Shown here: positions 1 through 64,000 of the stretch, one piece after another | Layout: every line of letters begins with the position of its first letter | How positions within the stretch are numbered: position 1 is the stretch's first letter | From: Gammaproteobacteria bacterium | GTDB lineage: Bacteria; Pseudomonadota; Gammaproteobacteria; CAJXQU01 | DNA length: 64,000 bases | Assembly: GCA_965238175.1 (NCBI GenBank) | Contig: CBDEGZ010000003.1 | Coordinates: 64,001-128,000 of the forward strand | Direction of reading: 5' to 3' | Program-made: the position numbers and the translations under genes | The notes under the pieces: model-generated | Databases searched by the model: none | What the model saw: only the letters and a program-made list of their open reading frames with translations | What the model was told of the DNA's origin: nothing

Positions 1-304
1 TAATCACCTGCACCTCCTTGTAACACCAACGAGTAAAGAGGAGTTGGCAAAATTTATACAATCGTTAGCCAATCGATATGTTCGATATTTTAATACAAAG
101 CATCAGCGAACAAATACTATCTGGAAAGGACATTTTAAATAATGAATCCGATTAAGACGAATATCATGAAAAACCTTAATCTGTTTAATAGGCTACCCGA
201 CTTCATGGTTGGATAATTGTTTTAAGACGTTTGCTATGATTAGCAAAATAGTGTCAATGTACCGATAAGAAAAAATCCATTTTTTCTTAATCTTAATTTA
301 GCTG

Positions 305-1162
305 CTAGATACTTACTTCCATCGCCTTTCGCAATTTTTGCATGGCTACCATTTCTAACTGACGTATTCTTTCTGCAGAAACGCCGTATTGATCGGCCAG
401 ATCATGCAAAGTGACTTTACTATCAGCCAGCCAACGTTTAGAAACAATATCTTTAGTGCGATCATCTAACGTATTCATCGCTTTATGTAATAAATTCATT
501 TGCTGGTTTTCATGCTGATCATTTTCAACAAGATTATCTGGCTGATATTGTTTATCAGCTTCAAGATATTGTCCCGGTGAAAAAGTATGATCGTCATCGT
601 CGGAATCAAAGCCAGGGTCAAAAGAGGCATCATGCGCACTCATGCGTTTTTCCATTTCTAAAACGGTTTGCGGTTTTACTCCGAGATCTTTTGCAACTTC
701 ATTGACTTCTTTCTGATTTAACCAACCTAGTCGCTTTTTAGAACTACGTAGGTTAAAGAATAATTTACGTTGCTCTTTTGTTGTGGCAACCTTGACGATG
801 CGCCAGTTTTTGATAATAAACTCATGCATTTCCGCACGAACCCAATGCACCGCATAAGTTACCAACCGAACACCAACCAGAGGGTTAAAACGTTTAACCG
901 CTTTCATCAGACCAATATTACCTTCCTGAATCAGGTCATTTTGCGCTAAACCATAACCGGTATAGCCGCGCGCGACTTTAACCACAAAACGAAGATGTGA
1001 CATGACCAACTGACGAGCAGCATCTAAATCGCCATTTTTCTGAAAGCGTTCAGCAAGATCATTCTCTTCTTCAGCGCTAAGCATCGGAATACGATTGACT
1101 GATTGTATATAGCCGTCCAACGAACCTGTTGGCAGCGCAAGTTGTAATTCAGTGTTAAGCAT
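305..1162 (-). CDS. rpoH: RNA polymerase sigma-32 factor
   Basis: Sigma70 region 2 ([14 protein letters not shown]), RpoH box QRKLFFNLR, region 4 (AERIRQLE); lies downstream of ftsYEX. Confidence 0.97.
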
Positions 1163-1193
1163 ATTGGAATTCCTCCTTCTATATGTGCCTATT

Positions 1194-1220
1194 TTAGCAC
1201 TCCTGAAGATAGAGTGCTAA
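1194..1220. promoter_or_regulatory. CIRCE operator (HrcA site) upstream of rpoH
   Basis: Perfect TTAGCACTC-N9-GAGTGCTAA, 31 bp upstream of the rpoH ATG. Confidence 0.95.
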
Positions 1221-1237
1221 TAAATATAAAAAGTTCC
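1209..1237 (-). promoter_or_regulatory. Putative sigmaE-type promoter of rpoH overlapping CIRCE
   Basis: Minus strand GGAACTT-N17-TCTAT, similar to sigmaE/AlgU consensus. Confidence 0.5.
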
Positions 1238-1404
1238 AAATATTTCGGCAATCTAGTAACGAACTTTAACTAAAATCGCTATTTACGAGGTCTTTTTGAT
1301 TGAGATAAACCACGACTCAGGAGCTGAATACGCCCAATAGGGTGAGTAAGATAATATTCTAAGAAGGTAGTCATTTTGATGGAGTTAATTTGATCAGTTA
1401 AAAA

Positions 1405-1439
1405 CAAAAAACGCCATGAAAAATCAATGGCGTTTTTTG
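1405..1439. terminator. Intrinsic terminator hairpin
   Basis: CAAAAAACGCCAT...ATGGCGTTTTTTG inverted repeat just downstream of the GlsB/YeaQ gene. Confidence 0.75.
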
Positions 1440-1460
1440 ACGTTTGAGCTAAGAGAAATG

Positions 1461-1712
1461 TTAGGCTTTTTTAATCATTCCTACAACAAATAGGAGTAAA
1501 GCCGCACCAACAGTTGCTGTGACTATTGAACCAACTAATCCGCCAGCAGAAATGCCGAGCATTCCAAATACAAAGCCCCCAACTATTGCGCCAATAATAC
1601 CGACAATGATATTGCCAATAAGGCCAAACCCCCCACCCTTCATCAAGGTTCCCGCTAACCAGCCTGCTACAGCACCAATAAGCAAAAATATAATTAATCC
1701 GTTTATGTCCAT
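1461..1712 (-). CDS. GlsB/YeaQ/YmgE family membrane protein
   Basis: 83 aa Gly-rich hydrophobic protein, GAVAGWLA...GIIGAIVGG pattern. Confidence 0.9.
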   Translation of the reverse strand: MDINGLIIFLLIGAVAGWLAGTLMKGGGFGLIGNIIVGIIGAIVGGFVFGMLGISAGGLVGSIVTATVGAALLLFVVGMIKKA

Positions 1713-1851
1713 ACACCACCCCTTCTTCTGTTGTTAAAAAATCTTTTTTTATTTGTGAAATATTGTAACACTAGAAAGCTTAACACTAAATTAATGTATA
1801 CAAACAAAGGTGGAATCTTTCACTTAAGCTATTCTTCCATATAATATCAAA

Positions 1852-2820
1852 TTAACTATAATCGCTATTTTCAAGGTCTTTCTGATAAAGATAAACAACA
1901 ATCCAGGAACTAAGAACACCTAATATTGCACCACCAAATATGGTGAACAGGCAGTATTTAAAGAAAGAAGTTGTGTTTGATTGGACGTTAAGTTGGTAAG
2001 AACTTACGAGTTGGTGAATAGGTTCGGCGAGAATGAAATAACTAATATTTAATAAGATACAAGCAAGAATCCCACCGAGCAAACCATATACCAAACCGCT
2101 ATAAAGAAAGGGTCTCCTGATGAATGAGTTTGTGGCGCCGAATAAACGGGTGATCTGAATTTCTTGTACTCGGTGTTGAATGCCGACGCGGATTGTATTG
2201 CCGATGATAAGTAATACACTGATGATTAGTAACACTGAAAGTACGAATATAAATTTATTTAAAAGCTGAACAATCGCATGTAGCCGTCGTGACCAATGGT
2301 TATCAAATTGAGTTAGATCAATTTCTTTATAAGCTTTGAATTTTTCGACCAGTGCTTGGAGTTCTTCGGGAGATTCTTCGTTTGCAGCTTGTATATTCAA
2401 AACAGCAGGTAGCGGGTTGTCTCCAAGAAACTCAATCAATTTAGCCTGCCCGGAAATTTGTCGAAACTCTTCCAATGCTTGCTCGCTGGAGATGTAATTG
2501 ATAATACCTACTTTATGAGTTGTTGCGATTTTGATCTTCAGCTGATCAATTTCATCTTCACTTAGATCATTTTTTAGATACACAGAAATCGTATTGGTGG
2601 AATTGATATTTCCGGTGAGTTGATCGAGATTATTAAGCAATAAAGATAATCCTGCCGGTAAAGCCAGTGCGATCGCAATAACGGCTATCGTGAGAATACT
2701 CGAAACAGGTGATCGAAATAATTGATTGAGACTTTCTTTAAGGCAACGCAAATGAGTTTGCGACCAGCTTTCTAGTTTTTGTTTAATCGTGATCGATGTT
2801 TTTTTATTCTTATCGTTCAC
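1852..2820 (-). CDS. ftsX: Cell division permease FtsX
   Basis: IGNTIR...GATNSFIRRPFLY motif; follows ftsE. Confidence 0.95.
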   Translation of the reverse strand: MNDKNKKTSITIKQKLESWSQTHLRCLKESLNQLFRSPVSSILTIAVIAIALALPAGLSLLLNNLDQLTGNINSTNTISVYLKNDLSEDEIDQLKIKIATTHKVGIINYISSEQALEEFRQISGQAKLIEFLGDNPLPAVLNIQAANEESPEELQALVEKFKAYKEIDLTQFDNHWSRRLHAIVQLLNKFIFVLSVLLIISVLLIIGNTIRVGIQHRVQEIQITRLFGATNSFIRRPFLYSGLVYGLLGGILACILLNISYFILAEPIHQLVSSYQLNVQSNTTSFFKYCLFTIFGGAILGVLSSWIVVYLYQKDLENSDYS

Positions 2821-3527
2821 GTCATTTTATCCTTTTCTTGCGTGTTATCTGATCCGCTATTCAGATCTGAATCGAGAATAACCTGTTGGCCATCACGTAA
2901 AGCAATCAAACGGTGTCCAAGCCGCATCGCCATTTGAATTTCATGTGTCGCAATGACAACAGTGACACCGATACTATTAAATTCTTCAAATAAGCGCATT
3001 ATTTCGATCGAAAGTGCAGGATCGAGGTTTCCGGTTGGCTCGTCGGCAAGCAATATAGGTGGTCGGTTGACAACCGCACGCGCAATACCTACACGTTGTT
3101 GTTCACCGCTTGAGAGCATCTGGGGTAGTTTTTTTTCTTTTGACAGTAAACCAACTTTGTCTAACGCGGCATGAACACGATGCGGAATTTCTTTGTAGTC
3201 AAACCCGGAGATAACAAGTGGTAGTGCAACGTTATCAAAGGCACTGCGATCATTTAACAGGCGATGATCCTGAAAAATAAAGCCGATTTGACGACGAAGA
3301 AAATAGCGATGCTTTTCGGCTATTTTTTGGATATTAATATTGTCGATCAATATTTCACCACGCGTGTGGCTTTCCATCAGCGCGATTAGGCGCAGTAACG
3401 TGCTTTTTCCAGCACCAGAATGTCCAGTAACGAAGACCATCTGTTCGGGGGGAATATATAGATCCAGCGATTTAAGTGCTTCGCCTTGTCCTGGATAGAG
3501 TTTTGTGACGTTGGAGAATCTGATCAT
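2817..3527 (-). CDS. ftsE: Cell division ATP-binding protein FtsE
   Basis: GHSGAGKST, FQDHRLL, ADEPTGNLD. Confidence 0.96.
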   Translation of the reverse strand: MIRFSNVTKLYPGQGEALKSLDLYIPPEQMVFVTGHSGAGKSTLLRLIALMESHTRGEILIDNINIQKIAEKHRYFLRRQIGFIFQDHRLLNDRSAFDNVALPLVISGFDYKEIPHRVHAALDKVGLLSKEKKLPQMLSSGEQQRVGIARAVVNRPPILLADEPTGNLDPALSIEIMRLFEEFNSIGVTVVIATHEIQMAMRLGHRLIALRDGQQVILDSDLNSGSDNTQEKDKMT

Positions 3528-3545
3528 TATTTAATAAGCGTGAGT

Positions 3546-4562
3546 TTATGCTTCATCCATATCCAAAAGCGCATCGACAAAATCTTTCGCATCAAATACG
3601 CGCAGATCCTCTTTTTGCTCGCCGACGCCGATATATCGGATCGGAAAGTTAAATTTCTCAGCCAGCGCAAAGATCACACCGCCTTTTGCCGTCCCATCTA
3701 ATTTTGTCAATGTCAGTCCGGTTAAACCTGCAACCTCATCAAACTTTTCAGCTTGATTTAGCGCATTTTGTCCGGTGGTAGAGTCGATAACCAACATCAC
3801 TTCATGCGGTGCAGTTTCATCGACTTTGCTGATGACGCGACGAATTTTGCGTAGCTCTTCCATCAAATGACTTTGGGTTTGTAAACGACCGGCGGTGTCT
3901 GCGATCAAAACATTAATATTTTTTGCTTTGCAGGAGGAAACGGCATCAAAAATCACCGAAGCAGGATCTGCTGAGCCAGATTGGGCAATTACAGTAACAT
4001 TATTTCGTTCACCCCAGGTTTGTAATTGTTCTACTGCAGCAGCTCGAAAAGTATCTCCAGCAGCAAGTGCGACTGAAAGCCCCTGCTCCTGGAATCTTTT
4101 TGTAAGTTTTCCAATGGTGGTGGTTTTACCTGCGCCATTGACACCGACCATCAGTAAAACAAAAGGGTCATCAAGATCGCGTGGAATTTCAAGAGGTCGG
4201 CAAGCGGGTTCTAATAATTCTAACATTTGATCACGCAACGCCATTTTTAAAGACTGACCATCTTCAAGCTTGTGTTTTTTTAAGCGTTCACGCAATCCTT
4301 GGATAATGGTTTCAGTCGCTTCAACACCCACATCTGAGATTAATAGTTGATCCTCCAACTCTTCTAATGATTGGGCATCAATCTTTTCTCCACGGCGAAA
4401 CAGATCAGAAATCCCACCGGTCATATTCTCCCGGGTACGACTCAGCCCATTTTTTAAACCCTGAAAAAAGCCTTTTTTATCCGGTTGTTTATCTTTACTG
4501 GAGTTTTCTTCTTTTTGCTCAGAAGCTTGTTCGTTTGTCTTTTTGCGTCCAAATGTAAACAT
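3546..4562 (-). CDS. ftsY: SRP receptor FtsY
   Basis: GVNGAGKTTT, DTFRAAA, DTAGR, TKLDGTAKGG. Confidence 0.97.
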   Translation of the reverse strand: MFTFGRKKTNEQASEQKEENSSKDKQPDKKGFFQGLKNGLSRTRENMTGGISDLFRRGEKIDAQSLEELEDQLLISDVGVEATETIIQGLRERLKKHKLEDGQSLKMALRDQMLELLEPACRPLEIPRDLDDPFVLLMVGVNGAGKTTTIGKLTKRFQEQGLSVALAAGDTFRAAAVEQLQTWGERNNVTVIAQSGSADPASVIFDAVSSCKAKNINVLIADTAGRLQTQSHLMEELRKIRRVISKVDETAPHEVMLVIDSTTGQNALNQAEKFDEVAGLTGLTLTKLDGTAKGGVIFALAEKFNFPIRYIGVGEQKEDLRVFDAKDFVDALLDMDEA

Positions 4563-4639
4563 AATGGGTAAGTGGAGGAACTAATTTAGAGAATGCGATA
4601 TCCTACCACTCGAATAGACGAACGAGGAGAGGAAAAACG

Positions 4640-6058
4640 GTGTTTTACAAACCCCAAAGATTATTAGTCGCGGCTTTGCTTACAATGCAGGTTGTTTTTC
4701 CAACAACAATAAGCGCTGTAACCGAGAGTAAGAGCACATCTGCAAACACACACGAGTTTAGGTTGGAAAACGGTTTGAAGTTGATCATTCAAGAAGATCA
4801 TCGCTCGCCGGTTGTTGTAACTCAGGTCTGGTATAAAGTCGGTGCAAGTTATGAGCATGAGGGAATTACCGGGCTTTCTCACATGCTTGAACATATGATG
4901 TTCAAAGGCACGGAAGATCTTGCGCCGGGAGAGTTTTCCCGAATTATTGCCGAGAATGGTGGGCGAGAAAATGCCTTCACTGGACGAGATTACACTGCCT
5001 ATTATCAGCAATTGGAAAAGTCTCGCTTACCTATCAGTTTCAAATTAGAAGCAGATCGAATGAGAAATTTGATCATTTCTGATGAAGAGTTCTTAAAAGA
5101 GCGAAAGGTCGTTTCTGAAGAGCGTCGTATGAGAACCGATGATAAACCACAGGCCTTGGGTTATGAAAAATTGATGGCCGCAGCCCATCAAACCAGCCCT
5201 TATCGAAATCCGGTTATCGGTTGGATGGCTGACATTGAAAATTATGAACCACAGGATATGCGTGATTGGTATCAAATGTGGTATGCACCCAATAATGCGA
5301 CGGTTGTAGTGGTCGGTGATGTTAATCCAACTGAGGTTTACGAATTAGCAAAAAAACATTTCGGACCATTAAAACCTGAAACACTGGCGGTACTTAAAGC
5401 GCGCCCAGAGATCCCACAAACAGGTGAAAAGCGATTAGTCGTTTATGACAATACCCAAGTTCCATACATGATCATGGGTTATAAAGTGCCTTCTTTAGTA
5501 GAAGCTTTTTCTGATTCGGAAATTTCTGAAAAAGAGATCTATGCGCTGGAGGTTTTATCCGGTGTGCTGGATGGCGGTAACAGTGCACGTTTGACTAAAA
5601 ATTTGGTTCGAGGACAAGAAGTTGCTTCAAGTGCAGGTGCGGGTTATTCCATGTTGTCACGATTGCAAACCTTGTTTTTGTTTGATGGAACGCCTGCTCA
5701 AGGACAATCCCTGGAAAATCTGGAAAAAGCTATCAGAGATGAGATCGCAAAAGTAAAAAATGAGCCACTCGATGAAAAGGAAATGGCCAGGGTAAAAACA
5801 CAAGTTATTACCAGTGATGTTTATGAAAAAGACTCGGTTTACTATCAGGCGATGATCATAGGCACGTTGGAGACAGTAGGTCTGGATTGGAAACTGCGTG
5901 ATGAATATGTCGAGAAAGTACAAGCCGTTACCGCTGAAGAAGTTCAGGCCGCAGCAAGAAAATATTTGATTGATGATCATCTTACGGTAGAGCATTTATA
6001 TCCCCTACCCGCCACTTCAGCAGCATCTGATCAAATCACTACCGCAGCAAATCACTAA
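4640..6058 (+). CDS. M16 zinc metallopeptidase, catalytic subunit
   Basis: HMLEH inverted zinc motif, NAFT; signal peptide; usual context divergent from ftsY. Confidence 0.92.
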   Translation: MFYKPQRLLVAALLTMQVVFPTTISAVTESKSTSANTHEFRLENGLKLIIQEDHRSPVVVTQVWYKVGASYEHEGITGLSHMLEHMMFKGTEDLAPGEFSRIIAENGGRENAFTGRDYTAYYQQLEKSRLPISFKLEADRMRNLIISDEEFLKERKVVSEERRMRTDDKPQALGYEKLMAAAHQTSPYRNPVIGWMADIENYEPQDMRDWYQMWYAPNNATVVVVGDVNPTEVYELAKKHFGPLKPETLAVLKARPEIPQTGEKRLVVYDNTQVPYMIMGYKVPSLVEAFSDSEISEKEIYALEVLSGVLDGGNSARLTKNLVRGQEVASSAGAGYSMLSRLQTLFLFDGTPAQGQSLENLEKAIRDEIAKVKNEPLDEKEMARVKTQVITSDVYEKDSVYYQAMIIGTLETVGLDWKLRDEYVEKVQAVTAEEVQAAARKYLIDDHLTVEHLYPLPATSAASDQITTAANH

Positions 6059-6061
6059 AGG

Positions 6062-7408
6062 TTGTTAACTATGAGACTAATAAGTTTTGTTCTTTTATTT
6101 CTGTCCGGCGTTGCTCACGCGGGTCCAGCAATCCAAACCTGGGAAACAAATAACGGTGCAAGAGTCTATTTTGTTGCCGCACCAGAATTACCGATGGTTG
6201 ATCTTCGAGTTGTCTTCGATGCTGGTAGTGCACGCGAAAATGATAAATGGGGTTTGTCAGCACTGACAAATGGCGTTATGACAGAAGGTGCTGACGGTCT
6301 AAGTGCGGAACAGATCAGCGAATACTTTGAAGATGTAGGGGCACAACTGGGTAGTGGATCACTTCGAGATATGGCCTATGTTTCTGTAAGAACAATTACA
6401 AACCCTGCGAATTTTGATCCGGCACTAGAAGGTTTGGCCAAAGTGATCACCAAACCAGATTTTCCAAAAACCGCTTTTGAACGTCAACAGAAACGAACAC
6501 TGATTGGAATAGAACAGAAAAAACAATCACCTTCAGCAATTGCAGGTGATGCTTTCTATCATGCAGTTTATGGTGATCATCCTTATGCTCATCCTAGTAG
6601 TGGTACTGAGGAAACGGTTTCCAGTTTTACACGTGAAGATCTCATTAGTTTTTATACAAAATGGTATACCGCGAGAAATTCAGTGATTGCTATTGTTGGC
6701 GATCTAAGTCTGGATCAAGCAAAAGCGGCGGCAGAGAAAGTCGTTGGTAATTTACCCGTTGGTAAGAAAGCGCCGTGTTTAGAACCCGTTGCTGATCTAA
6801 CTGAAGCAAAAATAGTACGCATTCATCACCCGTCTTCACAAACGACGATTTATGTTGGACAACCAGGCATGAAACGCGGTGCTCCCGATTATTTCCCACT
6901 TTATGTTGGTAACCATTCTTTAGGCGGCAGCGGACTTGTTTCACGTCTAAGTGATGAGGTGCGAGAAAAGCGTGGACTTTCTTATAGTGTCTATAGTTAT
7001 TTTTCGCCAATGGGTCAAAAAGGACCATTCATATCTGGCATGCAAACGCGAAATGAGCAAGTCGACGAAGGCTTAACCGTATTAAAAGAGACGATTAAAA
7101 GTTACGTGGTGGATGGACAAACTGAAGCGGAATTTTCTGCCTCTGTAAAAAACATCACGGGTGGTTTTCCATTGCGTATCGACAACAACGGAAAAATTGT
7201 TGAATATCTTTCCATGATCGGATTTTATGATCTGCCTCTTGATTATCTCGACACATTTATCAGCAAAATAGATTCGCTCACAGTAGATCAAACCCGAGAC
7301 GCTTTGAGACGTAATCTTGATCCTGAAAAGATGGTGACAATCATTGTCGGTGGAAGTGTCGAAAAATCAGCCGAAGGATCGCCTGGAAAGTCGGCTGAAG
7401 GTTCATAA
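6062..7408 (+). CDS. M16 peptidase, non-catalytic partner subunit
   Basis: M16 motifs (EVREKRGLSY) without HxxEH; signal peptide. Confidence 0.9.
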   Translation: MLTMRLISFVLLFLSGVAHAGPAIQTWETNNGARVYFVAAPELPMVDLRVVFDAGSARENDKWGLSALTNGVMTEGADGLSAEQISEYFEDVGAQLGSGSLRDMAYVSVRTITNPANFDPALEGLAKVITKPDFPKTAFERQQKRTLIGIEQKKQSPSAIAGDAFYHAVYGDHPYAHPSSGTEETVSSFTREDLISFYTKWYTARNSVIAIVGDLSLDQAKAAAEKVVGNLPVGKKAPCLEPVADLTEAKIVRIHHPSSQTTIYVGQPGMKRGAPDYFPLYVGNHSLGGSGLVSRLSDEVREKRGLSYSVYSYFSPMGQKGPFISGMQTRNEQVDEGLTVLKETIKSYVVDGQTEAEFSASVKNITGGFPLRIDNNGKIVEYLSMIGFYDLPLDYLDTFISKIDSLTVDQTRDALRRNLDPEKMVTIIVGGSVEKSAEGSPGKSAEGS

Positions 7409-7412
7409 AACT

Positions 7413-8006
7413 TTGGCGAAAAGCCAACGTTCCTCGACTTCAGGCTCAGGGACGGTACGGATCATTGCTGGTGAGTTCCGTAGTCGGAAATTACCCGTTG
7501 TAGAAGTAGCAGGTTTGCGACCAACAACAGATCGCATCCGCGAAACGCTGTTTAATTGGTTGCAACACTCGACTGTAAGTGCTCACTGTCTTGACATGTA
7601 CGCAGGAACAGGTGCTCTTGGATTTGAAGCTGCATCACGTGGCGCAGCAAAAGTAGTGATGATTGAGCAAGATCGTAATGCTTTTTCAGGTTTGCATCAG
7701 TCTGTTGAGCTACTTAAAACCGAAAAAGTAGAACTTATAAACACCAATGCTTTAACTTGGTTAGAAGGTGGAATAGAAACTGCCGAACTAGAATTCGATA
7801 TTATTTTTGTTGATCCGCCTTTTGATCAAAATTTGGCTTTAAAATCTCTGGAAAAACTAATGTGTTCTTCGTGTATAAAATCCGGCACATTGATCTATTT
7901 GGAAGAAAACGCACAAGCCGATCAGATCACGCTTCCTGAAACGCTAGAAATCATAAAACAGGCAAAGGCGGGGCAAGTTAAATACTCTCTCCTAAAGCTA
8001 CTCTAA
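7413..8006 (+). CDS. rsmD: 16S rRNA m2G966 methyltransferase
   Basis: RIIAG, LRPTTDRIRETLFNWL, DPPF; TTG start inferred. Confidence 0.93.
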   Translation: MAKSQRSSTSGSGTVRIIAGEFRSRKLPVVEVAGLRPTTDRIRETLFNWLQHSTVSAHCLDMYAGTGALGFEAASRGAAKVVMIEQDRNAFSGLHQSVELLKTEKVELINTNALTWLEGGIETAELEFDIIFVDPPFDQNLALKSLEKLMCSSCIKSGTLIYLEENAQADQITLPETLEIIKQAKAGQVKYSLLKLL

Positions 8007-8026
8007 AAATAAGCTAGAATTAAGTC

Positions 8027-8512
8027 ATGAGCAAAAAAGCAATTTACCCGGGAACCTTTGATCCAATTACCTACGGACACCTAGATATTATCAAACGAGC
8101 ATCAGAGATGTTTGATGAAATATTGGTTGCTGTTGCAGACACAGAGAGTACCTCTAAAAAGACTTTGTTCTCGACAGAAGAAAGAATTGTACTGATCAAA
8201 GAATCGCTACGCGATTTTTCCAATGTGAAAGTTATTTCATTTAATCGCTTAGTGACTAATTGTGCACGTGAAAATGAGGCTATGATCATTCTTCGAGGTC
8301 TGCGTAGTGTGTCAGATTTTGAATATGAATTTCAGATGGCGGGACTAAACCGCAAACTTTTCCCACAAGTCAATACAATATTTATTACACCTGATGAACA
8401 ATATTCTTGTATATCGTCTAGCTTAGTTCGAGAAATTGCAAAACTTGAGGGCGATGTGAGCGAGTTTGTACCCTCCAATGTGTTAATTGCTCTGAATAAT
8501 CGGTTTGGATAA
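8027..8512 (+). CDS. coaD: Phosphopantetheine adenylyltransferase
   Basis: YPGTFDPITYGHLDII, RGLR, SSSLVREIA. Confidence 0.97.
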   Translation: MSKKAIYPGTFDPITYGHLDIIKRASEMFDEILVAVADTESTSKKTLFSTEERIVLIKESLRDFSNVKVISFNRLVTNCARENEAMIILRGLRSVSDFEYEFQMAGLNRKLFPQVNTIFITPDEQYSCISSSLVREIAKLEGDVSEFVPSNVLIALNNRFG

Positions 8513-8525
8513 ACATTGTGAATAG

Positions 8526-8813
<288 letters not shown>

Positions 8814-8829
8814 GCCAAACGGAGCTGAA

Positions 8830-10512
8830 ATGAGACATTTCATTATTTTATTGTTATTTTTAAATTCATCGCTTACGGTTTTTGCATACGAGAAACATCC
8901 TGCCGTAATAGCATCGGCTAAACCTCTTGCTACCGAAGCGGGTCTGGAAACTTTACGGCAAGGTGGTAATGCATTTGATGCTGCAATTACCGTCTCAGCA
9001 GTACTCGCAGTGGTTGAACCTCAATCCTCCGGCATTGGCGGCGGAGGCTTTTGGTTATTGCATCAAGAGAAAGATGACAAACAAATCATGATCGATGGAC
9101 GTGAAATGGCACCAGGAAAATCACATCGAGATATGTATCTTGATCAAGCTGGGGAAGTTGTTTCAAATCTTTCATTGAATGGTGCTTTAGCCGCAGGTAT
9201 TCCAGGAGAGATTGCTGCGCTGGTTCATATTTCAGAAAAGTATGGAAAATTACCTTTATCAAAAACACTTGCACCCGCAATCAAAGCCGCAGAAGAAGGT
9301 TTTTTAGTCACAGAGCGCATACAAAGGATGATCAAGTTTCGACTTGAGGTGCTTAGGTCCTTTCCAGAATCAACGAAGATTTTTTTAGAAAATAATGAAG
9401 TCCCATCGTTAGGATATAAGATCATCCAAAGAGATCTGGCCACAACCTTACGTGCAGTAGCAAAACAAGGGTCAGCAGGTTTTTATCAGGGTGACGTAGC
9501 TAAAAAATTGATCGAGGGTGTTCAAGCAGCAGATGGAATTTGGTCGCAGGAAGATCTTAAAAACTATCAAGTTATTGAACGTAAACCTATTACTGGAACC
9601 TATCATGGTATAAAAATCACCTCGGCTGCACCACCTTCTTCAGGTGGAATAGTTATGACACAAGCGCTTAATATTCTTGAACAAACCCCATTATCGTCTT
9701 TGTCTGGGATCACAAAAAAACATGTCGTAATCGAGGCGATGCGAAGAGCCTATCAGGATCGTGCAATCTACCTTGGCGATCCGGATTTTGTCGATATTCC
9801 AAAACATATTACAACTAAATCCTATGCCGGTATTAAAGCGGGATCGATAAAAGTTGATCAGGCAACGCCGAGTGAAATATTTAAGAGAGAAGTACCTGAA
9901 GGAGAGGACACCACCCATTTTTCGGTTCTTGATTCTGAAGGAAACCGAGTGTCTGCAACCTTAAGCATTAATTATCCATTCGGCTCAGGTTTTGTCGTAC
10001 CGGGAACTGGAGTATTACTGAATGATGAAATGGATGATTTTTCGATTCGTCCAGATACACCCAATGCCTATGGTTTGATTGGTGGTAAGGCAAATAAAAT
10101 AGCACCAGGTAAACGACCATTGTCGAGTATGTCGCCAACATTTTTGGAAACAGAAGATAAAGTCGCTATCGTCGGAACCCCTGGTGGTAGTCGAATTATC
10201 AGTATGGTGTTGTTAGCGGTTCTCGACTTTTCCGAAGGAAACTCGCCAGAGTCGTGGGTCTCATTACCTCGATATCACCATCAGTATATGCCAGATAGCA
10301 TCCTTTTTGAGCCTGGTACATTTTCTGATCACGAAAAAAGAGAACTTATCGCTATGGGACACCAACTTAAACCAAAGACACGATCTTATGGCAATATGCA
10401 GGCAATCTTATTTGATCGAAAAACGGGTGAAATAAAAGCCGCTAGTGATCCTCGAGGAGAAGGAAGTGCCCAGTTCACACAAACCGAGGCAATAAAAAGT
10501 GAACAAAGATGA
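8830..10512 (+). CDS. ggt: Gamma-glutamyltransferase
   Basis: GGNAFDAA, EDTTHFS catalytic Thr, PGKRPLSSMSP; ATG at 8830 begins a signal peptide. Confidence 0.95.
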   Translation: MRHFIILLLFLNSSLTVFAYEKHPAVIASAKPLATEAGLETLRQGGNAFDAAITVSAVLAVVEPQSSGIGGGGFWLLHQEKDDKQIMIDGREMAPGKSHRDMYLDQAGEVVSNLSLNGALAAGIPGEIAALVHISEKYGKLPLSKTLAPAIKAAEEGFLVTERIQRMIKFRLEVLRSFPESTKIFLENNEVPSLGYKIIQRDLATTLRAVAKQGSAGFYQGDVAKKLIEGVQAADGIWSQEDLKNYQVIERKPITGTYHGIKITSAAPPSSGGIVMTQALNILEQTPLSSLSGITKKHVVIEAMRRAYQDRAIYLGDPDFVDIPKHITTKSYAGIKAGSIKVDQATPSEIFKREVPEGEDTTHFSVLDSEGNRVSATLSINYPFGSGFVVPGTGVLLNDEMDDFSIRPDTPNAYGLIGGKANKIAPGKRPLSSMSPTFLETEDKVAIVGTPGGSRIISMVLLAVLDFSEGNSPESWVSLPRYHHQYMPDSILFEPGTFSDHEKRELIAMGHQLKPKTRSYGNMQAILFDRKTGEIKAASDPRGEGSAQFTQTEAIKSEQR

Positions 10513-10556
10513 GTGAAGCTGGTCGAAATTACAAACAACGATAAAGAGGATTTCAC

Positions 10557-11315
10557 ATGAAAACAATTATTTTAATGCTCGCGGTTTGGTTTTCCCTTAT
10601 TGCTTACGTTCAAGCAGAGCCACAAACATTCACCAGCACAGATAAACGTGTCAATTTAGTTGAACTTTATACATCCGAAGGTTGCAGCAGTTGTCCCCCA
10701 GCAGAAAAGTGGATGGGCAAGCTAAAAAATGATGATCGTTTATGGAAAGAATTTATACCGGTCGCTTTTCACGTGGATTATTGGAATTATATAGGTTGGC
10801 CAGACAGATTCGCATCTCCTCAATATAGCCAGCGCCAACGTAGTTATGCGGCAGGCAATAATTTAAGTACGGTTTACACACCGGGCGTAATGTTGAATGG
10901 CAAAGAGTGGCGATCATTAAGAAATAAACAAGCACTTGATCAGAATAAATCAAATGTTGTTGGCACATTAGAAGTAGGAGTAGATACAGAACAGGTTATG
11001 GCCAATTTTGCTATCGCCGATCATGTTATAGCTGAAAATGATAAACCAGCTTTTTTGAATGTCGCGATTTTAGGATTTGATCTCATCACAAAGGTCAAAG
11101 CAGGCGAAAATCATGGGAAAAAATTGGAGCATGATTTTGTTGTTCTCGGCTATAAAAGAGTTTCAATGAAGAATTCAGAAAACGGCTATGAATTAACAAC
11201 AAAACTACCAATGTTGGTGGAAGCCGCTGCTAAAACAGGCTTGGCAGTTTGGGTTGATTATGGAAAAGATTTAATGCCCGTTCAGGCAACAGGTGGTTGG
11301 TTAGCGAGTAGATAA
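10557..11315 (+). CDS. DUF1223 thioredoxin-like secreted protein
   Basis: VELYTSEGCSSCPPAE, FHVDYWNYIGW, VYTP. Confidence 0.88.
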   Translation: MKTIILMLAVWFSLIAYVQAEPQTFTSTDKRVNLVELYTSEGCSSCPPAEKWMGKLKNDDRLWKEFIPVAFHVDYWNYIGWPDRFASPQYSQRQRSYAAGNNLSTVYTPGVMLNGKEWRSLRNKQALDQNKSNVVGTLEVGVDTEQVMANFAIADHVIAENDKPAFLNVAILGFDLITKVKAGENHGKKLEHDFVVLGYKRVSMKNSENGYELTTKLPMLVEAAAKTGLAVWVDYGKDLMPVQATGGWLASR

Positions 11316-11329
11316 AGGTTTATTTTTGA

Positions 11330-12199
11330 TCAAATATTGTTGTTATTGGTTTGTTCTGGTTCTTTTAAAACTGCATGTGTAACTAGTAAAGAAAGTATGC
11401 AGTAAGTAGCAAAAAAATAAAGTCCAAGATCAGATTCTGCGCGGGTAAAGTCTTGTGTATCCAACGCAAAAATTGAGATCAAAATAGCAACAACAAAGAC
11501 ATCCGCCATCGACCACTTTCCTAATAGATGAATTAGATCGTGTGCACGTTTATGTAATGTTGGTGCGACATTAAAAAGATTCATCGAAACCACCCCCATT
11601 TTTAATAAGGGTACGAAAATACTTAATATAGTAATCAAACCTGCAATAATTAAATTGCCATGTGAGAAAAGGCTTTGTACGGTTGAAAAGATACTCTTCG
11701 CTTCATACTTAAATACCACCTCGCCCAACAAGGGTAATTCCTTATATGCTGTCATTTGCATCATGGGTGCGGCAAGTCCAATGAATAAGCTCAAGATCGA
11801 AATGAATAATACATGTCGCCAAAAACGATCTTGATCGTCTTCTTTTTTTGATAGAAAGAAATGTAAAAGTAACCATGCAGCGGCAACCATAAAGAAAATA
11901 ATAGTAAAAATATTCGCCTGCTTTTTTAGTTCATTTGCACTGCCTACAAGCAACTTATGTTTAGTGACTCTATCTGTTGCACCTTCATAAAGTGAAAAGC
12001 TGAGTTTTTGTAAAAGCTCAGCAAACGCTAAATCGGTACTGCCTTCAACCGTCATTGCATCTGCGATTTGTGTATTCAGACTGACACTTTTTAAGCTGCT
12101 TTGCGCAATAAAGAACGCTAACGTTGTAAGCGTGAAATAGATGAAAATACCCAGAAAAAATAACGTGTTTTTGTTTTTAAGTATGCTCATGTTGATCAA
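11330..12199 (-). CDS. Paraquat-inducible protein A (PqiA)-domain membrane protein
   Basis: GKWSMADVFVVAI and GLYFF PqiA motifs; one PqiA domain only. Confidence 0.8.
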   Translation of the reverse strand: MINMSILKNKNTLFFLGIFIYFTLTTLAFFIAQSSLKSVSLNTQIADAMTVEGSTDLAFAELLQKLSFSLYEGATDRVTKHKLLVGSANELKKQANIFTIIFFMVAAAWLLLHFFLSKKEDDQDRFWRHVLFISILSLFIGLAAPMMQMTAYKELPLLGEVVFKYEAKSIFSTVQSLFSHGNLIIAGLITILSIFVPLLKMGVVSMNLFNVAPTLHKRAHDLIHLLGKWSMADVFVVAILISIFALDTQDFTRAESDLGLYFFATYCILSLLVTHAVLKEPEQTNNNNI

Positions 12200-12738
12200 A
12201 AACTATCTTTAAGAAATTTTTCAGTGATCAGAATAATTGGTTTACGATTTGCGAAGACACGATAGGTTCTTGAGACTAAGTTTGAGTCAGGATTATGATC
12301 AAAGTATTCGCTTAACTCACGGGCGCTTTCTTGTGTGCATGAAAGAATTTCTCTAAAAGTTTCAGTCTTCGTTTCGATCATTAATCTCCCTAATGGTTTA
12401 TCGGTTTTGATCAAACCTTTTTGTAATTCCTGATCGAGTTTTTCAGGCACCAATATTGATTCAGCATAAATATAATTTGTTTTTGAATCTTCTCCTTGCA
12501 AAAGTATTTTTCTGATCAGAACTTCGGTACCCGATTGAATTTCAAGATAAGGGATTTCAAGATCGCAAACTGTCTGTTCCTGAAATAACTTGATCAGATT
12601 TATTTTTTCCCAAAACTGCGCTTCGAGAATTTCAGTCACCGTACCATCTGTAGTGAGTAAGATACGTTGAAAGGGTGAAAGATTTTTTAGATCGAGATCA
12701 CTACCTGACAATGATTGTTCGAGATCAATTCTTAGCAT
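12196..12738 (-). CDS. Chorismate pyruvate-lyase family (DUF98/UbiC-like) protein
   Basis: LLTTDGTVT, R..LL, YAES, PLG, SRTY, ITEKF motifs. Confidence 0.8.
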   Translation of the reverse strand: MLRIDLEQSLSGSDLDLKNLSPFQRILLTTDGTVTEILEAQFWEKINLIKLFQEQTVCDLEIPYLEIQSGTEVLIRKILLQGEDSKTNYIYAESILVPEKLDQELQKGLIKTDKPLGRLMIETKTETFREILSCTQESARELSEYFDHNPDSNLVSRTYRVFANRKPIILITEKFLKDSF

Positions 12739-12767
12739 CGTTAATAAAAAACAAGAGAGTTAAATAT

Positions 12768-12974
12768 TCAATAATGAGGTGGTCTTTCATCGGCTATTTT
12801 TCCAGAAGACACATTTTCTGAAATTTCTTTGGTTTGTTCGATCAAATAACGACAAGTATTTTCCAATTGTTCAATTCGCTTTTGTTGATCAAAAATAGTT
12901 TTATTCAATTCTTGGATTAAATCTTCTTGGTAAGCAAGTTTTGTTTCAATTTCAAGGATCCGCTCTTCAGTCAT
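12768..12974 (-). CDS. slyX: SlyX family protein
   Basis: EIETKLAYQE...ERPPHY. Confidence 0.92.
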   Translation of the reverse strand: MTEERILEIETKLAYQEDLIQELNKTIFDQQKRIEQLENTCRYLIEQTKEISENVSSGKIADERPPHY

Positions 12975-13082
12975 CGGTGTATTATATAACAAATACACAT
13001 GTTTCTAGTTATATGCTCATCAGTTTAAACTGGGGTTTATAATTGCATGAATTAAACCTTCTCGGAATATTTAATCACTTAT

Positions 13083-14060
13083 ATGGCGAAACGAAAACTT
13101 AATATGCAACAAACTCGTCGGTTAAGTGAAAAAAGAACCGTAAAACAGGAACAAAAAATTATTGATTCAGTAAACAAAACAGGTCGGGTGATTACAAACT
13201 TCGGCAAGAAAGTTTTAATCGAAACAGAGGATGGCAGCAAAATAAAATGCTCTATCCGGCAGAATTTGGGGAAGTTGGTTGCGGGTGATTCAGTTGTTTG
13301 GGAAGACGGTTTAGAACTGTCAACCGGCATTATTAGCCAATTACAAGAACGAAAAAATTTATTAAGTCGTCCCGGTTTTCGAGGCGAGATACGAATGATT
13401 GCGGCGAATATTAGTTTGATCGGTATTGTGGTGCCTATCGTACCGGGTATTCATCCCGATATGATCGATCGTTATTTGGTCGCTGCATCCCAACTTGGTA
13501 TTCCTTCATTTATCCTTCTTAATAAAATTGATTTGATCGAGGAACAAGAACACTGGCAAGCGATTAATGAAATCTTGCAACCCTATCTCGATCTAAATAT
13601 TCCTATCATACAAACATCGAATTTGAAAAAAAATGGTTTTGATCAATTACGAACTCAACTGTCTGATCATACTAGTGTTTTTGTCGGTACATCGGGCGCT
13701 GGAAAATCATCACTGATCAATTCGTTAATCCCTGATCTTGATATTCGTATTGGAGAGCTTTCTGAAGCAACAGGGCTTGGGAGTCATACCACCAGCAATA
13801 GTATCCTTTATCATCTACCTTCTGGTGGTGATTTGATCGATTCGCCTGGAATTAGACAGTTTACACCTGAGCCTTGCAGCCTGTCAGAGCTTGAGCAGCA
13901 TTATGCTGATTTCGAAGCTTTTCTCGGTAAATGTAAATTCAATAATTGTACCCATACACACGAACCAAGTTGCGAGATTATTCAAGCCATTGATGACGGA
14001 CAAATTTCTGCGCAAAGGCTACACAGTTTTCATCGCTTGCTAGAAGAATTTGAAGCTTAA
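13083..14060 (+). CDS. rsgA: Ribosome small subunit-dependent GTPase
   Basis: NKID, GTSGAGKSS, HTT, DSPG, CKFNNCTH...C zinc site. Confidence 0.95.
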   Translation: MAKRKLNMQQTRRLSEKRTVKQEQKIIDSVNKTGRVITNFGKKVLIETEDGSKIKCSIRQNLGKLVAGDSVVWEDGLELSTGIISQLQERKNLLSRPGFRGEIRMIAANISLIGIVVPIVPGIHPDMIDRYLVAASQLGIPSFILLNKIDLIEEQEHWQAINEILQPYLDLNIPIIQTSNLKKNGFDQLRTQLSDHTSVFVGTSGAGKSSLINSLIPDLDIRIGELSEATGLGSHTTSNSILYHLPSGGDLIDSPGIRQFTPEPCSLSELEQHYADFEAFLGKCKFNNCTHTHEPSCEIIQAIDDGQISAQRLHSFHRLLEEFEA

Positions 14061-14068
14061 AAGATCGC

Positions 14069-14827
14069 TTAAGACTTTTTGACGATAACACTAACCTGAT
14101 TAGTAAATAACTCGCGAAGATAAGGTATCTTGGTCAAAAAATTCAGGTTTTTTACGCCTGTGTAATGCGCGTGTTCGATATGCAGATCACACTCTTTGGC
14201 CAACGTTTCAAATTTCTTCAGGCTCATTTGGTTTAGTCCGCGTTTAACGTCTTTGTAATATTCTGCACCATCATCTCGATACAAACGTCTCACAGACATA
14301 ATAGTTTTTTCAGAGAAAAATAGATTGATCCATGGGACTTTGCAAAAATATTTCATATGGCTACCATAAGGTGCGTACCAGGGAGGGCCAAAGGTAATCA
14401 ATAGTCGGCCATCTTGTTTCAAGGTTGAGCGCATTAACTTAAGAATAAAGACAGGATCAGAAAAATGCTCCATCGAATTATGCGACATAACGATGTCATA
14501 TTGATCATGATGAGAGGCATCAATTGTATCGATCAACTCTAACTGCTCAGAACTTAAACCGTACTCTTGCTTACGCTTCTCGGCTTCTGCCAGGCATTCA
14601 GGCTCATTGTCGACACCTGTGACTTTGCAGTCGAGATGTTTAATTAGTTCTACCGCTTGGTAACATACACCACAGCCAAAATCGAGCACTTTTTTACCAT
14701 GTACTAGTTGATCGAACCCTTGATATTCAGCCCGTAGAAGAACTAAGGGGGCAATATCAGTCAGATCTTTTTTTACCGGGGGATTTTGATCGGAACTCTT
14801 GTTTTGCTGCGGCAGTGAAATTGCCAT
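14069..14827 (-). CDS. Class I SAM-dependent methyltransferase
   Basis: VLDFGCG, SMEH, FGPPWYAPYGSH; start uncertain. Confidence 0.8.
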   Translation of the reverse strand: MAISLPQQNKSSDQNPPVKKDLTDIAPLVLLRAEYQGFDQLVHGKKVLDFGCGVCYQAVELIKHLDCKVTGVDNEPECLAEAEKRKQEYGLSSEQLELIDTIDASHHDQYDIVMSHNSMEHFSDPVFILKLMRSTLKQDGRLLITFGPPWYAPYGSHMKYFCKVPWINLFFSEKTIMSVRRLYRDDGAEYYKDVKRGLNQMSLKKFETLAKECDLHIEHAHYTGVKNLNFLTKIPYLRELFTNQVSVIVKKS

Positions 14828-15076
14828 TAAAAACCGTTCTGCTAAAGTCGGTTGCGGGATAAACATTACCTTTTTATGGTTCAACATTATATCTTTTCCT
14901 TAGTTGTAGAGGCTTGGATCACTTCCTTAGGCTAATTTCAAATTCCACGTATTATTTTTCGGCATTAATTGAAAATTCTGAAGTCCTTAAATGTGGAAAA
15001 TATAACAAAGGATGAAAGAACATCATTATTAATTTCATTTTCACCCTCAATACAGGCTAAAATTGATCCTATAACT

Positions 15077-16117
15077 ATGAATAACCCTGACCCCCTTATT
15101 TCCCCCGACTCTTTAAGTGAAGATTTACTGGCGGACAATACGCTTCGTCCTCGAACACTACAGGATTATATTGGTCAGCCAGACGTCTGTGAGCAGATGG
15201 AAATTTTTATCCAGGCTGCCAAGAAACGATCAGAAACATTAGATCATGTTTTGATTTTTGGACCGCCAGGCCTTGGCAAAACGACACTGGCGAATATCGT
15301 TGCAAATGAGATGGGAGTATGTCTTAGACAAACATCCGGCCCGGTGCTTGAAAGACCGGGTGATTTAGCCGCCTTGTTGACGAATCTTGAACCCGGCGAT
15401 GTGTTATTTATTGACGAGATCCATCGCTTAAGCCCTGTGGTTGAAGAAGTGCTTTACCCTGCGATGGAAGATTTCCAATTAGACATTATGATCGGTGAAG
15501 GCCCTGCAGCAAGGGCGATCAAACTGGATCTGCCGCAATTTACGTTGGTAGGAGCAACAACACGTGCCGGCTTATTGACATCTCCTTTGCGAGATCGATT
15601 TGGGATTGTACAAAGATTAGAATTCTATCAGCCTACAGAATTGAGCCAAATAGTTACTCGATCTGCAAGGATTTTAGGTGTGGGGATTGATGATCAAGGT
15701 TCGAAAGAAGTCGCGAAACGATCACGAGGGACACCAAGAATCGCGAATCGATTATTGCGAAGGATCCGTGATTATGCCGAAGTCAAAGCGGATGGTCATA
15801 TCGACAATAACATTGCGAAACTCGCTTTGGATATGCTCAATGTCGATGCCCATGGTTTTGATATGATGGATCGAAAGTTGTTATTAGCCATTATTAAGAA
15901 ATTTGATGGTGGCCCGGTTGGCGTAGAAAGTGTTGCTGCCGCCATTGGAGAAGAACGCGGAACAATAGAAGATGTCATTGAGCCATTTTTGATCCAAAAA
16001 GGCTTCATGATGCGAACGCCACGTGGCCGTGTTGCGACGAAAACCGCTTGGCATCATTTTGGGCTAACTCCACCAACACAGAATATTACGGAAAAAGATC
16101 TGTTTGATGATAAGTAG
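15077..16117 (+). CDS. ruvB: Holliday junction helicase RuvB
   Basis: [35 protein letters not shown]. Confidence 0.98.
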
Positions 16118-16161
16118 ATCACACAAAAGTTGTGAATTATCATAACTAATGCATGTCTAGA

Positions 16162-16404
16162 TACTCTATCCGGTTGATATTATTGTATTCAGCAGCACCA
16201 TGACGCTTCGCGACAAGGCACCGTGTACACAGAGAATAGTTGTTCTATTCTCAAGTGCTACCTTCGGGTTAGCTTGCCAGTGTCCGTGGACTACGTTATA
16301 CCTCTTGGTAATAGACCACTATATTGCTATTACCTGCAAAGGTACGTCTTGCCATGAACACTGACAGGCCTAACTTAATGTAATAATATCAACTAGATAG
16401 AGTA
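16162..16404. mobile_element. MITE-like palindromic element (~243 bp)
   Basis: 23-bp terminal inverted repeats TACTCTATCCGGTTGATATTATT / AATAATATCAACTAGATAGAGTA (2 mismatches), TA at both ends, internal hairpins, no ORF. Confidence 0.7.
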
Positions 16405-16463
16405 CTTTTTAAAGTTTTTTATGGAAATTATAATTAAACTAAACATAATCCTCGAGGCCACAC

Positions 16464-17138
16464 ATGGAAGCTGATCTGTCTATTGCCAGTTTAATTATTG
16501 GTGCCAGTCTATTGGTTAAGTTTGTCATGCTAGTGTTGTTGTTGGCATCAATAGCATCATGGACTGTCATTTTTATGAAAAGAAGGCTGATAGCCAGAGC
16601 GAAAAAAGAAGCTAAAGATTTTGAAGATCGGTTCTGGTCAGTAGATGACCTAACTACGCTTTATAATAAAGTTTCAGATCAACATATGGAGCCAGAAGGA
16701 ATGGCTAAAATTTTTGAGGCGGGTTTCAAAGAATTTGCGCGCTTAAAGAAGCGTGGCGGAATTGATCCCGGATCCGTTTTAGAAGGATCTCAACGGGCGA
16801 TGCGTATTGCATTAACCCGAGAAGTTGACTCATTGGAACACCGACTGCCTTTTCTAGCTACGGTTGGATCTGTCAGTCCTTACATAGGGCTATTTGGAAC
16901 CGTCTGGGGAATTATGAATTCTTTCCAGGCCCTTGGTAATGTTCATCAAGCAACATTAGCCATGGTTGCACCGGGAATTTCAGAAGCTCTTATCGCTACG
17001 GCGATGGGGTTGTTTGCAGCGATACCCGCCGTCATTGGTTATAACCGCTATTCGACAGATATTGATCGACTATATGGTCAATACGACATGTTCCTGGAAG
17101 AATTCTCTTCTATCCTTCATCGTCAAGCGCATAGTTAG
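16464..17138 (+). CDS. tolQ: TolQ
   Basis: SPYIGLFGTVWGIM, VAPGISEALIATAMGL. Confidence 0.97.
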   Translation: MEADLSIASLIIGASLLVKFVMLVLLLASIASWTVIFMKRRLIARAKKEAKDFEDRFWSVDDLTTLYNKVSDQHMEPEGMAKIFEAGFKEFARLKKRGGIDPGSVLEGSQRAMRIALTREVDSLEHRLPFLATVGSVSPYIGLFGTVWGIMNSFQALGNVHQATLAMVAPGISEALIATAMGLFAAIPAVIGYNRYSTDIDRLYGQYDMFLEEFSSILHRQAHS

Positions 17139-17154
17139 GACACAAGGTTAAGAC

Positions 17155-17574
17155 ATGCAACGCAGAACTCGAAAAAAACTTATGGCTGACATCAATGTTG
17201 TCCCCTATATAGATGTCATGCTGGTTTTATTGATCATCTTTATGATCACCGCACCACTAGTCACACAAGGAGTAAAGGTCGATTTACCTAAAGCCTCGTC
17301 TGAACCTGTCCCTCCCAACGATGCAACACCTTTGATGGTGACGGTTGATAGCCAAGGTAGCTATTATGTCGAACATGGTGAGAATTCGAAAAGCCCGGTT
17401 GATCACGACATTTTGATCACAAAAGTACAAGGCGTGATGAAATACAAACCGGAAACACCGGTTTTAGTTGGTGGAGATGGTTCCGTGCCCTACGCCAGCG
17501 TGATACAACTCATGAGCTTATTACAAAGTGCAGGTGTACCCAGTGTGGGTTTGTTAACCGAGCCTGTTGAGTAG
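17155..17574 (+). CDS. tolR: TolR
   Basis: INVVPYIDVMLVLLIIFM. Confidence 0.96.
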   Translation: MQRRTRKKLMADINVVPYIDVMLVLLIIFMITAPLVTQGVKVDLPKASSEPVPPNDATPLMVTVDSQGSYYVEHGENSKSPVDHDILITKVQGVMKYKPETPVLVGGDGSVPYASVIQLMSLLQSAGVPSVGLLTEPVE

Positions 17575-17586
17575 ATATTCGAGTAA

Positions 17587-18486
17587 ATGAAACTACGATT
17601 TAACGGGACACAAGGTTTTATTCTTGCGCTGCTTATCCATATCGTAGTGATCGGATTATTATTTTTCAGCATAGGTTCTGAGAACGCTATCAAACCTCAG
17701 ACATCTGATGCTGAACCAAAAATCATTGATGCTGTCGTTATAGATCACAACAAGATAAAAGCAGAAAAACAAAAACTCGAAGATGCAGAAAAAAAGAAAC
17801 TGGCTGAACAGGAAAGACGTAAACAAGAAGCCCGTGATGTGGAGAAAAAACGTAAGGAAGAAGAACGACGGCTAGAAGATCTAAAAAAACAGCAAAAAGA
17901 ACTTGAACAAAAACGCATCGCTGAAGAACAGAAACTAAAACAAGCAGAACAAGATCGAAAACAACAGGAAATACAAAAAAAAGCAGAACAAGAAAAGCTA
18001 AAAAAGGAAGCTGAGAAGAAACGTTTAGAACAAGAAGCAATTAAAAAAGAAGAAGAACAAAAGCGTAAAGAGGAAGCGGCGCGTCTCAAAGCTGAAAAGG
18101 AAGCTGAAGCTCAGGCTAAAAAAGAAGCGGAAGAAAAACGTAAAGCAGAGGAAGCACAAAAACAACGAGATGCTGAAATAGCTGCGGAAGAAGCTGCAAG
18201 AGCTAAAGAAATTGCCGGCGGTTTTTTTGGCAAAATTGCCACACAAGTTGGGCGAAATTTTAATATCAGTGGGTTCCAACCCGGTTTGACGTGTGTATTG
18301 GAAATTAAAATGGTACCAGGTGGTGATGTTGTGAGCGTAAGAGTTGTGGGGTCAAGTGGTGATGAACGTTTTGATCGTCAGGCAGAAATCGCTGCGCAAA
18401 AAGCTTCACCCTTACCAGTACCAGATGATATAAAGATATTTAATCAGTATTTTAGAACCATCAAATTTAGATTTAATCCAGGGTAG
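17587..18486 (+). CDS. tolA: TolA
   Basis: N-terminal TM with His, K/E/A coiled coil, TonB-C-like end; operon position. Confidence 0.92.
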   Translation: MKLRFNGTQGFILALLIHIVVIGLLFFSIGSENAIKPQTSDAEPKIIDAVVIDHNKIKAEKQKLEDAEKKKLAEQERRKQEARDVEKKRKEEERRLEDLKKQQKELEQKRIAEEQKLKQAEQDRKQQEIQKKAEQEKLKKEAEKKRLEQEAIKKEEEQKRKEEAARLKAEKEAEAQAKKEAEEKRKAEEAQKQRDAEIAAEEAARAKEIAGGFFGKIATQVGRNFNISGFQPGLTCVLEIKMVPGGDVVSVRVVGSSGDERFDRQAEIAAQKASPLPVPDDIKIFNQYFRTIKFRFNPG

Positions 18487-18490
18487 CTGA

Positions 18491-19801
18491 ATGAAAAGAC
18501 GTTTTTCTATTTATTTCACATTATTAATTAGTTTATTTCTGATCAGGCCAGTAATAGCCGAAGATGTGATGACCATTGAAATATCAAAAAGCATAATAGA
18601 GCCAACTCCAATTGCAATTGTGCCCTTTAATGATTCGGGTGATCCTGAAGGATTACCATTAGAAATAAGTCAGATCATTGCCGATGACTTAGAGAGCAGT
18701 GGTTATTTTAAGGCAATGCCTGCCAAAGATATGCCCGCTAAACCAGATGATTTTTCAAGCATTATGTTTGATGATTGGAAAAGAATGGGAATGGATAATC
18801 TTGTGGTTGGTAAGGCCAGTAAAACAGCCTCAGGTAGTTATGCAATCGAATTTAGATTGGCTGATGTTTATAAAGGCTCGCAGCTAACGGGTTTACGTGT
18901 AATGGCAAGGCCAAATAATTTGCGCTTCGCTGCACATCGAATTGCTGATGTGATCTATGAAAAATTAATCGGCGAACGAGGGGCTTTTGCAACACGAGTC
19001 ACTTACATTACAGTTAAAAAAAACGGCAAGAAAAAACGTTGGTATTTAGAAATGTCCGATTCAGATGGGCATAATCCGATTACATTATTAGAATCATCAC
19101 AGCCGATCATGTCACCTGTCTGGTCACCAAATGGGCGACACCTAGCTTACGTTTCATTTGAAGAAGGTAATTCCTCTATCTTTGTACAGAATATTGCGAC
19201 CGGCAAGCGTCAAGTTGTATCCTCTGGTCGAGGCATTAATAGCTCGCCCGCCTGGTCGCCAGATAATTCAAAACTGGCAATGACGCTTTCAAAAGATGGG
19301 AATCCTGAAATATATATTAAAGATCTAAAAACTAAAAAGTTATCCCAAATTACAAAAAATCGTGCAATTGATACTGAAGCCAGCTTTTCACCGGATGGTC
19401 GCAACTTGGTTTTCACCTCTGATCGTGGTGGCAGTCCGCAAATTTACAAAGTGCCCGTTTCGGGAGGCTCGGCTCAGCGTTTAACCTTTAATATGGGAAA
19501 ATATAATGCGGGTGCTAGTTATTCTCCGGATGGGAAAATGTTGACGCTCGTGCATCAAGAAAATGGTGCTTATCAAATTGCAGTACTAGATTTAGATTAT
19601 CAACAAATGAATGTGCTCACAAATGCACGTCTTGATGAGTCGCCAAGTTTTGCACCGAATGGCAAAATGATAATTTATTCGACGACGCGAGGTCATCGAT
19701 CTGAACTGGCAGCGATTTCTGTTGATGGAAAAATCGAAAAACGATTGCTAGTAAAAGGCAGCGAAGTTAGAGAGCCTGATTGGGGGCCCTTTGTACGATA
19801 A
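18491..19801 (+). CDS. tolB: TolB
   Basis: PD40 repeats (SPAWSPD), TolB N-domain. Confidence 0.96.
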   Translation: MKRRFSIYFTLLISLFLIRPVIAEDVMTIEISKSIIEPTPIAIVPFNDSGDPEGLPLEISQIIADDLESSGYFKAMPAKDMPAKPDDFSSIMFDDWKRMGMDNLVVGKASKTASGSYAIEFRLADVYKGSQLTGLRVMARPNNLRFAAHRIADVIYEKLIGERGAFATRVTYITVKKNGKKKRWYLEMSDSDGHNPITLLESSQPIMSPVWSPNGRHLAYVSFEEGNSSIFVQNIATGKRQVVSSGRGINSSPAWSPDNSKLAMTLSKDGNPEIYIKDLKTKKLSQITKNRAIDTEASFSPDGRNLVFTSDRGGSPQIYKVPVSGGSAQRLTFNMGKYNAGASYSPDGKMLTLVHQENGAYQIAVLDLDYQQMNVLTNARLDESPSFAPNGKMIIYSTTRGHRSELAAISVDGKIEKRLLVKGSEVREPDWGPFVR

Positions 19802-19847
19802 GTGGTAAGATAAAAACATCCTGACAAAATTAATAAAAGAGGACGCT

Positions 19848-20390
19848 ATGAAAATTAAAATTAAATTACTTGCTCTGCTTGCTCCAGCATTTTTACTAAC
19901 AGCTTGCGGTGGTTCCGAAAGCGTAACCAAATCTGATGAAACTGTTGTTACAGTTGAAGATCGAAATATTGGTGAAAACAAAGGTGAGGATGGGACGGAA
20001 TCACATGGTGCAATGGATTCTGCCGGTTTTCATGCCACCGATCTGAATAATCCCGATAGCCCTCTTTCCATTCGTGTGATCTACTTTGAATATGACAGTG
20101 CGACTGTCCTTGCAGATTATCGTCCTGCTGTAGAAGCACATGCATCTTATCTGGCCGATCACCCTGATACTTATATCACATTAGAAGGACATGCGGATGA
20201 ACGGGGGTCAAGAGAATACAACCTTGCTCTGGGCGAAAATCGAGCAGAATCACTGAAACAACAAATGGTTTTAATGGGTGCATCACCCGATCAAATTGTG
20301 ACTGTGAGTTATGGTGAAGAACGTCCCGCTGAAGAAGGCCATGACGATGAAGCATATAGCTTAAACAGACGTGCGGAATTGGTTTATTAA
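19848..20390 (+). CDS. pal: Peptidoglycan-associated lipoprotein
   Basis: Lipobox LTAC; GHADERGSREYNLALG OmpA domain. Confidence 0.96.
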   Translation: MKIKIKLLALLAPAFLLTACGGSESVTKSDETVVTVEDRNIGENKGEDGTESHGAMDSAGFHATDLNNPDSPLSIRVIYFEYDSATVLADYRPAVEAHASYLADHPDTYITLEGHADERGSREYNLALGENRAESLKQQMVLMGASPDQIVTVSYGEERPAEEGHDDEAYSLNRRAELVY

Positions 20391-20461
20391 TGAGGTTTAC
20401 TGATTCGGTTTATTGATAGAGTTCATGAATAAAATTTTGATTTGAAATAATTGATCCGCTT

Positions 20462-21406
20462 ATGAATAAAAATTATTTTACTCTTTTGTTACTGCTATTT
20501 TTGTTCGGTACGAATTCGTTTGCCGGTGAGAGTGGAGCCAATCTGCAGTCACGTATTAGCAAGCTTGAACGTGCAGTTGATAATCGAGGATTGCTGAATA
20601 TTCTCAACGAATTAAAAAGTTTACAGAAAGAAGTCCGCGAACTACGTGGTGAAGCTGAGCAGCAAGCCTACACAATTGAACAGATGAAAAAACGCCAACA
20701 AAATCTTTATAATGATTTGGATCAGCGTTTGCAGGCAAGGTCTCAGCCTGGTTCTGGGCAAGAGCTTAGTGATCAAATAACCGATCCGTTAGAAAGTAAA
20801 CCTGTGCCCGTTGAAGTTGAAATAGTTGAAAGAAAGAACACGTCTGCTCCACCTGCCGTGGAAGTTTCTGTCAGAGAAAAACCAAAGATGCGTTCTGGTG
20901 AAAATTCTGCCATACAACCGGTTGAAACCTATGTGGCAAATTCGGCAAATCGAACTCGTCCAGACCAGACATCCAGTCAAAATATTGTAACGACAGATTA
21001 TCCGCAACAAACTGTTGAAATTACTAATGAATCAAATGCAGAAGAACGTTACTCCGAAGCTTTTTCATTGCTAAAAAAAGGTCAGCATAAACAAGCACGT
21101 GATCAATTCCGCAGTTTTTTGAAACAGTATCCCGACAGCCAGTATGCGGATAATGCCCAGTATTGGCTTGGTGAGGCTTACTATGCAAAGCGCGATTTCG
21201 AGTCAGCGATAAAAGAATATAAATTATTAATGAGTCACTACCCAGAAAGTGGAAAATTATCGCATGCTCAGCTGAAAATAGGCTATTGCTATGATGAGCT
21301 TGGACAAACAAATTATGCCCGCGGTGAGCTCGAAGATTTGATCTCACGTTATCCTGGTACTTCTGCGGCACATCTTGCTGAAGAACGATTATCTCGGATT
21401 CGTTAA
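20462..21406 (+). CDS. cpoB: Cell division coordinator CpoB (YbgF)
   Basis: N-terminal coiled coil plus TPR (NAQYWLGE); follows pal. Confidence 0.93.
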   Translation: MNKNYFTLLLLLFLFGTNSFAGESGANLQSRISKLERAVDNRGLLNILNELKSLQKEVRELRGEAEQQAYTIEQMKKRQQNLYNDLDQRLQARSQPGSGQELSDQITDPLESKPVPVEVEIVERKNTSAPPAVEVSVREKPKMRSGENSAIQPVETYVANSANRTRPDQTSSQNIVTTDYPQQTVEITNESNAEERYSEAFSLLKKGQHKQARDQFRSFLKQYPDSQYADNAQYWLGEAYYAKRDFESAIKEYKLLMSHYPESGKLSHAQLKIGYCYDELGQTNYARGELEDLISRYPGTSAAHLAEERLSRIR

Positions 21407-21442
21407 ACTAGCGTTATTAAATTTACTTTTGGATAGCGCAGC

Positions 21443-22093
21443 TTGGCTGATCAGCACACACTTCGTATAACAGAAATTTTTCTGTCCCTACAGGGGGAAT
21501 CTTCACGCGTAGGAATTCCAACCATTTTTGTACGCCTCACGGGTTGTCCTTTACGTTGTCAATATTGCGATACCACCTATGCGTTTAGTGGCGGTACGGT
21601 TATGTCGATTGAAAATATTATTGATCAAATAAAAAGTTATGACACACCCTTTGTTACAGTCACTGGAGGCGAGCCGTTGGCTCAGAAAACATGTTTAGTT
21701 TTAATGGAAAAATTATGTGACCAAGGTTTTTCAGTTTCATTAGAAACCAGTGGTGCAATAGATATTTCAAAGGTAGATCAAAGGGTCAATAAAGTGATGG
21801 ATTTGAAAACGCCCGGTTCTCTTGAAGAAGAAAAGAATGATTATCAGAACTTAGAATTTATAAGTGATCAAGATGAAATAAAGTTTGTGATTTGTAATCG
21901 CAATGATTATAACTGGTGCCGAAATATTCTAGAAAAATATAAATTGACCGATCGCTGTCAGATACTTTTTTCTCCAGTGACTGATGAGCTTAATCCTTCT
22001 GATTTAGCAGATTGGATTATTGAAGATAGATTGCCTGTCCGATTCCAAATTCAATTACATAAATTGTTATGGAAAGACGAACCTGGGCATTGA
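21443..22093 (+). CDS. queE: 7-carboxy-7-deazaguanine synthase
   Basis: [15 protein letters not shown] radical SAM motif, QLHK. Confidence 0.95.
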
Positions 22094-22094
22094 T

Positions 22095-22781
22095 ATGACA
22101 ATAATGAAAAAGCGCGCAGTTGTTTTATTATCTGGCGGATTGGACTCTTGCACGACACTTGCGATTGCGAAATCACAAGGTTTTGAATGTTATGCACTTA
22201 GTTTTGATTATGGACAACGTCATCGTGCAGAATTAGATGCTGCAAAAAAGATAGCACAATCGCTAGGGGTTTTTGATCATAAAACGTTAACCTTAAATTT
22301 AGATCAAATTGGTGGATCGGCATTAACGGACAATACTATAGACGTTCCCATAGATTCTACAGATGAAATTCCAACGACCTACGTTCCCGCACGAAATACG
22401 ATATTTCTTTCACTGGCTTTAGGTTGGGCAGAAGTTTTAGGGGCTGATGACATCTTTATTGGGGTAAACGCAGTTGACTATTCCGGTTATCCAGACTGTC
22501 GGTCAGAATTTATTCAAGCATTTGAGAAAGTCGCAAGACTAGCAACAAAAGCTGGAATTGAAGGTCACCCATTCCTAATAAACACCCCACTTATCGATCT
22601 GACTAAAGTTGAAATAATTAAAGCAGGGATAAAGTTAGGTGTCGATTACAGCATGACAGTTTCGTGTTATCAGGCTGATGATCAAGGCAAGGCTTGCGGG
22701 ATTTGCGATTCCTGCCAGTTTCGCTCTAAAGGTTTTAGAACAGCGGGTGTTAAGGATCCAACCTTATACCTACCGGTTTAG
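22095..22781 (+). CDS. queC: 7-cyano-7-deazaguanine synthase
   Basis: SGGLDS, YVPARN, YPDCR, CGICDSC. Confidence 0.96.
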
Positions 22782-24660
22782 CATTATCTGTTAGCAACTT
22801 TTGATTTGCAGACGCGATAATTAGAGGATCTGTTAACTGAATGTAGCCATTATAAAGTTCACGGATCCTTCTAACATATACAACTGTTTGACCACAACGA
22901 CAAAAACCAAAACGTGTTTCATTACGATTTTTAGGGTCAGCCATTTTTTGCATGGCTATTTCGACATTCCCAAACCAGCGATCAGGATCAAGATTTAATT
23001 CCTTTGCAAATTTCCGAGCATCTTGAATTCGTTCATATCCAGCATTATAAGATGCGAGAACAAACCAATTTTTTTCGATCTGCGGTAGTTCGTTGTCATA
23101 TCTCTCTCGCAATATTTGCATATATTTCAGGCCTGATTTAATACTGCTTTCCGGATCTTTTATATTAATGACACCAAGCTCTTCTGCAGTTCTTGGCATT
23201 ATCTGCATTAAACCAGTCGCCCCAGCGTAAGAACGAACACCAGGCTTGAACTTGCTTTCTTGATACATTTGGGCAACAACTAAACGCCAATCAAACTGGT
23301 ATTTTTTAGAATACTTTTTGACCAGGTGATCATAGGGTGAAATATAAAAATCTTTTGAGTATATTTCTTGTTTTTTAATTTTGTTTTCATCGAAGTTACG
23401 CTGATAGATGATATTAAAAAATTTGCTTTGAAATTCTTTTCTAAGAAATGAATTTGTGGCCCTATTTAACTCTGTGTTTTGCTGATTTACAGCCCATCTG
23501 TGTAACGGTTTGTCATTGTCGGTTGCGATAACCTTTAAATGTGGGTGAAACTCTTGTGCATAAATATAATCTCTGGCTGAGATCATCGCAACATCAAATT
23601 CATCATCAAGAAACTGTTGTAAAAACGCAGACATAGAAAGTGATTTTTCAGCATCAATCGTTGAAAAAATAAGACCTTTATCTCTTAGATGATCAACCCC
23701 TTTTTGTTGATGATCTGCGTCACGTAACATGATCTTTTTTCCATTTATGTCATGTAAACTCCTTAAGTTTAAAGAGGATTTTTTAGTAACAATAAAATTG
23801 TCTGTTGGGTAATATGGAAATGATACAGTGATACTTGATAGCCTTCGTTCAGTCGAATCAATAGCGGCTATATCTGCTTTGCCTTCATTTAACAATCTGT
23901 ACATTTCTGCTTCATCTTTGGCAATGATCAAATCTAACCACAATTTTTGAGATTTTGAGAATTTTTGTAATAATTCATATTCAAAACCAGTTAGCCTTCC
24001 ATTCTTGAGTGAATAATTTTTAAAGTCAGGCCGTGTAACAACACGAAGGCGTTTTCGTTTTTTAAGATCAGAAAGATCCTCGTGATAAATTTCTTGTAGA
24101 CTTTGGGAAAGTAAGGAACGATTGAAATGATGGTTTAGCGCATCTCTTAATCGTATGTTTTTTGATCGAGTTGTCCATATAACTGGGATATTTTCTTGTT
24201 CAGTATTGATTAATAAAGTTTTAATTACACCCCTTTCATCATCAATACTGCCGAGTAAGATATCTGCCAATCCACCCTTTAGTAGTTGTTGTCCTCGTGA
24301 TAACTTTTTTGTGGAAATATAAATAATTTCCAGATCATTTTCTATAGCAAATTCACTTAATAAATTGGATTCGAACTCATCAATTTTGCTTTCGTCGAAT
24401 AACACGCGAAGGTAACCATATTGTTTGATCGAATCTAAGTCACCTTTCCGTGGCATAAGTGGAAGAAAAGGGTTTACAAAATTAGCTTCACTTAGGTTGA
24501 TAGGTTGAATAGATTGAATAGGTTGAATAGGTTGAATAGGTTGAATAGGTTGAATAGATTGATTAGGCTGAATAGATTGATTAACTATGACAAGAAACGA
24601 CAATATTACACTTGGTAAAAATAAGTGTATAAAAGTTGATAAACGGAATATGCATCTCAA
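22750..24660 (-). CDS. MltF-like lytic transglycosylase with substrate-binding domains
   Basis: SBP family 3 domains plus SLT (QES, GLMQIMP, ASYNAG). Confidence 0.87.
24499..24579. repeat. 9-bp in-frame tandem repeat (9 units, encoding Q-P/S-I/N)
   Basis: (AATAGGTTG)-like units; protein [27 protein letters not shown]. Confidence 0.92.
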
Positions 24661-24857
24661 TTTAAACTTTCCCCTGTTGGATTATGTATGTCACTTTGAA
24701 GTCTCTATCGCATTTTCTATAGTTATATAGCGACATAAGAGTTAATGAACTTTAGGAGAGTAAGCAATTGAATTTCTCAAACTAAAGAAATTCTCAGAAT
24801 GGCCGAAAATTAAGATTATTAAGGATTAATTAACGTTATTAGGGACAGGTGTTATAG

Positions 24858-25760
24858 ATGCAGACTGCAACAACGGGATCACACGACCAGGCAGAGATAA
24901 TTTCACTCGAAAAACTACTTAAAGATGTAAGCGGATTAGTATCACCACCAGAAATTTGTTTCAAAGTATTCGAGTTGATAGATTCAAAACATGGAACTGC
25001 CGAGGCGCTTGGAGATGTAATATTGCAGGATCCTAATCTTACTGCAAAATTACTCAGAATCGTCAATAGTGCTTTTTATAATTTTCCTTCAAAAATTGAT
25101 ACCGTATCTCGAGCTATTGCTATCGTAGGGAGTGCTGAGCTCTATAGTTTAGTCATAGCTGTTAAGGCGGTACGTTGTTTTTCAAAAATCCCAGCCGATT
25201 TAGTAAATATCGATAGTTTCTGGCAGCATAGTTTATATACGGCATTAATTGCAAAAGACCTTGCGAAGAAGTGTAAGATCCTTCACCCAGAGCGTTTATT
25301 TATTGCTGGTTTATTGCATGATGTTGGTAGTTTGATCATTTTCAATGCGATGCCGGAAGACTCGCGAAATTTTCTCACTCGTGTAGGTGGTGATCAAGTT
25401 GCTCTAGCAGCAGCAGAAACCGAAATTTATGGTTATTCTCATGCCGATGCTGGTAGTGAATTAATGAAAATCTGGAACTTGTCTTCAGTACTGCAAGAGG
25501 CAACCAAGCTACACTATAGTCCCGATATGGCAGAAGCAGCGAGTTTTGAAACATGTGTTTTACATCTTGCAGACTCACTTGCGAACCAGACGGGAATGGG
25601 TACGTTCGCAGAAGAAGCGCCAGAGGAAGTTTTGATTGATGATTGTGTGTGGGATACTTTGAATTTGGATAAGGATTCACTCAATATTGATGAAATCTTA
25701 GGTGAAGCTGGACTTAAATTCGCTGAAATGTCGAGTATGCTTTTAGCGAAAACTTCATAA
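24858..25760 (+). CDS. HDOD domain protein
   Basis: DPNLTAKLLRIVNSAFY, FWQHS, AGLLHDVG. Confidence 0.92.
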   Translation: MQTATTGSHDQAEIISLEKLLKDVSGLVSPPEICFKVFELIDSKHGTAEALGDVILQDPNLTAKLLRIVNSAFYNFPSKIDTVSRAIAIVGSAELYSLVIAVKAVRCFSKIPADLVNIDSFWQHSLYTALIAKDLAKKCKILHPERLFIAGLLHDVGSLIIFNAMPEDSRNFLTRVGGDQVALAAAETEIYGYSHADAGSELMKIWNLSSVLQEATKLHYSPDMAEAASFETCVLHLADSLANQTGMGTFAEEAPEEVLIDDCVWDTLNLDKDSLNIDEILGEAGLKFAEMSSMLLAKTS

Positions 25761-25776
25761 AAATATGATCAAATGC

Positions 25777-26280
25777 TCAGTTCGGGTTTTTGTAGTGAAC
25801 TTCTAATACGATATAGCTTACCTCCCCGCGCTCTGTACGGATGGTAACTTCATCGTCAATAGTCCTTTTTAATAGCGCCTTTGCTAAAGGTGAATCCAGG
25901 CTTATTGATGATTTTGCAGGATCAAATTCATCCGGCCCAACAATTCGATAAGTGACTACTTCTTCATTTTCCGTTTCAAGCACAATCCAGGCACCGAAAA
26001 AAATGTAATCATCGTTGACTTCGCGAGGCGGGACAATTTTGAGATCGGGTAGTCTTTTTTGTAAGTAATGGATACGCCGATCTATATCGCGCAACTCTTT
26101 TTTTCGATAGATATATTCAGCATTCTCAGAACGATCACCCTCTGCTGCCGCGGCGGACAATGCTTTAACCACATTGCGGCGCCGAATCCAGATTGCTTTT
26201 AGTTCTTCTTCTAATTCAATAAACCCCTCAGGCGTGATATAGGGAGAAGATTTTTCTTGAGGTGATCGCCAACGGCCCAT
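25777..26280 (-). CDS. greB: Transcription elongation factor GreB
   Basis: GDRSENAEYIYRKKELRDIDRR, ISLDSPLAKAL. Confidence 0.95.
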   Translation of the reverse strand: MGRWRSPQEKSSPYITPEGFIELEEELKAIWIRRRNVVKALSAAAAEGDRSENAEYIYRKKELRDIDRRIHYLQKRLPDLKIVPPREVNDDYIFFGAWIVLETENEEVVTYRIVGPDEFDPAKSSISLDSPLAKALLKRTIDDEVTIRTERGEVSYIVLEVHYKNPN

Positions 26281-26400
26281 TTAATTTTCCAGCAAAGAGT
26301 TATTGCGTACATTATACAATTCTAATTCAATAGATAACCGTTTCTTGAATGCGTGTGAACTATCCCCATATAAGACCAGATAGTCATTACAGAAAAAAAT

Positions 26401-27048
26401 ATGCAGCCCAACCCCCTGTTCAGTTTGAAATTTTCAGCATTGTTCCCGCTATTATTTATTGGGTTTCTATGGTTGTTTAAATCACTAGAAATATTGACGG
26501 GATTAAGCCTGACTGAATTTGGAATTTTTCCGGGAAGATTTTCGGGGATAATTGGAATTCCCTTAGCACCGCTGATCCACGGATCATTTGCACATTTGTT
26601 CGCAAATACACTCCCGCTTTTTGTCTTGGGAACGATTATGATTCATGTCTACCCTCGTTCAGCGATCCACGCTATACCCATTATTTACTTTCTGTCAGGT
26701 ATTGGTGTTTGGCTGTTTGGCCGACAGGCATACCATATCGGTGCAAGTGGGTTACTCTATGGGATGATGACATTTGTTTTTGTGATTGGCATCATACGAC
26801 GAGACAGACTACCTGTGGCCTTGTCGATGATCACGTTTTTTCTGTATGGAGGAATGGTTTGGGGCATATTTCCAGGCGATCCCTCGATTTCTTTCGAAGC
26901 ACATTTTTTCGGTGCACTGACGGGCATTGTTCTAGCGATTATAATGAAAGACCGAGATCCGAAAATACCTGAGAAACGATATGAGTGGCAAGATGAACCC
27001 AATGATATGGAAGATCCAATAATTGGCGACGAATGGCGACAGCCCTAA
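26401..27048 (+). CDS. Rhomboid family intramembrane serine protease
   Basis: HLFANT, GASG, EAHFFG. Confidence 0.92.
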   Translation: MQPNPLFSLKFSALFPLLFIGFLWLFKSLEILTGLSLTEFGIFPGRFSGIIGIPLAPLIHGSFAHLFANTLPLFVLGTIMIHVYPRSAIHAIPIIYFLSGIGVWLFGRQAYHIGASGLLYGMMTFVFVIGIIRRDRLPVALSMITFFLYGGMVWGIFPGDPSISFEAHFFGALTGIVLAIIMKDRDPKIPEKRYEWQDEPNDMEDPIIGDEWRQP

Positions 27049-29245
27049 AGATAATACTTTAACGGATATAAATCCCCCGTCTAACTTGATTAATTCGATC
27101 AAAGATCTTACTTTAAAATTAGATACCAACCGGCACCGATGTTGTTTCGTTATCGCTGGCGAAAAACGTTGGGGTCGTAATGTGGTTGATCAAATTCTTG
27201 ATCAATTTCCAACTAAGAATATCCATTGGGTTTCAAAACAAGCACCTAAAGATGTAGTTGTTATTGATCCGATGAAAATCCAAACTATTCTTGGTGAAGA
27301 AACAGATATTGTCGTATTTGATGCACTTAGTGGATTTAATCCTGATACCTTTGGTGCTGTTTCAGGTTTGATCCGTGGTGGTGGTTTATTATTACTTCTA
27401 ACACCTCTACTGGCTAAATGGAAAGATTTTTTAGATCCCGAATATCAACGGATCACTGTTTATCCAATTAAGCCATCAGAAATGACAGGAAGATTTTTGA
27501 GCAAAATATCGAATGCCATTCAAAATCATCCAGGTACCATTATTTTTGAACAGAATCAGCCTATGCCAGAGATCTCTTTCAACAGTGAACCAGCAAAAGA
27601 AATCGAAGTTAGGCAAAAAGTAGATCATAAAACAAATGATCCAATCTTTCGTACTGAAGATCAAAAACGTGCAGTAGATGCAATCATAAAAGTTGCGAAA
27701 GGTCATCGAAATAGGCCACTGGTGATTACTTCAGATCGAGGTCGTGGCAAGTCTGCGGCTTTGGGAATTGCCGCTGCAAAATTGATCAAAAACAATTTTG
27801 AAAAAATTATTGTTACCGCACCGCGTTTAGATGCAACAAAACTTATTTTTGATCATGCTGGAAAATTATTGTCCGACAAAGAATATTTTCGAGGGCAGAT
27901 CAAAGTCGGTCATTCGCTTTTAAAATTTTATGCGCCGGATGAACTGATCCGTAGCGATCAAAAAGCAACTCTTCTATTAGTTGATGAAGCCGCTGCAATT
28001 CCAGCACCGATGCTAGCCAAGTTACTTAGTCGTTTTTCACGGGTTGTTTTTGCAACGACGATTCATGGTTACGAAGGAACAGGCCGTGGTTTTGCCGTTC
28101 GTTTTAAAAAAACCTTAGACGAACAAACGCCAAGTTGGAAAGCACTGGAAATGAAAGCGGCCATTCGTTGGGCAGAAAATGATCCATTAGAAGATCTGGT
28201 TTTTAAATCTTTATTACTTGACGCCGCACCAGCAAATGAAGGTGTTGTCGAAAATTTTAGTATCACGGATTGTTCAGTTCAGTTACTTAATCGAGAAACG
28301 TTGTTAGAGGATGAAGATCTTTTATGCCAAACATTCGGCTTATTGATTAATGCCCACTATCAAACACGTCCGTCAGATTTACGTTATTTACTTGATGGAC
28401 CTAATTTGTCCGTTTTTGTGATGCAAAAGGATAGACAGGTTATTGCTACTGCATTGATTGCTAGAGAAGGTGGATTTGATCAAAAAATAGCAGCAGAAAT
28501 CACACAAGGTAAACGTCGTCCACATGGTCATTTGATTCCAGAAACACTCGCTTCACATATGGGTTTAAAGCAGGCTCCCGTTCTTGTTGGTGGGCGTATT
28601 GTCCGTATAGCGGTGCATCCGGCATTGCAACACAAGGGGTTTGGGACGATGTTGTTAGAGGAGATTAAAAATCATGCTTCTAATGTTGATCTTGATTATC
28701 TTGCAGCCTCTTTTGGAGCAACCACTGAACTGTTAGCTTTTTGGAAAAAATCTGAATATGTCCATATTCGGATCGGTGTTAAGCGTAATGCTAGCAGTGG
28801 TGAACATTCGGTTGTTGTATTTAAACCGATGAGTGAAGCAGGAGAAGAAGTTTTCGCACAAGCAAGGCAACGATTTTTTAAACAATTTCCACATCAGCTT
28901 TCCGATTCATTATCGGAGTTGGAAAGTGATCTAGCCGCATTTCTTATACAACAAAATCAAAAAGTAAAACCAACATTAGATGAAATGGATCTGGAAGATA
29001 TAAAAGCTTTTATAAGAGGCGAAAGAATTTATGAGGAATGTTCAGCAGCAATTTGGAACTTTGTTATTGTAAATTTATCGACAAAGTTAACTAATGAAAA
29101 AAACATTGAATTGCCAACGGCTGATCAAAAAGAGTTTTTGATCAAAAAAGTTTTACAAAAGAAACCATGGAACCAAGTTAGTAACTTTGGGAAAAAGTCG
29201 GCTTTAAAAAGTCTCAGGGAGTCATTACAAATATTCGATGCATAA
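27023..29245 (+). CDS. tmcA: tRNA(Met) cytidine acetyltransferase TmcA
   Basis: DRGRGKSAALG, DEAAAIP, TTIHGYEGTGRGF, AHYQTRPSDL, GNAT domain; start uncertain. Confidence 0.93.
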   Translation: MATNGDSPKDNTLTDINPPSNLINSIKDLTLKLDTNRHRCCFVIAGEKRWGRNVVDQILDQFPTKNIHWVSKQAPKDVVVIDPMKIQTILGEETDIVVFDALSGFNPDTFGAVSGLIRGGGLLLLLTPLLAKWKDFLDPEYQRITVYPIKPSEMTGRFLSKISNAIQNHPGTIIFEQNQPMPEISFNSEPAKEIEVRQKVDHKTNDPIFRTEDQKRAVDAIIKVAKGHRNRPLVITSDRGRGKSAALGIAAAKLIKNNFEKIIVTAPRLDATKLIFDHAGKLLSDKEYFRGQIKVGHSLLKFYAPDELIRSDQKATLLLVDEAAAIPAPMLAKLLSRFSRVVFATTIHGYEGTGRGFAVRFKKTLDEQTPSWKALEMKAAIRWAENDPLEDLVFKSLLLDAAPANEGVVENFSITDCSVQLLNRETLLEDEDLLCQTFGLLINAHYQTRPSDLRYLLDGPNLSVFVMQKDRQVIATALIAREGGFDQKIAAEITQGKRRPHGHLIPETLASHMGLKQAPVLVGGRIVRIAVHPALQHKGFGTMLLEEIKNHASNVDLDYLAASFGATTELLAFWKKSEYVHIRIGVKRNASSGEHSVVVFKPMSEAGEEVFAQARQRFFKQFPHQLSDSLSELESDLAAFLIQQNQKVKPTLDEMDLEDIKAFIRGERIYEECSAAIWNFVIVNLSTKLTNEKNIELPTADQKEFLIKKVLQKKPWNQVSNFGKKSALKSLRESLQIFDA

Positions 29246-29267
29246 AAAAACCCCGACTAGCGGGGTT
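29244..29267 (-). terminator. Intrinsic terminator between convergent tmcA and porin
   Basis: A-run followed by AACCCCG-ACTAG-CGGGGTT. Confidence 0.75.
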
Positions 29268-29323
29268 CCTTCCTTGACCCTGATGTTTAGGGTTTAAGTT
29301 TTTATATACAGCTTTACCACGAT

Positions 29324-30706
29324 CTACCAGTAAACCATTGCACGTAATGAAAGAGCTGATGGTTCTTTTCCATCTGCAGAATTACCTGCTCTATCAAAGT
29401 CAACAAGTTTATTCCAGGTTGCCATGAAACGGACGTTTTTGACCGGAGTCCAATTCAGGCCAATAGACAATACATCACCATCCCCACCTTCTGTTGTCCC
29501 ATCATTCAAATCCAAGTTTTCAAAACGAGCAATGGCTTGCCATGCGCCTATACCACCGCCTTTCATAAATGGGCTTTTAGGTGAAACGCCACTGAATTGA
29601 CCTTTTTTGTATTTCATGGACTCACCAGTGAAGAACCAACCTGCTTCGACAGACCAGGCACTTAGTGTGTCAGCTTGACCTGATGTATCACTATCAACAT
29701 CCCAATTTACGTATTCAGCCATTGTATAAAATGGACCGAAAACACCAATTGCTTCTAAATTGAAAGCGTTGACATTATCAACATTTGATAATGACGCACT
29801 AAAAATCCTATCACTGTCTAAGTGAGTGATAGCACGTTGCCGAACTCGAAGACTGTCATCTCGGTTATCAATATACATATATGATCCGCCGATATGTAAC
29901 AAATGGTTTTTATCTTGCAAAAACGGTGTGCCCGCTACACGAATAGAATAAGTTCGCGCACCATCTCCATCTACATGGGTTTCACCACCATCTATTTCAT
30001 CCTGGAAAGCGCCCGCATTTACCAGATAGCGATCACCATCTACACGGAAAGCTATTCCTACTTGTCGTGAAGGAGACAATACACCATCGGCAAATAATGG
30101 ACGACGTATAAACGACATATACTTCGATGAGCTAATAGAAGTCACGCCGAAAGGAACGTGATGTTGTCCAACTTTCAAATTATACTTATCACCATTACCA
30201 AACTTGCTGTTGTATGAAATCCAGCCATCTCTCAGATCAGCATCAGAACCGGCAAAATCATATTCAAGCTTTGCTTTCCAGTTTTTAAAGAATTGTGCCT
30301 GGAATCCTATACGTGCACGACGTAATTCAGAACCTTCACCAATTGCATCTACGCCGTCTTGATCAGAAGCGATTGAGTCCCAGAAAATTCGTCCAATTGG
30401 CTGAATAGAATGTTGCCCATCCTGAGATTCAATTTTGAATTTTCCTTTCATAGTTATTTTTGGAAGATTCTTAGCTGCTTCTTCGACTTTTGCCACTGCC
30501 TTGCTTGCAGCCGCATCAGCATGCTCTTGATCCGCTTTTGCACCATTAAGTAAGATCTGATATTGATCGTCAGTAATTTGTCCATTCTCATGCATGATCT
30601 TGAGCAGATTTTTTATAGTATCATTGCCGGCATGGACTGGTGCTGTAACCGTTACTGCCAAACCCAGTATCGCTCCTGAGAACAAATTGGTTATTTTATG
30701 TTTCAC
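29324..30706 (-). CDS. OprO/OprP-type phosphate-selective porin
   Basis: Signal peptide, ELRRARIG, KLEYDFA, GLNW, C-terminal W; Pho box upstream. Confidence 0.88.
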   Translation of the reverse strand: MKHKITNLFSGAILGLAVTVTAPVHAGNDTIKNLLKIMHENGQITDDQYQILLNGAKADQEHADAAASKAVAKVEEAAKNLPKITMKGKFKIESQDGQHSIQPIGRIFWDSIASDQDGVDAIGEGSELRRARIGFQAQFFKNWKAKLEYDFAGSDADLRDGWISYNSKFGNGDKYNLKVGQHHVPFGVTSISSSKYMSFIRRPLFADGVLSPSRQVGIAFRVDGDRYLVNAGAFQDEIDGGETHVDGDGARTYSIRVAGTPFLQDKNHLLHIGGSYMYIDNRDDSLRVRQRAITHLDSDRIFSASLSNVDNVNAFNLEAIGVFGPFYTMAEYVNWDVDSDTSGQADTLSAWSVEAGWFFTGESMKYKKGQFSGVSPKSPFMKGGGIGAWQAIARFENLDLNDGTTEGGDGDVLSIGLNWTPVKNVRFMATWNKLVDFDRAGNSADGKEPSALSLRAMVYW

Positions 30707-30817
30707 GTTATATCCCCTGATTAGGTTATTGTTTAATGGTAAAAAATGGTAGAAAAATCAAAATGAGTTGCACTCGCGTATTGAATGCAAAAGATATGCC
30801 TCTTGTATTTCACATGC

Positions 30818-30846
30818 GTGAAGAAAATGTGACAGTTATATGACAA
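30818..30846 (-). promoter_or_regulatory. Pho box upstream of porin
   Basis: TTGTCAT-ataa-CTGTCAC-attt-TCTTCAC, 11-bp period. Confidence 0.85.
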
Positions 30847-30894
30847 AAAAATTCGACGGTGGTAAAAATGTTATGAGTTGTTTCAAATCAAAAC

Positions 30895-30923
30895 TTTTCA
30901 TCAATTTGTAACATGATTGACAT
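30895..30923 (+). promoter_or_regulatory. Pho box upstream of phoBR
   Basis: TTTTCAT-caat-TTGTAAC-atga-TTGACAT, 11-bp period. Confidence 0.65.
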
Positions 30924-30957
30924 CTAATTAAAGTTCATTTAGAAATTGGTGTAAAAA

Positions 30958-31644
30958 ATGAACTCAAAAATTCTCATAGTTGATGATGAACCGGCAATTC
31001 GGCAAATGCTGATTTTTGCCTTGTCTACTGAAGGGTATGACTATTCAGAAGCTGGGACAGCAGATGAAGCTCAGAAGTTAATTCAAGACTCGCAACCAGA
31101 CCTGGTTCTACTTGATTGGATGCTACCTGGTTTAAGTGGTGTCGACTTGGCACGACGAATGAAACGTCATCCTGAGTCAAAAGATATGCCTATCATTATG
31201 CTTACTGCAAAAGGCGAAGAAGTCGATAAAATCAAAGCATTAGATACAGGTGCGGATGATTACATCACAAAACCATTTTCTACTCAGGAATTACTTGCTC
31301 GTATTAGAGCTGTGCTACGCCGTAGTGATAGAAACGGATCTGTGGATATCCTTGAAGTGGATGCATTAAAGGTAGACCTTGAAACACATAGAGTCACAAT
31401 AAATGATAAAATATTGGAACTTAGCCCTACTGAATTTCGTTTGCTTCATTTTTTCATATCACATCCTGAACGGGTTTACACTCGAACCCAAATACTCGAT
31501 AACGTTTGGGGCCTAAATACCTATATAGAAGAACGAACGGTGGATGTTCATATTCGGCGTTTACGCAAATTGTTAGCAGAACATGATTTTGATGGTTATA
31601 TTCAAACTGTACGTAGTATTGGCTATCGTTTTTCAGAGAAATAA
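30958..31644 (+). CDS. phoB: Phosphate regulon response regulator
   Basis: LLDWMLPG, GADDYITKPFS, ERTVDVHIRRLRK. Confidence 0.96.
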   Translation: MNSKILIVDDEPAIRQMLIFALSTEGYDYSEAGTADEAQKLIQDSQPDLVLLDWMLPGLSGVDLARRMKRHPESKDMPIIMLTAKGEEVDKIKALDTGADDYITKPFSTQELLARIRAVLRRSDRNGSVDILEVDALKVDLETHRVTINDKILELSPTEFRLLHFFISHPERVYTRTQILDNVWGLNTYIEERTVDVHIRRLRKLLAEHDFDGYIQTVRSIGYRFSEK

Positions 31645-31666
31645 TGTGCTGCAGTAGAAAATAATA

Positions 31667-32983
31667 ATGAATAAAGATTATTTCCGATTTTTTTATATCT
31701 TGTTGGTAGTTTTTGTTATCGGATTGGTTTTTAATCATATTTTTTTATGCCTTTTTATAGCGACATTGAGCTGTCTAATCTGGCAGCAACAGAAACTATC
31801 TCAACTTTTAAACTGGATCCAGAATCGGAATATAAGTGAACCACCAGATGTACCTGGTTATTTTGAAGATATTTGTATCGAAATAGATCGACTCCAGCTG
31901 AGGCATAAAAAACGTAAGAAGAAACTCGCAAGCTACCTGCAACAATTCCATCAGGCAACTTCTGCTTTGCCCGATGCAACAGTGGTTTTAGATGAGGAAG
32001 ATAGAATACAATGGGCGAATAAGGCAGCCGGAAATTTTCTTAATATCCATTGGCCGCAAGACCAAAGACAGCGAATCACTAATTTGATCCGTTCGCCCGA
32101 GTTAGAACGATTTCTAAACAGTATCCAACATGATAAACACAATACTATCGATATAAAATCACCTCTTGATTTTGAAGTTTATCTAAGTATTAGAGTTGTT
32201 CCTTATGGCAAAAACCAACGATTATTCGTTGCAAGAGATATTACGCGCTTACAAAAATTGATCGAAGTACGTAAAGATTTTGTGGCTAATGTTTCACATG
32301 AGTTAAGGACTCCTCTGACTATATTACGAGGTTACCTCGAAACATTAATGCAAAATAAGACGCTTGATAAACAACAATTAGATATATCATTTTCGACCAT
32401 GAACGATCAAAGTCTTCGAATGGAAAGTGTAATAAATGATCTACTGACTATTTCCAGGTTAGAAGAAGGTCGATTTGTTGCAGATCCGGAAGAGGTAGTG
32501 GTTCCAGAAATGATCAAAAAAATCCATGCAGAAGCCGTTGTACTAAGTGGCGATAAACAACATCTCTTCAAAATTAGTGTGCAAGCAGATTTATGGATTA
32601 AAGGTAACTCAATTGAAATTTATAGTGCTTTTTCAAACCTGGTGTTTAATGCTGTTCGATATACGCCTTCTGGTGGCGTCATTGGTCTGAGTTGGTTTAG
32701 TGATGAGAATGGCGCACATATGGAAATCACTGATAATGGTGCGGGCATCCCTCCACAATCGATTCCACGTTTGACAGAACGTTTTTACAGAGTAGAACAA
32801 AGCCGTGACCGTGATAAAGGTGGTAGTGGTTTAGGATTATCCATCGTCAAACATGTACTTGCACGGCACAATGCAATTTTAGATATTGAAAGTACGTTAG
32901 GAAAAGGCAGTGTTTTTCGATGCAATTTTCCTGAAAAAATGATCATTAAAAATTCTACAAAAGGTTTTGATCAGCAAGCATAA
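31667..32983 (+). CDS. phoR: Phosphate regulon sensor kinase
   Basis: PAS domain, FVANVSHELRTPLT, RLTERFYRV, GSGLGLSIVKH. Confidence 0.96.
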   Translation: MNKDYFRFFYILLVVFVIGLVFNHIFLCLFIATLSCLIWQQQKLSQLLNWIQNRNISEPPDVPGYFEDICIEIDRLQLRHKKRKKKLASYLQQFHQATSALPDATVVLDEEDRIQWANKAAGNFLNIHWPQDQRQRITNLIRSPELERFLNSIQHDKHNTIDIKSPLDFEVYLSIRVVPYGKNQRLFVARDITRLQKLIEVRKDFVANVSHELRTPLTILRGYLETLMQNKTLDKQQLDISFSTMNDQSLRMESVINDLLTISRLEEGRFVADPEEVVVPEMIKKIHAEAVVLSGDKQHLFKISVQADLWIKGNSIEIYSAFSNLVFNAVRYTPSGGVIGLSWFSDENGAHMEITDNGAGIPPQSIPRLTERFYRVEQSRDRDKGGSGLGLSIVKHVLARHNAILDIESTLGKGSVFRCNFPEKMIIKNSTKGFDQQA

Positions 32984-33108
32984 CTACACTTACACTTTCC
33001 ATCAAAAGATCAGTTTTACAAAGCGCAAGACTATCAAGCATTAATTAAGTGAGTTTGATGCAGTCTAGAAATACTCACATGGAACCTTAACTAAACCCTT
33101 TCTTTAAA

Positions 33109-33137
33109 GTGTCATAAAAAAATCATATTTATGTAAC
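33109..33137 (+). promoter_or_regulatory. Pho box upstream of phn operon
   Basis: GTGTCAT-aaaa-AAATCAT-attt-ATGTAAC, 11-bp period. Confidence 0.65.
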
Positions 33138-33184
33138 TTTCTATCTATAGGATGCATAGTCATGTTAGCTATAGAGATGTCTAG

Positions 33185-33913
33185 ATGACAACGAATATGC
33201 TTTGGCGTCAAACTGGTAAAACGCTGTATCTCCAGATAGCGCAGATCCTTGAAAAGGAAATCAGTCATATCTACGTACCGGGTGAAAATTTGCCCTCCGA
33301 AGTAGATCTTGCAACTCGTTTTTCGGTTAATCGCCACACTGTCCGGCACGCCATTGATGAACTGGTAGACAAAGGCCTGATAGAACGTCGCCATGGCAAA
33401 GGAATGTTTGTTCTTGATTTACGGATGGAATATTTAGTTGGTCAGGAAACTCGCTTTACAGAACAGCTTGAAGCTACAGGGAAAACCACCAATAGTCGCG
33501 TTTTACGTAAGCTCCCTTTACCTGCCCAAGGAGGAGTTGCAAAGCGACTCTCCATCAATGAAGGGCAAAAAATTATGTGGCTCGAAATTTTGCGATTGGT
33601 TGAAGATCGCCCTTTTTGTCTTGTTTCTCACTTTTTAACCCCTTCATTGATTGAGCCTATTTTAGATGGGTATAAAGAAGGTTCTCTACATAACTTCATT
33701 GCTAAAGAAACGGGATTGAAATTAGTACGTAGCAGTAGTGAGATCAGCGCCGTTTTGCCAATGTCAGATGATGCAACTCTACTTGCAATGCCTGCTCGTC
33801 AGCCCGTCTTACGGGTCAAAAGTTTGAATGTGGAAACAAAAAACAAAACGCCTGTTGAATATGCAGTTACCCGCTTCAGAGGTTCCCGCGCTCAATTATT
33901 AGTTAATCCTTAA
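33185..33913 (+). CDS. phnF: Phosphonate operon GntR/HutC regulator
   Basis: LPSE..LA.RF.VNRHTVR HTH plus UTRA domain; heads phn operon. Confidence 0.92.
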   Translation: MTTNMLWRQTGKTLYLQIAQILEKEISHIYVPGENLPSEVDLATRFSVNRHTVRHAIDELVDKGLIERRHGKGMFVLDLRMEYLVGQETRFTEQLEATGKTTNSRVLRKLPLPAQGGVAKRLSINEGQKIMWLEILRLVEDRPFCLVSHFLTPSLIEPILDGYKEGSLHNFIAKETGLKLVRSSSEISAVLPMSDDATLLAMPARQPVLRVKSLNVETKNKTPVEYAVTRFRGSRAQLLVNP

Positions 33914-33949
33914 ATAAACCAAACAGTAAGTTTAATAGAGGAACTCAAA

Positions 33950-34885
33950 ATGAAACTGAAACAATTATTCGTTGCCGGATTAACCGGTATGACTATGCTG
34001 TCAACGGTCTATGCTTCTGATCTGCCTAAAGGCACAGCAGATGTTCCTTTACGCGTCATGATGGTACCGGCTGATACGGGCGGCGCTGACATAGCAGAAG
34101 ACTACAAACCTGTTTTCGATGCAATCGCAAAGCAGTATGACATCCATTTTAAAGTCATGTCTGGAAATAGTTATGCCGCGGTTGTTAAAGGCCTGTGTTC
34201 TGATCAAGCAGATATTGCCTGGTATGGGCCAGTGACCTTTGGTGAGGCCAAAGACATGTGTGGTGCGGAATTACTCGCTGTAGATGTGAAGAAAGGTGAT
34301 TCTGTTTACTACTCAGGTATCTATTCACGTAAAGACAGTGGTATTAACAAATTGGCTGATCTAAAAGGTAAAAGCCTGGCCGTAGGATCAACTCATTCTA
34401 CTTCATCTTTCAATTTTCCAATTGCAATGATCATTGATGCAGGCGTAGATCCTGTGAAAGACATTGCTACTATCGTTGTTGCTGGCAGTCATACTAACTC
34501 GATCGCAGCTTTAAAAGAAGGTCGTGTTGATGCGGCAGCTGCTTCTTTTAATTCTTGGGAAAAAGCGGTCAACAAAGGCATTATTGATCCGGCCAACTTC
34601 AAGGTACTCGCCAAGTCTGAGCCAATTCCAAATCCACCTTTGGCGATGAACCCAAAGTTAGATCCCACGCTTAAAACAAAATTACGTAAAGCCTTCAATA
34701 ACATTCACCAACATGTTGCTGTGGGAAAAATTCGTGGTTATGGCGGAAAACAAGTTGACCGTTATGACGCAGATTATCCTGAAGAGAAAATGCTCGCAGT
34801 GTTGAAAAAACTTTCTAAAGTGACTGATACATTGAAGTCTGAAATTGTCGATAAAGCAGGTGAACGTACTGCAAGCGCAAAATAA
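33950..34885 (+). CDS. phnD: Phosphonate ABC transporter binding protein
   Basis: Signal peptide, YYSGI, STSS, GSH motifs; context. Confidence 0.88.
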   Translation: MKLKQLFVAGLTGMTMLSTVYASDLPKGTADVPLRVMMVPADTGGADIAEDYKPVFDAIAKQYDIHFKVMSGNSYAAVVKGLCSDQADIAWYGPVTFGEAKDMCGAELLAVDVKKGDSVYYSGIYSRKDSGINKLADLKGKSLAVGSTHSTSSFNFPIAMIIDAGVDPVKDIATIVVAGSHTNSIAALKEGRVDAAAASFNSWEKAVNKGIIDPANFKVLAKSEPIPNPPLAMNPKLDPTLKTKLRKAFNNIHQHVAVGKIRGYGGKQVDRYDADYPEEKMLAVLKKLSKVTDTLKSEIVDKAGERTASAK

Positions 34886-34978
34886 TAAATCTGATTATCG
34901 GTTGGTACCCTGGAGAGAAAATCTCTTCAGGGTTTTATTATTGAAAACCACATGTGCAATAATTTAAAGAGAAAAATA

Positions 34979-35776
34979 ATGCTTGAATTCAAATCTGTGT
35001 CGCGCATATATCCAGATGGTACCAAAGCTACAGACAACCTGGATCTTTCAATTAATCGAGGTGAATTTTGTGTATTGCTTGGACCCTCTGGAGCAGGTAA
35101 GTCAACCTTGATGGGAATGATTAACGGCCTGGTAATACCTTCCAGTGGCAAGATCAGATTTGGTGATGTCTTCATAAATGCGAATAACCTGAAATGCTGT
35201 CAGCAACGTATTAGTATGATCCATCAACAATTGCACCTTGTACCGCGCCTTAACGTTTTGCATAACGTTATTACTGGAAAGCTATTCAAATTATCGACTT
35301 TCCACAGTTTGTTGAAGCTGTTTAATATTCCTGATCAACGTCTTGCCTGTAAATTACTAGAACAGGTTGGCTTAGAAGAAAAACATCTCTACCGACGCGC
35401 CTCAGAACTATCGGGAGGCCAGCAACAACGAGTAGCTATTGCGCGTGCTTTTATATCCAACCCCGAAGTTGTACTTGCTGACGAACCCGTCGCTAGCCTT
35501 GATCCAGCGGTTAGTCGTAGTGTTCTTGCCAGCCTGAAAACTGCTTCACGTAATCATAATGCTACTGTCATATGTAGTTTGCATCAGATTGAATTTGCCA
35601 TTGAATTTGCCGATCGAATTTTAGGTCTACGCGACGGAAAGTTAATATTTGATGGCTGCCCTGAGGAGTTAACCTCAGATGTAATAAGAAAGATCTACGA
35701 TCAGAAACAACCTCATCCATTAAAAACTGACGTATATAGACCTGCAACGTTATTACAACAATCGGCGGTCGCTTGA
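34979..35776 (+). CDS. phnC: Phosphonate ABC transporter ATPase
   Basis: [38 protein letters not shown]. Confidence 0.93.
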
Positions 35777-35783
35777 GAAAATA

Positions 35784-36797
35784 ATGTCAGCAAATCAAGA
35801 GACAAATGTAGTAACAAAGCGACCATACGATCAATGGGATCTGCATCGTGCTATCACACCAAAATTGATTGGCTTATTATTATTGATCACTATCTGCTTA
35901 GGGATCTCAGCACACAACACGGAAATAGATAGAGCCACCTATGAAACGGGCAAGGCCATCGTTGCCATGACCGGTATGACCGATTCCAAAGTTCTTGATG
36001 GTGCAACAAGCTTTATCAAAGAGGCATTCCCTTTTACAATTTCTTCACGTAAAGCAACTAATCGCATTGATAATTTTGATCAAGAAAACCTGCCTCTGTT
36101 CAGTAGAATCGAAACCATTGAAGAGCGCAGTTACGATGCCTTGAGTGAAACTTACAGTGTCGAGAAAACCGAATATCTGATCCAACCCACAGGCTATCTG
36201 AAAAAAGTTCTGATAAAAATGTTCGAAACCATAGAAATGGGTTTCTGGGGAACATTTTTGTCTGTGTTGATCTCATTACCTCTCGGCATCCTAGCAGCGC
36301 AAAATTATAGTCCAAATCTATTCACCTACAATATTGCACGGCTATGGCTTGGCTTTAATCGCTCTATGCCTGAACTCATTATCGCACTATTTTTTGTCTT
36401 GATGTACGGTTTTGGACCCATTGCAGGCGTATTAGCGCTAGCCGTACATACGAGTGGTGTACTGGGTAAATTCTTTGCTGATGAAATAGAAAATTCGCCA
36501 TCTGGTCCACAAACCGCATTGAAATCTTCTGGTGCAAATCGCATCAAAGTACTTCGTTTTGCTGTGCTACCAGCAGTATTTCCAGCCTTCGTCGGCTTTG
36601 TGCAGTACATATTCGAGCGAAACATCCGTACCGCCACAGTGCTTGGATTGGTTGGTGCCGGTGGTATCGGCATGGAACTCAAAGGTCGCTGGGATAGTTT
36701 TGCTTATTCCCATGTTTCTACCATTTTGTTAGTAATTTTTATCACCGTTATGTTGCTAGAACTTGCAAGCCAAAGAATTCGTAGCAAGAGCCTTTAA
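35784..36797 (+). CDS. phnE: Phosphonate ABC transporter permease
   Basis: RSMPEL, GVLGKFFADEIE, ERNIRTATVLGLVGAGGIG. Confidence 0.93.
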   Translation: MSANQETNVVTKRPYDQWDLHRAITPKLIGLLLLITICLGISAHNTEIDRATYETGKAIVAMTGMTDSKVLDGATSFIKEAFPFTISSRKATNRIDNFDQENLPLFSRIETIEERSYDALSETYSVEKTEYLIQPTGYLKKVLIKMFETIEMGFWGTFLSVLISLPLGILAAQNYSPNLFTYNIARLWLGFNRSMPELIIALFFVLMYGFGPIAGVLALAVHTSGVLGKFFADEIENSPSGPQTALKSSGANRIKVLRFAVLPAVFPAFVGFVQYIFERNIRTATVLGLVGAGGIGMELKGRWDSFAYSHVSTILLVIFITVMLLELASQRIRSKSL

Positions 36798-36830
36798 GCC
36801 AGGGTATTAAAAAGGAATTAATTAACAAAC

Positions 36831-37316
36831 ATGTTATCTAGACAACCAGACAAGGTAAACCGATCCCAGTGGGTAAAAGCACTTAGTGCACTTCCTATTG
36901 AACGCATTATTACGACCGGTGAAAGACTTGGCAGAACTTGGACGATTAAAGATAAATCATTGCCACAATCTGGTTTAGGCATGCTCAAATTACGGGATGG
37001 CGCACTCCATGAACCTTTTTATCTAGGTGAGTTTCCGATTGCTACTGCCTGGCTCGTTATCACAACGGACGATGGTCAAACGGTGGAAGGTGCAGCTCAA
37101 GTGATGGATGACACCATAGAGCTCGCAAAAATGCTTGCTTTGTTTGATGCGATTCTTGCCAACCAACTTAATGGTTGGGAACAGGCTATAGAAATGGTTA
37201 ATGAGGGTATGGAGATTATCCATGCAATCAAAATAAAACGCCATGCGATGTTAACTAAAACACATGTTGATTTTTCGTTGTTGGATTCTATGGGGGACGG
37301 AGATGAAGATGTATGA
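36831..37316 (+). CDS. phnG: C-P lyase subunit PhnG
   Basis: GLGMLKLRDG...FYLGE motif, DAIL. Confidence 0.9.
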   Translation: MLSRQPDKVNRSQWVKALSALPIERIITTGERLGRTWTIKDKSLPQSGLGMLKLRDGALHEPFYLGEFPIATAWLVITTDDGQTVEGAAQVMDDTIELAKMLALFDAILANQLNGWEQAIEMVNEGMEIIHAIKIKRHAMLTKTHVDFSLLDSMGDGDEDV

Positions 37317-37863
37317 ATCAATCTGGGAACCAGTAAATCAGCAGCGCATTTTTCGTAAATTGATGGACATAATGACACGACCTGGTGAGATCAAAGACCT
37401 TGCAGAATTTGTCTTGGACTCAACAGCAGCAAGAGGGGTACTTGCAACACTACTTGATGCTGAAGTTAGTTTAAGTGATCACGATCAACAGCTACCGGTA
37501 TCTGATTGGCCACTATTGCAGGCCAATAGTAACAACTCAGAAAATGCCGATTATATTTTCTGTTCTGGTTCAAGTACACCTGATTTTGAACCTCGTCTTG
37601 GAACATTACCAAGCCCTGACCTTTCTGCAACTATAATCATTAATATAAAAAATTTAAGCCGTGGTTCAGACCCTGGCTGCCTGCAACTTTCTGGTCCTGG
37701 AATCAAAACAAAATCCATGATCAACATCGAAGGTTTAAGCCCGGTATGGTTAGAAAAACGTGAGAGTTGGATCTGCAACTTTCCACTTGGTGTTGACATG
37801 ATCCTTGTCGATCAAACACAAATCGTGGCAATACCACGTACCACAAAAGTGGAGCTATGCTAA
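37309..37863 (+). CDS. phnH: C-P lyase subunit PhnH
   Basis: QRIFR...RPG, LLDAEV, LSGPGI, FPLGVD, AIPRTT. Confidence 0.92.
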   Translation: MYESIWEPVNQQRIFRKLMDIMTRPGEIKDLAEFVLDSTAARGVLATLLDAEVSLSDHDQQLPVSDWPLLQANSNNSENADYIFCSGSSTPDFEPRLGTLPSPDLSATIIINIKNLSRGSDPGCLQLSGPGIKTKSMINIEGLSPVWLEKRESWICNFPLGVDMILVDQTQIVAIPRTTKVELC

Positions 37864-38978
37864 TGGGTTATGTTGCGATAAAAGGTGGCGGAAAAGCTAT
37901 AAAGGGTGCTGAAGATCTGCTGGATTATTTGCGCTGCGAACAGGGCGATAATGGACAGCCACTTGATACAGAAACTATTGAAACCCAACTTCGTCTGCTT
38001 CATAGTCGGGTTATATCTGAAGGTGGCCTTTATCATCCAAAGCTGGCATCACTCGCCATTAAACAAAGTTTAGGTGACACCCTTGAAGCTTCATTTGCAC
38101 TACGCGCTTATCGTTCTACCCAGCCACGTTTACTAGAAACCCCATTGTTAGACAGCAGTAACATGCGCATGATCCGTCGCATCTCTGCCGCTTTTAAAGA
38201 TATTCCCGGCGGGCAAATATTAGGCTCTACCAGTGACTACGCATTACGTCTGCTGCGTATGGAATTACTGAATGAATCAGAAACAGACTTCCGTAAAATC
38301 TCACGTGACTGGCTGACGGATATACCTGAATCAGATCTTCCTGACAATTTCCCAAAAGTATTGGACAGTCTTCGTGAAGAAGGGCTATTACCTGCCGTCA
38401 ATCTAATTGCAGATAAAGAGCCTTTTGATATCACCCGTGAGCCACTGATCTTTCCCGTACCCCGCTCTGCTGCACTGGCGACTATGGCGCGTGGCGAAAC
38501 AGGATCATTACTAGCTATTGCTTACTCTAACATGCGTGGTTATGGCGATGTTCATCCGACAGTCGCCGAACTACGTATTGGTTATTTACCTATTATGTTG
38601 CCGCACCCGATCAGCGGTGAATTGATTGAGGCTGGCGAGGTTTTAATGACCGAATGTGAAGTGATCGCAATGTACGAAGATGAGAACGAGGCTAACAGTA
38701 AGCCAGTATTTACTCTAGGGTATGGCGCCTGTTTTGGACATAATGAAACCAAAGCTATAGCGATGGCGATTCTGGATCGATCATTACAAAAAGGGATGCA
38801 GGGTACGCCAGGTAATCCCTCTGAAGATCCGGAATTTGTGCTATTACATGTAGATGGAATCGACTCCATGGGATTTTGCACACATTACAAAATGCCACAC
38901 TACGTGACCTTCCAGTCAGATATGGATCGATTACGCCAGACGCAACAAAATGTTAGCAAAGAAGACCATGCATCATGA
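37863..38978 (+). CDS. phnI: C-P lyase subunit PhnI
   Basis: YVAIKGG, RRISAAFKDIPGGQILG, HYKMPHYVTFQS. Confidence 0.95.
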   Translation: MGYVAIKGGGKAIKGAEDLLDYLRCEQGDNGQPLDTETIETQLRLLHSRVISEGGLYHPKLASLAIKQSLGDTLEASFALRAYRSTQPRLLETPLLDSSNMRMIRRISAAFKDIPGGQILGSTSDYALRLLRMELLNESETDFRKISRDWLTDIPESDLPDNFPKVLDSLREEGLLPAVNLIADKEPFDITREPLIFPVPRSAALATMARGETGSLLAIAYSNMRGYGDVHPTVAELRIGYLPIMLPHPISGELIEAGEVLMTECEVIAMYEDENEANSKPVFTLGYGACFGHNETKAIAMAILDRSLQKGMQGTPGNPSEDPEFVLLHVDGIDSMGFCTHYKMPHYVTFQSDMDRLRQTQQNVSKEDHAS

Positions 38979-39856
38979 GTAATTTCAGACAAGTTACTAG
39001 TCGTTATCCATTTGGTTTTCTTGATGAATATGCGAAAAAAGAGGTACGCCGCACTGTATTGAAAGCGATCGCAATCCCAGGTTATCAAGTCCCTTACTCC
39101 TCCCGCGAAATGCCCATGGGTCGAGGTTTTGGAACCGGCGGTCTTCAACTCACGCTTGGTATTATTGGAACTGATGATACTTTAAAAGTAATTGATCAAG
39201 GCTCTGATGATTCCGTTAACGCCGTTAACCTGCGTAGCTTTATCGAAATGACCTGTCCCGGAATCAATACTACCAATAAAACTGAGGAGGCAGATCTGAT
39301 CCAATCACGTCACCGTATCCCGGAAAAGATATTACGTGAAGATCAAATAATTGTATTACAGGTACCATACCCAGATGCATTGGTTGTTGTTGAACCTTCC
39401 GAAGTTCAACGCAAAATCATGCACGGTGAAGCTGATTATTCACGGCTACTGGTTAAGCTTTATGAAGATATTGTGCAGTTTGGTGAGATCACTATCTCAC
39501 ACCGATACCCAACGCGCATAAATAATCATTACATTATCGATTCATCTCCGATACCACGCTGGGATGTGCCTAAGTTGCACCAATCTAAAGCACTGATCTT
39601 ATTCGGCGCTGGTCGTGAGAAAAAGATTTATGCTGTACCACCCTATACTGATGCAGAACCCCTTGCGTTTGAAGATGTGAAATTTCGAGTAGAAGATTTT
39701 ACTAATACTCAGGGACAGCGCCTAGCTTGTACGCAGTGCGGTTGTACGGACAGTTTTCTTGATGAGTTTATGATTGAACAAAATAAAAAAGTTTATCAGT
39801 GTTCTGATGCTGACTGGTGCAATAGTCAACAAAATGTAAGTGAGACTTTGCAATGA
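38975..39856 (+). CDS. phnJ: C-P lyase radical SAM subunit PhnJ
   Basis: AIPGYQVP, KVIDQG, IQSRHRIPE, GAGREKKIYAVPP, CX2CX20CX5C. Confidence 0.96.
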   Translation: MSNFRQVTSRYPFGFLDEYAKKEVRRTVLKAIAIPGYQVPYSSREMPMGRGFGTGGLQLTLGIIGTDDTLKVIDQGSDDSVNAVNLRSFIEMTCPGINTTNKTEEADLIQSRHRIPEKILREDQIIVLQVPYPDALVVVEPSEVQRKIMHGEADYSRLLVKLYEDIVQFGEITISHRYPTRINNHYIIDSSPIPRWDVPKLHQSKALILFGAGREKKIYAVPPYTDAEPLAFEDVKFRVEDFTNTQGQRLACTQCGCTDSFLDEFMIEQNKKVYQCSDADWCNSQQNVSETLQ

Positions 39857-40683
39857 ATAAAGTACTTGAGGTTCGAAATTTGACCAAAGTTTATGGTGAG
39901 GCTTGTGCTCAATGTTATACCCGTACTGGTCCTGAGTTCGACACTAATATCTGTTCACACTGCGGTAGTGTCATTGCTATTCACAATCTCTCTTTTGATC
40001 TGCATAAAGGCGAGATCCTTGGCATTATGGGCGAGTCCGGGAGTGGTAAATCGACGGTTGTGAAAAATCTATTTTTCGATCAAAAACCTACTACTGGGAA
40101 GGCTATTTTTTATAATGAAGATCATGAATATGATCTGTTTAATCTCAATGCCGCACAACAGCGCCACTTAAGAAATCATCACCTAGGAATGGTTTATCAA
40201 AACCCACACCTTGGACTTAATTTCGACATCTCTGCGGGTGGAAATATAGCAGAAAGATTGTTGATGAATGATTTGTACAATTACTCTGAGATTAGAACCC
40301 GTGCACGAGAATTGTTACTTCGCACTGAAGTTTTAACAGAACGTATGGATGAACTACCGAAGAATTTTTCTGGAGGCATGCAACAACGTGTTCAAATCGC
40401 AAAAGCATTAGCCACTAACCCACCTATGCTTTTCCTTGATGAGGTTACTACCGGACTGGATCTGTCAGTTCAGGCCAGAATTCTTGATCTGATTCTTGAG
40501 ATCCAACAGGAAATGCAAACGGCCATGCTTGTTGTAACGCATGACCTGGGTGTTGTGCGCCTGCTTACCGGACGAACAATCGTCATGAAATACGGACGAA
40601 TTATTGAGTCTGGTTTAACGGATCAGATCCTTGAAGATCCTCAACATGAATATTCACAACGACTAGTTGCCTCAGCACTATAA
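39853..40683 (+). CDS. phnK: C-P lyase ATPase PhnK
   Basis: GESGSGKST, SAGGNIAERL, FSGGMQQR, GLTDQILEDPQH. Confidence 0.95.
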   Translation: MNKVLEVRNLTKVYGEACAQCYTRTGPEFDTNICSHCGSVIAIHNLSFDLHKGEILGIMGESGSGKSTVVKNLFFDQKPTTGKAIFYNEDHEYDLFNLNAAQQRHLRNHHLGMVYQNPHLGLNFDISAGGNIAERLLMNDLYNYSEIRTRARELLLRTEVLTERMDELPKNFSGGMQQRVQIAKALATNPPMLFLDEVTTGLDLSVQARILDLILEIQQEMQTAMLVVTHDLGVVRLLTGRTIVMKYGRIIESGLTDQILEDPQHEYSQRLVASAL

Positions 40684-40695
40684 TCAGGAGAGAGT

Positions 40696-41463
40696 GTGAA
40701 TCCCAAACAAATATTACGCGTTGAAAATTTTTCCAAAACCTTCACGCTGCACGAGCAAGGTAAGGTCATTCCCTCTTCTAAGCAGATCAACTTTTCTGTA
40801 TTCAGCGGAAAGCTTACGGCGATAGTTGGCCCAACCGGGGTTGGAAAATCTTCTGTACTCAAAGGAATTTTTCGTACGTATCTACCGTCTAGCGGTCGAC
40901 TGCTTTATCAGACACAAAACGGCAATGAAATTGATCTGGCCCAAGCTGATGAGCATCAAATCCTTGAACTACGTCAGAATGAAATCAGCTTCGTCACACA
41001 GTTTTTACACGTACTACCACGCAAATCCACATTGGATGTCGTCGCCCAACCATTGTATAGAAAAGGGATCAAAGTTGAAGAAGCTCATCATCTTGCCAGG
41101 GAAATGTTGAATATCCTAAACATTCCAGAACCTCTATGGTCAGTACCGCCAGCAACCTTTTCCGGTGGCGAGAAACAACGTGTCAATCTTGCCCGTGGCC
41201 TCATCTCGAAGCCAAGATTGTTACTACTGGATGAACCAACGGCCAGTCTTGATCCAAAAACGACAGAAAAAGTCATCGAATTGATCGCCTGCATGAAAGA
41301 TAAAGGAATCGCCATATTAGCGATTTTTCATCAGCCGGAGTTAGTCGAACGTTTAGCTGACTCTACGATTGAGCTTGAAGCACCCACTACTAATCCAGCT
41401 ATAGAAATTAACTCTCAGGAGAATGCATATGAACCCGCTAGTTATGCCACAGGTACACAATAA
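40696..41463 (+). CDS. phnL: C-P lyase ATPase PhnL
   Basis: KTFTLH, PATFSGGEKQRVNLARG, AIFH. Confidence 0.95.
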   Translation: MNPKQILRVENFSKTFTLHEQGKVIPSSKQINFSVFSGKLTAIVGPTGVGKSSVLKGIFRTYLPSSGRLLYQTQNGNEIDLAQADEHQILELRQNEISFVTQFLHVLPRKSTLDVVAQPLYRKGIKVEEAHHLAREMLNILNIPEPLWSVPPATFSGGEKQRVNLARGLISKPRLLLLDEPTASLDPKTTEKVIELIACMKDKGIAILAIFHQPELVERLADSTIELEAPTTNPAIEINSQENAYEPASYATGTQ

Positions 41464-42628
41464 ACAAGCCAATTGTTATCTGACTGGTGCAAAAATTGTT
41501 TTGCGCGAAGAAGTACTTGAGGATGCCTCGCTACTGATCGAGGATGGTTTGATCAGCGCGATCAATCCTGAGTCTGTTCGTGGGATAGACGAAATTAATT
41601 TGCGTGGTAAATATTTGCTACCTGGACTTATTGATCTTCACTGTGATGCACTGGAGAAAGAAATTGAACCACGTGCTGGTGTGTTTTTTCCTTTACCATT
41701 TGCTATTGCTCAGGCAGATAAACGCAACGCAATGGCCGGAATTACAACCCCCTTTCATGCCCTTTCATTTGCAGATGAAGAACTGGGTGTTCGCAATAAT
41801 AATATTGCTGCTGAGATTGCCCGCATGGTTCATACACTTCATGAAAACACCTTAGTCGATAATCGTGTTCACTGTCGTTATGAAATTACTGATCCCACTG
41901 GATTAGAGATCTTGCTTCAATTAATGGATAAAGGCTTCATTAATTTATTATCACTAATGGATCACACTCCAGGTCAGGGTCAGTTTAAAGATCTGGCTGC
42001 ATATCAAGATTTCTTTGCGAGCAATTACAGTAGAAGTGCTGAAGAAGTTATGAAAATAGCAGAGCAAAAGTTGGCCAATGGCGATCAGGCTCAATATAGA
42101 ATTGAAGCGCTGGCAACAAAGGCCAGAAACCATGCTATTCCATTGGCCAGTCATGATGATGACTGTATCTCACGTGTCGAAATCATGAATGCGGTTGGTG
42201 TCACTCTTAGCGAATTTCCGATCAACCTTGAAACGGCACAAGCAGCACAACACGTTGGTATGCATACCATTTTTGGTGCGCCGAACTTATTGCGTGGAAA
42301 AAGTCAAAGTGGATCAATGAAAGCATTGGAAGCAATTGAAGCTAATGTAGCCACCTGTTTATGTGGAGACTACTCGCCAGGAAGTTTACTCCCAGCAATT
42401 TTCAAATTACCCGAAATTTCTGATTTGAATCTTTGGGAGGCTACCAGACTGGTAACAGACAACCCGGCACAGGCAATAGGTCTGGATGATAGAGGTACAA
42501 TCACAACGGGTAAACGCGCAGATCTTGTCATTGTAACAATGGTTGGTAATCTACCACAGGCAAGTTGCACATTCGCTGCAGGTAAGCCCGTCTTTCAAGC
42601 CGGCTTTCTGGAGAATAGCAATGTCTAA
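41429..42628 (+). CDS. phnM: Alpha-D-ribose 1-methylphosphonate 5-triphosphate diphosphatase
   Basis: PGLIDLHCD, MDHTPGQGQF, ASHDDD, GAPN. Confidence 0.95.
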   Translation: MNPLVMPQVHNKQANCYLTGAKIVLREEVLEDASLLIEDGLISAINPESVRGIDEINLRGKYLLPGLIDLHCDALEKEIEPRAGVFFPLPFAIAQADKRNAMAGITTPFHALSFADEELGVRNNNIAAEIARMVHTLHENTLVDNRVHCRYEITDPTGLEILLQLMDKGFINLLSLMDHTPGQGQFKDLAAYQDFFASNYSRSAEEVMKIAEQKLANGDQAQYRIEALATKARNHAIPLASHDDDCISRVEIMNAVGVTLSEFPINLETAQAAQHVGMHTIFGAPNLLRGKSQSGSMKALEAIEANVATCLCGDYSPGSLLPAIFKLPEISDLNLWEATRLVTDNPAQAIGLDDRGTITTGKRADLVIVTMVGNLPQASCTFAAGKPVFQAGFLENSNV

Positions 42629-43199
42629 GATGTCTCACGGATACCTTTTTTATCTGGTTGGACCTTCTGGTGCTGGAAAAGATAGCCTAATCAATTATGC
42701 CAGAGAACATATTTCTGAAGGCAATAAAAAAGTCGTTTTTGCACACCGATATATTACCCGAGCACCCGTGCTACAAGGTGAAAATCATGTCTATTTGAGT
42801 GAACGAGAATATGATAAACGGCTTCAAGATGGCTTATTTGCGATGCATTGGAAAAGCCATGATTATGCATATGCTATTGGTATCGAAATCAATGCCTGGT
42901 TAGCAAAAGGTATGAATGTTGTAGTCAATGGGTCACGTGCCTATCTGCACACAGCCTTGACACTTTACCAACAGATGAGGATTATTGAAGTCAGTGTCTC
43001 AAATGATGTACTTCGACAGCGTCTGACTCTGAGAAATCGTGAAACACCTGAACAAATCGTACAACGCCTCAATCGTCAGATTCTCATTACTGAATGCCCG
43101 AACAAATTTGTGATTGAAAATAACGGTTTATTAGAAGAGGCTGGTAATCGATTGCTCGATTTCATCATTGATAACAATGCCTCCACTCAATGCGCCTAA
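42621..43199 (+). CDS. phnN: Ribose 1,5-bisphosphokinase
   Basis: GPSGAGKDS, AHRYITR, NGSR. Confidence 0.94.
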   Translation: MSKMSHGYLFYLVGPSGAGKDSLINYAREHISEGNKKVVFAHRYITRAPVLQGENHVYLSEREYDKRLQDGLFAMHWKSHDYAYAIGIEINAWLAKGMNVVVNGSRAYLHTALTLYQQMRIIEVSVSNDVLRQRLTLRNRETPEQIVQRLNRQILITECPNKFVIENNGLLEEAGNRLLDFIIDNNASTQCA

Positions 43200-43945
43200 C
43201 TTTTCTTGGAACAGGAAGTGCTGGTGGTGTACCTCTTTACGGCTGCCATTGTTCGGCTTGTGCACGGGCATTAGTACTTAAAGATCACATTCGTAAACCC
43301 TGCTCGGTATTAGTAGAAACTGAAAATACCCGCATTCTAATTGATGCAGGCTTAACAGATTTGCATGAGCGATTTCTACCAGAAAGCCTGGATGCAATCC
43401 TGCTAACTCATTTCCATGTAGATCATGTACAGGGATTGTTTCATTTACGCTGGGGTGTAGGGCATCAAATCCCTGTTTATACATCTGATGATGAGGAAGG
43501 TTGTGCGGATCTCTACAAATATCCCGGAATACTCGAATTTCATAAAGTCCCCATTTTCAAGCCATTTATGATCGAAGATATTCAGATTGTCCCTGTTCCG
43601 CTAATGCACTCAAAACCAACCAACGGTTATGTCATTTCTAAGAGTGGTATAAACACCGCTTACCTTACCGATACAAAAGGACTACAAACTGAAACGACAG
43701 ATTATCTGCAACAACATCCAGTGAAGACATTAATTCTTGATTGTACATACTCACCTAAACATACTGTGCCTAGTAATCACAATAACCTGGCCACTGCACT
43801 AGACACAATACAATCAGTATCTCCTATCGAAACTTATCTGACACATATTAGCCACGAATTTGATAACTGGTTGATAGAAGATCACGCAAAGACAATACCT
43901 GATAATGTAACAATAGCTCGTGATGAAACTTCAATCAGTCTATAA
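43190..43945 (+). CDS. phnP: Phosphoribosyl 1,2-cyclic phosphodiesterase
   Basis: LGTG, GCHCSAC, THFHVDHVQGLFHLRWG, YLTDT, THISH. Confidence 0.95.
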   Translation: MRLTFLGTGSAGGVPLYGCHCSACARALVLKDHIRKPCSVLVETENTRILIDAGLTDLHERFLPESLDAILLTHFHVDHVQGLFHLRWGVGHQIPVYTSDDEEGCADLYKYPGILEFHKVPIFKPFMIEDIQIVPVPLMHSKPTNGYVISKSGINTAYLTDTKGLQTETTDYLQQHPVKTLILDCTYSPKHTVPSNHNNLATALDTIQSVSPIETYLTHISHEFDNWLIEDHAKTIPDNVTIARDETSISL

Positions 43946-43997
43946 AAACTAATAGTTTGAAATGAGTTGTTTAGTAATTTTTATTTAATGATCGTTT

Positions 43998-45254
43998 TTA
44001 GCCGCCAAAGATCAATTTCAGAATATAAAAGAAGATCACAGACAAGAAACCACCTACGGGTAAAGTGACAATCCAGGAAAGAAAAATATTCCGTACCACG
44101 GCAAGATCCAGTGCACCAATACCCCTAGCAATCCCAACACCTAATACTGCGCCAACGAGAGTGTGAGTTGTTGAGATTGGGATACCTGTTGCAGAAGCAA
44201 TTACGACAGTTGTCGCTGCTGCAAGTTCGCAACAAAATCCCCTGCTTGGAGTCAATTCTGTAATATTTTTACCCACTGTTGCAATAACTTTTCTGCCAAG
44301 CATGGCAAGACCAAGAACAATCCCTGCCGCACCGAGTAATAAGACCCATACAGGCAAGTTTGATTTTTGGCCAATTTCACCACCGCTATTAACAATACTA
44401 ACAACAGCAGCAACTGGACCAATGGCATTTGCTACATCATTTGAACCATGGGCAAAAGCCATGGCGCAGGCAGTGAAGATCATTAAAACAGCAAAAACAC
44501 GTTCTACATTAGCAAAATGGGATTTTTGATTTGCCGCTGGATCAATTTTGATTTTACGAACAAAGTAAGTACCAATTGCCATCGTGATAATACCAAAACA
44601 AATAGCAGCAAATATAGCCTGGAAGGATGTTATTTCGAGGCCAACATGTTTCAAACCTTTCAGTAAAGTGACAAGTGCAATTATAAAACCAACAAAGAAG
44701 ATGTATCCTGGGACATAGCGTTTGGCATTCTCGAAAGGTGTATCTGTTCCTAATACTAACTTTTGAACGCTCATAAAAAATCCAAATGCAATAGCACCTG
44801 ATAGTACCGGAGATACGACCCAACTAGCTGCTATTTTTCCAACTTTGCTCCATTGAACAGCATCCACACCAATGCCAACAATGGCAAAACCAACAAGGGC
44901 GCCTACAATGGAGTGGGTCGTTGAAACTGGCCAACCTCGACGAGAAGCGATTAGTAGCCAGGTACCTGCGGCAAGTAATGAAGCTAACATGCCATAGACA
45001 AGTAGTTCGGGGGTGCTCGCTAATAAATCGGCATCAATGATACCTTTGCGAATTGTGCGTGTGACTTGTCCTCCGGCAAGGAATGCACCTGCAAATTCGA
45101 AAATCGCTGCAATAATAATCGCTTTTTTGATTGTAAGTGCACCTGAACCAACAGATGTCGCCATCGCATTTGCAACATCGTTTGCACCAATTCCCCAAGC
45201 CATGAAAAGTCCAAAGACCCCTGCCAGGATCAATAAGATCATTGCATATTCCAT
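43998..45254 (-). CDS. pit: Inorganic phosphate transporter (PiT family)
   Basis: GANDVANAM, PVSTTHS, HGSNDVAN, PISTTH. Confidence 0.95.
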   Translation of the reverse strand: MEYAMILLILAGVFGLFMAWGIGANDVANAMATSVGSGALTIKKAIIIAAIFEFAGAFLAGGQVTRTIRKGIIDADLLASTPELLVYGMLASLLAAGTWLLIASRRGWPVSTTHSIVGALVGFAIVGIGVDAVQWSKVGKIAASWVVSPVLSGAIAFGFFMSVQKLVLGTDTPFENAKRYVPGYIFFVGFIIALVTLLKGLKHVGLEITSFQAIFAAICFGIITMAIGTYFVRKIKIDPAANQKSHFANVERVFAVLMIFTACAMAFAHGSNDVANAIGPVAAVVSIVNSGGEIGQKSNLPVWVLLLGAAGIVLGLAMLGRKVIATVGKNITELTPSRGFCCELAAATTVVIASATGIPISTTHTLVGAVLGVGIARGIGALDLAVVRNIFLSWIVTLPVGGFLSVIFFYILKLIFGG

Positions 45255-45273
45255 TGTATTCTCCTTATCCTTA

Positions 45274-45951
45274 TTATTGTCCGAGCATTAGTTGAAGGCG
45301 GTTTCCAACACGTTCCGCCCCATCAGCAACGTCTCCTGTTAAATCGATTATTTTGTATAGGAAAATTACATCAATGGGATTAAGATTTTTTTCAATATCA
45401 TAGAGTTTTGCCCTAATTTTGATCTGCATGAGATCGGTTTCATGTTCAATATCATCAATTTCACTCAGCATATCTTCGACGACATTGATAACGCCTTGAA
45501 CAAATCCACTCCCAACTAATTGATCTAGCTCGTTGATTGCAGTACATGCTTGCGTGCAGCAATCAATATTCCGTTTTACAAATAAGAGAAAGTCATCAGC
45601 TATGAGTTCGGGAATTTGCATTTGGCGGCCAAGCATCAAACCTGCAATATCTTTGGCCTTACCCGCTATTTTGTCTTGAATTTGTAAGACGTTGAGTAAA
45701 TCTGATCGAGATACTGGCATAAACATACGATTTGGCATCTGCGCGCGCAATTCGTTTTTTAAATCATCAGCTTCTCGTTCTAATGTTGCAATGGTCTCAT
45801 ACTGCTCTTCTAAGACAATAAGATCTTTTGCAAGTACAGCTTCGATACAAGGAACGAGTTCTTTAACACATGCATGCACCTTCTCCATGTGCTGCTGAAG
45901 AGGTTTTACTGGGGAACCACCAAAGATCCCACTGAGATAACTACTAGCCAC
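45274..45951 (-). CDS. DUF47/TIGR00153 phosphate transport regulator
   Basis: SPVKPLQQHM, MPVSRSDL; directly upstream of pit. Confidence 0.9.
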   Translation of the reverse strand: MASSYLSGIFGGSPVKPLQQHMEKVHACVKELVPCIEAVLAKDLIVLEEQYETIATLEREADDLKNELRAQMPNRMFMPVSRSDLLNVLQIQDKIAGKAKDIAGLMLGRQMQIPELIADDFLLFVKRNIDCCTQACTAINELDQLVGSGFVQGVINVVEDMLSEIDDIEHETDLMQIKIRAKLYDIEKNLNPIDVIFLYKIIDLTGDVADGAERVGNRLQLMLGQ

Positions 45952-45985
45952 AATTCACTCCATATTGAGTCCAACATAGGGAATT

Positions 45986-46014
45986 ATGACAGAAATATGA
46001 TGATTACATTACAA
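45986..46014 (-). promoter_or_regulatory. Pho box upstream of DUF47-pit
   Basis: TTGTAAT-gtaa-TCATCAT-attt-CTGTCAT, 11-bp period. Confidence 0.7.
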
Positions 46015-46020
46015 CTTTAA

Positions 46021-46737
46021 CTATTCGTGAGAGATCTCTTTTCGCATATCTTCAATACTCGTGTGACGAACATCTTTTCCTTCAACAAGATAGATTACAT
46101 TTTCACAAATATTGTGTGCATGATCACCGATGCGTTCCAAAGCTCTGACTGCCCAAACTGCATCAAGTACGTGTGTGATACTACGAGGATCTTCCATCAT
46201 GTAGGTGATCAGCTGTCGTAATATGGCGCCGTACTCTTCATCTATTTTTTTATCTTGCGCTGCCACTTCAACGGCTTTGTGTGAATCCATTCGGGCAAAA
46301 ACATCAAGTGAATCATGCAACATTTTTTGCACGTTCTTGCCCATCGAAAGTATACTGACATAATAAGATTTTGGGCTTTCCTGTTCATTCATATGGATAA
46401 CCATCTTACCGATTTTCTCTATCTCGTCGCCGATGCGTTCAAGATCAGAAATAGTCTTGATAACCGCGAGAACCAGTCGGAGATCACCCGCTGCTGGCTG
46501 ACGTCTTGCCAGTACTTGCGTACATTCTTCATCGATGTCGACCTCCATTGAATTAACCAGATAATCACTGGCGGAGACACCTTCGGCCAGTTCAATATCA
46601 CGACGATCTAGTGCATCAAGTGATTTGGTTAATTGATCTTCAACAAGCCCTCCCATACTCATGACACGGGCTCTTAAATCTTCAAGTTCTTGATCAAATT
46701 GTTTTGAAATATGTTGAGGTAGTGATCGAGTTGCCAT
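46021..46737 (-). CDS. phoU: Phosphate signalling protein PhoU (copy 1)
   Basis: HISKQFDQELE, RQPAAGDLR, DLERIGD twice. Confidence 0.96.
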   Translation of the reverse strand: MATRSLPQHISKQFDQELEDLRARVMSMGGLVEDQLTKSLDALDRRDIELAEGVSASDYLVNSMEVDIDEECTQVLARRQPAAGDLRLVLAVIKTISDLERIGDEIEKIGKMVIHMNEQESPKSYYVSILSMGKNVQKMLHDSLDVFARMDSHKAVEVAAQDKKIDEEYGAILRQLITYMMEDPRSITHVLDAVWAVRALERIGDHAHNICENVIYLVEGKDVRHTSIEDMRKEISHE

Positions 46738-46750
46738 ATATGAATTCCCC

Positions 46751-47590
46751 TTAACCGTAACGACCGGTTATGTAATCTTCGGTTTGTTTCTTTTGTGGGT
46801 TTGTGAAAACACCGCTGGTATCACCAAATTCAACCACATCACCAAGATACATAAAAGCCGTGTAGTCAGAAACACGCGCAGCCTGCTGCATGTTATGCGT
46901 GACAATAACAATGGTGTATTCATCTTTTAATTGATAGATCAGTTCTTCAATTTTTAAAGTCGATATAGGATCGAGTGCAGATGCAGGTTCATCAAGTAGA
47001 AGAACTTCAGGCTCTATGGCAATCGCTCTTGCGATAACCAGCCGTTGTTGCTGACCACCAGACAGACCAAGTGCATTATCATCTAATCGGTCTTTAACCT
47101 CCTCCCAGAGTGCGGCAGATTTTAATGATCGTTCAACGACTTGATCGAGGGTACGACGACTTTTCACACCTTGTAATCTTAAGCCATAGGCAACATTTTC
47201 ATAAATTGATTTTGGAAAAGGATTTGGTTTCTGAAACACCATGCCCACTCGACGACGAAGTTCAGCAACATTAACTCCCTTGTCATATATGTTGTCATCG
47301 TGCAGCAATATTTTTCCTTCTATTCTGGCAATGTCGATCAAATCATTCATTCGATTGAAACAGCGCAGTAATGTCGATTTTCCGCAACCACTTGGCCCGA
47401 TAAAAGCCGTTACTTTCTTTTCCGGGATCACCATGTCTATATCTTTCAGTGCAAGTTTATCGCCATAATACAAATTAAGCTTTTCTACACGCAGACATTC
47501 TTTTTCTTCATCCATAGACATGGTTTCATTTTTTGATCTCAGTGATGAAACGTCGACAGTATGGGTTAGTGGTTCATTTTGATTTTGCAT
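46751..47590 (-). CDS. pstB: Phosphate ABC transporter ATPase (system 1)
   Basis: [30 protein letters not shown]. Confidence 0.97.
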
Positions 47591-47611
47591 AATTTTGATT
47601 TTACGTATTTC

Positions 47612-49288
47612 TTATTGCGCCGAAGAAATATACTTTTCTCTTAAGTGATTACGGATTTTAATCGCTGCGAAATTTAACGTGATAATTAGAACAACAAGTG
47701 CCAACGCTGTTGCATAAACTAGTGGTCTGGCAGCTTCAACATTAGGGCTTTGGAAACCTACATCGTAGATATGAAAACCCAAATGCATAAATTTACGATC
47801 AAGGTGTAAGAAAGGATAATTTGCATCTAATGCTAATGAAGGTGCTAGCTTTACAACCCCTACCATCATCAGTGGAGCAACTTCCCCTGCCGCACGCGCA
47901 ACTGCCAGGATCAAGCCAGTCATCATGGCGGGTGTTGCCATCGGTAAGACTGTTCGCCATAAAGTTTCAGCTTTAGTCGCACCAAGTGCAAGGCTACCTT
48001 CTCGAATTGCTCTTGGGATCCGTGATAAACCCTCTTCAGTCGCTACGATCACAACCGGCACTGTGAGTATTGCTAAGGTTAAAGACGACCACATTAAACC
48101 AGGTGTACCAAAGGTTGGTGAAGGAAGCGCTTCAGGGAAAAATAATTGATCAATATTCCCCCCTAGAAAGTAAACAAAAAAACCCAATCCAAATACACCA
48201 TAAACAACAGAGGGTACACCAGCAAGATTATTAACAGCAATACGAATAACGCGTGTGAGTGGGCCTTTGCTTGCATATTCATGTAAATAAATTGCAGCAA
48301 CAACGCCAAAAGGTGTGACAAGCACAGCCATAATCATAACCATTAATACGGTACCGAAAATTGCAGGGAAAATTCCACCCTCCGTATTAGCTTCTCTTGG
48401 ATCGTCAAAAATAAACTCACCCATTTTAGTAAAATAGAATTTTACTTTTTCCAACGTACCCATCTTGTTAGGTTTATAAATGCGCCGAACTTTTGAAATC
48501 GGTATTTCGACTTTTTTTCCATCGCTGGTTGACACTTGAATCGTGTCGCGATTAATTTCTTTGTAAAGATCTACAAGTTGATCTTGAAAGACTTTGTATT
48601 CTTTATCTAACTCAGTTCGTTTTTGATCGAGTAATTCATAAAGTCTTTTATCTTTTATTTCATCAAGTTCTAGACGGCGTTTGTCTAGACGTAATTGTTC
48701 AACTTTATGGTTGATACTGCCAATGAGATCTTTCTCAATGTGTTTGATCTGCTCAGAAATTTTTTGCTTATATTTGATGCTGGCTTGGACAGTTTCCCAA
48801 ATTGATTCCGGTTTTGAATTTGCATCAATAGAAGAACTATCAGAAAAGGAATTGAGGTATCCATAAAAATTCCCCCATTCTTCACGCTCAATAACAATGA
48901 CTTCAGAAGGGATGTTTTTTTTAGTTATTCCAGGATCAAGTATCCACTGAAAATCTAGACTACCCAGATCTCTATTACCACTTTTGATCAAATAGCGGTC
49001 AACCAGATCTGTGCCCTCGGGAATTTCCAAACCTTGATCACGCAACCGAACTGCTTGAACTGTTTCATGCTCAACAACTTCACCAACAATATTAATACTC
49101 TCGTTTCTATTTTGGTACTCAAACGAAACAATTTCACCCGGCCAAAACTGACCCAAACCTCTCGCTGCGATGAGTAACAAAAGGCCAGCAACCATGACCA
49201 GTGAAATACTCACTGCTCCTGCCGTTAGCCAAATCCAGGGCGTGCCACCTTTTATCCAATCAGTTAGTGATGAGAATGATAATTTCAT
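47612..49288 (-). CDS. pstA: Phosphate ABC permease PstA, long form (system 1)
   Basis: DPREANTEGGIFPAIFGT, NNLAGVPS, ARAAGEVAP. Confidence 0.95.
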   Translation of the reverse strand: MKLSFSSLTDWIKGGTPWIWLTAGAVSISLVMVAGLLLLIAARGLGQFWPGEIVSFEYQNRNESINIVGEVVEHETVQAVRLRDQGLEIPEGTDLVDRYLIKSGNRDLGSLDFQWILDPGITKKNIPSEVIVIEREEWGNFYGYLNSFSDSSSIDANSKPESIWETVQASIKYKQKISEQIKHIEKDLIGSINHKVEQLRLDKRRLELDEIKDKRLYELLDQKRTELDKEYKVFQDQLVDLYKEINRDTIQVSTSDGKKVEIPISKVRRIYKPNKMGTLEKVKFYFTKMGEFIFDDPREANTEGGIFPAIFGTVLMVMIMAVLVTPFGVVAAIYLHEYASKGPLTRVIRIAVNNLAGVPSVVYGVFGLGFFVYFLGGNIDQLFFPEALPSPTFGTPGLMWSSLTLAILTVPVVIVATEEGLSRIPRAIREGSLALGATKAETLWRTVLPMATPAMMTGLILAVARAAGEVAPLMMVGVVKLAPSLALDANYPFLHLDRKFMHLGFHIYDVGFQSPNVEAARPLVYATALALVVLIITLNFAAIKIRNHLREKYISSAQ

Positions 49289-49291
49289 ATC

Positions 49292-51574
49292 TTAAAGGCT
49301 ACTGTATTTTTCTCTTAATCGCTGACGAACAAGTTCAGCGATAGTGTTAAACATAAATGTTGCCATAAACAAGACTAATGCTGCCAGGAACAAGATTCGA
49401 TAGTGTGTACTGTCAACTTCCGACTCAGGCATTTCCACGGCAATATTTGCAGATAATGCTCGAAAACCTTGAAAGATATTGACGTCCATAATGGGCGTAT
49501 TACCTGTGGCCATTAAGACGATCATTGTCTCGCCAACTGCACGACCAAAACCGATCATTAATGCAGAGAAAATGCCCGGGCTGGCGGTTAACAAAACCAC
49601 ACGAATTAAGGTCTGCCAGCGCGTAGCACCTAGTGCTAATGAACCAACAGTAAGATGTTTCGGCACACTGAAAATCGCATCTTCACTGATAGAAAAAATA
49701 GTTGGAATTACTGCAAACCCCATAGCAATACCAACAACTAAGGAATTCCGTTGATCAAAATCTAGCCCGAGCGTATTAGCAACCCAGGCAGGCATGTCAT
49801 TATTGAAAAAGGTTGCTTCAATTGGGTGACTTAGGCTCATGGCAATTAAGCTGGAAATAATGACAACGGGTATCAATAAAGCAGCTTCCCAGCCATCGGA
49901 TATATTGTGGCGTATACGTGTTGGTAATTTTGTCCAGAAAAATGCAGCTAATAACACCGATGACGGGACTAATATGAAGATCAAAAACACACCGGGAAGA
50001 TTCTTTTCTACCAGTGGTGCTAACCATAAACCAGCAAGGAAGCCTAAAATGACAGTGGGTAATGCCTCCATGATCTCAATGCTAGGTTTGACCACATTAC
50101 GCATTTTTGGCGTCATAAAATAAGCGGTAAAGATCGCGCCAAAAATTGCTAAAGGAACCGCAAATAACATTGCATAAAAAGCAGCTTTTAAGGTACCGAA
50201 GGTAAGTGGAGTTAAGCTAAATTTCGGTTCAAAGTCATTACTTGCAGAAGAAGACTGCCAGATATATTCGGGCTGTTGTCTACTTTCATACCAAACTTTG
50301 CCCCAAAGTGAATTCCAGGATACCTCAGGATGTTCATTGTCGATATGCATGAAATGCATATCACCTGTAGTTGTCGTTGCCAGCAAAGCATTCGCTCTGG
50401 GAGAAACTGTCAGCAGGCGAATGTTTTGATCAAAAATTGATTTCACCAACAGTTTTCGATGAGCTGTTGTATGGAAAAGCCCGATGTTTCCACCCTCATC
50501 TGCCACAGCAAAACCTTTGCGAGAATGTTCTGGTGCAATTATTGAAATTGGTTTGTTACTTAATTTGAAGTCACGAACTTTTTTTATTTTGTACTTGTTA
50601 TTGTTATCTCTGACCGGAAACCATTGGCTTATTTTACCGTTAGAATCTCCGATTAAGATTGAAATTCCACCGGCCAGAAACTCAATTGCAGTTACTTTTT
50701 CATTTTCACTTACGACACCAATACGATCTATTAAGACTGGTTTATCTATATCTGATATTGAGAAGTAGATTAGATCGTTTTTGTCGGTAATGATGTATAG
50801 CTCATCTTGATCAACATCTAGTCTAAGCCACGTTATGTTTTCCCCCGGCAAATCAATCTCAGTTTGTTCTTTTTCGACCTCAACATCATTACCCAACATA
50901 GATTCTTCGGTGGTAAAACGCGTAAGTAATAGCCGATTATCTGCTGTGACTGCTACCACCGTGGTTTGGTCTTCACTATTTTGTGCAGATAATTTGACGA
51001 TAGATCGACCTTTCTCATCTAGCTCGACAGGATCTTCACCTAACGGAAATTCCAATTCTGGGGATATCTTACGCACATCGTTCGGAAAACTGATCTGGTA
51101 GACGTGTTTTGCGAGCAGCATAGAACCATTTTCTAGTCCTAACGCGATGATAGCTTGTGAAGGATCACCTTTGCTGACGGAGGTAATTTTTTGGGTTGCT
51201 TCTTGCAACGCAAGAAGGTTTTTTTGATTAAGAACAGTACCTTCTTTTAATGTAAAAAATGTAGCTTTACCCTGTAGATCAACACTCAAACCAATTTCAG
51301 CGTATTCCTCCGTCGTAATCAGTTCTGGCACATTGCCGAGAATTTCTGATGTATTGAGTTGGGATTTGGTTTCTATTTCTGCGCCTTTAAATAGAGGGAC
51401 GACAACATAGAACAAATAAAAGAAGATCAAGAGTATTGCGATAATAACGCTGATACCACCAAAGCCCATGGCCTGCCTAAACAAACGGTCTTTGAGATCT
51501 CGCCAACGTTGGCGTCGCAGGGTCGCAGGGTCATTACGTTTAGGCAAAATATGATCGGTGGAAGTATCAGTCAT
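49292..51574 (-). CDS. pstC: Phosphate ABC permease PstC, long form with large periplasmic domain (system 1)
   Basis: WQSSSASNDFEPKFSL, KPSIEIMEALP, GRAVGETMIV. Confidence 0.93.
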   Translation of the reverse strand: MTDTSTDHILPKRNDPATLRRQRWRDLKDRLFRQAMGFGGISVIIAILLIFFYLFYVVVPLFKGAEIETKSQLNTSEILGNVPELITTEEYAEIGLSVDLQGKATFFTLKEGTVLNQKNLLALQEATQKITSVSKGDPSQAIIALGLENGSMLLAKHVYQISFPNDVRKISPELEFPLGEDPVELDEKGRSIVKLSAQNSEDQTTVVAVTADNRLLLTRFTTEESMLGNDVEVEKEQTEIDLPGENITWLRLDVDQDELYIITDKNDLIYFSISDIDKPVLIDRIGVVSENEKVTAIEFLAGGISILIGDSNGKISQWFPVRDNNNKYKIKKVRDFKLSNKPISIIAPEHSRKGFAVADEGGNIGLFHTTAHRKLLVKSIFDQNIRLLTVSPRANALLATTTTGDMHFMHIDNEHPEVSWNSLWGKVWYESRQQPEYIWQSSSASNDFEPKFSLTPLTFGTLKAAFYAMLFAVPLAIFGAIFTAYFMTPKMRNVVKPSIEIMEALPTVILGFLAGLWLAPLVEKNLPGVFLIFILVPSSVLLAAFFWTKLPTRIRHNISDGWEAALLIPVVIISSLIAMSLSHPIEATFFNNDMPAWVANTLGLDFDQRNSLVVGIAMGFAVIPTIFSISEDAIFSVPKHLTVGSLALGATRWQTLIRVVLLTASPGIFSALMIGFGRAVGETMIVLMATGNTPIMDVNIFQGFRALSANIAVEMPESEVDSTHYRILFLAALVLFMATFMFNTIAELVRQRLREKYSSL

Positions 51575-51609
51575 AATATTTACTGGATGTTACACGAACT
51601 CTCACTTTT

Positions 51610-51634
51610 AAAAAAAGCCCCGCAAAAGCGGGGC
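51610..51634 (-). terminator. Hairpin/terminator between pstS and pstC
   Basis: GCCCCGC-AAAA-GCGGGGC with adjacent A-run. Confidence 0.8.
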
Positions 51635-51669
51635 AGATACTAAATTACACTAATTAACTAGAACTGCTT

Positions 51670-52644
51670 TTACTGACTTAATTCAAACAACGCTTCTTCT
51701 GCCACGACTGCAGGTAGAGGAATATATCCATCTTTGACAACCACTTCCTGACCTACTTTTGACAATATCATTTTAACAAATTCAAGCTCCAATGGTGAAA
51801 GTGATTTATTAGGATGTTTGTTTACGTAAACATATAAAAAACGACCTAAAGGATACTTACCCGTTACGGCATTTTCTGGCGTAGCATCGATAAATTCCCC
51901 ATCTGGTTTTTTAGTCAAAGGAACTGCACGCACACCCGAAGTTTTATAACCAATACCAGAATAACCGATACCGTTGACCGATTTAGTAATGCCTTGTACG
52001 ACAGAAGCAGAACCTGGTTGCTCATTCACAGAATCTTTATAGTCACCTTTGCAGAGTGCTTTCTTTTTGAAGTAACCATAAGTACCAGAAACGGAATTTC
52101 GTCCATATAGTTGGATAGGACGGTTAGCCCATTCACCCGTTAAACCTACGTCACCCCAGTTTGTAATGTCTGCATCGTGTTTACATTTTCGAGTTGCAGA
52201 AAAGATCGCATCCACTTGTGGAATAGATAAGCCTTTTACAGGGTTATCTTTGTTAACATAGACTGCAAGAGCATCGATTGCGACTGGAACAGCGGTAGCT
52301 TTATAGCCATGTTTTGCTTCAAAAGCCGCTGCTTCTTTGTCTTTCATTTTACGACTCATAGGGCCGAAATTTGAAGTACCTTCTGTTAGTGCAGGTGGTG
52401 CTGTTGAAGAACCAGCCGCTTGAATTTGGATATTAACGTTAGGGTATAAACGTTTAAATTCTTCACCCCAGAGCGTCATTAAGTTTGCTAGCGTATCAGA
52501 ACCGACACTAGAAACATTGCCCGATACACCACTCGCTTTTTGGTAATCCGGAAGTCCCGAATCCGCTTCAGCATAAGATCCCACCGGGATCATGAACGCA
52601 GCGGCAATTGCACTTGCTCTAAAGAAATTTTTATTGAAAAACAT
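51670..52644 (-). CDS. pstS: Phosphate-binding protein PstS (system 1)
   Basis: [29 protein letters not shown]. Confidence 0.95.
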
Positions 52645-52701
52645 TTTATTACCTTCCTCAGGATGACTGTTAATGAATCACCGACAGTATGATCAGGACA
52701 G

Positions 52702-52741
52702 GTAACAAGTTTGTTACAGAAATATTACAGCTTGATGACAA
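52702..52741 (-). promoter_or_regulatory. Four-unit Pho box upstream of pstS1
   Basis: TTGTCAT-caag-CTGTAAT-attt-CTGTAAC-aaac-TTGTTAC. Confidence 0.88.
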
Positions 52742-52882
52742 GCTGTGTTTTTATAATTAAAGGAAATTATTTAGGCCTATAGAACAGTTAGTTAACCTGA
52801 TGTGATGGTCTCCTCCCCCTAACGGCATCTAGGTGCCATGATTGAACTGACATACACACAATCAAAAGAGGAGAAGACCAAA

Positions 52883-53896
52883 ATGAAGACTACAACAATC
52901 GGGTTAGACATAGCAAAAAACGTATTTCATGCTGTCTGCTGTAATCAACAAGGGCGTATAATCAAAAAGAAAATGTTAAAGCGAGCGCAGGTACTCTCCT
53001 TTTTTCAATCTCAACCTCCTTGTTTAGTCGCAATAGAATCTTGTGCAACGTCACAGTATTGGGCCCGAGCGATACAACAACAGGGACATCAGGTGAAATT
53101 ACTACCACCTCAGCATGTTAACGCATTTCTAATCGGCAATAAGAATGATTATAACGATGCCTTGGCCATCGCCGTTGCTGCGAAACAACCTCATTTAAAA
53201 AGTGTGGGCATTAAATCAGTTGAGCAACAAGACAACCAGGCACAACATAAAGCAAGAGACTTAGCGGTCAGACAAAGAACCGCATTATGTAACCAAATGA
53301 GAGCGCTTGTTGCAGAATATGGCATTAGCCTTCGTCCCGGCCTAAATACCCTACGTCAATCTATCCCGTTGCTATTAAGTGATGAGAACGAACGGTTGTC
53401 CGTTACTTTCAAAAGGATACTGCGCCAGCTAAAGGAACAATGGCAATCACTTGATGCCTGTATTGCGACATTTGACCAATTGATCATTCAATCGGCAAAA
53501 AACAATGCGATTTGCCAACGCTTACAAACTATTCCAGGGTTTGGGCCGATGGTCTCGAGCGCGTATTTTAATGAAGTGGGAAACGGCGCTCATTATCACA
53601 AAGGGCGCGATGTGTCCGCCTCATTAGGACTTGTTCCACGACAGTACAGTAGTGGTGGTAAAGAGGTGCTACTGGGGATCAGTAAACGCGGCAATAAATA
53701 CCTTCGTTGTTTGTTAATTCTAGGCGCGAAGGCCGTGGTATCAAGAGCCAAAACGAAAGGCGATAAACTGAGTCAATGGATTAATCGTTTAGTTGAGACG
53801 CGGGGGCATAATCGAGCGTGTGTGGCGTATGCCAACAAAATGGCAAGAATGGCCTGGGCTATAACGGTTTCTGGTGATGACTACTCACCGGCCTAA
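52883..53896 (+). CDS. IS110-family DEDD transposase/recombinase
   Basis: IGLDIAK, E(SC), KNDYNDA, IPGFG, GLVPRQYSSGG, GNKYLR. Confidence 0.96.
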   Translation: MKTTTIGLDIAKNVFHAVCCNQQGRIIKKKMLKRAQVLSFFQSQPPCLVAIESCATSQYWARAIQQQGHQVKLLPPQHVNAFLIGNKNDYNDALAIAVAAKQPHLKSVGIKSVEQQDNQAQHKARDLAVRQRTALCNQMRALVAEYGISLRPGLNTLRQSIPLLLSDENERLSVTFKRILRQLKEQWQSLDACIATFDQLIIQSAKNNAICQRLQTIPGFGPMVSSAYFNEVGNGAHYHKGRDVSASLGLVPRQYSSGGKEVLLGISKRGNKYLRCLLILGAKAVVSRAKTKGDKLSQWINRLVETRGHNRACVAYANKMARMAWAITVSGDDYSPA

Positions 53897-54126
53897 ATAG
53901 AGAGAACAAATCATTTCAACGAATTGCGAAGGTAAAACTAAAGATGGCATAACAGGTCAAACCAGCCTATTGAAAACCTGTCGAGCTCAGGGGTAACTAA
54001 TACCGATAACCTGATAAGGAAAATAGGCGCGTAATACATCCAGGTCAGAAGTTGAAAACTTCATTGAAGGCCGTATATATGACAGCAATCCTGTCCCTGT
54101 TATCTGAATGTTTTATCTTGCAATAC
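53897..54126 (+). ncRNA. Putative bridge/seekRNA of IS copy 1
   Basis: Stem GCCTATT/AATAGGC encloses CGAGCTCAG and TAACCTGA target matches; second loop has ACATC and ATATATGA donor matches; RNA ends not determined. Confidence 0.78.
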
Positions 54127-54152
54127 GGGAGGAGACCATATATGAGATCGGT

Positions 54153-55052
54153 TTAAGCCACGGTTGCTAATGCCCGTTTTAAGTAATTAAATTCATCGCC
54201 AGACAAGTTCAAAGACGGCTTATTCTCTTTCAGACAATAAGCGATCAATCCACCGATAAGATTAAGCATAAAACCATGTACAGAGCGGTGTCTGGAATGT
54301 TCTATCTGAGTAATGTTCTTCAACTGGTCATTAATGGTTTCAATAATAAAACGTCTGCTCAGCATGGCTCTGTCCCAGAGCGATGTAGCTTTTGCCTTCA
54401 TGTTTTTTCGAACATTTGTCACCAACTCCACGCCTTTATCAAACAATTCGCTCGATAAGGCTTGGCTGATATAGCCCTTATCCCCGTAAAGTTTGCCACT
54501 CATCGCCTTGCACAGCTCGGGAACAGGCTGACGGTCATCGATATTTCCCGGGGTGATTTTGGCTGCCAGGATATCCCCCTGATGATTGGTGATAAGGTGT
54601 AACTTGAAACCATAAAACCAACCCATTGTGCCTCGACCTCGCTGGGCGATGTCTTTGAAAACACGGTGGCGTGGAATACGGAGGTTGTGGCACACTTTTA
54701 AGGCGGTTGAATCAACAAACGCAACACCTGTGGGTTTCCCTTTAAGATAAGAAAAGTAGCTACATAAAGGAACGAGCACTGTCGGCATCACCTCCAGAAA
54801 CCGCGTGTAGCTTAGCATCTGTGGAAAATCCTCGGCATAGAATTGAGCGATAAACCCTTTGTAGTAGTTCTTGAAATCGCGATGGTTGGAGTGATGAAAC
54901 AGGATGATGATAGTCATGATTTCGCTGGCTTGCATTCGCCCAACTCGACGGCGTTTGCGTTGCCCATCGGTCAGTAATTGTTGTTCCCACAACGGTATGA
55001 AGTGCTGACAGAAGTCATCGACATCACAAAAGATTTCAACTAGTTTATCCAT
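54153..55052 (-). CDS. IS982-family DDE transposase
   Basis: IFCDVDDFC, SEIMTI, FVDST, GWFYGFKLHL, GDKGYIS, IETINDQLKN. Confidence 0.95.
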   Translation of the reverse strand: MDKLVEIFCDVDDFCQHFIPLWEQQLLTDGQRKRRRVGRMQASEIMTIIILFHHSNHRDFKNYYKGFIAQFYAEDFPQMLSYTRFLEVMPTVLVPLCSYFSYLKGKPTGVAFVDSTALKVCHNLRIPRHRVFKDIAQRGRGTMGWFYGFKLHLITNHQGDILAAKITPGNIDDRQPVPELCKAMSGKLYGDKGYISQALSSELFDKGVELVTNVRKNMKAKATSLWDRAMLSRRFIIETINDQLKNITQIEHSRHRSVHGFMLNLIGGLIAYCLKENKPSLNLSGDEFNYLKRALATVA

Positions 55053-55143
55053 TGGCTTGTTCTCCTTTTTTTTCAATTGTTTGGTCACAATTGATCTGAT
55101 CGGGGGACAAGCCGTTAGTTCATTTCCTTAAGCCGAGTTGGGG

Positions 55144-55863
55144 TTAGTTACGATATTTTTCTTTGTCTTCCAGTCTTCTTTGGTGTCGCAGATTAACTCC
55201 GTGGATAAGATAGATCACATATTCGGCGATATTTCCTGCATGTGCTCCTAGCCTTTCAAGTGATTTCAACATTAACGTGATGTTGATCGAATGTCCGAGG
55301 TTTCTCGCATCTTCAAGTACAAAGGTTGTTAAATGCCTTAAAGATGATTGAAATTCAGCATCAAGCTCCTGATCAGCATTGAGTAAAGATTTTGCTAATT
55401 TTGAATCTAATTGATCAAAAGCAGTTAGTGCGGTTTCTAATAATTCCAATGACAATCTGCCCATTACAGAAATATCACGCAATTGGTTTTTTGCAGGCTT
55501 CGGTTGATTAGCATCTGAAAGTGACTCAATAATGTGTGCGATTCGAGCTGCTTCGTCACCAATTCTTTCAAGATCGACAACGATCCTGGAGAATGCCATC
55601 GTAATCCGCAGATCTTTGGAGACTGGACCACGTTTGTTAATGAGATCAATTATCTTATTATCAATAGCAACTTCCATGGAATCGACTTCCGGCTCTCTTT
55701 CCAAAACCAGTTTGGCCGCTTTTTCATCCTGTTCGAGCAATGCTTGAAGCGCGAGTCGACTTTGATCTAAAGCCAAGCCGCCCATTTCAAGTATTTGTAA
55801 GTGCAGATTATTCAAGTCACCATCAAAGCGCTGATCGGCATGTCCTTCTAGTGGTTGATTCAT
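55144..55863 (-). CDS. phoU: PhoU (copy 2)
   Basis: MGGL, DLR, DLERIGD, LERLG...NIAEYVIY. Confidence 0.92.
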   Translation of the reverse strand: MNQPLEGHADQRFDGDLNNLHLQILEMGGLALDQSRLALQALLEQDEKAAKLVLEREPEVDSMEVAIDNKIIDLINKRGPVSKDLRITMAFSRIVVDLERIGDEAARIAHIIESLSDANQPKPAKNQLRDISVMGRLSLELLETALTAFDQLDSKLAKSLLNADQELDAEFQSSLRHLTTFVLEDARNLGHSINITLMLKSLERLGAHAGNIAEYVIYLIHGVNLRHQRRLEDKEKYRN

Positions 55864-55881
55864 CGTATTTCTCCGTCACAG

Positions 55882-56775
55882 TTAGCCGAATCGGCCGGTA
55901 ATATAATCTTCCGTCAGTTGATGTATTGGTGCATTGAAAATTTGATTAGTTTCACCTACCTCAATCAGGTCACCCAAATGGAAGTAAGCGGTTCGATCCG
56001 AAACTCGCGCAGCTTGTTGCATAGAGTGTGTGACAATACAGATTGAGTAATTTTGGCGTAATTCAAGCATCAGCTCTTCAATAGCTGCAGTTGAAATTGG
56101 ATCTAAGGCTGAACAAGGCTCGTCCATTAAAATTACTTCTGGCTCAACAGAGATAGTCCGTGCAATGCACAGGCGCTGCTGTTGGCCGCCGGACAATCCG
56201 GTGCCAGGTTGATCCAGTCGATCTTTAACCTCTTCCCAAAGACCCGCTTTTTTTAAACTCGTTTCGACTATTTCATCAAGATCATCTTTGTGGCTGGCAA
56301 GACCGTGGATTTTTGGACCAAAAGTGATGTTCTCGCGGATTGATTTGGGAAATGGATTTGGTTTTTGAAAGACCATGCCCACCGTTGCACGTAAAGGAAC
56401 AACATCAATCTCATCACCATTAATATCTAGTCCGTCCATTTCTATCTTGCCGGTAACTCGACAGATATTAATGGTGTCATTCATTCGATTAAGACAGCGG
56501 AGGAAGGTTGATTTACCACAACCAGAAGGTCCAATCATCGCAAGAATCTCGGATTTTCCTACATCGAGATTCAGGTTTTTGATCGCCTGTTTTTCCCCGT
56601 AATAGACATTGATATCTGTACATATCATTCGTGGATCGTATACACGAATCTCACCGACAGTACGTCGGTCTTCTCGGCTTATTTTTGGTTGATTAGAATT
56701 GATCTCGACTGAAGTTCTAACGTGTTGCTCAATCACATCACTTGTTTGTTCATTTGTTAATGTTCCTAATTTCAT
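55882..56775 (-). CDS. pstB: Phosphate ABC transporter ATPase (system 2)
   Basis: [28 protein letters not shown]; ATG at 56775 has an RBS. Confidence 0.96.
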
Positions 56776-56803
56776 AACGGTATTCCTCAATAAATTATTT
56801 TGT

Positions 56804-58126
56804 CTACCAGCGACGTTCAAATTTTCTTCTTAGAAGTACGGCCAAAGCATTCATTAAGATCAGAAATCCTAATAAAACCATAATCGCGGCGGATGTTTTT
56901 TCAGTAAAAGCGCGTTCTGGACTGTCAGCCCATAGATAAATTTGAACTGGCAAAACGGTTGATGGATCAAAAGCGCCGCCTGGAATATCAACAATAAACG
57001 CAACCATACCGATCATCAAAAGTGGTGCAGATTCTCCTAAAGCTTGCGCCATACCAATGATAGTGCCTGTCAACATGCCCGGCATTGCTAATGGTAAAAC
57101 ATGATAGAAAATGGCTTGCAAAGGCGAGGCACCAACACCCAAAGCTGCTTCTTTGATTGAAGGTGGAACTGATTTCAGTGCTGCACGGCTGGAAATAATA
57201 ATGGTGGGTAGTGTCATTAATGTCAGTACTAATCCACCAACAAAAGGAGCCGATCTTGGAAGACCGAAGAAATTGATAAATACAGCCAGCCCTAACAAAC
57301 CGAAAACAATAGAAGGCACCGCTGCCAGGTTGTTTATGTTGACCTCTATAATGTCGGTTAGTCGGTTTTTGGCTGCAAACTCTTCTAAATAAATCGCCGC
57401 TGCAACGCCAATCGGAAACGACAAAAGCAATGTCACTAACAAGGTATAAATAGAGCCAACAATAGCTCCTCGAATACCTGCAAGTTCCGGATTGCGTGAA
57501 TCTCCATTAGTAAAAAAGATCGTATTAAAACGCTTTTCTATTCGATCTTGTTCTACCAATTTATCGACCCAGCCAATCTGATTGTCTTTGACGCGCCGAT
57601 CATCTTCGGGTAATAAGCGATCAATATGCCCTTTAATCAACATATCGATCTCATCATCAGCAGGTACCCAGAGATCAAATTTCTGATCAATTAAACCAGA
57701 ATCATTTTTGATCATTCTCTCAAGTTGAAAGGCAGCGTCTTGACTAACCAGACCATTCAATTTCCGTTTGTCACGGCGCCCATTAACATTAGGAAACATT
57801 TTACGCAAACTGGATTTTACAATACCTGCGTAGTTTGCTGAGGCGATTGCTTCTGCTGTTCGATTAGAGTTGGCCAATTCAGACTCCGTAAGATCAATTT
57901 CAATGCTGATGTAAGTCTGCTGAAAAGCACCATAGCCTTTACTAATAATACTGGTGAAAAGTAACACCAGAAAAAGTACACCTAAGAAAATTGCAGACTT
58001 CCCGAGAAACTGGAATCGTTTTTCAGCACGTTTTCGTTTCTTCATACCAGCATTCACCACCTCCATGGGGGTTTTTCTTGTGGGTACGTCGTTATCTTCT
58101 ATCGAAGAATTAATTTGATTATTCAT
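56804..58126 (-). CDS. pstA: Phosphate ABC permease PstA (system 2, DUF3333-type)
   Basis: [34 protein letters not shown]. Confidence 0.95.
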
Positions 58127-59489
58127 ATTGTTCCCGGTATTTACGCACGATGTGTAGTGCTATAACGTTGAGAATGAGTGTGATCACAAAAAGTGCTAAA
58201 CCCAATGCGAATGCCGCGAGAGTCTTAGCGCTATCGAATTCTTGATCACCCGTTAATAAGGTCACGATTTGAACGGTTACCGTTGTAACAGCGTCGAGTG
58301 GATTAGCCGTCAGGTTTGCAGCAAGCCCGGCTGCCATAACCACGATCATCGTTTCACCAATGGCTCGTGATACAGCAAGTAAAATGCCCCCAACAATTCC
58401 TGGCAATGCGGCTGGGAAAATGACCTTGCGAATGGTTTCAGACTTAGTAGCACCTAATCCATACGCACCATCTCGCATGGCTTGAGGAACTGCGTTTATC
58501 ACATCATCTGATAAGGATGAAACTAATGGGATAATCATAATACCCATCACTAAACCTGCAGCTAATGCACTTTCTGAGGCGACATCAAAACCTATATTTG
58601 TACCCAAGTTCCGAATGAAAGGTGCTACGACCAGTGCTGCAAAAAAACCATATACAACAGTTGGTATGCCTGCCAGAATTTCAAGCAATGGTTTTGTAAT
58701 TGTTCGAACTCTTTCTGATGCATATTCGGAAAGATAAATCGCAGACATTAAGCCAATAGGAACGGCAACGAACATTGCAATGAACGAGATCAAAAGCGTG
58801 CCGGTAAAAAGAGGTATCGCGCCGAAGCTACCACTTGAACCAACCTGATCTTCACGTATTGCCGTTTGAGGACTCCACTCTAGACCAAAGAGAAAGTCAC
58901 TGGCAGGGATCATGTTAAAAAAACGTAAAGACTCAAATAAAACCGAAAGTACGATTCCTAACGTAGTTAAAATGGCAATGCTGGAACAAAGGATCAAAAA
59001 TGCTTTTACTAACCATTCGACAACATTCCTTGCTCGAAATTGCGGGTGTATTTTTCTTAGTGCAACAAGACTTAACACTATTGCACCAGAAAGTGCTAGT
59101 ACGGTAAGAATAACGTGACTGGTACTTTGTAGACTCTTATAACGGTCTGCAGCTACCTGTAAGCTTGTATTAACCTCACCGGAAGTGACATTTCCCGCCA
59201 CAAGATTTTTAATATCGTTCACAACAAGGTTAAGATTTTCTGAATTGGCCGTTGGTAATTCTGAAACAACAATATTGGTGATAATGCCAGGCTCAAATAT
59301 CATCCATCCCGCAGCTAGTAAGAGTGCCGGCAAACCGCACCACACTGCGGTGAAAAAACCGTAGTAATTGGGTAAAGAGTGTAAATTGCGAACCTTTCCT
59401 TGCACCACGCTTAGGGCACGACTACGACCTAGAAAAAAGGCACAGGAACTCAGTAGTAATAGAATGATCGCAAGAATTGAAACTTGCAT
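58119..59489 (-). CDS. pstC: Phosphate ABC permease PstC (system 2, DUF3708-type)
   Basis: LHSLPNYYG, WSPQTAIREDQVG, SRAIGETMIV. Confidence 0.95.
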   Translation of the reverse strand: MQVSILAIILLLLSSCAFFLGRSRALSVVQGKVRNLHSLPNYYGFFTAVWCGLPALLLAAGWMIFEPGIITNIVVSELPTANSENLNLVVNDIKNLVAGNVTSGEVNTSLQVAADRYKSLQSTSHVILTVLALSGAIVLSLVALRKIHPQFRARNVVEWLVKAFLILCSSIAILTTLGIVLSVLFESLRFFNMIPASDFLFGLEWSPQTAIREDQVGSSGSFGAIPLFTGTLLISFIAMFVAVPIGLMSAIYLSEYASERVRTITKPLLEILAGIPTVVYGFFAALVVAPFIRNLGTNIGFDVASESALAAGLVMGIMIIPLVSSLSDDVINAVPQAMRDGAYGLGATKSETIRKVIFPAALPGIVGGILLAVSRAIGETMIVVMAAGLAANLTANPLDAVTTVTVQIVTLLTGDQEFDSAKTLAAFALGLALFVITLILNVIALHIVRKYREQYE

Positions 59490-59786
59490 TTGTGTCTCCT
59501 CCCGAATGGGAATTTGCAGCTTTTAATTTCGTTCATAAGCTACTTAAAATTATGTTGTTTTACTTAACCTGAACTCGGGATAAGAAATATCCATCCAGCC
59601 GATTTCTTTTAGCGCCTCTGTGCGTTGGAGTTGTTTCCAATAGCCCGCTATTGCTACGCAACTCCGCCTTAATAGCCACTAAAAGAAGTCCACTGGACAA
59701 AGCAGTCACAGCGATTTCATCTAACTCATTGTCTTTTAATGTTTTTATGGCCATTCTTATCCCGAGTTCATATATGGTCTCCTCCC

Positions 59787-60016
59787 GTATTGCAAGATAA
59801 AACATTCAGATAACAGGGACAGGATTGCTGTCATATATACGGCCTTCAATGAAGTTTTCAACTTCTGACCTGGATGTATTACGCGCCTATTTTCCTTATC
59901 AGGTTATCGGTATTAGTTACCCCTGAGCTCGACAGGTTTTCAATAGGCTGGTTTGACCTGTTATGCCATCTTTAGTTTTACCTTCGCAATTCGTTGAAAT
60001 GATTTGTTCTCTCTAT
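59787..60016 (-). ncRNA. Putative bridge/seekRNA of IS copy 2
   Basis: Reverse complement of 53897-54126. Confidence 0.78.
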
Positions 60017-61030
60017 TTAGGCCGGTGAGTAGTCATCACCAGAAACCGTTATAGCCCAGGCCATTCTTGCCATTTTGTTGGCATACGCCACACACGCTCG
60101 ATTATGCCCCCGCGTCTCAACTAAACGATTAATCCATTGACTCAGTTTATCGCCTTTCGTTTTGGCTCTTGATACCACGGCCTTCGCGCCTAGAATTAAC
60201 AAACAACGAAGGTATTTATTGCCGCGTTTACTGATCCCCAGTAGCACCTCTTTACCACCACTACTGTACTGTCGTGGAACAAGTCCTAATGAGGCGGACA
60301 CATCGCGCCCTTTGTGATAATGAGCGCCGTTTCCCACTTCATTAAAATACGCGCTCGAGACCATCGGCCCAAACCCTGGAATAGTTTGTAAGCGTTGGCA
60401 AATCGCATTGTTTTTTGCCGATTGAATGATCAATTGGTCAAATGTCGCAATACAGGCATCAAGTGATTGCCATTGTTCCTTTAGCTGGCGCAGTATCCTT
60501 TTGAAAGTAACGGACAACCGTTCGTTCTCATCACTTAATAGCAACGGGATAGATTGACGTAGGGTATTTAGGCCGGGACGAAGGCTAATGCCATATTCTG
60601 CAACAAGCGCTCTCATTTGGTTACATAATGCGGTTCTTTGTCTGACCGCTAAGTCTCTTGCTTTATGTTGTGCCTGGTTGTCTTGTTGCTCAACTGATTT
60701 AATGCCCACACTTTTTAAATGAGGTTGTTTCGCAGCAACGGCGATGGCCAAGGCATCGTTATAATCATTCTTATTGCCGATTAGAAATGCGTTAACATGC
60801 TGAGGTGGTAGTAATTTCACCTGATGTCCCTGTTGTTGTATCGCTCGGGCCCAATACTGTGACGTTGCACAAGATTCTATTGCGACTAAACAAGGAGGTT
60901 GAGATTGAAAAAAGGAGAGTACCTGCGCTCGCTTTAACATTTTCTTTTTGATTATACGCCCTTGTTGATTACAGCAGACAGCATGAAATACGTTTTTTGC
61001 TATGTCTAACCCGATTGTTGTAGTCTTCAT
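60017..61030 (-). CDS. IS110-family DEDD transposase/recombinase
   Basis: Protein identical to 52883-53896. Confidence 0.96.
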   Translation of the reverse strand: MKTTTIGLDIAKNVFHAVCCNQQGRIIKKKMLKRAQVLSFFQSQPPCLVAIESCATSQYWARAIQQQGHQVKLLPPQHVNAFLIGNKNDYNDALAIAVAAKQPHLKSVGIKSVEQQDNQAQHKARDLAVRQRTALCNQMRALVAEYGISLRPGLNTLRQSIPLLLSDENERLSVTFKRILRQLKEQWQSLDACIATFDQLIIQSAKNNAICQRLQTIPGFGPMVSSAYFNEVGNGAHYHKGRDVSASLGLVPRQYSSGGKEVLLGISKRGNKYLRCLLILGAKAVVSRAKTKGDKLSQWINRLVETRGHNRACVAYANKMARMAWAITVSGDDYSPA

Positions 61031-61127
61031 TTTGGTCTTCTCCTCTTTTGATTGTGTGTATGTCAGTTCAATCATGGCACCTAGATGCCGTTAGGGGGAG
61101 GAGACCATCACATCAGGTTACTTAGAG

Positions 61128-61160
61128 AAAAAAGGGGGGAAATAAAATTCTTTCACCCCC
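61128..61160 (-). terminator. Hairpin/terminator downstream of pstS2
   Basis: A-run then GGGGGGAAA...TTTCACCCCC. Confidence 0.6.
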
Positions 61161-61225
61161 AAGACCGTTTCTCAATAAGAGGGAGTTATCTCCCTTCTTC
61201 AAACATCCTTGTTTTCTATTTCTAC

Positions 61226-62320
61226 TTAAAGAGATAAGGGTTTTAGCTCTTTTGCATCAGATGTGAACTGTGCACGCTCTGTTTGCGGCATGGGGATAAG
61301 GCCACGATCAGAAAGATATCCATCGTCGCCATAAGCCTTATCGCTTGTGAACTCAGAGAGATACTCATCCATACCTGGAATTACGCCAACATGTGCTTTT
61401 TTTACATAGAAGAAAAGAGGACGTGAAATTGGATAAGTGCCGTCAGAAATAGTTTCGAACTTAGGTTCAATGCCGTTGACGACTGAGCCACGAACTTTGT
61501 CGAGATTTTCATCAAGGAAACTAAATCCAAAGACACCTAATGCTTTTGGATTTGAATCCAATTTTTGCACGATCAGGTTATCGTTCTCGCCGGCTTCTAC
61601 ATATGCACCATCTTCACGAATTGTATGGCAAATACTTTTGTATTTAGATTTCAATTTTTTAGCAAGTACCCTGTCGCCGCCTTTTTTCGCAGCTTTTGAA
61701 GCCTTTTTGATCTGTTTTATCCAGTCAAACGTTTTACAACCACCTTCCATTGCTAGTTCAGCAAAGGCATCACGAGTGCCTGATGTAGGTGGAGGACCTA
61801 ACACTTCGATATCAATTGCTGGCAATTTCGAATTTACTTCATTCCATTTCTTATAAGGATTTACAACTAATTTTTCACCACCTGCAGGTTCAGGAATTTC
61901 TTTTGCCAGAGCCAGGAAAATATCACGAGTGGTTAGTTCCATTGGAACGCCTTTCTTTGAATTAGCAACTGCGATTCCGTCATAACCAATCTTAACTTCG
62001 ATAATGTCTTTTACACCGTTTTTTTGACACATATCGAATTCAGATTTTTTAATCCTGCGTGATGCATTTGTGATATCAGGATGTTCAACACCAACACCAG
62101 CACAAAATAATTTCAAACCACCACCAGAACCTGTTGATTCAACTTTTGGTGTTTTGAAATTGGTGCTTTTTCCAAATTGTTCAGCAACAACTGTTGCAAA
62201 AGGGTAGACCGTTGAAGAGCCAACGATACTAATATAATCACGAGCAGCGATAGCATAGGCTGCACCTGCAACAACGGCTGTTGCCAGTACACTGCTTAGT
62301 AAAACACTTTTTTTAAACAT
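61226..62320 (-). CDS. pstS: Phosphate-binding protein PstS (system 2)
   Basis: IVGSSTVYPF, ESTGSGGG, GPPPTSGTRDAF, YPISRPLFFY. Confidence 0.95.
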   Translation of the reverse strand: MFKKSVLLSSVLATAVVAGAAYAIAARDYISIVGSSTVYPFATVVAEQFGKSTNFKTPKVESTGSGGGLKLFCAGVGVEHPDITNASRRIKKSEFDMCQKNGVKDIIEVKIGYDGIAVANSKKGVPMELTTRDIFLALAKEIPEPAGGEKLVVNPYKKWNEVNSKLPAIDIEVLGPPPTSGTRDAFAELAMEGGCKTFDWIKQIKKASKAAKKGGDRVLAKKLKSKYKSICHTIREDGAYVEAGENDNLIVQKLDSNPKALGVFGFSFLDENLDKVRGSVVNGIEPKFETISDGTYPISRPLFFYVKKAHVGVIPGMDEYLSEFTSDKAYGDDGYLSDRGLIPMPQTERAQFTSDAKELKPLSL

Positions 62321-62441
62321 GTCATACTCCTCTGTCAGGGGCAATAAAAATTTTTAGATAGAGGAGACGTCAATAAGTAGTTATTGTTTATATCACAGTA
62401 GCAATTGTGTTCGTCTCCTACACACACCCTCGCACATGGGC

Positions 62442-62481
62442 ATTTCAGTTATATAAAAGAAATGTTTCAGTTTTATTACAA
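62442..62481 (-). promoter_or_regulatory. Degenerate Pho box array upstream of pstS2
   Basis: TTGTAAT-aaaa-CTGAAAC-attt-CTTTTAT-ataa-CTGAAAT, 11-bp period. Confidence 0.55.
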
Positions 62482-62629
62482 AAACAAGAGTGTTTTTTTA
62501 AGTGACAGCAAGGATCAAGCTTTTTGATATGATTGTTTGCATTAGAATTGTTTAAGAATTGGCGTACTTTTTCTTTGCTCATATATCGAGAAAAAACTTT
62601 CTGATCTGCCCAGGTAAGATCGACTATGA

Positions 62630-62764
62630 TCAAACCATTAAGCACATTTCTAAAAAGTTAATAAAGCGGTTTGCGGTAAGGAACATATCCGTCAGACCAT
62701 GTATTGCAGTTAGTTGTGCACCGGGGTAGTTAGCAATAGTGACATGCAGATAAGGTTTTTCCAC
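62630..62764 (-). pseudogene. Truncated GlxA/AraC-family regulator (N-terminal remnant)
   Basis: GTG-started 44 aa VEKPYLHVTIANYPGAQLTAIHGLTDMFLTANRF..., resembling the start of a GlxA DJ-1 domain, then a stop; below ORF track cutoff. Confidence 0.6.
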
Positions 62765-62765
62765 T

Positions 62766-62797
62766 TGGCAATTATGAACCATAACATGGCAATTATG
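62766..62797. promoter_or_regulatory. Direct repeat, AraC-type operator candidate
   Basis: TGGCAATTATG twice with a 21-bp period in the divergent promoter. Confidence 0.55.
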
Positions 62798-62875
62798 CCA
62801 ATCGTGTACAAATCACTACTTACCTAAAATAACCTCCATCACAGCACTTATTTAAAAACAACAGGAGATTAGATT

Positions 62876-63958
62876 ATGAAAAAATTCTTAATAACAGCCC
62901 TTACCCTATATTTGTTAGGTAACAATATTGTTACCCAAGCTGATAATTCCGATAGCACGATGAATAACCGTGTTGTTGTTCTCAACGCAGGATATGTTCA
63001 GCCAATTGAAGGACGTGAGTTTTTGCCTGGTGTAAAAGATAATGGTGCACGCAAAGTGGCGAGTACCATTTCATTGGTGAAAGCCAAAGATCTGGTGCTA
63101 ATTACAGATCCTGGCATGGCGGCGGCAGAAGAATGGGATAACATTCTTAACAAGCTTAAAGAACAGGGGGTGAAACCTGAAGATGTGACTCATGTTTTTA
63201 TAAGTCATCATCATCCTGATCACACAACACAACTTGGATTATTTACGAATGCAACGCTTGTCGATTTTTGGGCAACATATAAAAATGATCTTTGGGAAGA
63301 TCATCCTGACAACTTCAAACTTGCTCCAGGAGTCACTGTAGTTCAGACACCGGGTCATACAGATCAGGATGCCAGTTTAATTGTTGATACAGCAGAAGGA
63401 ACCTACGCATTAACACATCTATGGTGGAGCCCTGATTTTCAACCGGCAGAGGATCCTTTGGCCGAAAATCATGAGGGTATTGAAAAATCCAGAGCGCTTA
63501 TATTGCCAAAAGCAGACTGGATAGTACCTGGACATGGAGAGATATTTAAAAATCCAAAACGCGACATGAAAAAACTATCAAAACAGCAACAAGATATAGT
63601 TATTAATGCGGTTAAAAAAGCGAGTAAGCACTGGGTTGATTCATTTAATAACGGAGATGCTGCGGGTTGTGCATCGGCTTATGAAGATAAATCAGTTATG
63701 TCGGCAAAACCTTTTGGAATATTCCATGGTGTAAACGATATACAGACATTTTGGGAAAATCTGATTGCTCAGGGTTACGACGATGTTCGCTACATTGAGC
63801 CCGTTATTGAAGTGATTAACGAACATACTGCTGTTATCTCATCAAAATGGGAAATGAATAAAGCCCATGGCATAATCACTAAAGAGTTATGGGTGTTACA
63901 AGACAATGGTGAAGCTAAGCTCAGGATTGATAACTTTGAAGTTTTAGGTAGTAAATAA
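62876..63958 (+). CDS. Secreted metallo-beta-lactamase-fold hydrolase fused to a SnoaL/NTF2-like domain
   Basis: Signal peptide, DPG, SHHHPDH, TPGHT, PGHG; C-terminal FNNGDAAGCASAY...IQTFW NTF2-like pattern. Confidence 0.8.
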   Translation: MKKFLITALTLYLLGNNIVTQADNSDSTMNNRVVVLNAGYVQPIEGREFLPGVKDNGARKVASTISLVKAKDLVLITDPGMAAAEEWDNILNKLKEQGVKPEDVTHVFISHHHPDHTTQLGLFTNATLVDFWATYKNDLWEDHPDNFKLAPGVTVVQTPGHTDQDASLIVDTAEGTYALTHLWWSPDFQPAEDPLAENHEGIEKSRALILPKADWIVPGHGEIFKNPKRDMKKLSKQQQDIVINAVKKASKHWVDSFNNGDAAGCASAYEDKSVMSAKPFGIFHGVNDIQTFWENLIAQGYDDVRYIEPVIEVINEHTAVISSKWEMNKAHGIITKELWVLQDNGEAKLRIDNFEVLGSK

Positions 63959-64000
63959 GTCAAGTATTTACTAAAGAGTACTTGCTTAATTTAGGGCTTT

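Follow-up and report, generated by a model that had tools for sequence, protein, structure and literature searches.

Organization of the IS1111-family element

The window, i.e. the whole analyzed stretch of 64,000 nucleotides of a gammaproteobacterial genome, carries two copies of a 1345-bp IS in opposite orientations.

52798..54142, + strand: IS1111-family IS copy 1, 1345 bp, with left extension TGATGTG and right extension ATA (Partridge/Hall boundaries)
52805..52817, + strand: left sub-terminal inverted repeat ATGGTCTCCTCCC, 13 bp, conserved in 65 relatives
52883..53896, + strand: DEDD transposase/recombinase gene, 337 aa, ATG behind GAGGAG, in an open frame from 52838
54118..54123, + strand: candidate -35 box TTGCAA, 17 bp to TATGAT across the joined IS ends
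54127-54139: right sub-terminal repeat GGGAGGAGACCAT, pairing perfectly with ATGGTCTCCTCCC over 13 bp
59771..61115, - strand: IS1111-family IS copy 2, identical in sequence to copy 1

Copy 1 is also identical, with no differences, to 22 other full copies in the genome, and a genome-wide census gave a total of 25 near-identical copies. Short perfect palindromes of two IS left ends were observed at C3:1393274-1393344 and 1154716-1154812. In a repeat search of the window, the two copies appeared as inverted arms (52793-54157 and 59756-61120) of 1365 nt with 100% identity, which take in the common TAACCTGA and a partly similar right flank beyond the IS. The boundaries of copy 1 were set by the unoccupied MITE end at 59565-59580, following the Partridge/Hall convention in which a 7-bp left and a 3-bp right extension lie outside the sub-terminal repeats; the extensions TGATGTG and ATA are consistent with the empty site TAACC/TGAACTCGG. 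Under the alternative convention used in the first-pass annotation, copy 1 extends over 52801-54145 (+) and copy 2 over 59768-61112 (-), an offset of 3 bp that arises because TGA flanks the IS on both sides. The repeated TGA represents one target copy and one IS copy, without target duplication. Insertion is specific for site and orientation, the IS always facing the same way with respect to the asymmetric site.

The transposase matched Pfam PF01548 (E = 3.6e-16) and PF02371 (the C-terminal domain, E = 6.4e-20), and the NCBIfam model NF033542, "IS110 family RNA-guided transposase", with 302.9 bits (cut-off 140). Its translation (52838-53896) contains GLVPRQYSSG, corresponding to the motif GL-P----S(T)G, the presence of which in the C-terminal domain is a criterion of the IS1111 family in the available text of PMC11187229, together with sub-terminal repeats of 11-13 bp and extensions of 7 (or 6) bp on the left and 3 bp on the right. 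The noncoding region downstream of the transposase gene is about 249 nt (53897-54142), as against 85 nt upstream of the ATG. Each testable hallmark is present, and the 1345-bp element is a member of the IS1111 family, within the IS110 family of ISfinder. The TTGC of the candidate -35 box is invariant in 59 relatives, and TTGCAA and TATGAT may form a promoter that becomes complete only once the IS ends join in a circle; junction promoters are described for the IS1111 family in the available texts of PMC11187229 and PMC12288879.

Host elements interrupted by the IS

Copy 1 interrupts one end of an IS982-family element and copy 2 the right end of a MITE, the left end of which provides the empty-site reference.

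52789..52794: target duplication (TSD) TAGTTA of the IS982 element, 6 bp, second copy at 55145-55150
52795..55144, - strand: IS982-family element, 1005 bp when the insert is removed, interrupted by copy 1 behind its third to sixth base
54153-55088, - strand: IS982 transposase gene, PF13612 (E = 5.5e-78) and NF033520 (E = 2.5e-83, 279.4 bits, cut-off 130)
59561-59566 and 61119-61124: TSD TACTTA of the MITE, 6 bp
59565..59580, + strand: unoccupied target site TAACCTGAACTCGGGA at the MITE left end
59567..61118: MITE, 207 bp when the insert is removed, ends perfect over 20 bp (ACCTGAACTCGGGATAAGAA), the right end split by copy 2

Elements of the IS982 family are about 1 kb long, with imperfect terminal inverted repeats (TIRs) starting with AC and a short target duplication. 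When copy 1 is excised, TAGTTA/ACCTGA (52789-52800) meets GATCGGTTTAAG (from 54146), restoring an IS982 end as the first-pass annotation had claimed; the element ends at 55144, directly before the second TAGTTA, and its two ends read ACCTGAGATCGGTTTAAG and ACCCCAACTCGGCTTAAG. The transposase type, length, ends and 6-bp TSD all fit, and the element at 52795-55144 belongs to the IS982 family. Excision of copy 2 restores TTCTTATCCCGAGT joined to TCAGGT, the exact reverse complement of the other MITE end (59567-59586), which bears out the earlier reading of a perfect 20-bp end with TACTTA on both sides. Since the TSDs span the insert, the IS982 element and the MITE predate the IS1111 insertion. 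Both copies occupy the same position and orientation in the TIR, also as first described; strand exchange is placed here at the TG of ACC-TG-A, TIR bases 4-5, and the earlier position of 6 bp inside the TIR is one equivalent drawing of the boundary.

About nine further copies of the MITE, with 84-98% identity, are present in the genome. A Pfam search with its 81-aa ORF gave no matches, and the IS982 copy at C3:1090214 has the identical 20-bp sequence at its transposase-proximal end. The MITE, which is short, noncoding and multicopy, with matching ends and equal TSD length, is derived from an IS982-family element, and is probably moved by the IS982 transposase. The first pass gave a fair three-tier picture, in which IS982 gives the transposase, the MITE multiplies the ends and these ends receive the IS1111-type element; the MITE end is that of one IS982 copy.

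Insertion-site preference in the genome

Directly left of the IS, TAACCTGA was found at 24 of the 25 copies and AAACCTGA at one. The IS-excised chromosome contains a total of 853 AACCTGA sites, of which 24 are occupied. Of the 29 sites at which AACCTGA leads into an IS982/MITE-type (TIR-like) end, 16 are occupied; among the remaining 824 AACCTGA sites, the number is 8 (Fisher p = 1.4e-20). The pattern thus exceeds chance, and the proposed preferential insertion of this IS1111-type element into IS982-family and MITE ends is supported in the source genome and, as described below, repeated in others. Right flanks with two or fewer mismatches to GCTCG were found at 17 of the 24 occupied sites but at only 61 of the 849 empty AACCTGA sites (p = 5.6e-14), and seven of the 24 copies have three to five mismatches within the 5 nt that follow TGA. 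Insertion is strict as to the left half-site and tolerates variation in the right one.

The first-pass annotation had called for excision of all genomic copies, and had named a majority at unrelated sites as the outcome against its proposal. Among the 24 copies at AACCTGA, 16 lie in TIR-like ends as expected, and the remaining eight depart from this pattern by lying outside a recognizable TIR. Three of these eight border on an IS481-family end with only ACCTGAAC in between, one is located within that IS481-family IS, one is in a 27-bp remnant, and three are at unrelated sequence.

Occupancy also differed among the ends of IS982 copies, which act as natural controls of specificity. Both copies ending ACCTGAGATCGG are occupied; none of the three copies or fragments ending ACCTCAGATC is occupied, nor is any ACCCCA or ACTCCA end. 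IS982 copies with ACCTCA in place of ACCTGA are thus free of the IS. At empty target ends, TAACCTGAACTCGGG stands uninterrupted.

Predicted seekRNA/bridge RNA

The 3' noncoding region of the IS contains the following predicted features.

53949..54103, + strand: predicted seekRNA/bridge RNA, outer stem 53949-53956 with 54096-54103
53982..53990, + strand: guide 1 CGAGCTCAG, complement of the target top strand CTGAGCTCG (core and right half-site)
54007..54014, + strand: guide 2 TAACCTGA, with the same sequence as the target top strand (left half-site and core)
54035..54041, + strand: donor-loop segment TACATCC, with partial complementarity to the left extension of the IS (GATGT)
54075..54082, + strand: donor-loop segment ATATATGA, copy of the IS right extension and core

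RNAalifold analysis of an alignment of 59 relatives gave 35 pairs, 20 of them with compensatory changes. The proportion of paired cells was 97.9%, a level reached by none of 500 shuffles (slid controls, 37-46%), and the single-sequence fold agrees with the alignment fold (z = -1.77). A search of the RNA region against Rfam 15 at E <= 1 returned no matching family. Guide 1 reads CGAGCUCAG, the complement of TGAGCTCG on the top strand; it has one mismatch each to the main target classes TGAACTCG and TGAGATCG and is perfect to neither, and the sole perfect guide-matched site in the genome (C3:393938) is empty.

Among the 56 usable relatives of the 59, matches between guide and flank averaged 6.86 of 9 for guide 1 and 6.38 of 7 for guide 2, against 3.54 and 3.09, respectively, for shuffled pairings, and none of 2000 permutations reached the observed values. 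In the donor loop, the variable base of the left extension is complementary to its RNA partner in 56 of 58 relatives, and the core T/C covaries with the segment ATATA[T/C]G in 56 of 59. Guide 1 (top-strand complement) is located 5' of guide 2 (bottom-strand complement), and in IS1111-type seekRNAs the top-strand complement comes first, according to the available text of PMC11187229. With the strong covariation across 59 relatives, the prediction of a two-loop seekRNA/bridge RNA in the 3' noncoding region is well supported.

The same target in other genomes and metagenomes

In a second species of the same genus (G008), the guide 1 complement TGAATTCGG equals the MITE flank at 9 of 9 positions. 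Relatives sit in an IS982 element with TSD TACATA in Pseudoalteromonas (L027), in a MITE with TSD TAAATA in Paraglaciecola (L007), and in a degenerate element with TSD TACATA in Shewanella (L003); in Colwellia (L002), the flank is TGAGATCGGTTTAAGC and guide 1 matches at 8 of 8 positions. In all five of these genomes, the close relative is present as a single copy, broken by stop codons in one case, and each genome therefore represents only one event. The relatives with 73-77% identity (L001, L004-L006) are found at different targets, and where relatives share the same IS ends but have other left flanks, each flank is matched by its own guide 2.

A set of 38 loci from marine metagenome contigs was picked by the left junction alone. 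T precedes AACC in all 38, and the right flank, where it is readable (nine loci), is in every case TGA(A/G)NTC..., resembling IS982/MITE TIRs. An IS982-family transposase homologue adjoins three of the loci (L130, L140 and L146).

Discussion

Based on the observed anatomy, site preference, RNA fold, covariation between guides and ends, and conservation of the target across genera, we propose, with a probability of about 90%, that this IS1111-family IS is steered into IS982-type ends by a seekRNA/bridge RNA that it encodes itself. The RNA from the 3' noncoding region would be made, and would be bound by the recombinase and steer it. Guides 1 and 2, within one internal loop, would jointly specify TAACC-TG-A(G/A)(C/A)TCG, a sequence made up of the last two bases of the TANNTA duplication and roughly the first 11 bases of the IS982-family/MITE TIR, and the second loop would match the ends of the IS itself, with ATATA-TG for the right end and GATGT for the left. 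The IS would leave as a circle with abutted ends, the circle and the target would be paired via the RNA, and strands would then be exchanged at the common TG. As the outcome, the IS should lie in one orientation, 3-6 bp inside the repeat and without duplication, and the interrupted IS982 or MITE end would be disabled. The production and binding of the RNA, the circle, the exchange at TG and the disabling of the end are modeled on the published biochemistry of the family. Because the guide RNA matches the outermost bases of IS982/MITE ends, the IS would land preferentially in those ends.

The tolerance of the right half-site, with three to five mismatches after TGA at seven of 24 copies, could also be taken to mean that the guides name only a short word, TAACCTGA plus a loose right half, which occurs by chance in repeats; the repeats would then be struck as the commonest carriers of the word, in a lineage not adapted to IS982-type ends. 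The eight of 24 copies outside recognizable TIRs and the switch of close relatives (L001, L004-L006) to other targets point in the same direction. This explanation is nevertheless unlikely, since the same half-sites and position recur in IS982-type ends in five genera and at all nine metagenome loci that could be read, guide 1 is adjusted to the TIR variant present locally (TGAATTCGG for G008, TGAGATCG for L002), and 816 of the 824 non-TIR AACCTGA sites are empty.

We give hardly any weight to a reversed order of events, with IS982 or the MITE inserting beside the IS1111-type element, as the TSDs TAGTTA and TACTTA lie on either side of the whole host element, with ACCTGA and the insert between them. 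The same holds for a misplaced boundary with TAACCTGA as the IS left end. The left 8-mer is indeed invariant (24 of 25) and the right flank variable, as an IS end would look, and the assembler's collapsed contig spans TAACCTGA to the right TGA; however, the uninterrupted TAACCTGAACTCGGG at empty ends already gives the contradiction, the 7-bp/3-bp extension rule puts the boundary at TAACC/TGATGTG, and in relatives sharing the IS ends the left flank is a different one, to which the guide 2 of each relative corresponds. Recognition of the host terminal repeat by the transposase protein alone, with an incidental complementarity of the noncoding region, is just as improbable: it has nothing specific in its favor, and is opposed by the covariation of guides and flanks at both half-sites (0 of 2000 permutations), the conserved RNA fold with variable loops, and the biochemistry of the IS1111-family seekRNA and of the bridge RNA as given in the available texts (PMC11187229; PMC11208160).

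The principle of an IS1111-type element residing in the end of another element is not new; the IS982-end target is new, and a literature search found no description of IS982-end targeting. Mueller, Lauf and Hermann are said to have described in 2001 that, in Pseudomonas putida H, IS1383 has the inverted repeats of IS1384 as its target. As an IS110/IS1111-type IS aimed at the inverted repeat of another IS, IS1383 is the closest precedent ("IS in IS end"), and differs in the host IS (IS1384) and the bacterium. IS4321/IS5075 target Tn21 ends (PMC11187229); in the available text, they resemble the present IS as IS1111-family elements with sub-terminal repeats and one position and orientation in the terminal repeat of another element, but their host is a Tn3/Tn21-type transposon with 38-bp repeats instead of an IS982-family IS or MITE. 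The founding IS1111 of Coxiella burnetii lies in QMITE2 in 20 of 21 copies (Wachter et al. 2018, PMC5896051), and this MITE therefore multiplies the landing sites of IS1111. As far as the available text of that report goes, the target there differs in being a GTAG REP palindrome inside the MITE and not a terminal repeat, with no IS982-type parent. The seekRNAs of ISEc11, ISKpn4, ISPst6 and ISPa11 (Siddiquee et al. 2024, PMC11187229) and the bridge RNA of IS621 (Durrant et al. 2024, PMC11208160) are likewise noncoding RNAs derived from an IS end; two short segments correspond to the two target strands, in the IS1111-type guide order, and a further loop corresponds to the donor ends. According to the available texts, these RNAs are naturally reprogrammed between relatives, as here; they are directed to a linear chromosomal site, to attC sites and to REP elements, and they were shown biochemically, whereas the present RNA is predicted from covariation only.

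The ends of IS982-family elements and their MITEs are a new class of natural target, which extends the few known cases of IS1111-family elements in transposon ends, with a mechanism readable directly from the sequence. The 25 copies, with 24 readable right flanks and both occupied and empty sites, amount to an experiment of nature on the specificity of an IS1111-type guide RNA: the match to the 8-nt left guide is exact in 24 of 25 copies, the right guide is mismatch-tolerant at the fourth and fifth positions, and a G-to-C change of the core coincides with the absence of insertion. These features are relevant to the off-target rules of bridge/seek recombinases in genome engineering, and the system provides a tractable case of transposon-on-transposon parasitism.

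A wider reading, which we regard as possible but rather doubtful, is that this IS1111-type lineage, widespread in marine Gammaproteobacteria, is a hyperparasite of IS982 transposons, engaged in an arms race of guide versus target between two tiers of selfish DNA. The guide would track the resident TIR variant, with TGAATTCGG in the sister species, TGAGATCG in Colwellia and the hybrid TGAGCTCG here tolerating both local variants, and the host elements might escape by single-base changes of the core, from ACCTGA to ACCTCA. If this is true, the left-end palindromes at C3:1393274-1393344 and 1154716-1154812 would be scars of doubly hit and collapsed MITEs, and every insertion would disable one host-element end, acting as a brake on the spread of IS982 and the MITE.

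The IS1111-type element and its host elements

Two copies of a 1345-bp element (hereafter the IS) in inverted orientation, within repeat arms at 52793-54157 and 59756-61120, were identified by sequence reading (52000-62000), the ORF list and a repeat search.

52798-54142, +, IS copy 1, within an IS982-family element (52795-55144, -)
52883-53896, +, transposase of copy 1, 337 aa, with both Pfam domains of IS110-family DEDD transposases
52805-52817, perfect 13-bp sub-terminal inverted repeat of copy 1, ATGGTCTCCTCCC; complement at 54127-54139
59771-61115, -, IS copy 2, within a MITE (59567-61118)

The transposase contains the motif GLVPRQYSSG and scored 302.9 bits in a profile search against NCBIfam NF033542 ("IS110 family RNA-guided transposase"). 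Outside the sub-terminal repeats lie 7 nt on the left (TGATGTG) and 3 nt on the right (ATA), and the non-coding stretch 3' of the transposase gene is 249 nt long. In the available text of Siddiquee et al. (PMC11187229), the same feature set divides the IS1111 family from IS110 proper. An 81-aa ORF (59560-59805, -) spanning the MITE and an IS end has no Pfam match and is most likely no gene.

Copy 1 sits in an IS982-family element with a transposase gene at 54153-55088 (-; PF13612, E = 5.5e-78; NF033520, 279 bits). Upon excision of copy 1 in silico, ACC/ACCTGA (52795-) joins GATCGGTTTAAG; the opposite end of the element, ACCCCAACTCGGCTTAAG, terminates at 55144, and TAGTTA is found on either side (52789-52794 and 55145-55150). 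Copy 2 sits in a 207-bp MITE with TACTTA on either side, and its excision gives back TTCTTATCCCGAGTTCAGGT, the exact complement of the opposite MITE end ACCTGAACTCGGGATAAGAA (59567-59586). Since the target duplications span the inserts, the IS arrived after both the IS982 element and the MITE. The claim of the first-pass annotation that removal of the copies restores an IS982 end (duplication TAGTTA) and a perfect 20-bp MITE end (duplication TACTTA) was thus confirmed. Its placement of the insertion 6 bp inside the terminal repeat is also right, with the qualification that, because TGA is present on both sides, the depth of the boundary can be anything from 3 to 6 bp.

Site preference across the genome

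The 3.35-Mb genome carries 24 full IS copies and one clipped by a contig start. The identity to the window's copy is 100% in 22 of the 24 full copies and 99.9% in the other two. The left flank, in IS orientation, reads TAACCTGA in 24 of the 25 copies and AAACCTGA in one.

All 24 full copies were excised in silico and every AACCTGA site on the chromosome was listed (n = 853), and those sites at which the following 12 nt differ by four or fewer mismatches from ACTCGGGATAAG or GATCGGTTTAAG were classified as TIR-like (n = 29). Occupancy was 16/29 for the TIR-like sites versus 8/824 for the remaining AACCTGA sites (Fisher p = 1.4e-20), indicating strong over-occupancy of IS982/MITE-type ends. Likewise, the 5 nt past TGA are within two mismatches of GCTCG at 17/24 occupied versus 61/849 empty sites (p = 5.6e-14). 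Of the eight odd copies, there are three in which only ACCTGAAC precedes the adjoining end of an abundant IS481-family element; one is inside such an element at an internal TAACCTGACAGTCGG (C3:589241, on the chromosomal contig), one occupies what remains (27 bp) of a repeat pair, and three are at unrelated sequence.

No bias of IS orientation relative to replication direction was detected (7:7 on one replichore, 7:4 on the other). One MITE end is occupied nine times and empty once and the other is occupied once and empty three times; no bias is claimed, since the apparent preference arises largely because many copies of the latter end carry mutations (ATCTGA, ACCTTG) or have been disrupted. 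A diverged relic of a related IS (C3:2357914-2358291, 78.6% over 387 nt) likewise begins directly after TAACCTGA, and the target preference therefore predates the current burst of identical copies. Over the covered parts of 51500-62500, no contig of four sequencing runs spanned an unoccupied site or contained a circle junction.

Predicted guide RNA

A transposase scan of species-representative genomes yielded a total of 80 loci, and both IS ends were located in 65 via the conserved sub-terminal repeats. With seven near-duplicates left out (L031, L032, L034, L036, L038, L039 and L060), the last 210 nt of 58 loci and of the window's copy were aligned (59 rows). The alignment shows a conserved scaffold broken up by hypervariable segments, on which RNAalifold placed 35 pairs, 20 of them with compensatory changes. 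In this structure 97.9% of the cells are paired; none of 500 column shuffles reached any of five measures, and pairing fell to 37-46% when the partners were slid by 1-3 columns. In the predicted fold, an outer stem (53949-53956 with 54096-54103) encloses two internal loops, the first of which contains two candidate guide segments with a small hairpin between them.

53982-53990, guide 1, CGAGCTCAG, first loop; complement of CTGAGCTCG
54007-54014, guide 2, TAACCTGA, first loop; top strand of the target

This order is the one published for IS1111-type seekRNAs, as given in the available text of PMC11187229. Among the 59 relatives (56 usable), the reverse complement of guide 1 matched on average 6.86 of the first 9 nt of the right flank of the same element, and guide 2 matched 6.38 of the 7 positions formed by the last 5 nt of the left flank and the 2-nt core; with shuffled guide-flank pairings the means were 3.54 and 3.09, respectively, and none of 2000 permutations came close. 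This covariation, like the anatomy of the IS, is a direct observation. The second loop copies the right extension and core, ATATA[T/C]G, in agreement with the first core base in 56/59 relatives, and also carries the complement of the left extension, in which the single variable position is complementary in 56/58 relatives. This combination of a donor loop with a target loop is the bridge RNA architecture (PMC11208160). An Rfam scan of 52700-55300 (E <= 1) gave no matching family, and the guide RNA of the IS is predicted from fold and covariation.

Natural specificity controls

Two identical IS982 copies with the transposase-distal end ACCTGAGATCGG are both occupied, whereas two full IS982 copies and one fragment with ACCTCAGATC in place of ACCTGAGATC at this end (C3:526557-527599, 556582-557512 and 148216-148380) are all without an IS1111-type insert. 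None of the ACCCCA/ACTCCA-type IS982 ends in the genome is occupied. From the occupied and empty ends it follows that one G-to-C change in the exchange core accompanies immunity. The fifth IS982 copy is occupied at its transposase-proximal end ACCTGAACTCGGGATAAGAAAATG; these 20 nt are the MITE repeat, and the MITE ends are therefore common to a resident IS982 element. The guide 1 target TGAGCTCG has one mismatch to each of the main target classes, TGAACTCG and TGAGATCG. The sole perfect guide 1 site in the genome (C3:393938) is empty, yet it lies only 27 bp from an occupied site.

The same target in other genomes and metagenomes

Among 40 relatives of the same genus or class searched with the IS DNA, two matched besides the window's own genome. 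One, of the same class (G036), carries a distant REP-targeting relative. The other (G008), one of six same-genus genomes, has a diverged IS copy or fragment at a contig end, with the guide 1 complement TGAATTCGG and the right flank TGAATTCGGGATAAGGG..., which is the end of a MITE of about 200 bp with the other end ...CCGAGTTCAGGT. Relatives at 68-78% protein identity in four named genomes occupy the same site, each as a single copy (stop-broken in L027).

Insertion sites of close relatives in named genomes
L027, Pseudoalteromonas sp.: in IS982-family element (NF033520, E = 1.9e-79); TACATA duplication on both sides
L007, Paraglaciecola algarum: in MITE of about 240 bp; TAAATA duplication
L003, Shewanella frigidimarina: in degenerate element of about 180 bp; TACATA duplication
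L002, Colwellia MAG: at TTAACC|TGAGATCGGTTTAAGC; guide match 8/8

Their clade also includes four elements (L001, L004, L005 and L006) with other flanks and correspondingly changed guides, and more distant relatives are mostly in REP-like palindromes. In L001 (2418-3755, Halioglobus MAG, 77% identical), both guides are changed and the target is AGATC|TGAGGTTA; the sequence around the insertion, read on the other strand, is ACCTCA|GATCTGGCTTGAAT, and an IS701-family transposase gene lies next to it. Possibly this element has entered an end of the same type the other way round; a search for the partner repeat found none.

A metagenome scan with the left junction alone as the pattern (AACC|TGATGTRATGGTCTCCTCC) detected 38 loci, and T precedes AACC in all 38. 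While 29 of these are clipped by contig ends or are decayed stubs, all nine with a right end continue TGA(A/G)NTC..., like the IS982/MITE repeats. The search pattern left the right flank unconstrained, and thus these loci are an independent confirmation of the target. An IS982-family transposase homologue adjoins the IS in three loci (L130, L140 and L146), and in L155 the interior of an IS982-family transposase-homologue gene is joined directly to a left-end stub of the IS. In PLSDB plasmids, a distant blastn search with the whole IS found no record covering at least 80% of the query; matches were only short, at 70-80% identity on enterobacterial plasmids, including query positions 1154-1345 (RNA scaffold and end) and 821-915 (gene).

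Phosphate-transport setting

Both IS copies lie in a minus-strand cluster of phosphate-transport genes, which show no sign of breakage.

61226-62344, -, pstS-like
58119-59489, -, pstC
56804-58126, -, pstA
55882-56820, -, pstB
55144-55863, -, phoU
51670-52644, -, second pstS-like

The cluster (49292-62344) includes, in addition to the two pstS-like genes, an extra 760-aa PstC/PstA-like ORF (49292-51574; named by eye). The MITE with its IS (1.55 kb) separates the upstream pstS-like gene from pstC, and the IS982 element with its IS (2.35 kb) separates phoU from the second pstS-like gene. These inserts may exert a polar effect on transcription of the cluster, and the two IS copies, as inverted repeats 5.6 kb apart, could allow inversion of phoU-pstBAC.

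Other elements of the genome

The most abundant IS of the genome is a 1226-bp IS481-family element (NF033577, 278 bits), present in about 55 copies on C3 at 99-100% identity, with the ends TGTAGAA.../...TTCTACA and 6-7-bp AT-rich duplications (for example, 1051578-1052803). No copy is in the window; the nearest (C3:128294-129528) lies just beyond its end. At C3:1050199-1054150, two inverted IS copies lie on either side of a 34-nt piece of MITE end, an IS481-family element and GT, and the whole unit is bordered by TAAGTA on both sides. The junction of the 34 nt of MITE with the IS481-family element and that of this element with GTTCAGGT each occur three times, with differing outer flanks.

Two short elements, C3:1393274-1393344 (a perfect palindrome of 2 x 37 nt) and C3:1154716-1154812, consist of two IS left ends face to face, both bordered by TAACCTGA ... 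TCAGGTTA. Collapse of the large inverted repeat in doubly hit MITEs may have left them as scars. Comparable left-end stubs are present in metagenome loci L131/L152/L167 and L141/L163. Contig C1 (10,967 bp), with a GC content of 55.8% versus 40.4% for the chromosome, may be of foreign origin or may have been mis-binned.

Proposed mechanism and precedents

By analogy with ISEc11, ISKpn4, ISPa11 and IS621 biochemistry, the IS would be expressed and leave as a circle in which ...CCATATA abuts TGATGTG.... The conserved TTGCAA (54118-54123) would then come to lie 17 bp from TATGAT across the junction, and the two would make up a junction promoter of the sort reported for this family. The RNA would pair with the circle ends in one loop and with TAACC-TG-A... 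in the other, and the recombinase would catalyze the strand swap at TG. A repeat split by 1.3 kb should presumably be useless to the IS982 transposase. Site preference, guide covariation and the other genomes altogether support the first-pass reading of an IS1111-type IS110 element aiming at IS982/MITE terminal repeats, and we put the probability that an RNA-guided mechanism explains these insertions at about 0.9.

IS4321/IS5075 reportedly insert in Tn21-type repeats, and IS1383 is said to insert in the inverted repeats of IS1384. Insertion of IS1111 in the Coxiella MITE QMITE2 is described in the available text of PMC5896051, and REP and attC as targets of other family members in that of PMC11187229. 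Targeting of this kind, established with IS4321/IS5075, IS1383 and IS1111, is likewise seen in the present IS, but its own target is IS982-family ends. No description of this target was found in PMC3205602 or in the rest of the literature searched, a body mostly outside subscription journals and exclusive of ISfinder, TnPedia, the 2003 survey and supplements; "IS982" occurs 0 times in the available text of PMC11187229 and in 10.64898/2026.08.14.744561, and the target logos of the former, covering about 300 ISfinder entries, could include an element with this target. The novelty is modest, IS982-family ends being a newly seen target for an already known kind of targeting. The genome provides a natural data set on how far an IS1111-type guide tolerates mismatches and depends on the core, with hints of co-evolution between guide and repeat.

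Follow-up and report, generated by a model that had tools for sequence, protein, structure and literature searches.

A multi-copy IS1111-group insertion sequence with a predicted two-loop seek/bridge RNA matched to the inverted repeats of IS982-family elements

Known RNA-guided elements and the identity of the locus

An IS1111-type element (compare the IS4321 target) reportedly specialises in inserting, always in the same direction, into the terminal inverted repeat (TIR) of a different mobile element, its hosts being Tn3-family transposons, whereas the hosts of the element described here are IS982-family insertion sequences (IS) and their miniature derivatives. The IS4321 target is mentioned in the available text of Siddiquee et al. 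(2024; PMC11187229), which describes the IS1111 seekRNA elements ISEc11, ISPa11, ISKpn4 and ISPst6. As far as that text describes them, these elements share with the present one a DEDD transposase of ~340 aa, subterminal inverted repeats (sTIRs), a long non-coding region (NCR) 3' of the transposase gene (tnp), the order and overlap of the guides, and natural retargeting; their 7-bp left and 3-bp right extensions, with one copy of the apparent duplication owned by the IS, would apply here too under the family rule. They differ in the target, which here consists of TAACC^TGAGCTCG-like ends of IS982-family TIRs and is known from sequence alone.

The IS621 bridge RNA (Durrant et al. 2024, PMC11208160; complexes 8wt6-8wt9) is described, in the accessible part of that account, as having two loops, each pairing with both strands of target or donor, core included, an arrangement also predicted here. 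In addition, the extension of the left target guide (LTG) in most relatives fits the donor side of the recombinant junction, as in IS621, and resembles the handshake guides outlined in the portion of PMC13604230 at hand. Set against the same outline of IS621, the present RNA lies 3' rather than 5', with its guides in the opposite order, the element has a long sTIR, the upstream-box helix apparently closes a multi-loop that contains the donor nucleotides, and the core is TG/CG instead of CT; protein similarity is marginal, the transposase matching the IS621 and ISCro4 chains distantly and in the C-terminal domain only (E = 2.3e-4). ISPpu9 of Pseudomonas putida, an IS110-family element, resides in repeated palindromic sequences and has a small RNA gene downstream of its transposase, according to the available text of PMC12288879. 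The type of element is known, a multi-copy IS1111 mobile element with a mechanism described in 2024, and nothing about it is mechanistically new; what it offers is a natural example in which RNA-guided transposition can be read with unusual ease.

Two identical copies of the element lie in the window, the whole 64,000-nt stretch of DNA analysed here (Table 1). In its sequence features the element is a member of the IS1111 group. The sTIR pair ATGGTCTCCTCCC/GGGAGGAGACCAT is 13 bp long and matches perfectly, within the 11-13 bp of the group, and the NCR downstream of tnp measures 230 nt, compared with 65 nt from the left sTIR to the ATG at 52883. The extensions TGATGTG and ATA conform to the 7-bp/3-bp rule provided that one TGA of the pair is counted as part of the IS; the choice of that copy needs the circle junction, and the boundaries in Table 1 rest on the family rule. 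The transposase matches PF01548 (E = 3.6e-16) and PF02371 (E = 6.4e-20), as a DEDD (RuvC-like) transposase with the IS110 C-terminal domain should, and scores 302.9 bits against NCBIfam NF033542 'IS110 family RNA-guided transposase' (cut-off 140). Its C-terminal domain contains GLVPRQYSSG, an instance of the GL-P----S(T)G motif that PMC11187229, in its available text, gives for IS1111 transposases of 330-350 aa. An earlier note on this DNA had called the recombinase compact; its 337 aa are an ordinary size inside that family range.

Of the 24 full-length copies in the genome, 22 are identical and each of the other 2 differs by a single substitution, a near-identity that points to a recently active orthologue. 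Among contigs of three DNA runs from one sample, the element forms a repeat contig of 1,352-1,353 bp whose depth is ~20x that of its flank; the same contigs, in which rare forms are invisible, show no joint and hence no circle or empty site. A megablast comparison of the element with plasmids gave no match.

Table 1. Features of the element, its predicted RNA and its target site, in window coordinates
Feature	Position	Strand	Remarks
Whole IS1111-group insertion sequence, 1,345 bp	52798-54142	+	One TGA copy placed in the left end by the family 7-bp/3-bp extension rule
Second identical copy	59771-61115	-	At TAACC^TGAACTCG, within one TIR of a ~210-bp miniature element
Left target half-site TAACC	52793-52797	+	Outermost bases of the targeted IS982-type TIR
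Left terminal extension TGATGTG, 7 bp	52798-52804	+	Starts with the shared TG(A); region complementary to RDG
Left sTIR ATGGTCTCCTCCC	52805-52817	+	Same sTIR in relatives L033-L038 and most loci of the larger homologue set
DEDD transposase gene, 337 aa	52883-53896	+	ATG preceded by GAGGAG; upstream in-frame ATG at 52838
3' NCR encoding the predicted seek/bridge RNA	53897-54126	+	
Upstream GATGG box (family consensus GATGR)	53943-53947	+	Complementary to the RDG segment; helix columns 129-133 with 242-246
Target-binding stem-loop (predicted)	53965-54028	+	Outer stem 53965-53971/54022-54028, distal hairpin 53992-54004; MFE fold and covariation
Right target guide (RTG) CGAGCUCAGG (predicted)	53982-53991	+	Complementary to the top strand, target -2..+8 (CC^TGAGCTCG)
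Left target guide (LTG) UAACCUGAU (predicted)	54007-54015	+	Same as top strand TAACC^TGA, with one further base from the left IS end; predicted partner is the bottom strand
5' donor guide (RDG) UACAUC (predicted)	54035-54040	+	Complement of GATGT(G) in the left IS end
Donor-loop distal hairpin (predicted)	54043-54072	+	GGUC...GGCC closing an inner GAAGUU/AACUUC stem; covarying helices 7 and 8
3' donor guide (LDG) AUAUAUGA (predicted)	54075-54082	+	Equals sTIR edge, right extension ATA and TGA
TTGCAA, candidate -35 box of the circle-junction promoter	54118-54123	+	17-nt spacer, then TA|TGAT; CTTGC-AA conserved in alignment A1
Right sTIR GGGAGGAGACCAT	54127-54139	+	
Right terminal extension ATA, 3 bp	54140-54142	+	ATA in 61/66 relatives
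Right target half-site TGAGATCG	54143-54150	+	Continues the TIR of the adjacent IS982-family element

Predicted RNA structure and target loop

The NCR of this active IS1111-group element very probably specifies a seek/bridge RNA in which both of two loops bear guides, a reading to which we assign a probability of about 0.88. Complementarities, their covariation across relatives, RNA-helix covariation and the genome site census were computed directly. The stem GCCTATT (53965-53971)/AATAGGC (54022-54028) and the hairpin GGTA (53992-53995)/TACC (54001-54004), read from the letters in the earlier note, are correctly placed and form in the MFE fold of 53897-54142, and the outer stem shows compensatory changes in 8/8 pairs. 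The same note had proposed covariation across homologous IS as a check, and NCR alignments of 22 and then 78 related elements reveal a conserved covarying RNA structure. Specifically, 21 of the 30 consensus pairs show compensatory changes, paired cells amount to 94.2% versus 27.8-44.8% after a shift of the partners by 1-3 columns, and the covariation score of 0.536, against 0.05-0.125 after the shift, was reached by 0/500 shuffles. The fold of the single sequence has only a modest advantage over shuffles, with z = -2.60 over 246 nt and z = -0.88 over 161 nt. The first homologue set comprised 29 loci, 8 of them unused (L039, L042, L045, L049 and L060 without an inverted repeat; L054, L056 and L059 with unrelated repeats only). 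In the second set of 80 loci the sTIR occurs in 63, and 56 were kept (NCR < 330 nt, flanks present); the guide pairs collapsed from 77 to 66 distinct ones, and L057, without a right flank, was excluded from the target tests. The 7 matches from an Rfam search of 52000-55500 at E <= 10 were all weak, below gathering cut-offs and outside the NCR, and the models concerned were unrelated ones of snoRNA, cis-regulatory and sRNA type. The linear copy contains 0 plus-strand promoter-like sites across 52700-54250. A small terminator-like hairpin at 54081-54095 is not visibly conserved when alignment A1 is inspected by eye.

The two segments that the earlier note had proposed as target guides, CGAGCTCAG (53982-53990) and TAACCTGA (54007-54014), lie where it placed them. 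Both window copies are inserted at TAACC^TGA, TAACCTGA equals the left half of the target sites, and the reverse complement of CGAGCTCAG is one base off each right half, TGAGATCG for the copy at 52798-54142 and TGAACTCG for the minus-strand copy at 59771-61115. Their order is the published IS1111 order, with the top-strand complement 5' of the bottom-strand complement and an overlap at the insertion point (available text of PMC11187229); 53982-53991 together with 54007-54015 have the layout of a seekRNA/bridge RNA target loop, with covariation support from the family. Among 100,000 mononucleotide shuffles of the 230-nt NCR, TAACCTGA arose in 427, a 9-mer with at most one mismatch from both right halves in 122, and both target-guide matches jointly in 2.

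Comparison with relatives extends this correspondence beyond a single element. Across the 66 distinct guide pairs, the LTG scores 291/330 against its own flanks versus 103.4 when permuted, and the RTG 286/396 versus 122.4; in the smaller set of 21-22 elements the values are 86/105 versus 33.3 and 69/126 versus 37.6. Any observed guide match was reached by 0/20,000 permutations in the smaller and larger sets alike, counts that overstate independence because relatives share ancestry. The LTG extension at +3/+4 fits the left junction in 56 and 57 of 66, as opposed to 17 and 6 for the empty target. The guide is intermediate between two TIR variants, as had been suggested: L063 carries the guide for TGAGATCG and is inserted at TAACC^TGAGATCG, L064 carries that for TGAACTCG, and the present element carries that for TGAGCTCG. 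This natural retargeting is seen among relatives with 68-77% transposase identity, and in L062 both guides are altered and the target is AGATC^TGAGGTTA. The TGA core put forward in the earlier note survives in its first two bases and not in the third; left end and target share a YG dinucleotide in 45/66 relatives and three bases in only 12/66. The TGA core is TG plus a coincident A, and the core shared across the family is YG.

The predicted donor loop and alternative readings

The second loop carries matches to the ends of the element itself. ATATATGA (54075-54082) is confirmed in position, and its columns match each element's own right extension in 66/66 and the core in 43/44 (21-22 elements), with the LDG agreeing in every case with ACA, AGA and GTA, which are rare as right extensions; ATATATGA arises in 1,171/100,000 NCR shuffles. 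ACATC (54036-54040), described in the earlier note as complementary to the junction GATGT, keeps its position and its complementarity to the left end, and the segment also lies in a covarying helix with the GATGR box. Being only 5 nt long, it is weak and not significant alone and draws its support from the family comparison, in which the RDG scores 110/132 against its own end versus 91.8 when permuted (21-22 elements). RDG pairing comprises 5 Watson-Crick pairs and a possible G-U, with a C opposite the core T where close relatives have G. Against both strands of the joined ends, the donor loop provides a full LDG match and 5 RDG positions plus the wobble, alongside the box helix. From these comparisons, the ACATC segment likely serves as a donor guide, although not exclusively.

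The alternative that survives best, which we regard as unlikely, holds that the first loop alone is a guide, as a short seekRNA of ~80 nt, and that the IS ends are read by the protein via the sTIRs. The second-loop matches would then be scaffold, ACATC being a helix strand paired with the upstream GATGR box and ATATATGA being conserved for another role. The box helix does show compensatory changes in 3/5 pairs, and RDG position 2 pairs with the box in 49/54 combinations and with the left end in 33/54, the box being equal or better at positions 1-2. At position 6, in contrast, the RDG is complementary to the left end in 53/54 combinations and to the box in 44/54, and both here and in L035 this position fits the left end and breaks the box helix. 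The 82-nt short seekRNA of ISEc11 alone supported transposition, as reported in the available text of PMC11187229, whereas Durrant et al. (PMC11208160), in the part at hand, describe many IS1111 orthologues with donor-complementary nucleotides in a multi-loop. Similarly, extensions vary so little (ATA in 61/66) that independent covariation events are few, but the LDG tracks each of the rare ones.

A purely DNA-level action, in which the target-like and end-like segments would be protein-binding or decoy sites with no RNA guide, is very improbable. DNA identity and RNA complementarity are indistinguishable by sequence alone, but the segments occupy unpaired strands of helices kept by compensatory change, which is an RNA signature, and of the two guides one is complementary to the target while the other is identical with it, an arrangement shared with experimentally proven seekRNAs and bridge RNAs (available portions of PMC11187229 and PMC11208160). 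Chance similarity in an AT-rich NCR has a negligible claim, for although ACATC and ATATATGA are individually weak, the joint shuffle count for both target guides and the permutation test, in which the same columns match each relative's own flanks, both speak against it.

Proposed insertion cycle and target use in the genome

A two-loop guide RNA, the preferred reading, suggests a cycle modelled on those of ISEc11 and IS621, in which RNA production and binding, the circle, the activity of the promoter and the precise point of exchange are all inferred. The element would be excised as a circle with the predicted junction GGAGACCATATA|TGATGTGATGGTCTCC, around CCATATA|TGATGTGATGG, and its abutted ends would create a promoter transcribing the transposase gene and the NCR; joined on paper, the ends give TTGCAA, 17 nt and TATGAT, with the candidate -35 box conserved across alignment A1. 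The RNA would bind the 337-aa DEDD transposase, its target loop pairing with both target strands. The joined IS ends would engage the second loop, UACAUC pairing with GATGTG of the left end and, at the right end, AUAUAUGA with the ATATA+TGA complement; exchange of strands would take place at the shared TG(A). As its preferred target the element has the outer TIR end of IS982-family elements and their miniature derivatives, and its right guide is a compromise between the two TIR variants. That this compromise was selected, and that the GATGR box pairs with the RDG as an intramolecular anti-guide switch, making the RNA more than a passive guide, is a tentative proposal that we consider possible yet doubtful. 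If true, the compromise guide would allow one element to parasitise two diverged IS982-type TIR families at the cost of one mismatch each, and the switch could gate donor-end recognition, and with it whether the element excises or inserts, or else how long seekRNA is converted to the short form.

The targets are TIRs of IS982-family elements and miniature derivatives, and the census of insertions serves as a natural in vivo specificity profile. Left junctions read TAACC^TGA in 24/25 insertions, keeping left half and core, and AAACC^TGA in 1/25, consistent with one target entered in one orientation. In 17/24 right halves, 6 or 7 of the 8 positions agree with the guide, and between 1 and 5 mismatches in 8 are tolerated, with occupancy dropping as mismatches rise. 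Among TAACCTGA sites, those with 4/5 matches to the right guide at +4..+8 are occupied in 9 cases and empty in 3, followed by 7 and 9 at 3/5, 5 and 18 at 2/5, 1 and 55 at 1/5, and 1 and 106 at 0/5, a gradient that does not represent independent events, as occupied and empty sites are mostly members of repeat families. The sole genomic site that matches perfectly (CTTAACCTGAGCTCGGGG, C3:393936) carries no insertion, and insertions occurred despite a poor variable right half in L009 (0/5) and L010 (1/5); right-half pairing is therefore a preference and not a requirement.

Together with this profile, the 78-element alignment provides a conserved scaffold, four swappable guide segments and documented natural retargeting, which may be useful to developers of IS1111-type recombinases, a group less characterised than IS621. 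For the host elements, splitting of the TIR probably immobilises IS982-family and miniature elements and complicates annotation and assembly of this IS-rich genome.

The idea that TAACC travels with the IS was considered and rejected. It had arisen from 13 uninterrupted IS481-like copies without TAACCTGA at their left end and 3 copies with TAACCTGA[IS]AC there. Uninterrupted TAACCTGA sites are present in the genome, for example TAACCTGAACTCGGGATAAG, and TAACC is therefore target-derived; moreover, the sequence after one IS481-like right end is TATGAAC+TCGGGATAAG, the 7-bp duplication expected if an IS481-like element inserted later, at the right junction of an IS1111 copy. A search for an empty site through the left flank of copy L010 matched that flank in 0/30 other genomes (sister species). 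Unoccupied sister repeats are altered in the left half or core (TAACCTAAAC, TAACCTTGAC, TAACCCCAGATCGG). One poor natural site is TAACCTGACAGTC.

The IS1111-type element and its transposase

The earlier note read the 3' non-coding region (NCR) as a bridge/seekRNA with target and donor loops, and that reading is supported. RNA guides of IS1111 elements are already published and the protein family is already named RNA-guided; the mechanism is thus one known for the IS1111 group. This group is treated in both the seekRNA paper (PMC11187229), which mentions the IS4321 target, and the bridge-RNA paper (PMC11208160), which predicted that 93.0% of IS1111 elements have a bridge RNA in their right end. 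The IS studied here may already have been catalogued; the case is of value for its clarity, for the census of natural specificity and for the alignment of the family.

The NCR fills the gap from the stop codon of a 337-aa ORF to a 13-bp inverted repeat, and direct reading of the sequence finds each motif that had been described in it in place. The ORF carries PF01548 and PF02371, both Pfam domains of IS110-family DEDD transposases, and scores 302.9 bits (cut-off 140) against NCBIfam NF033542 ('IS110 family RNA-guided transposase' in NCBI's naming). Among proteins of solved structure, sequence similarity reaches only the IS621 and ISCro4 recombinases, marginally and through the C-terminal domain alone (E ~2e-4). 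TGA occurs on both sides of the element, and one copy was assigned to the IS, as the seekRNA authors do for ISEc11 (PMC11187229). With that assignment the IS measures 1,345 bp and extends beyond its inverted repeats by 7 bp on the left (TGATGTG) and 3 bp on the right (ATA), a geometry that the paper calls typical for the IS1111 family.

Features of the element and its surroundings (window positions; sTIR, subterminal inverted repeat; TIR, terminal inverted repeat)
Feature	Position	Strand	Size or sequence
IS under study	52798-54142	+	1,345 bp
Second IS copy	59771-61115	-	
Left sTIR, partner of right sTIR	52805-52817		ATGGTCTCCTCCC
Transposase ORF	52883-53896		337 aa
NCR	53897-54126		
GATGR part of GUGAUGRCA box	53943-53947		
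Right target guide	53982-53991		
Left target guide	54007-54015		
5' donor guide	54035-54040		contains ACATC
3' donor guide	54075-54082		
Predicted -35 box	54118-54123		TTGCAA
Right sTIR	54127-54139		GGGAGGAGACCAT, 13 bp
IS982-family element	54146 to ~55140		
ORF of IS982-family element	54153-55088	-	
Miniature element	59563-59775	-	~210 bp
ORF cluster	49292-62344	-	

Predicted RNA scaffold and guide–site covariation

Transposase homologues were sought in 400 genomes of the same class, 62 of which held one at E <= 1e-40 (best identity 56%), and a second set comprised 80 loci from a named genome collection, with identity up to 78%. A protein search gave relatives at 75-83% identity in marine metagenomes, Shewanella, Colwellia and Pseudoalteromonas. 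For 21, and later 56 further, elements the sTIR was located, the 7/3 rule applied and the flanks read.

The MAFFT alignment of 22 NCRs (A1) outlines a common scaffold. Its 5' part runs through GAUUGCGAAG, GUGAUGRCA, ACAGGUCAGACC, the outer stem, GAAAACCUG, a variable 10-mer and a small GGC/GCC hairpin, followed in the middle by GA, a variable 5-mer plus YGAU, AGG, the outer stem again and GCGCG; the 3' part consists of a segment with consensus UUCAUCGA (NYNAUY family-wide), a GGCC hairpin, AUAUAYG, CUUGCAA and the sTIR. RNAalifold predicts 30 pairs on A1, 21 of them with compensatory changes. Paired cells amount to 94.2%, versus 27.8-44.8% after sliding the partners 1-3 columns, while the covariation score of 0.536 (0.05-0.125 slid) is reached by 0/500 shuffles. 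The stem GCCTATT/AATAGGC, proposed from this one sequence, shows compensatory changes in 8/8 pairs and recurs with its inner hairpin in the single-sequence fold, whose energy is only modestly below that of shuffles (z scores of -2.60 over 246 nt and -0.88 over 161 nt).

The four guide segments proposed earlier occupy four variable alignment blocks, and each tracks its own site, with 0/20,000 permutations reaching the observed value in each comparison. The signal is still present among 16 representatives with dissimilar targets.

Guide–site matches for own pairs and for shuffled element-to-site pairings (20,000 permutations per comparison); the counts overstate independence because relatives share descent
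Guide	Site	Sample	Own	Permuted mean
Left target	left flank -5..-1	21 elements	86/105	33.3
Left target	left flank -5..-1	66 distinct guide pairs	291/330	103.4
Right target	right flank +3..+8	21 elements	69/126	37.6
Right target	right flank +3..+8	66 distinct guide pairs	286/396	122.4
3' donor	right extension	22 elements	66/66	55.8
3' donor	first two right-flank bases	22 elements	43/44	29.4
5' donor	left extension 2..7	22 elements	110/132	91.8

An unguided search finds that each NCR carries its own left flank plus core ~110-155 nt past the stop codon, and in many a reverse-complemented right flank precedes that copy by ~25 nt. The 7-mer spanning -5..+2 occurs in the element's own NCR in 8/19 cases and in other elements' NCRs in 6/338. 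For the window element alone, both target-loop matches occur jointly in 2/100,000 NCR shuffles; the comparison across relatives is the stronger test.

The guide order is that of IS1111 seekRNAs, with the top-strand complement 5' and an overlap at the insertion point, and is opposite to that of IS110-type RNAs, as both are described in PMC11187229. The left target guide runs past the core, matching the left IS end over the empty target: at +3 and +4 it matches the junction in 56/66 and 57/66 and the target in 17/66 and 6/66. This extension resembles the handshake guides of IS621 (PMC13604230), though the two bases are nearly invariant in the family.

Close relatives with the same scaffold make natural retargeting visible. 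Specifically, in L063 (Colwellia MAG, 77% identity) the right guide is an exact complement of TGAGATCG, and the site is TAACC^TGAGATCG; L064 (Shewanella frigidimarina, 76%) has a right guide for TGAACTCG; and L062 (Halioglobus MAG, 77%) has both guides altered and the site AGATC^TGAGGTTA. The window element's own guide implies TGAGCTCG, a single change from each of TGAGATCG and TGAACTCG, which bears out the suggestion of an intermediate guide.

Exchange core, donor segment and proposed mechanism

A TGA core had been proposed, of which TG stands and A does not: the family-wide form is YG, and all three bases agree in only 12/66 elements. Left extension and right flank open with the same two bases in 45/66 (TG 22, CG 21, TA 1, AG 1), and judging from these sequences a YG dinucleotide describes the core best. 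The A is common to both sides here owing to an A at +3 of the target.

As had been claimed, the ACATC segment complements the left-end GATGT, but this is not its sole pairing. The conserved GUGAUGRCA box (A1 columns 126-136) lies upstream of the target loop, and its GATGR part forms a covarying helix with the 5' donor guide, the box covarying where the IS end does not. Family-wide, this guide follows left-extension position 6 in 53/54 combinations, and at its position 2 pairing with the box holds in 49/54 versus 33/54 for the DNA. In the window element and its relative L035 the segment fits the left-end DNA and breaks the box helix, which suggests that both pairings may be real. Such dual pairing would fit the many IS1111 orthologues whose donor-binding nucleotides are placed in a multi-loop by PMC11208160. 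The box could close such a multi-loop or act as an anti-guide.

By analogy with ISEc11 and IS621, we infer a path from circle through junction promoter to exchange by an RNA-bound transposase. The element would excise as a circle, and its abutted ends would make a promoter from TTGCAA, a 17-nt spacer and TA|TGAT; the NCR RNA would bind the transposase and hold target and donor for exchange at TG. The promoter search found no plus-strand promoter in the linear copy, and no circle or empty-site joint was seen among the DNA contigs aligned over the region. The TTGCAA box of the predicted promoter is conserved in A1.

Target sites and neighbouring mobile elements

In the element's own genome (3.35 Mb), 24 copies are full-length, 22 identical to the copy under study and 2 with a one-base difference; one more copy is truncated at a contig end, and there are three fragments. 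The left junction is TAACC^TGA in 24/25 and AAACC^TGA in 1/25. TAACC is part of the target, not of the IS, because uninterrupted TAACCTGA+ACTCGGGATAAG sites exist in the genome, alongside a TAACCTGA+CAGTC site within an IS481-like element, and unoccupied sister repeats (TAACCTAAAC, TAACCTTGAC, TAACCCCAGATCGG) are changed precisely in the left half or core. Right halves vary, agreeing with TGAGCTCG at 7/8 positions in 10 copies, 6/8 in 7, 5/8 in 5, 4/8 in 1 and 3/8 in 1.

Occupancy of TAACCTGA sites climbs with matches to the right guide at +4..+8: occupied and empty sites number 9 and 3 at 4/5 matches, 7 and 9 at 3/5, 5 and 18 at 2/5, 1 and 55 at 1/5, and 1 and 106 at 0/5, the sites belonging to repeat families and not being independent of each other. 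The only site perfect for both target guides (CTTAACCTGAGCTCGGGG, C3:393936) is empty; it lies 15 bp from copy L023, on the other arm of a palindrome with 13-bp arms whose first arm carries that copy.

The right flanks of the copies are mostly TIRs of other mobile elements; insertion into the TIR of another element reportedly has a precedent in IS4321/IS5075. The right neighbour in the window is an IS982-family element (NF033520, 279 bits) whose ends both start with TAACC: TAACC TGA GATCGGTTTAAG and TAACC CCA ACTCGGCTTAAG. The first end has three genome copies, two split by the IS1111-type element and the third intact, reading TAACCCCAGATCGG. Each end of the miniature element is a TIR TAACCTGAACTCGGGATAAGAA; the second IS copy sits in one, and the other, with the same 13-bp site, is empty.

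An IS481-like element, so labelled by eye from its C-terminal translation, is very abundant (e.g. C3:128294-129520). It is ~1.2 kb long, its ends are TGTAG...CTACA and its 7-bp duplications fit NNTNANC; for one subtype there are 16 left ends and roughly 70 right ends. A TAACCTGA+CAGTC site lies within this element (roughly 70 copies by hand count), ~60 bp from its right end, and is occupied at 1 of roughly 70 sites (copy L009); this rare use fits its 0/5 match to the right guide. Copies L004, L008 and L019 (C3:2867327; 2280060, minus strand; 946613) are followed by AC and then an IS481-like left end, and on the C3 minus strand at 728 an IS481-like right end leads into TATGAAC+TCGGGATAAG, which is the duplication that entry of the IS481-like element would leave at the junction of the IS1111-type right end and the TIR. 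The same junction is hit three times.

Diverged fragments with 72-91% identity (L026, C3:2357905-2358383; L027, 1154711-1154798; L028, 2897425-2897503), of this IS1111-type element or a related one, point to older, decayed copies. At C3:1393269-1393344 (L029/L030), two ~45-bp IS left ends stand head to head between TAACC and GGTTA as a perfect palindrome, apparently left over from two inverted copies or from a fold-back deletion. Within the window, a minus-strand ORF cluster has both IS copies, the IS982-family element and the miniature element in its intergenic gaps; the ORFs look, by eye, like phosphate-transport and phoU genes.
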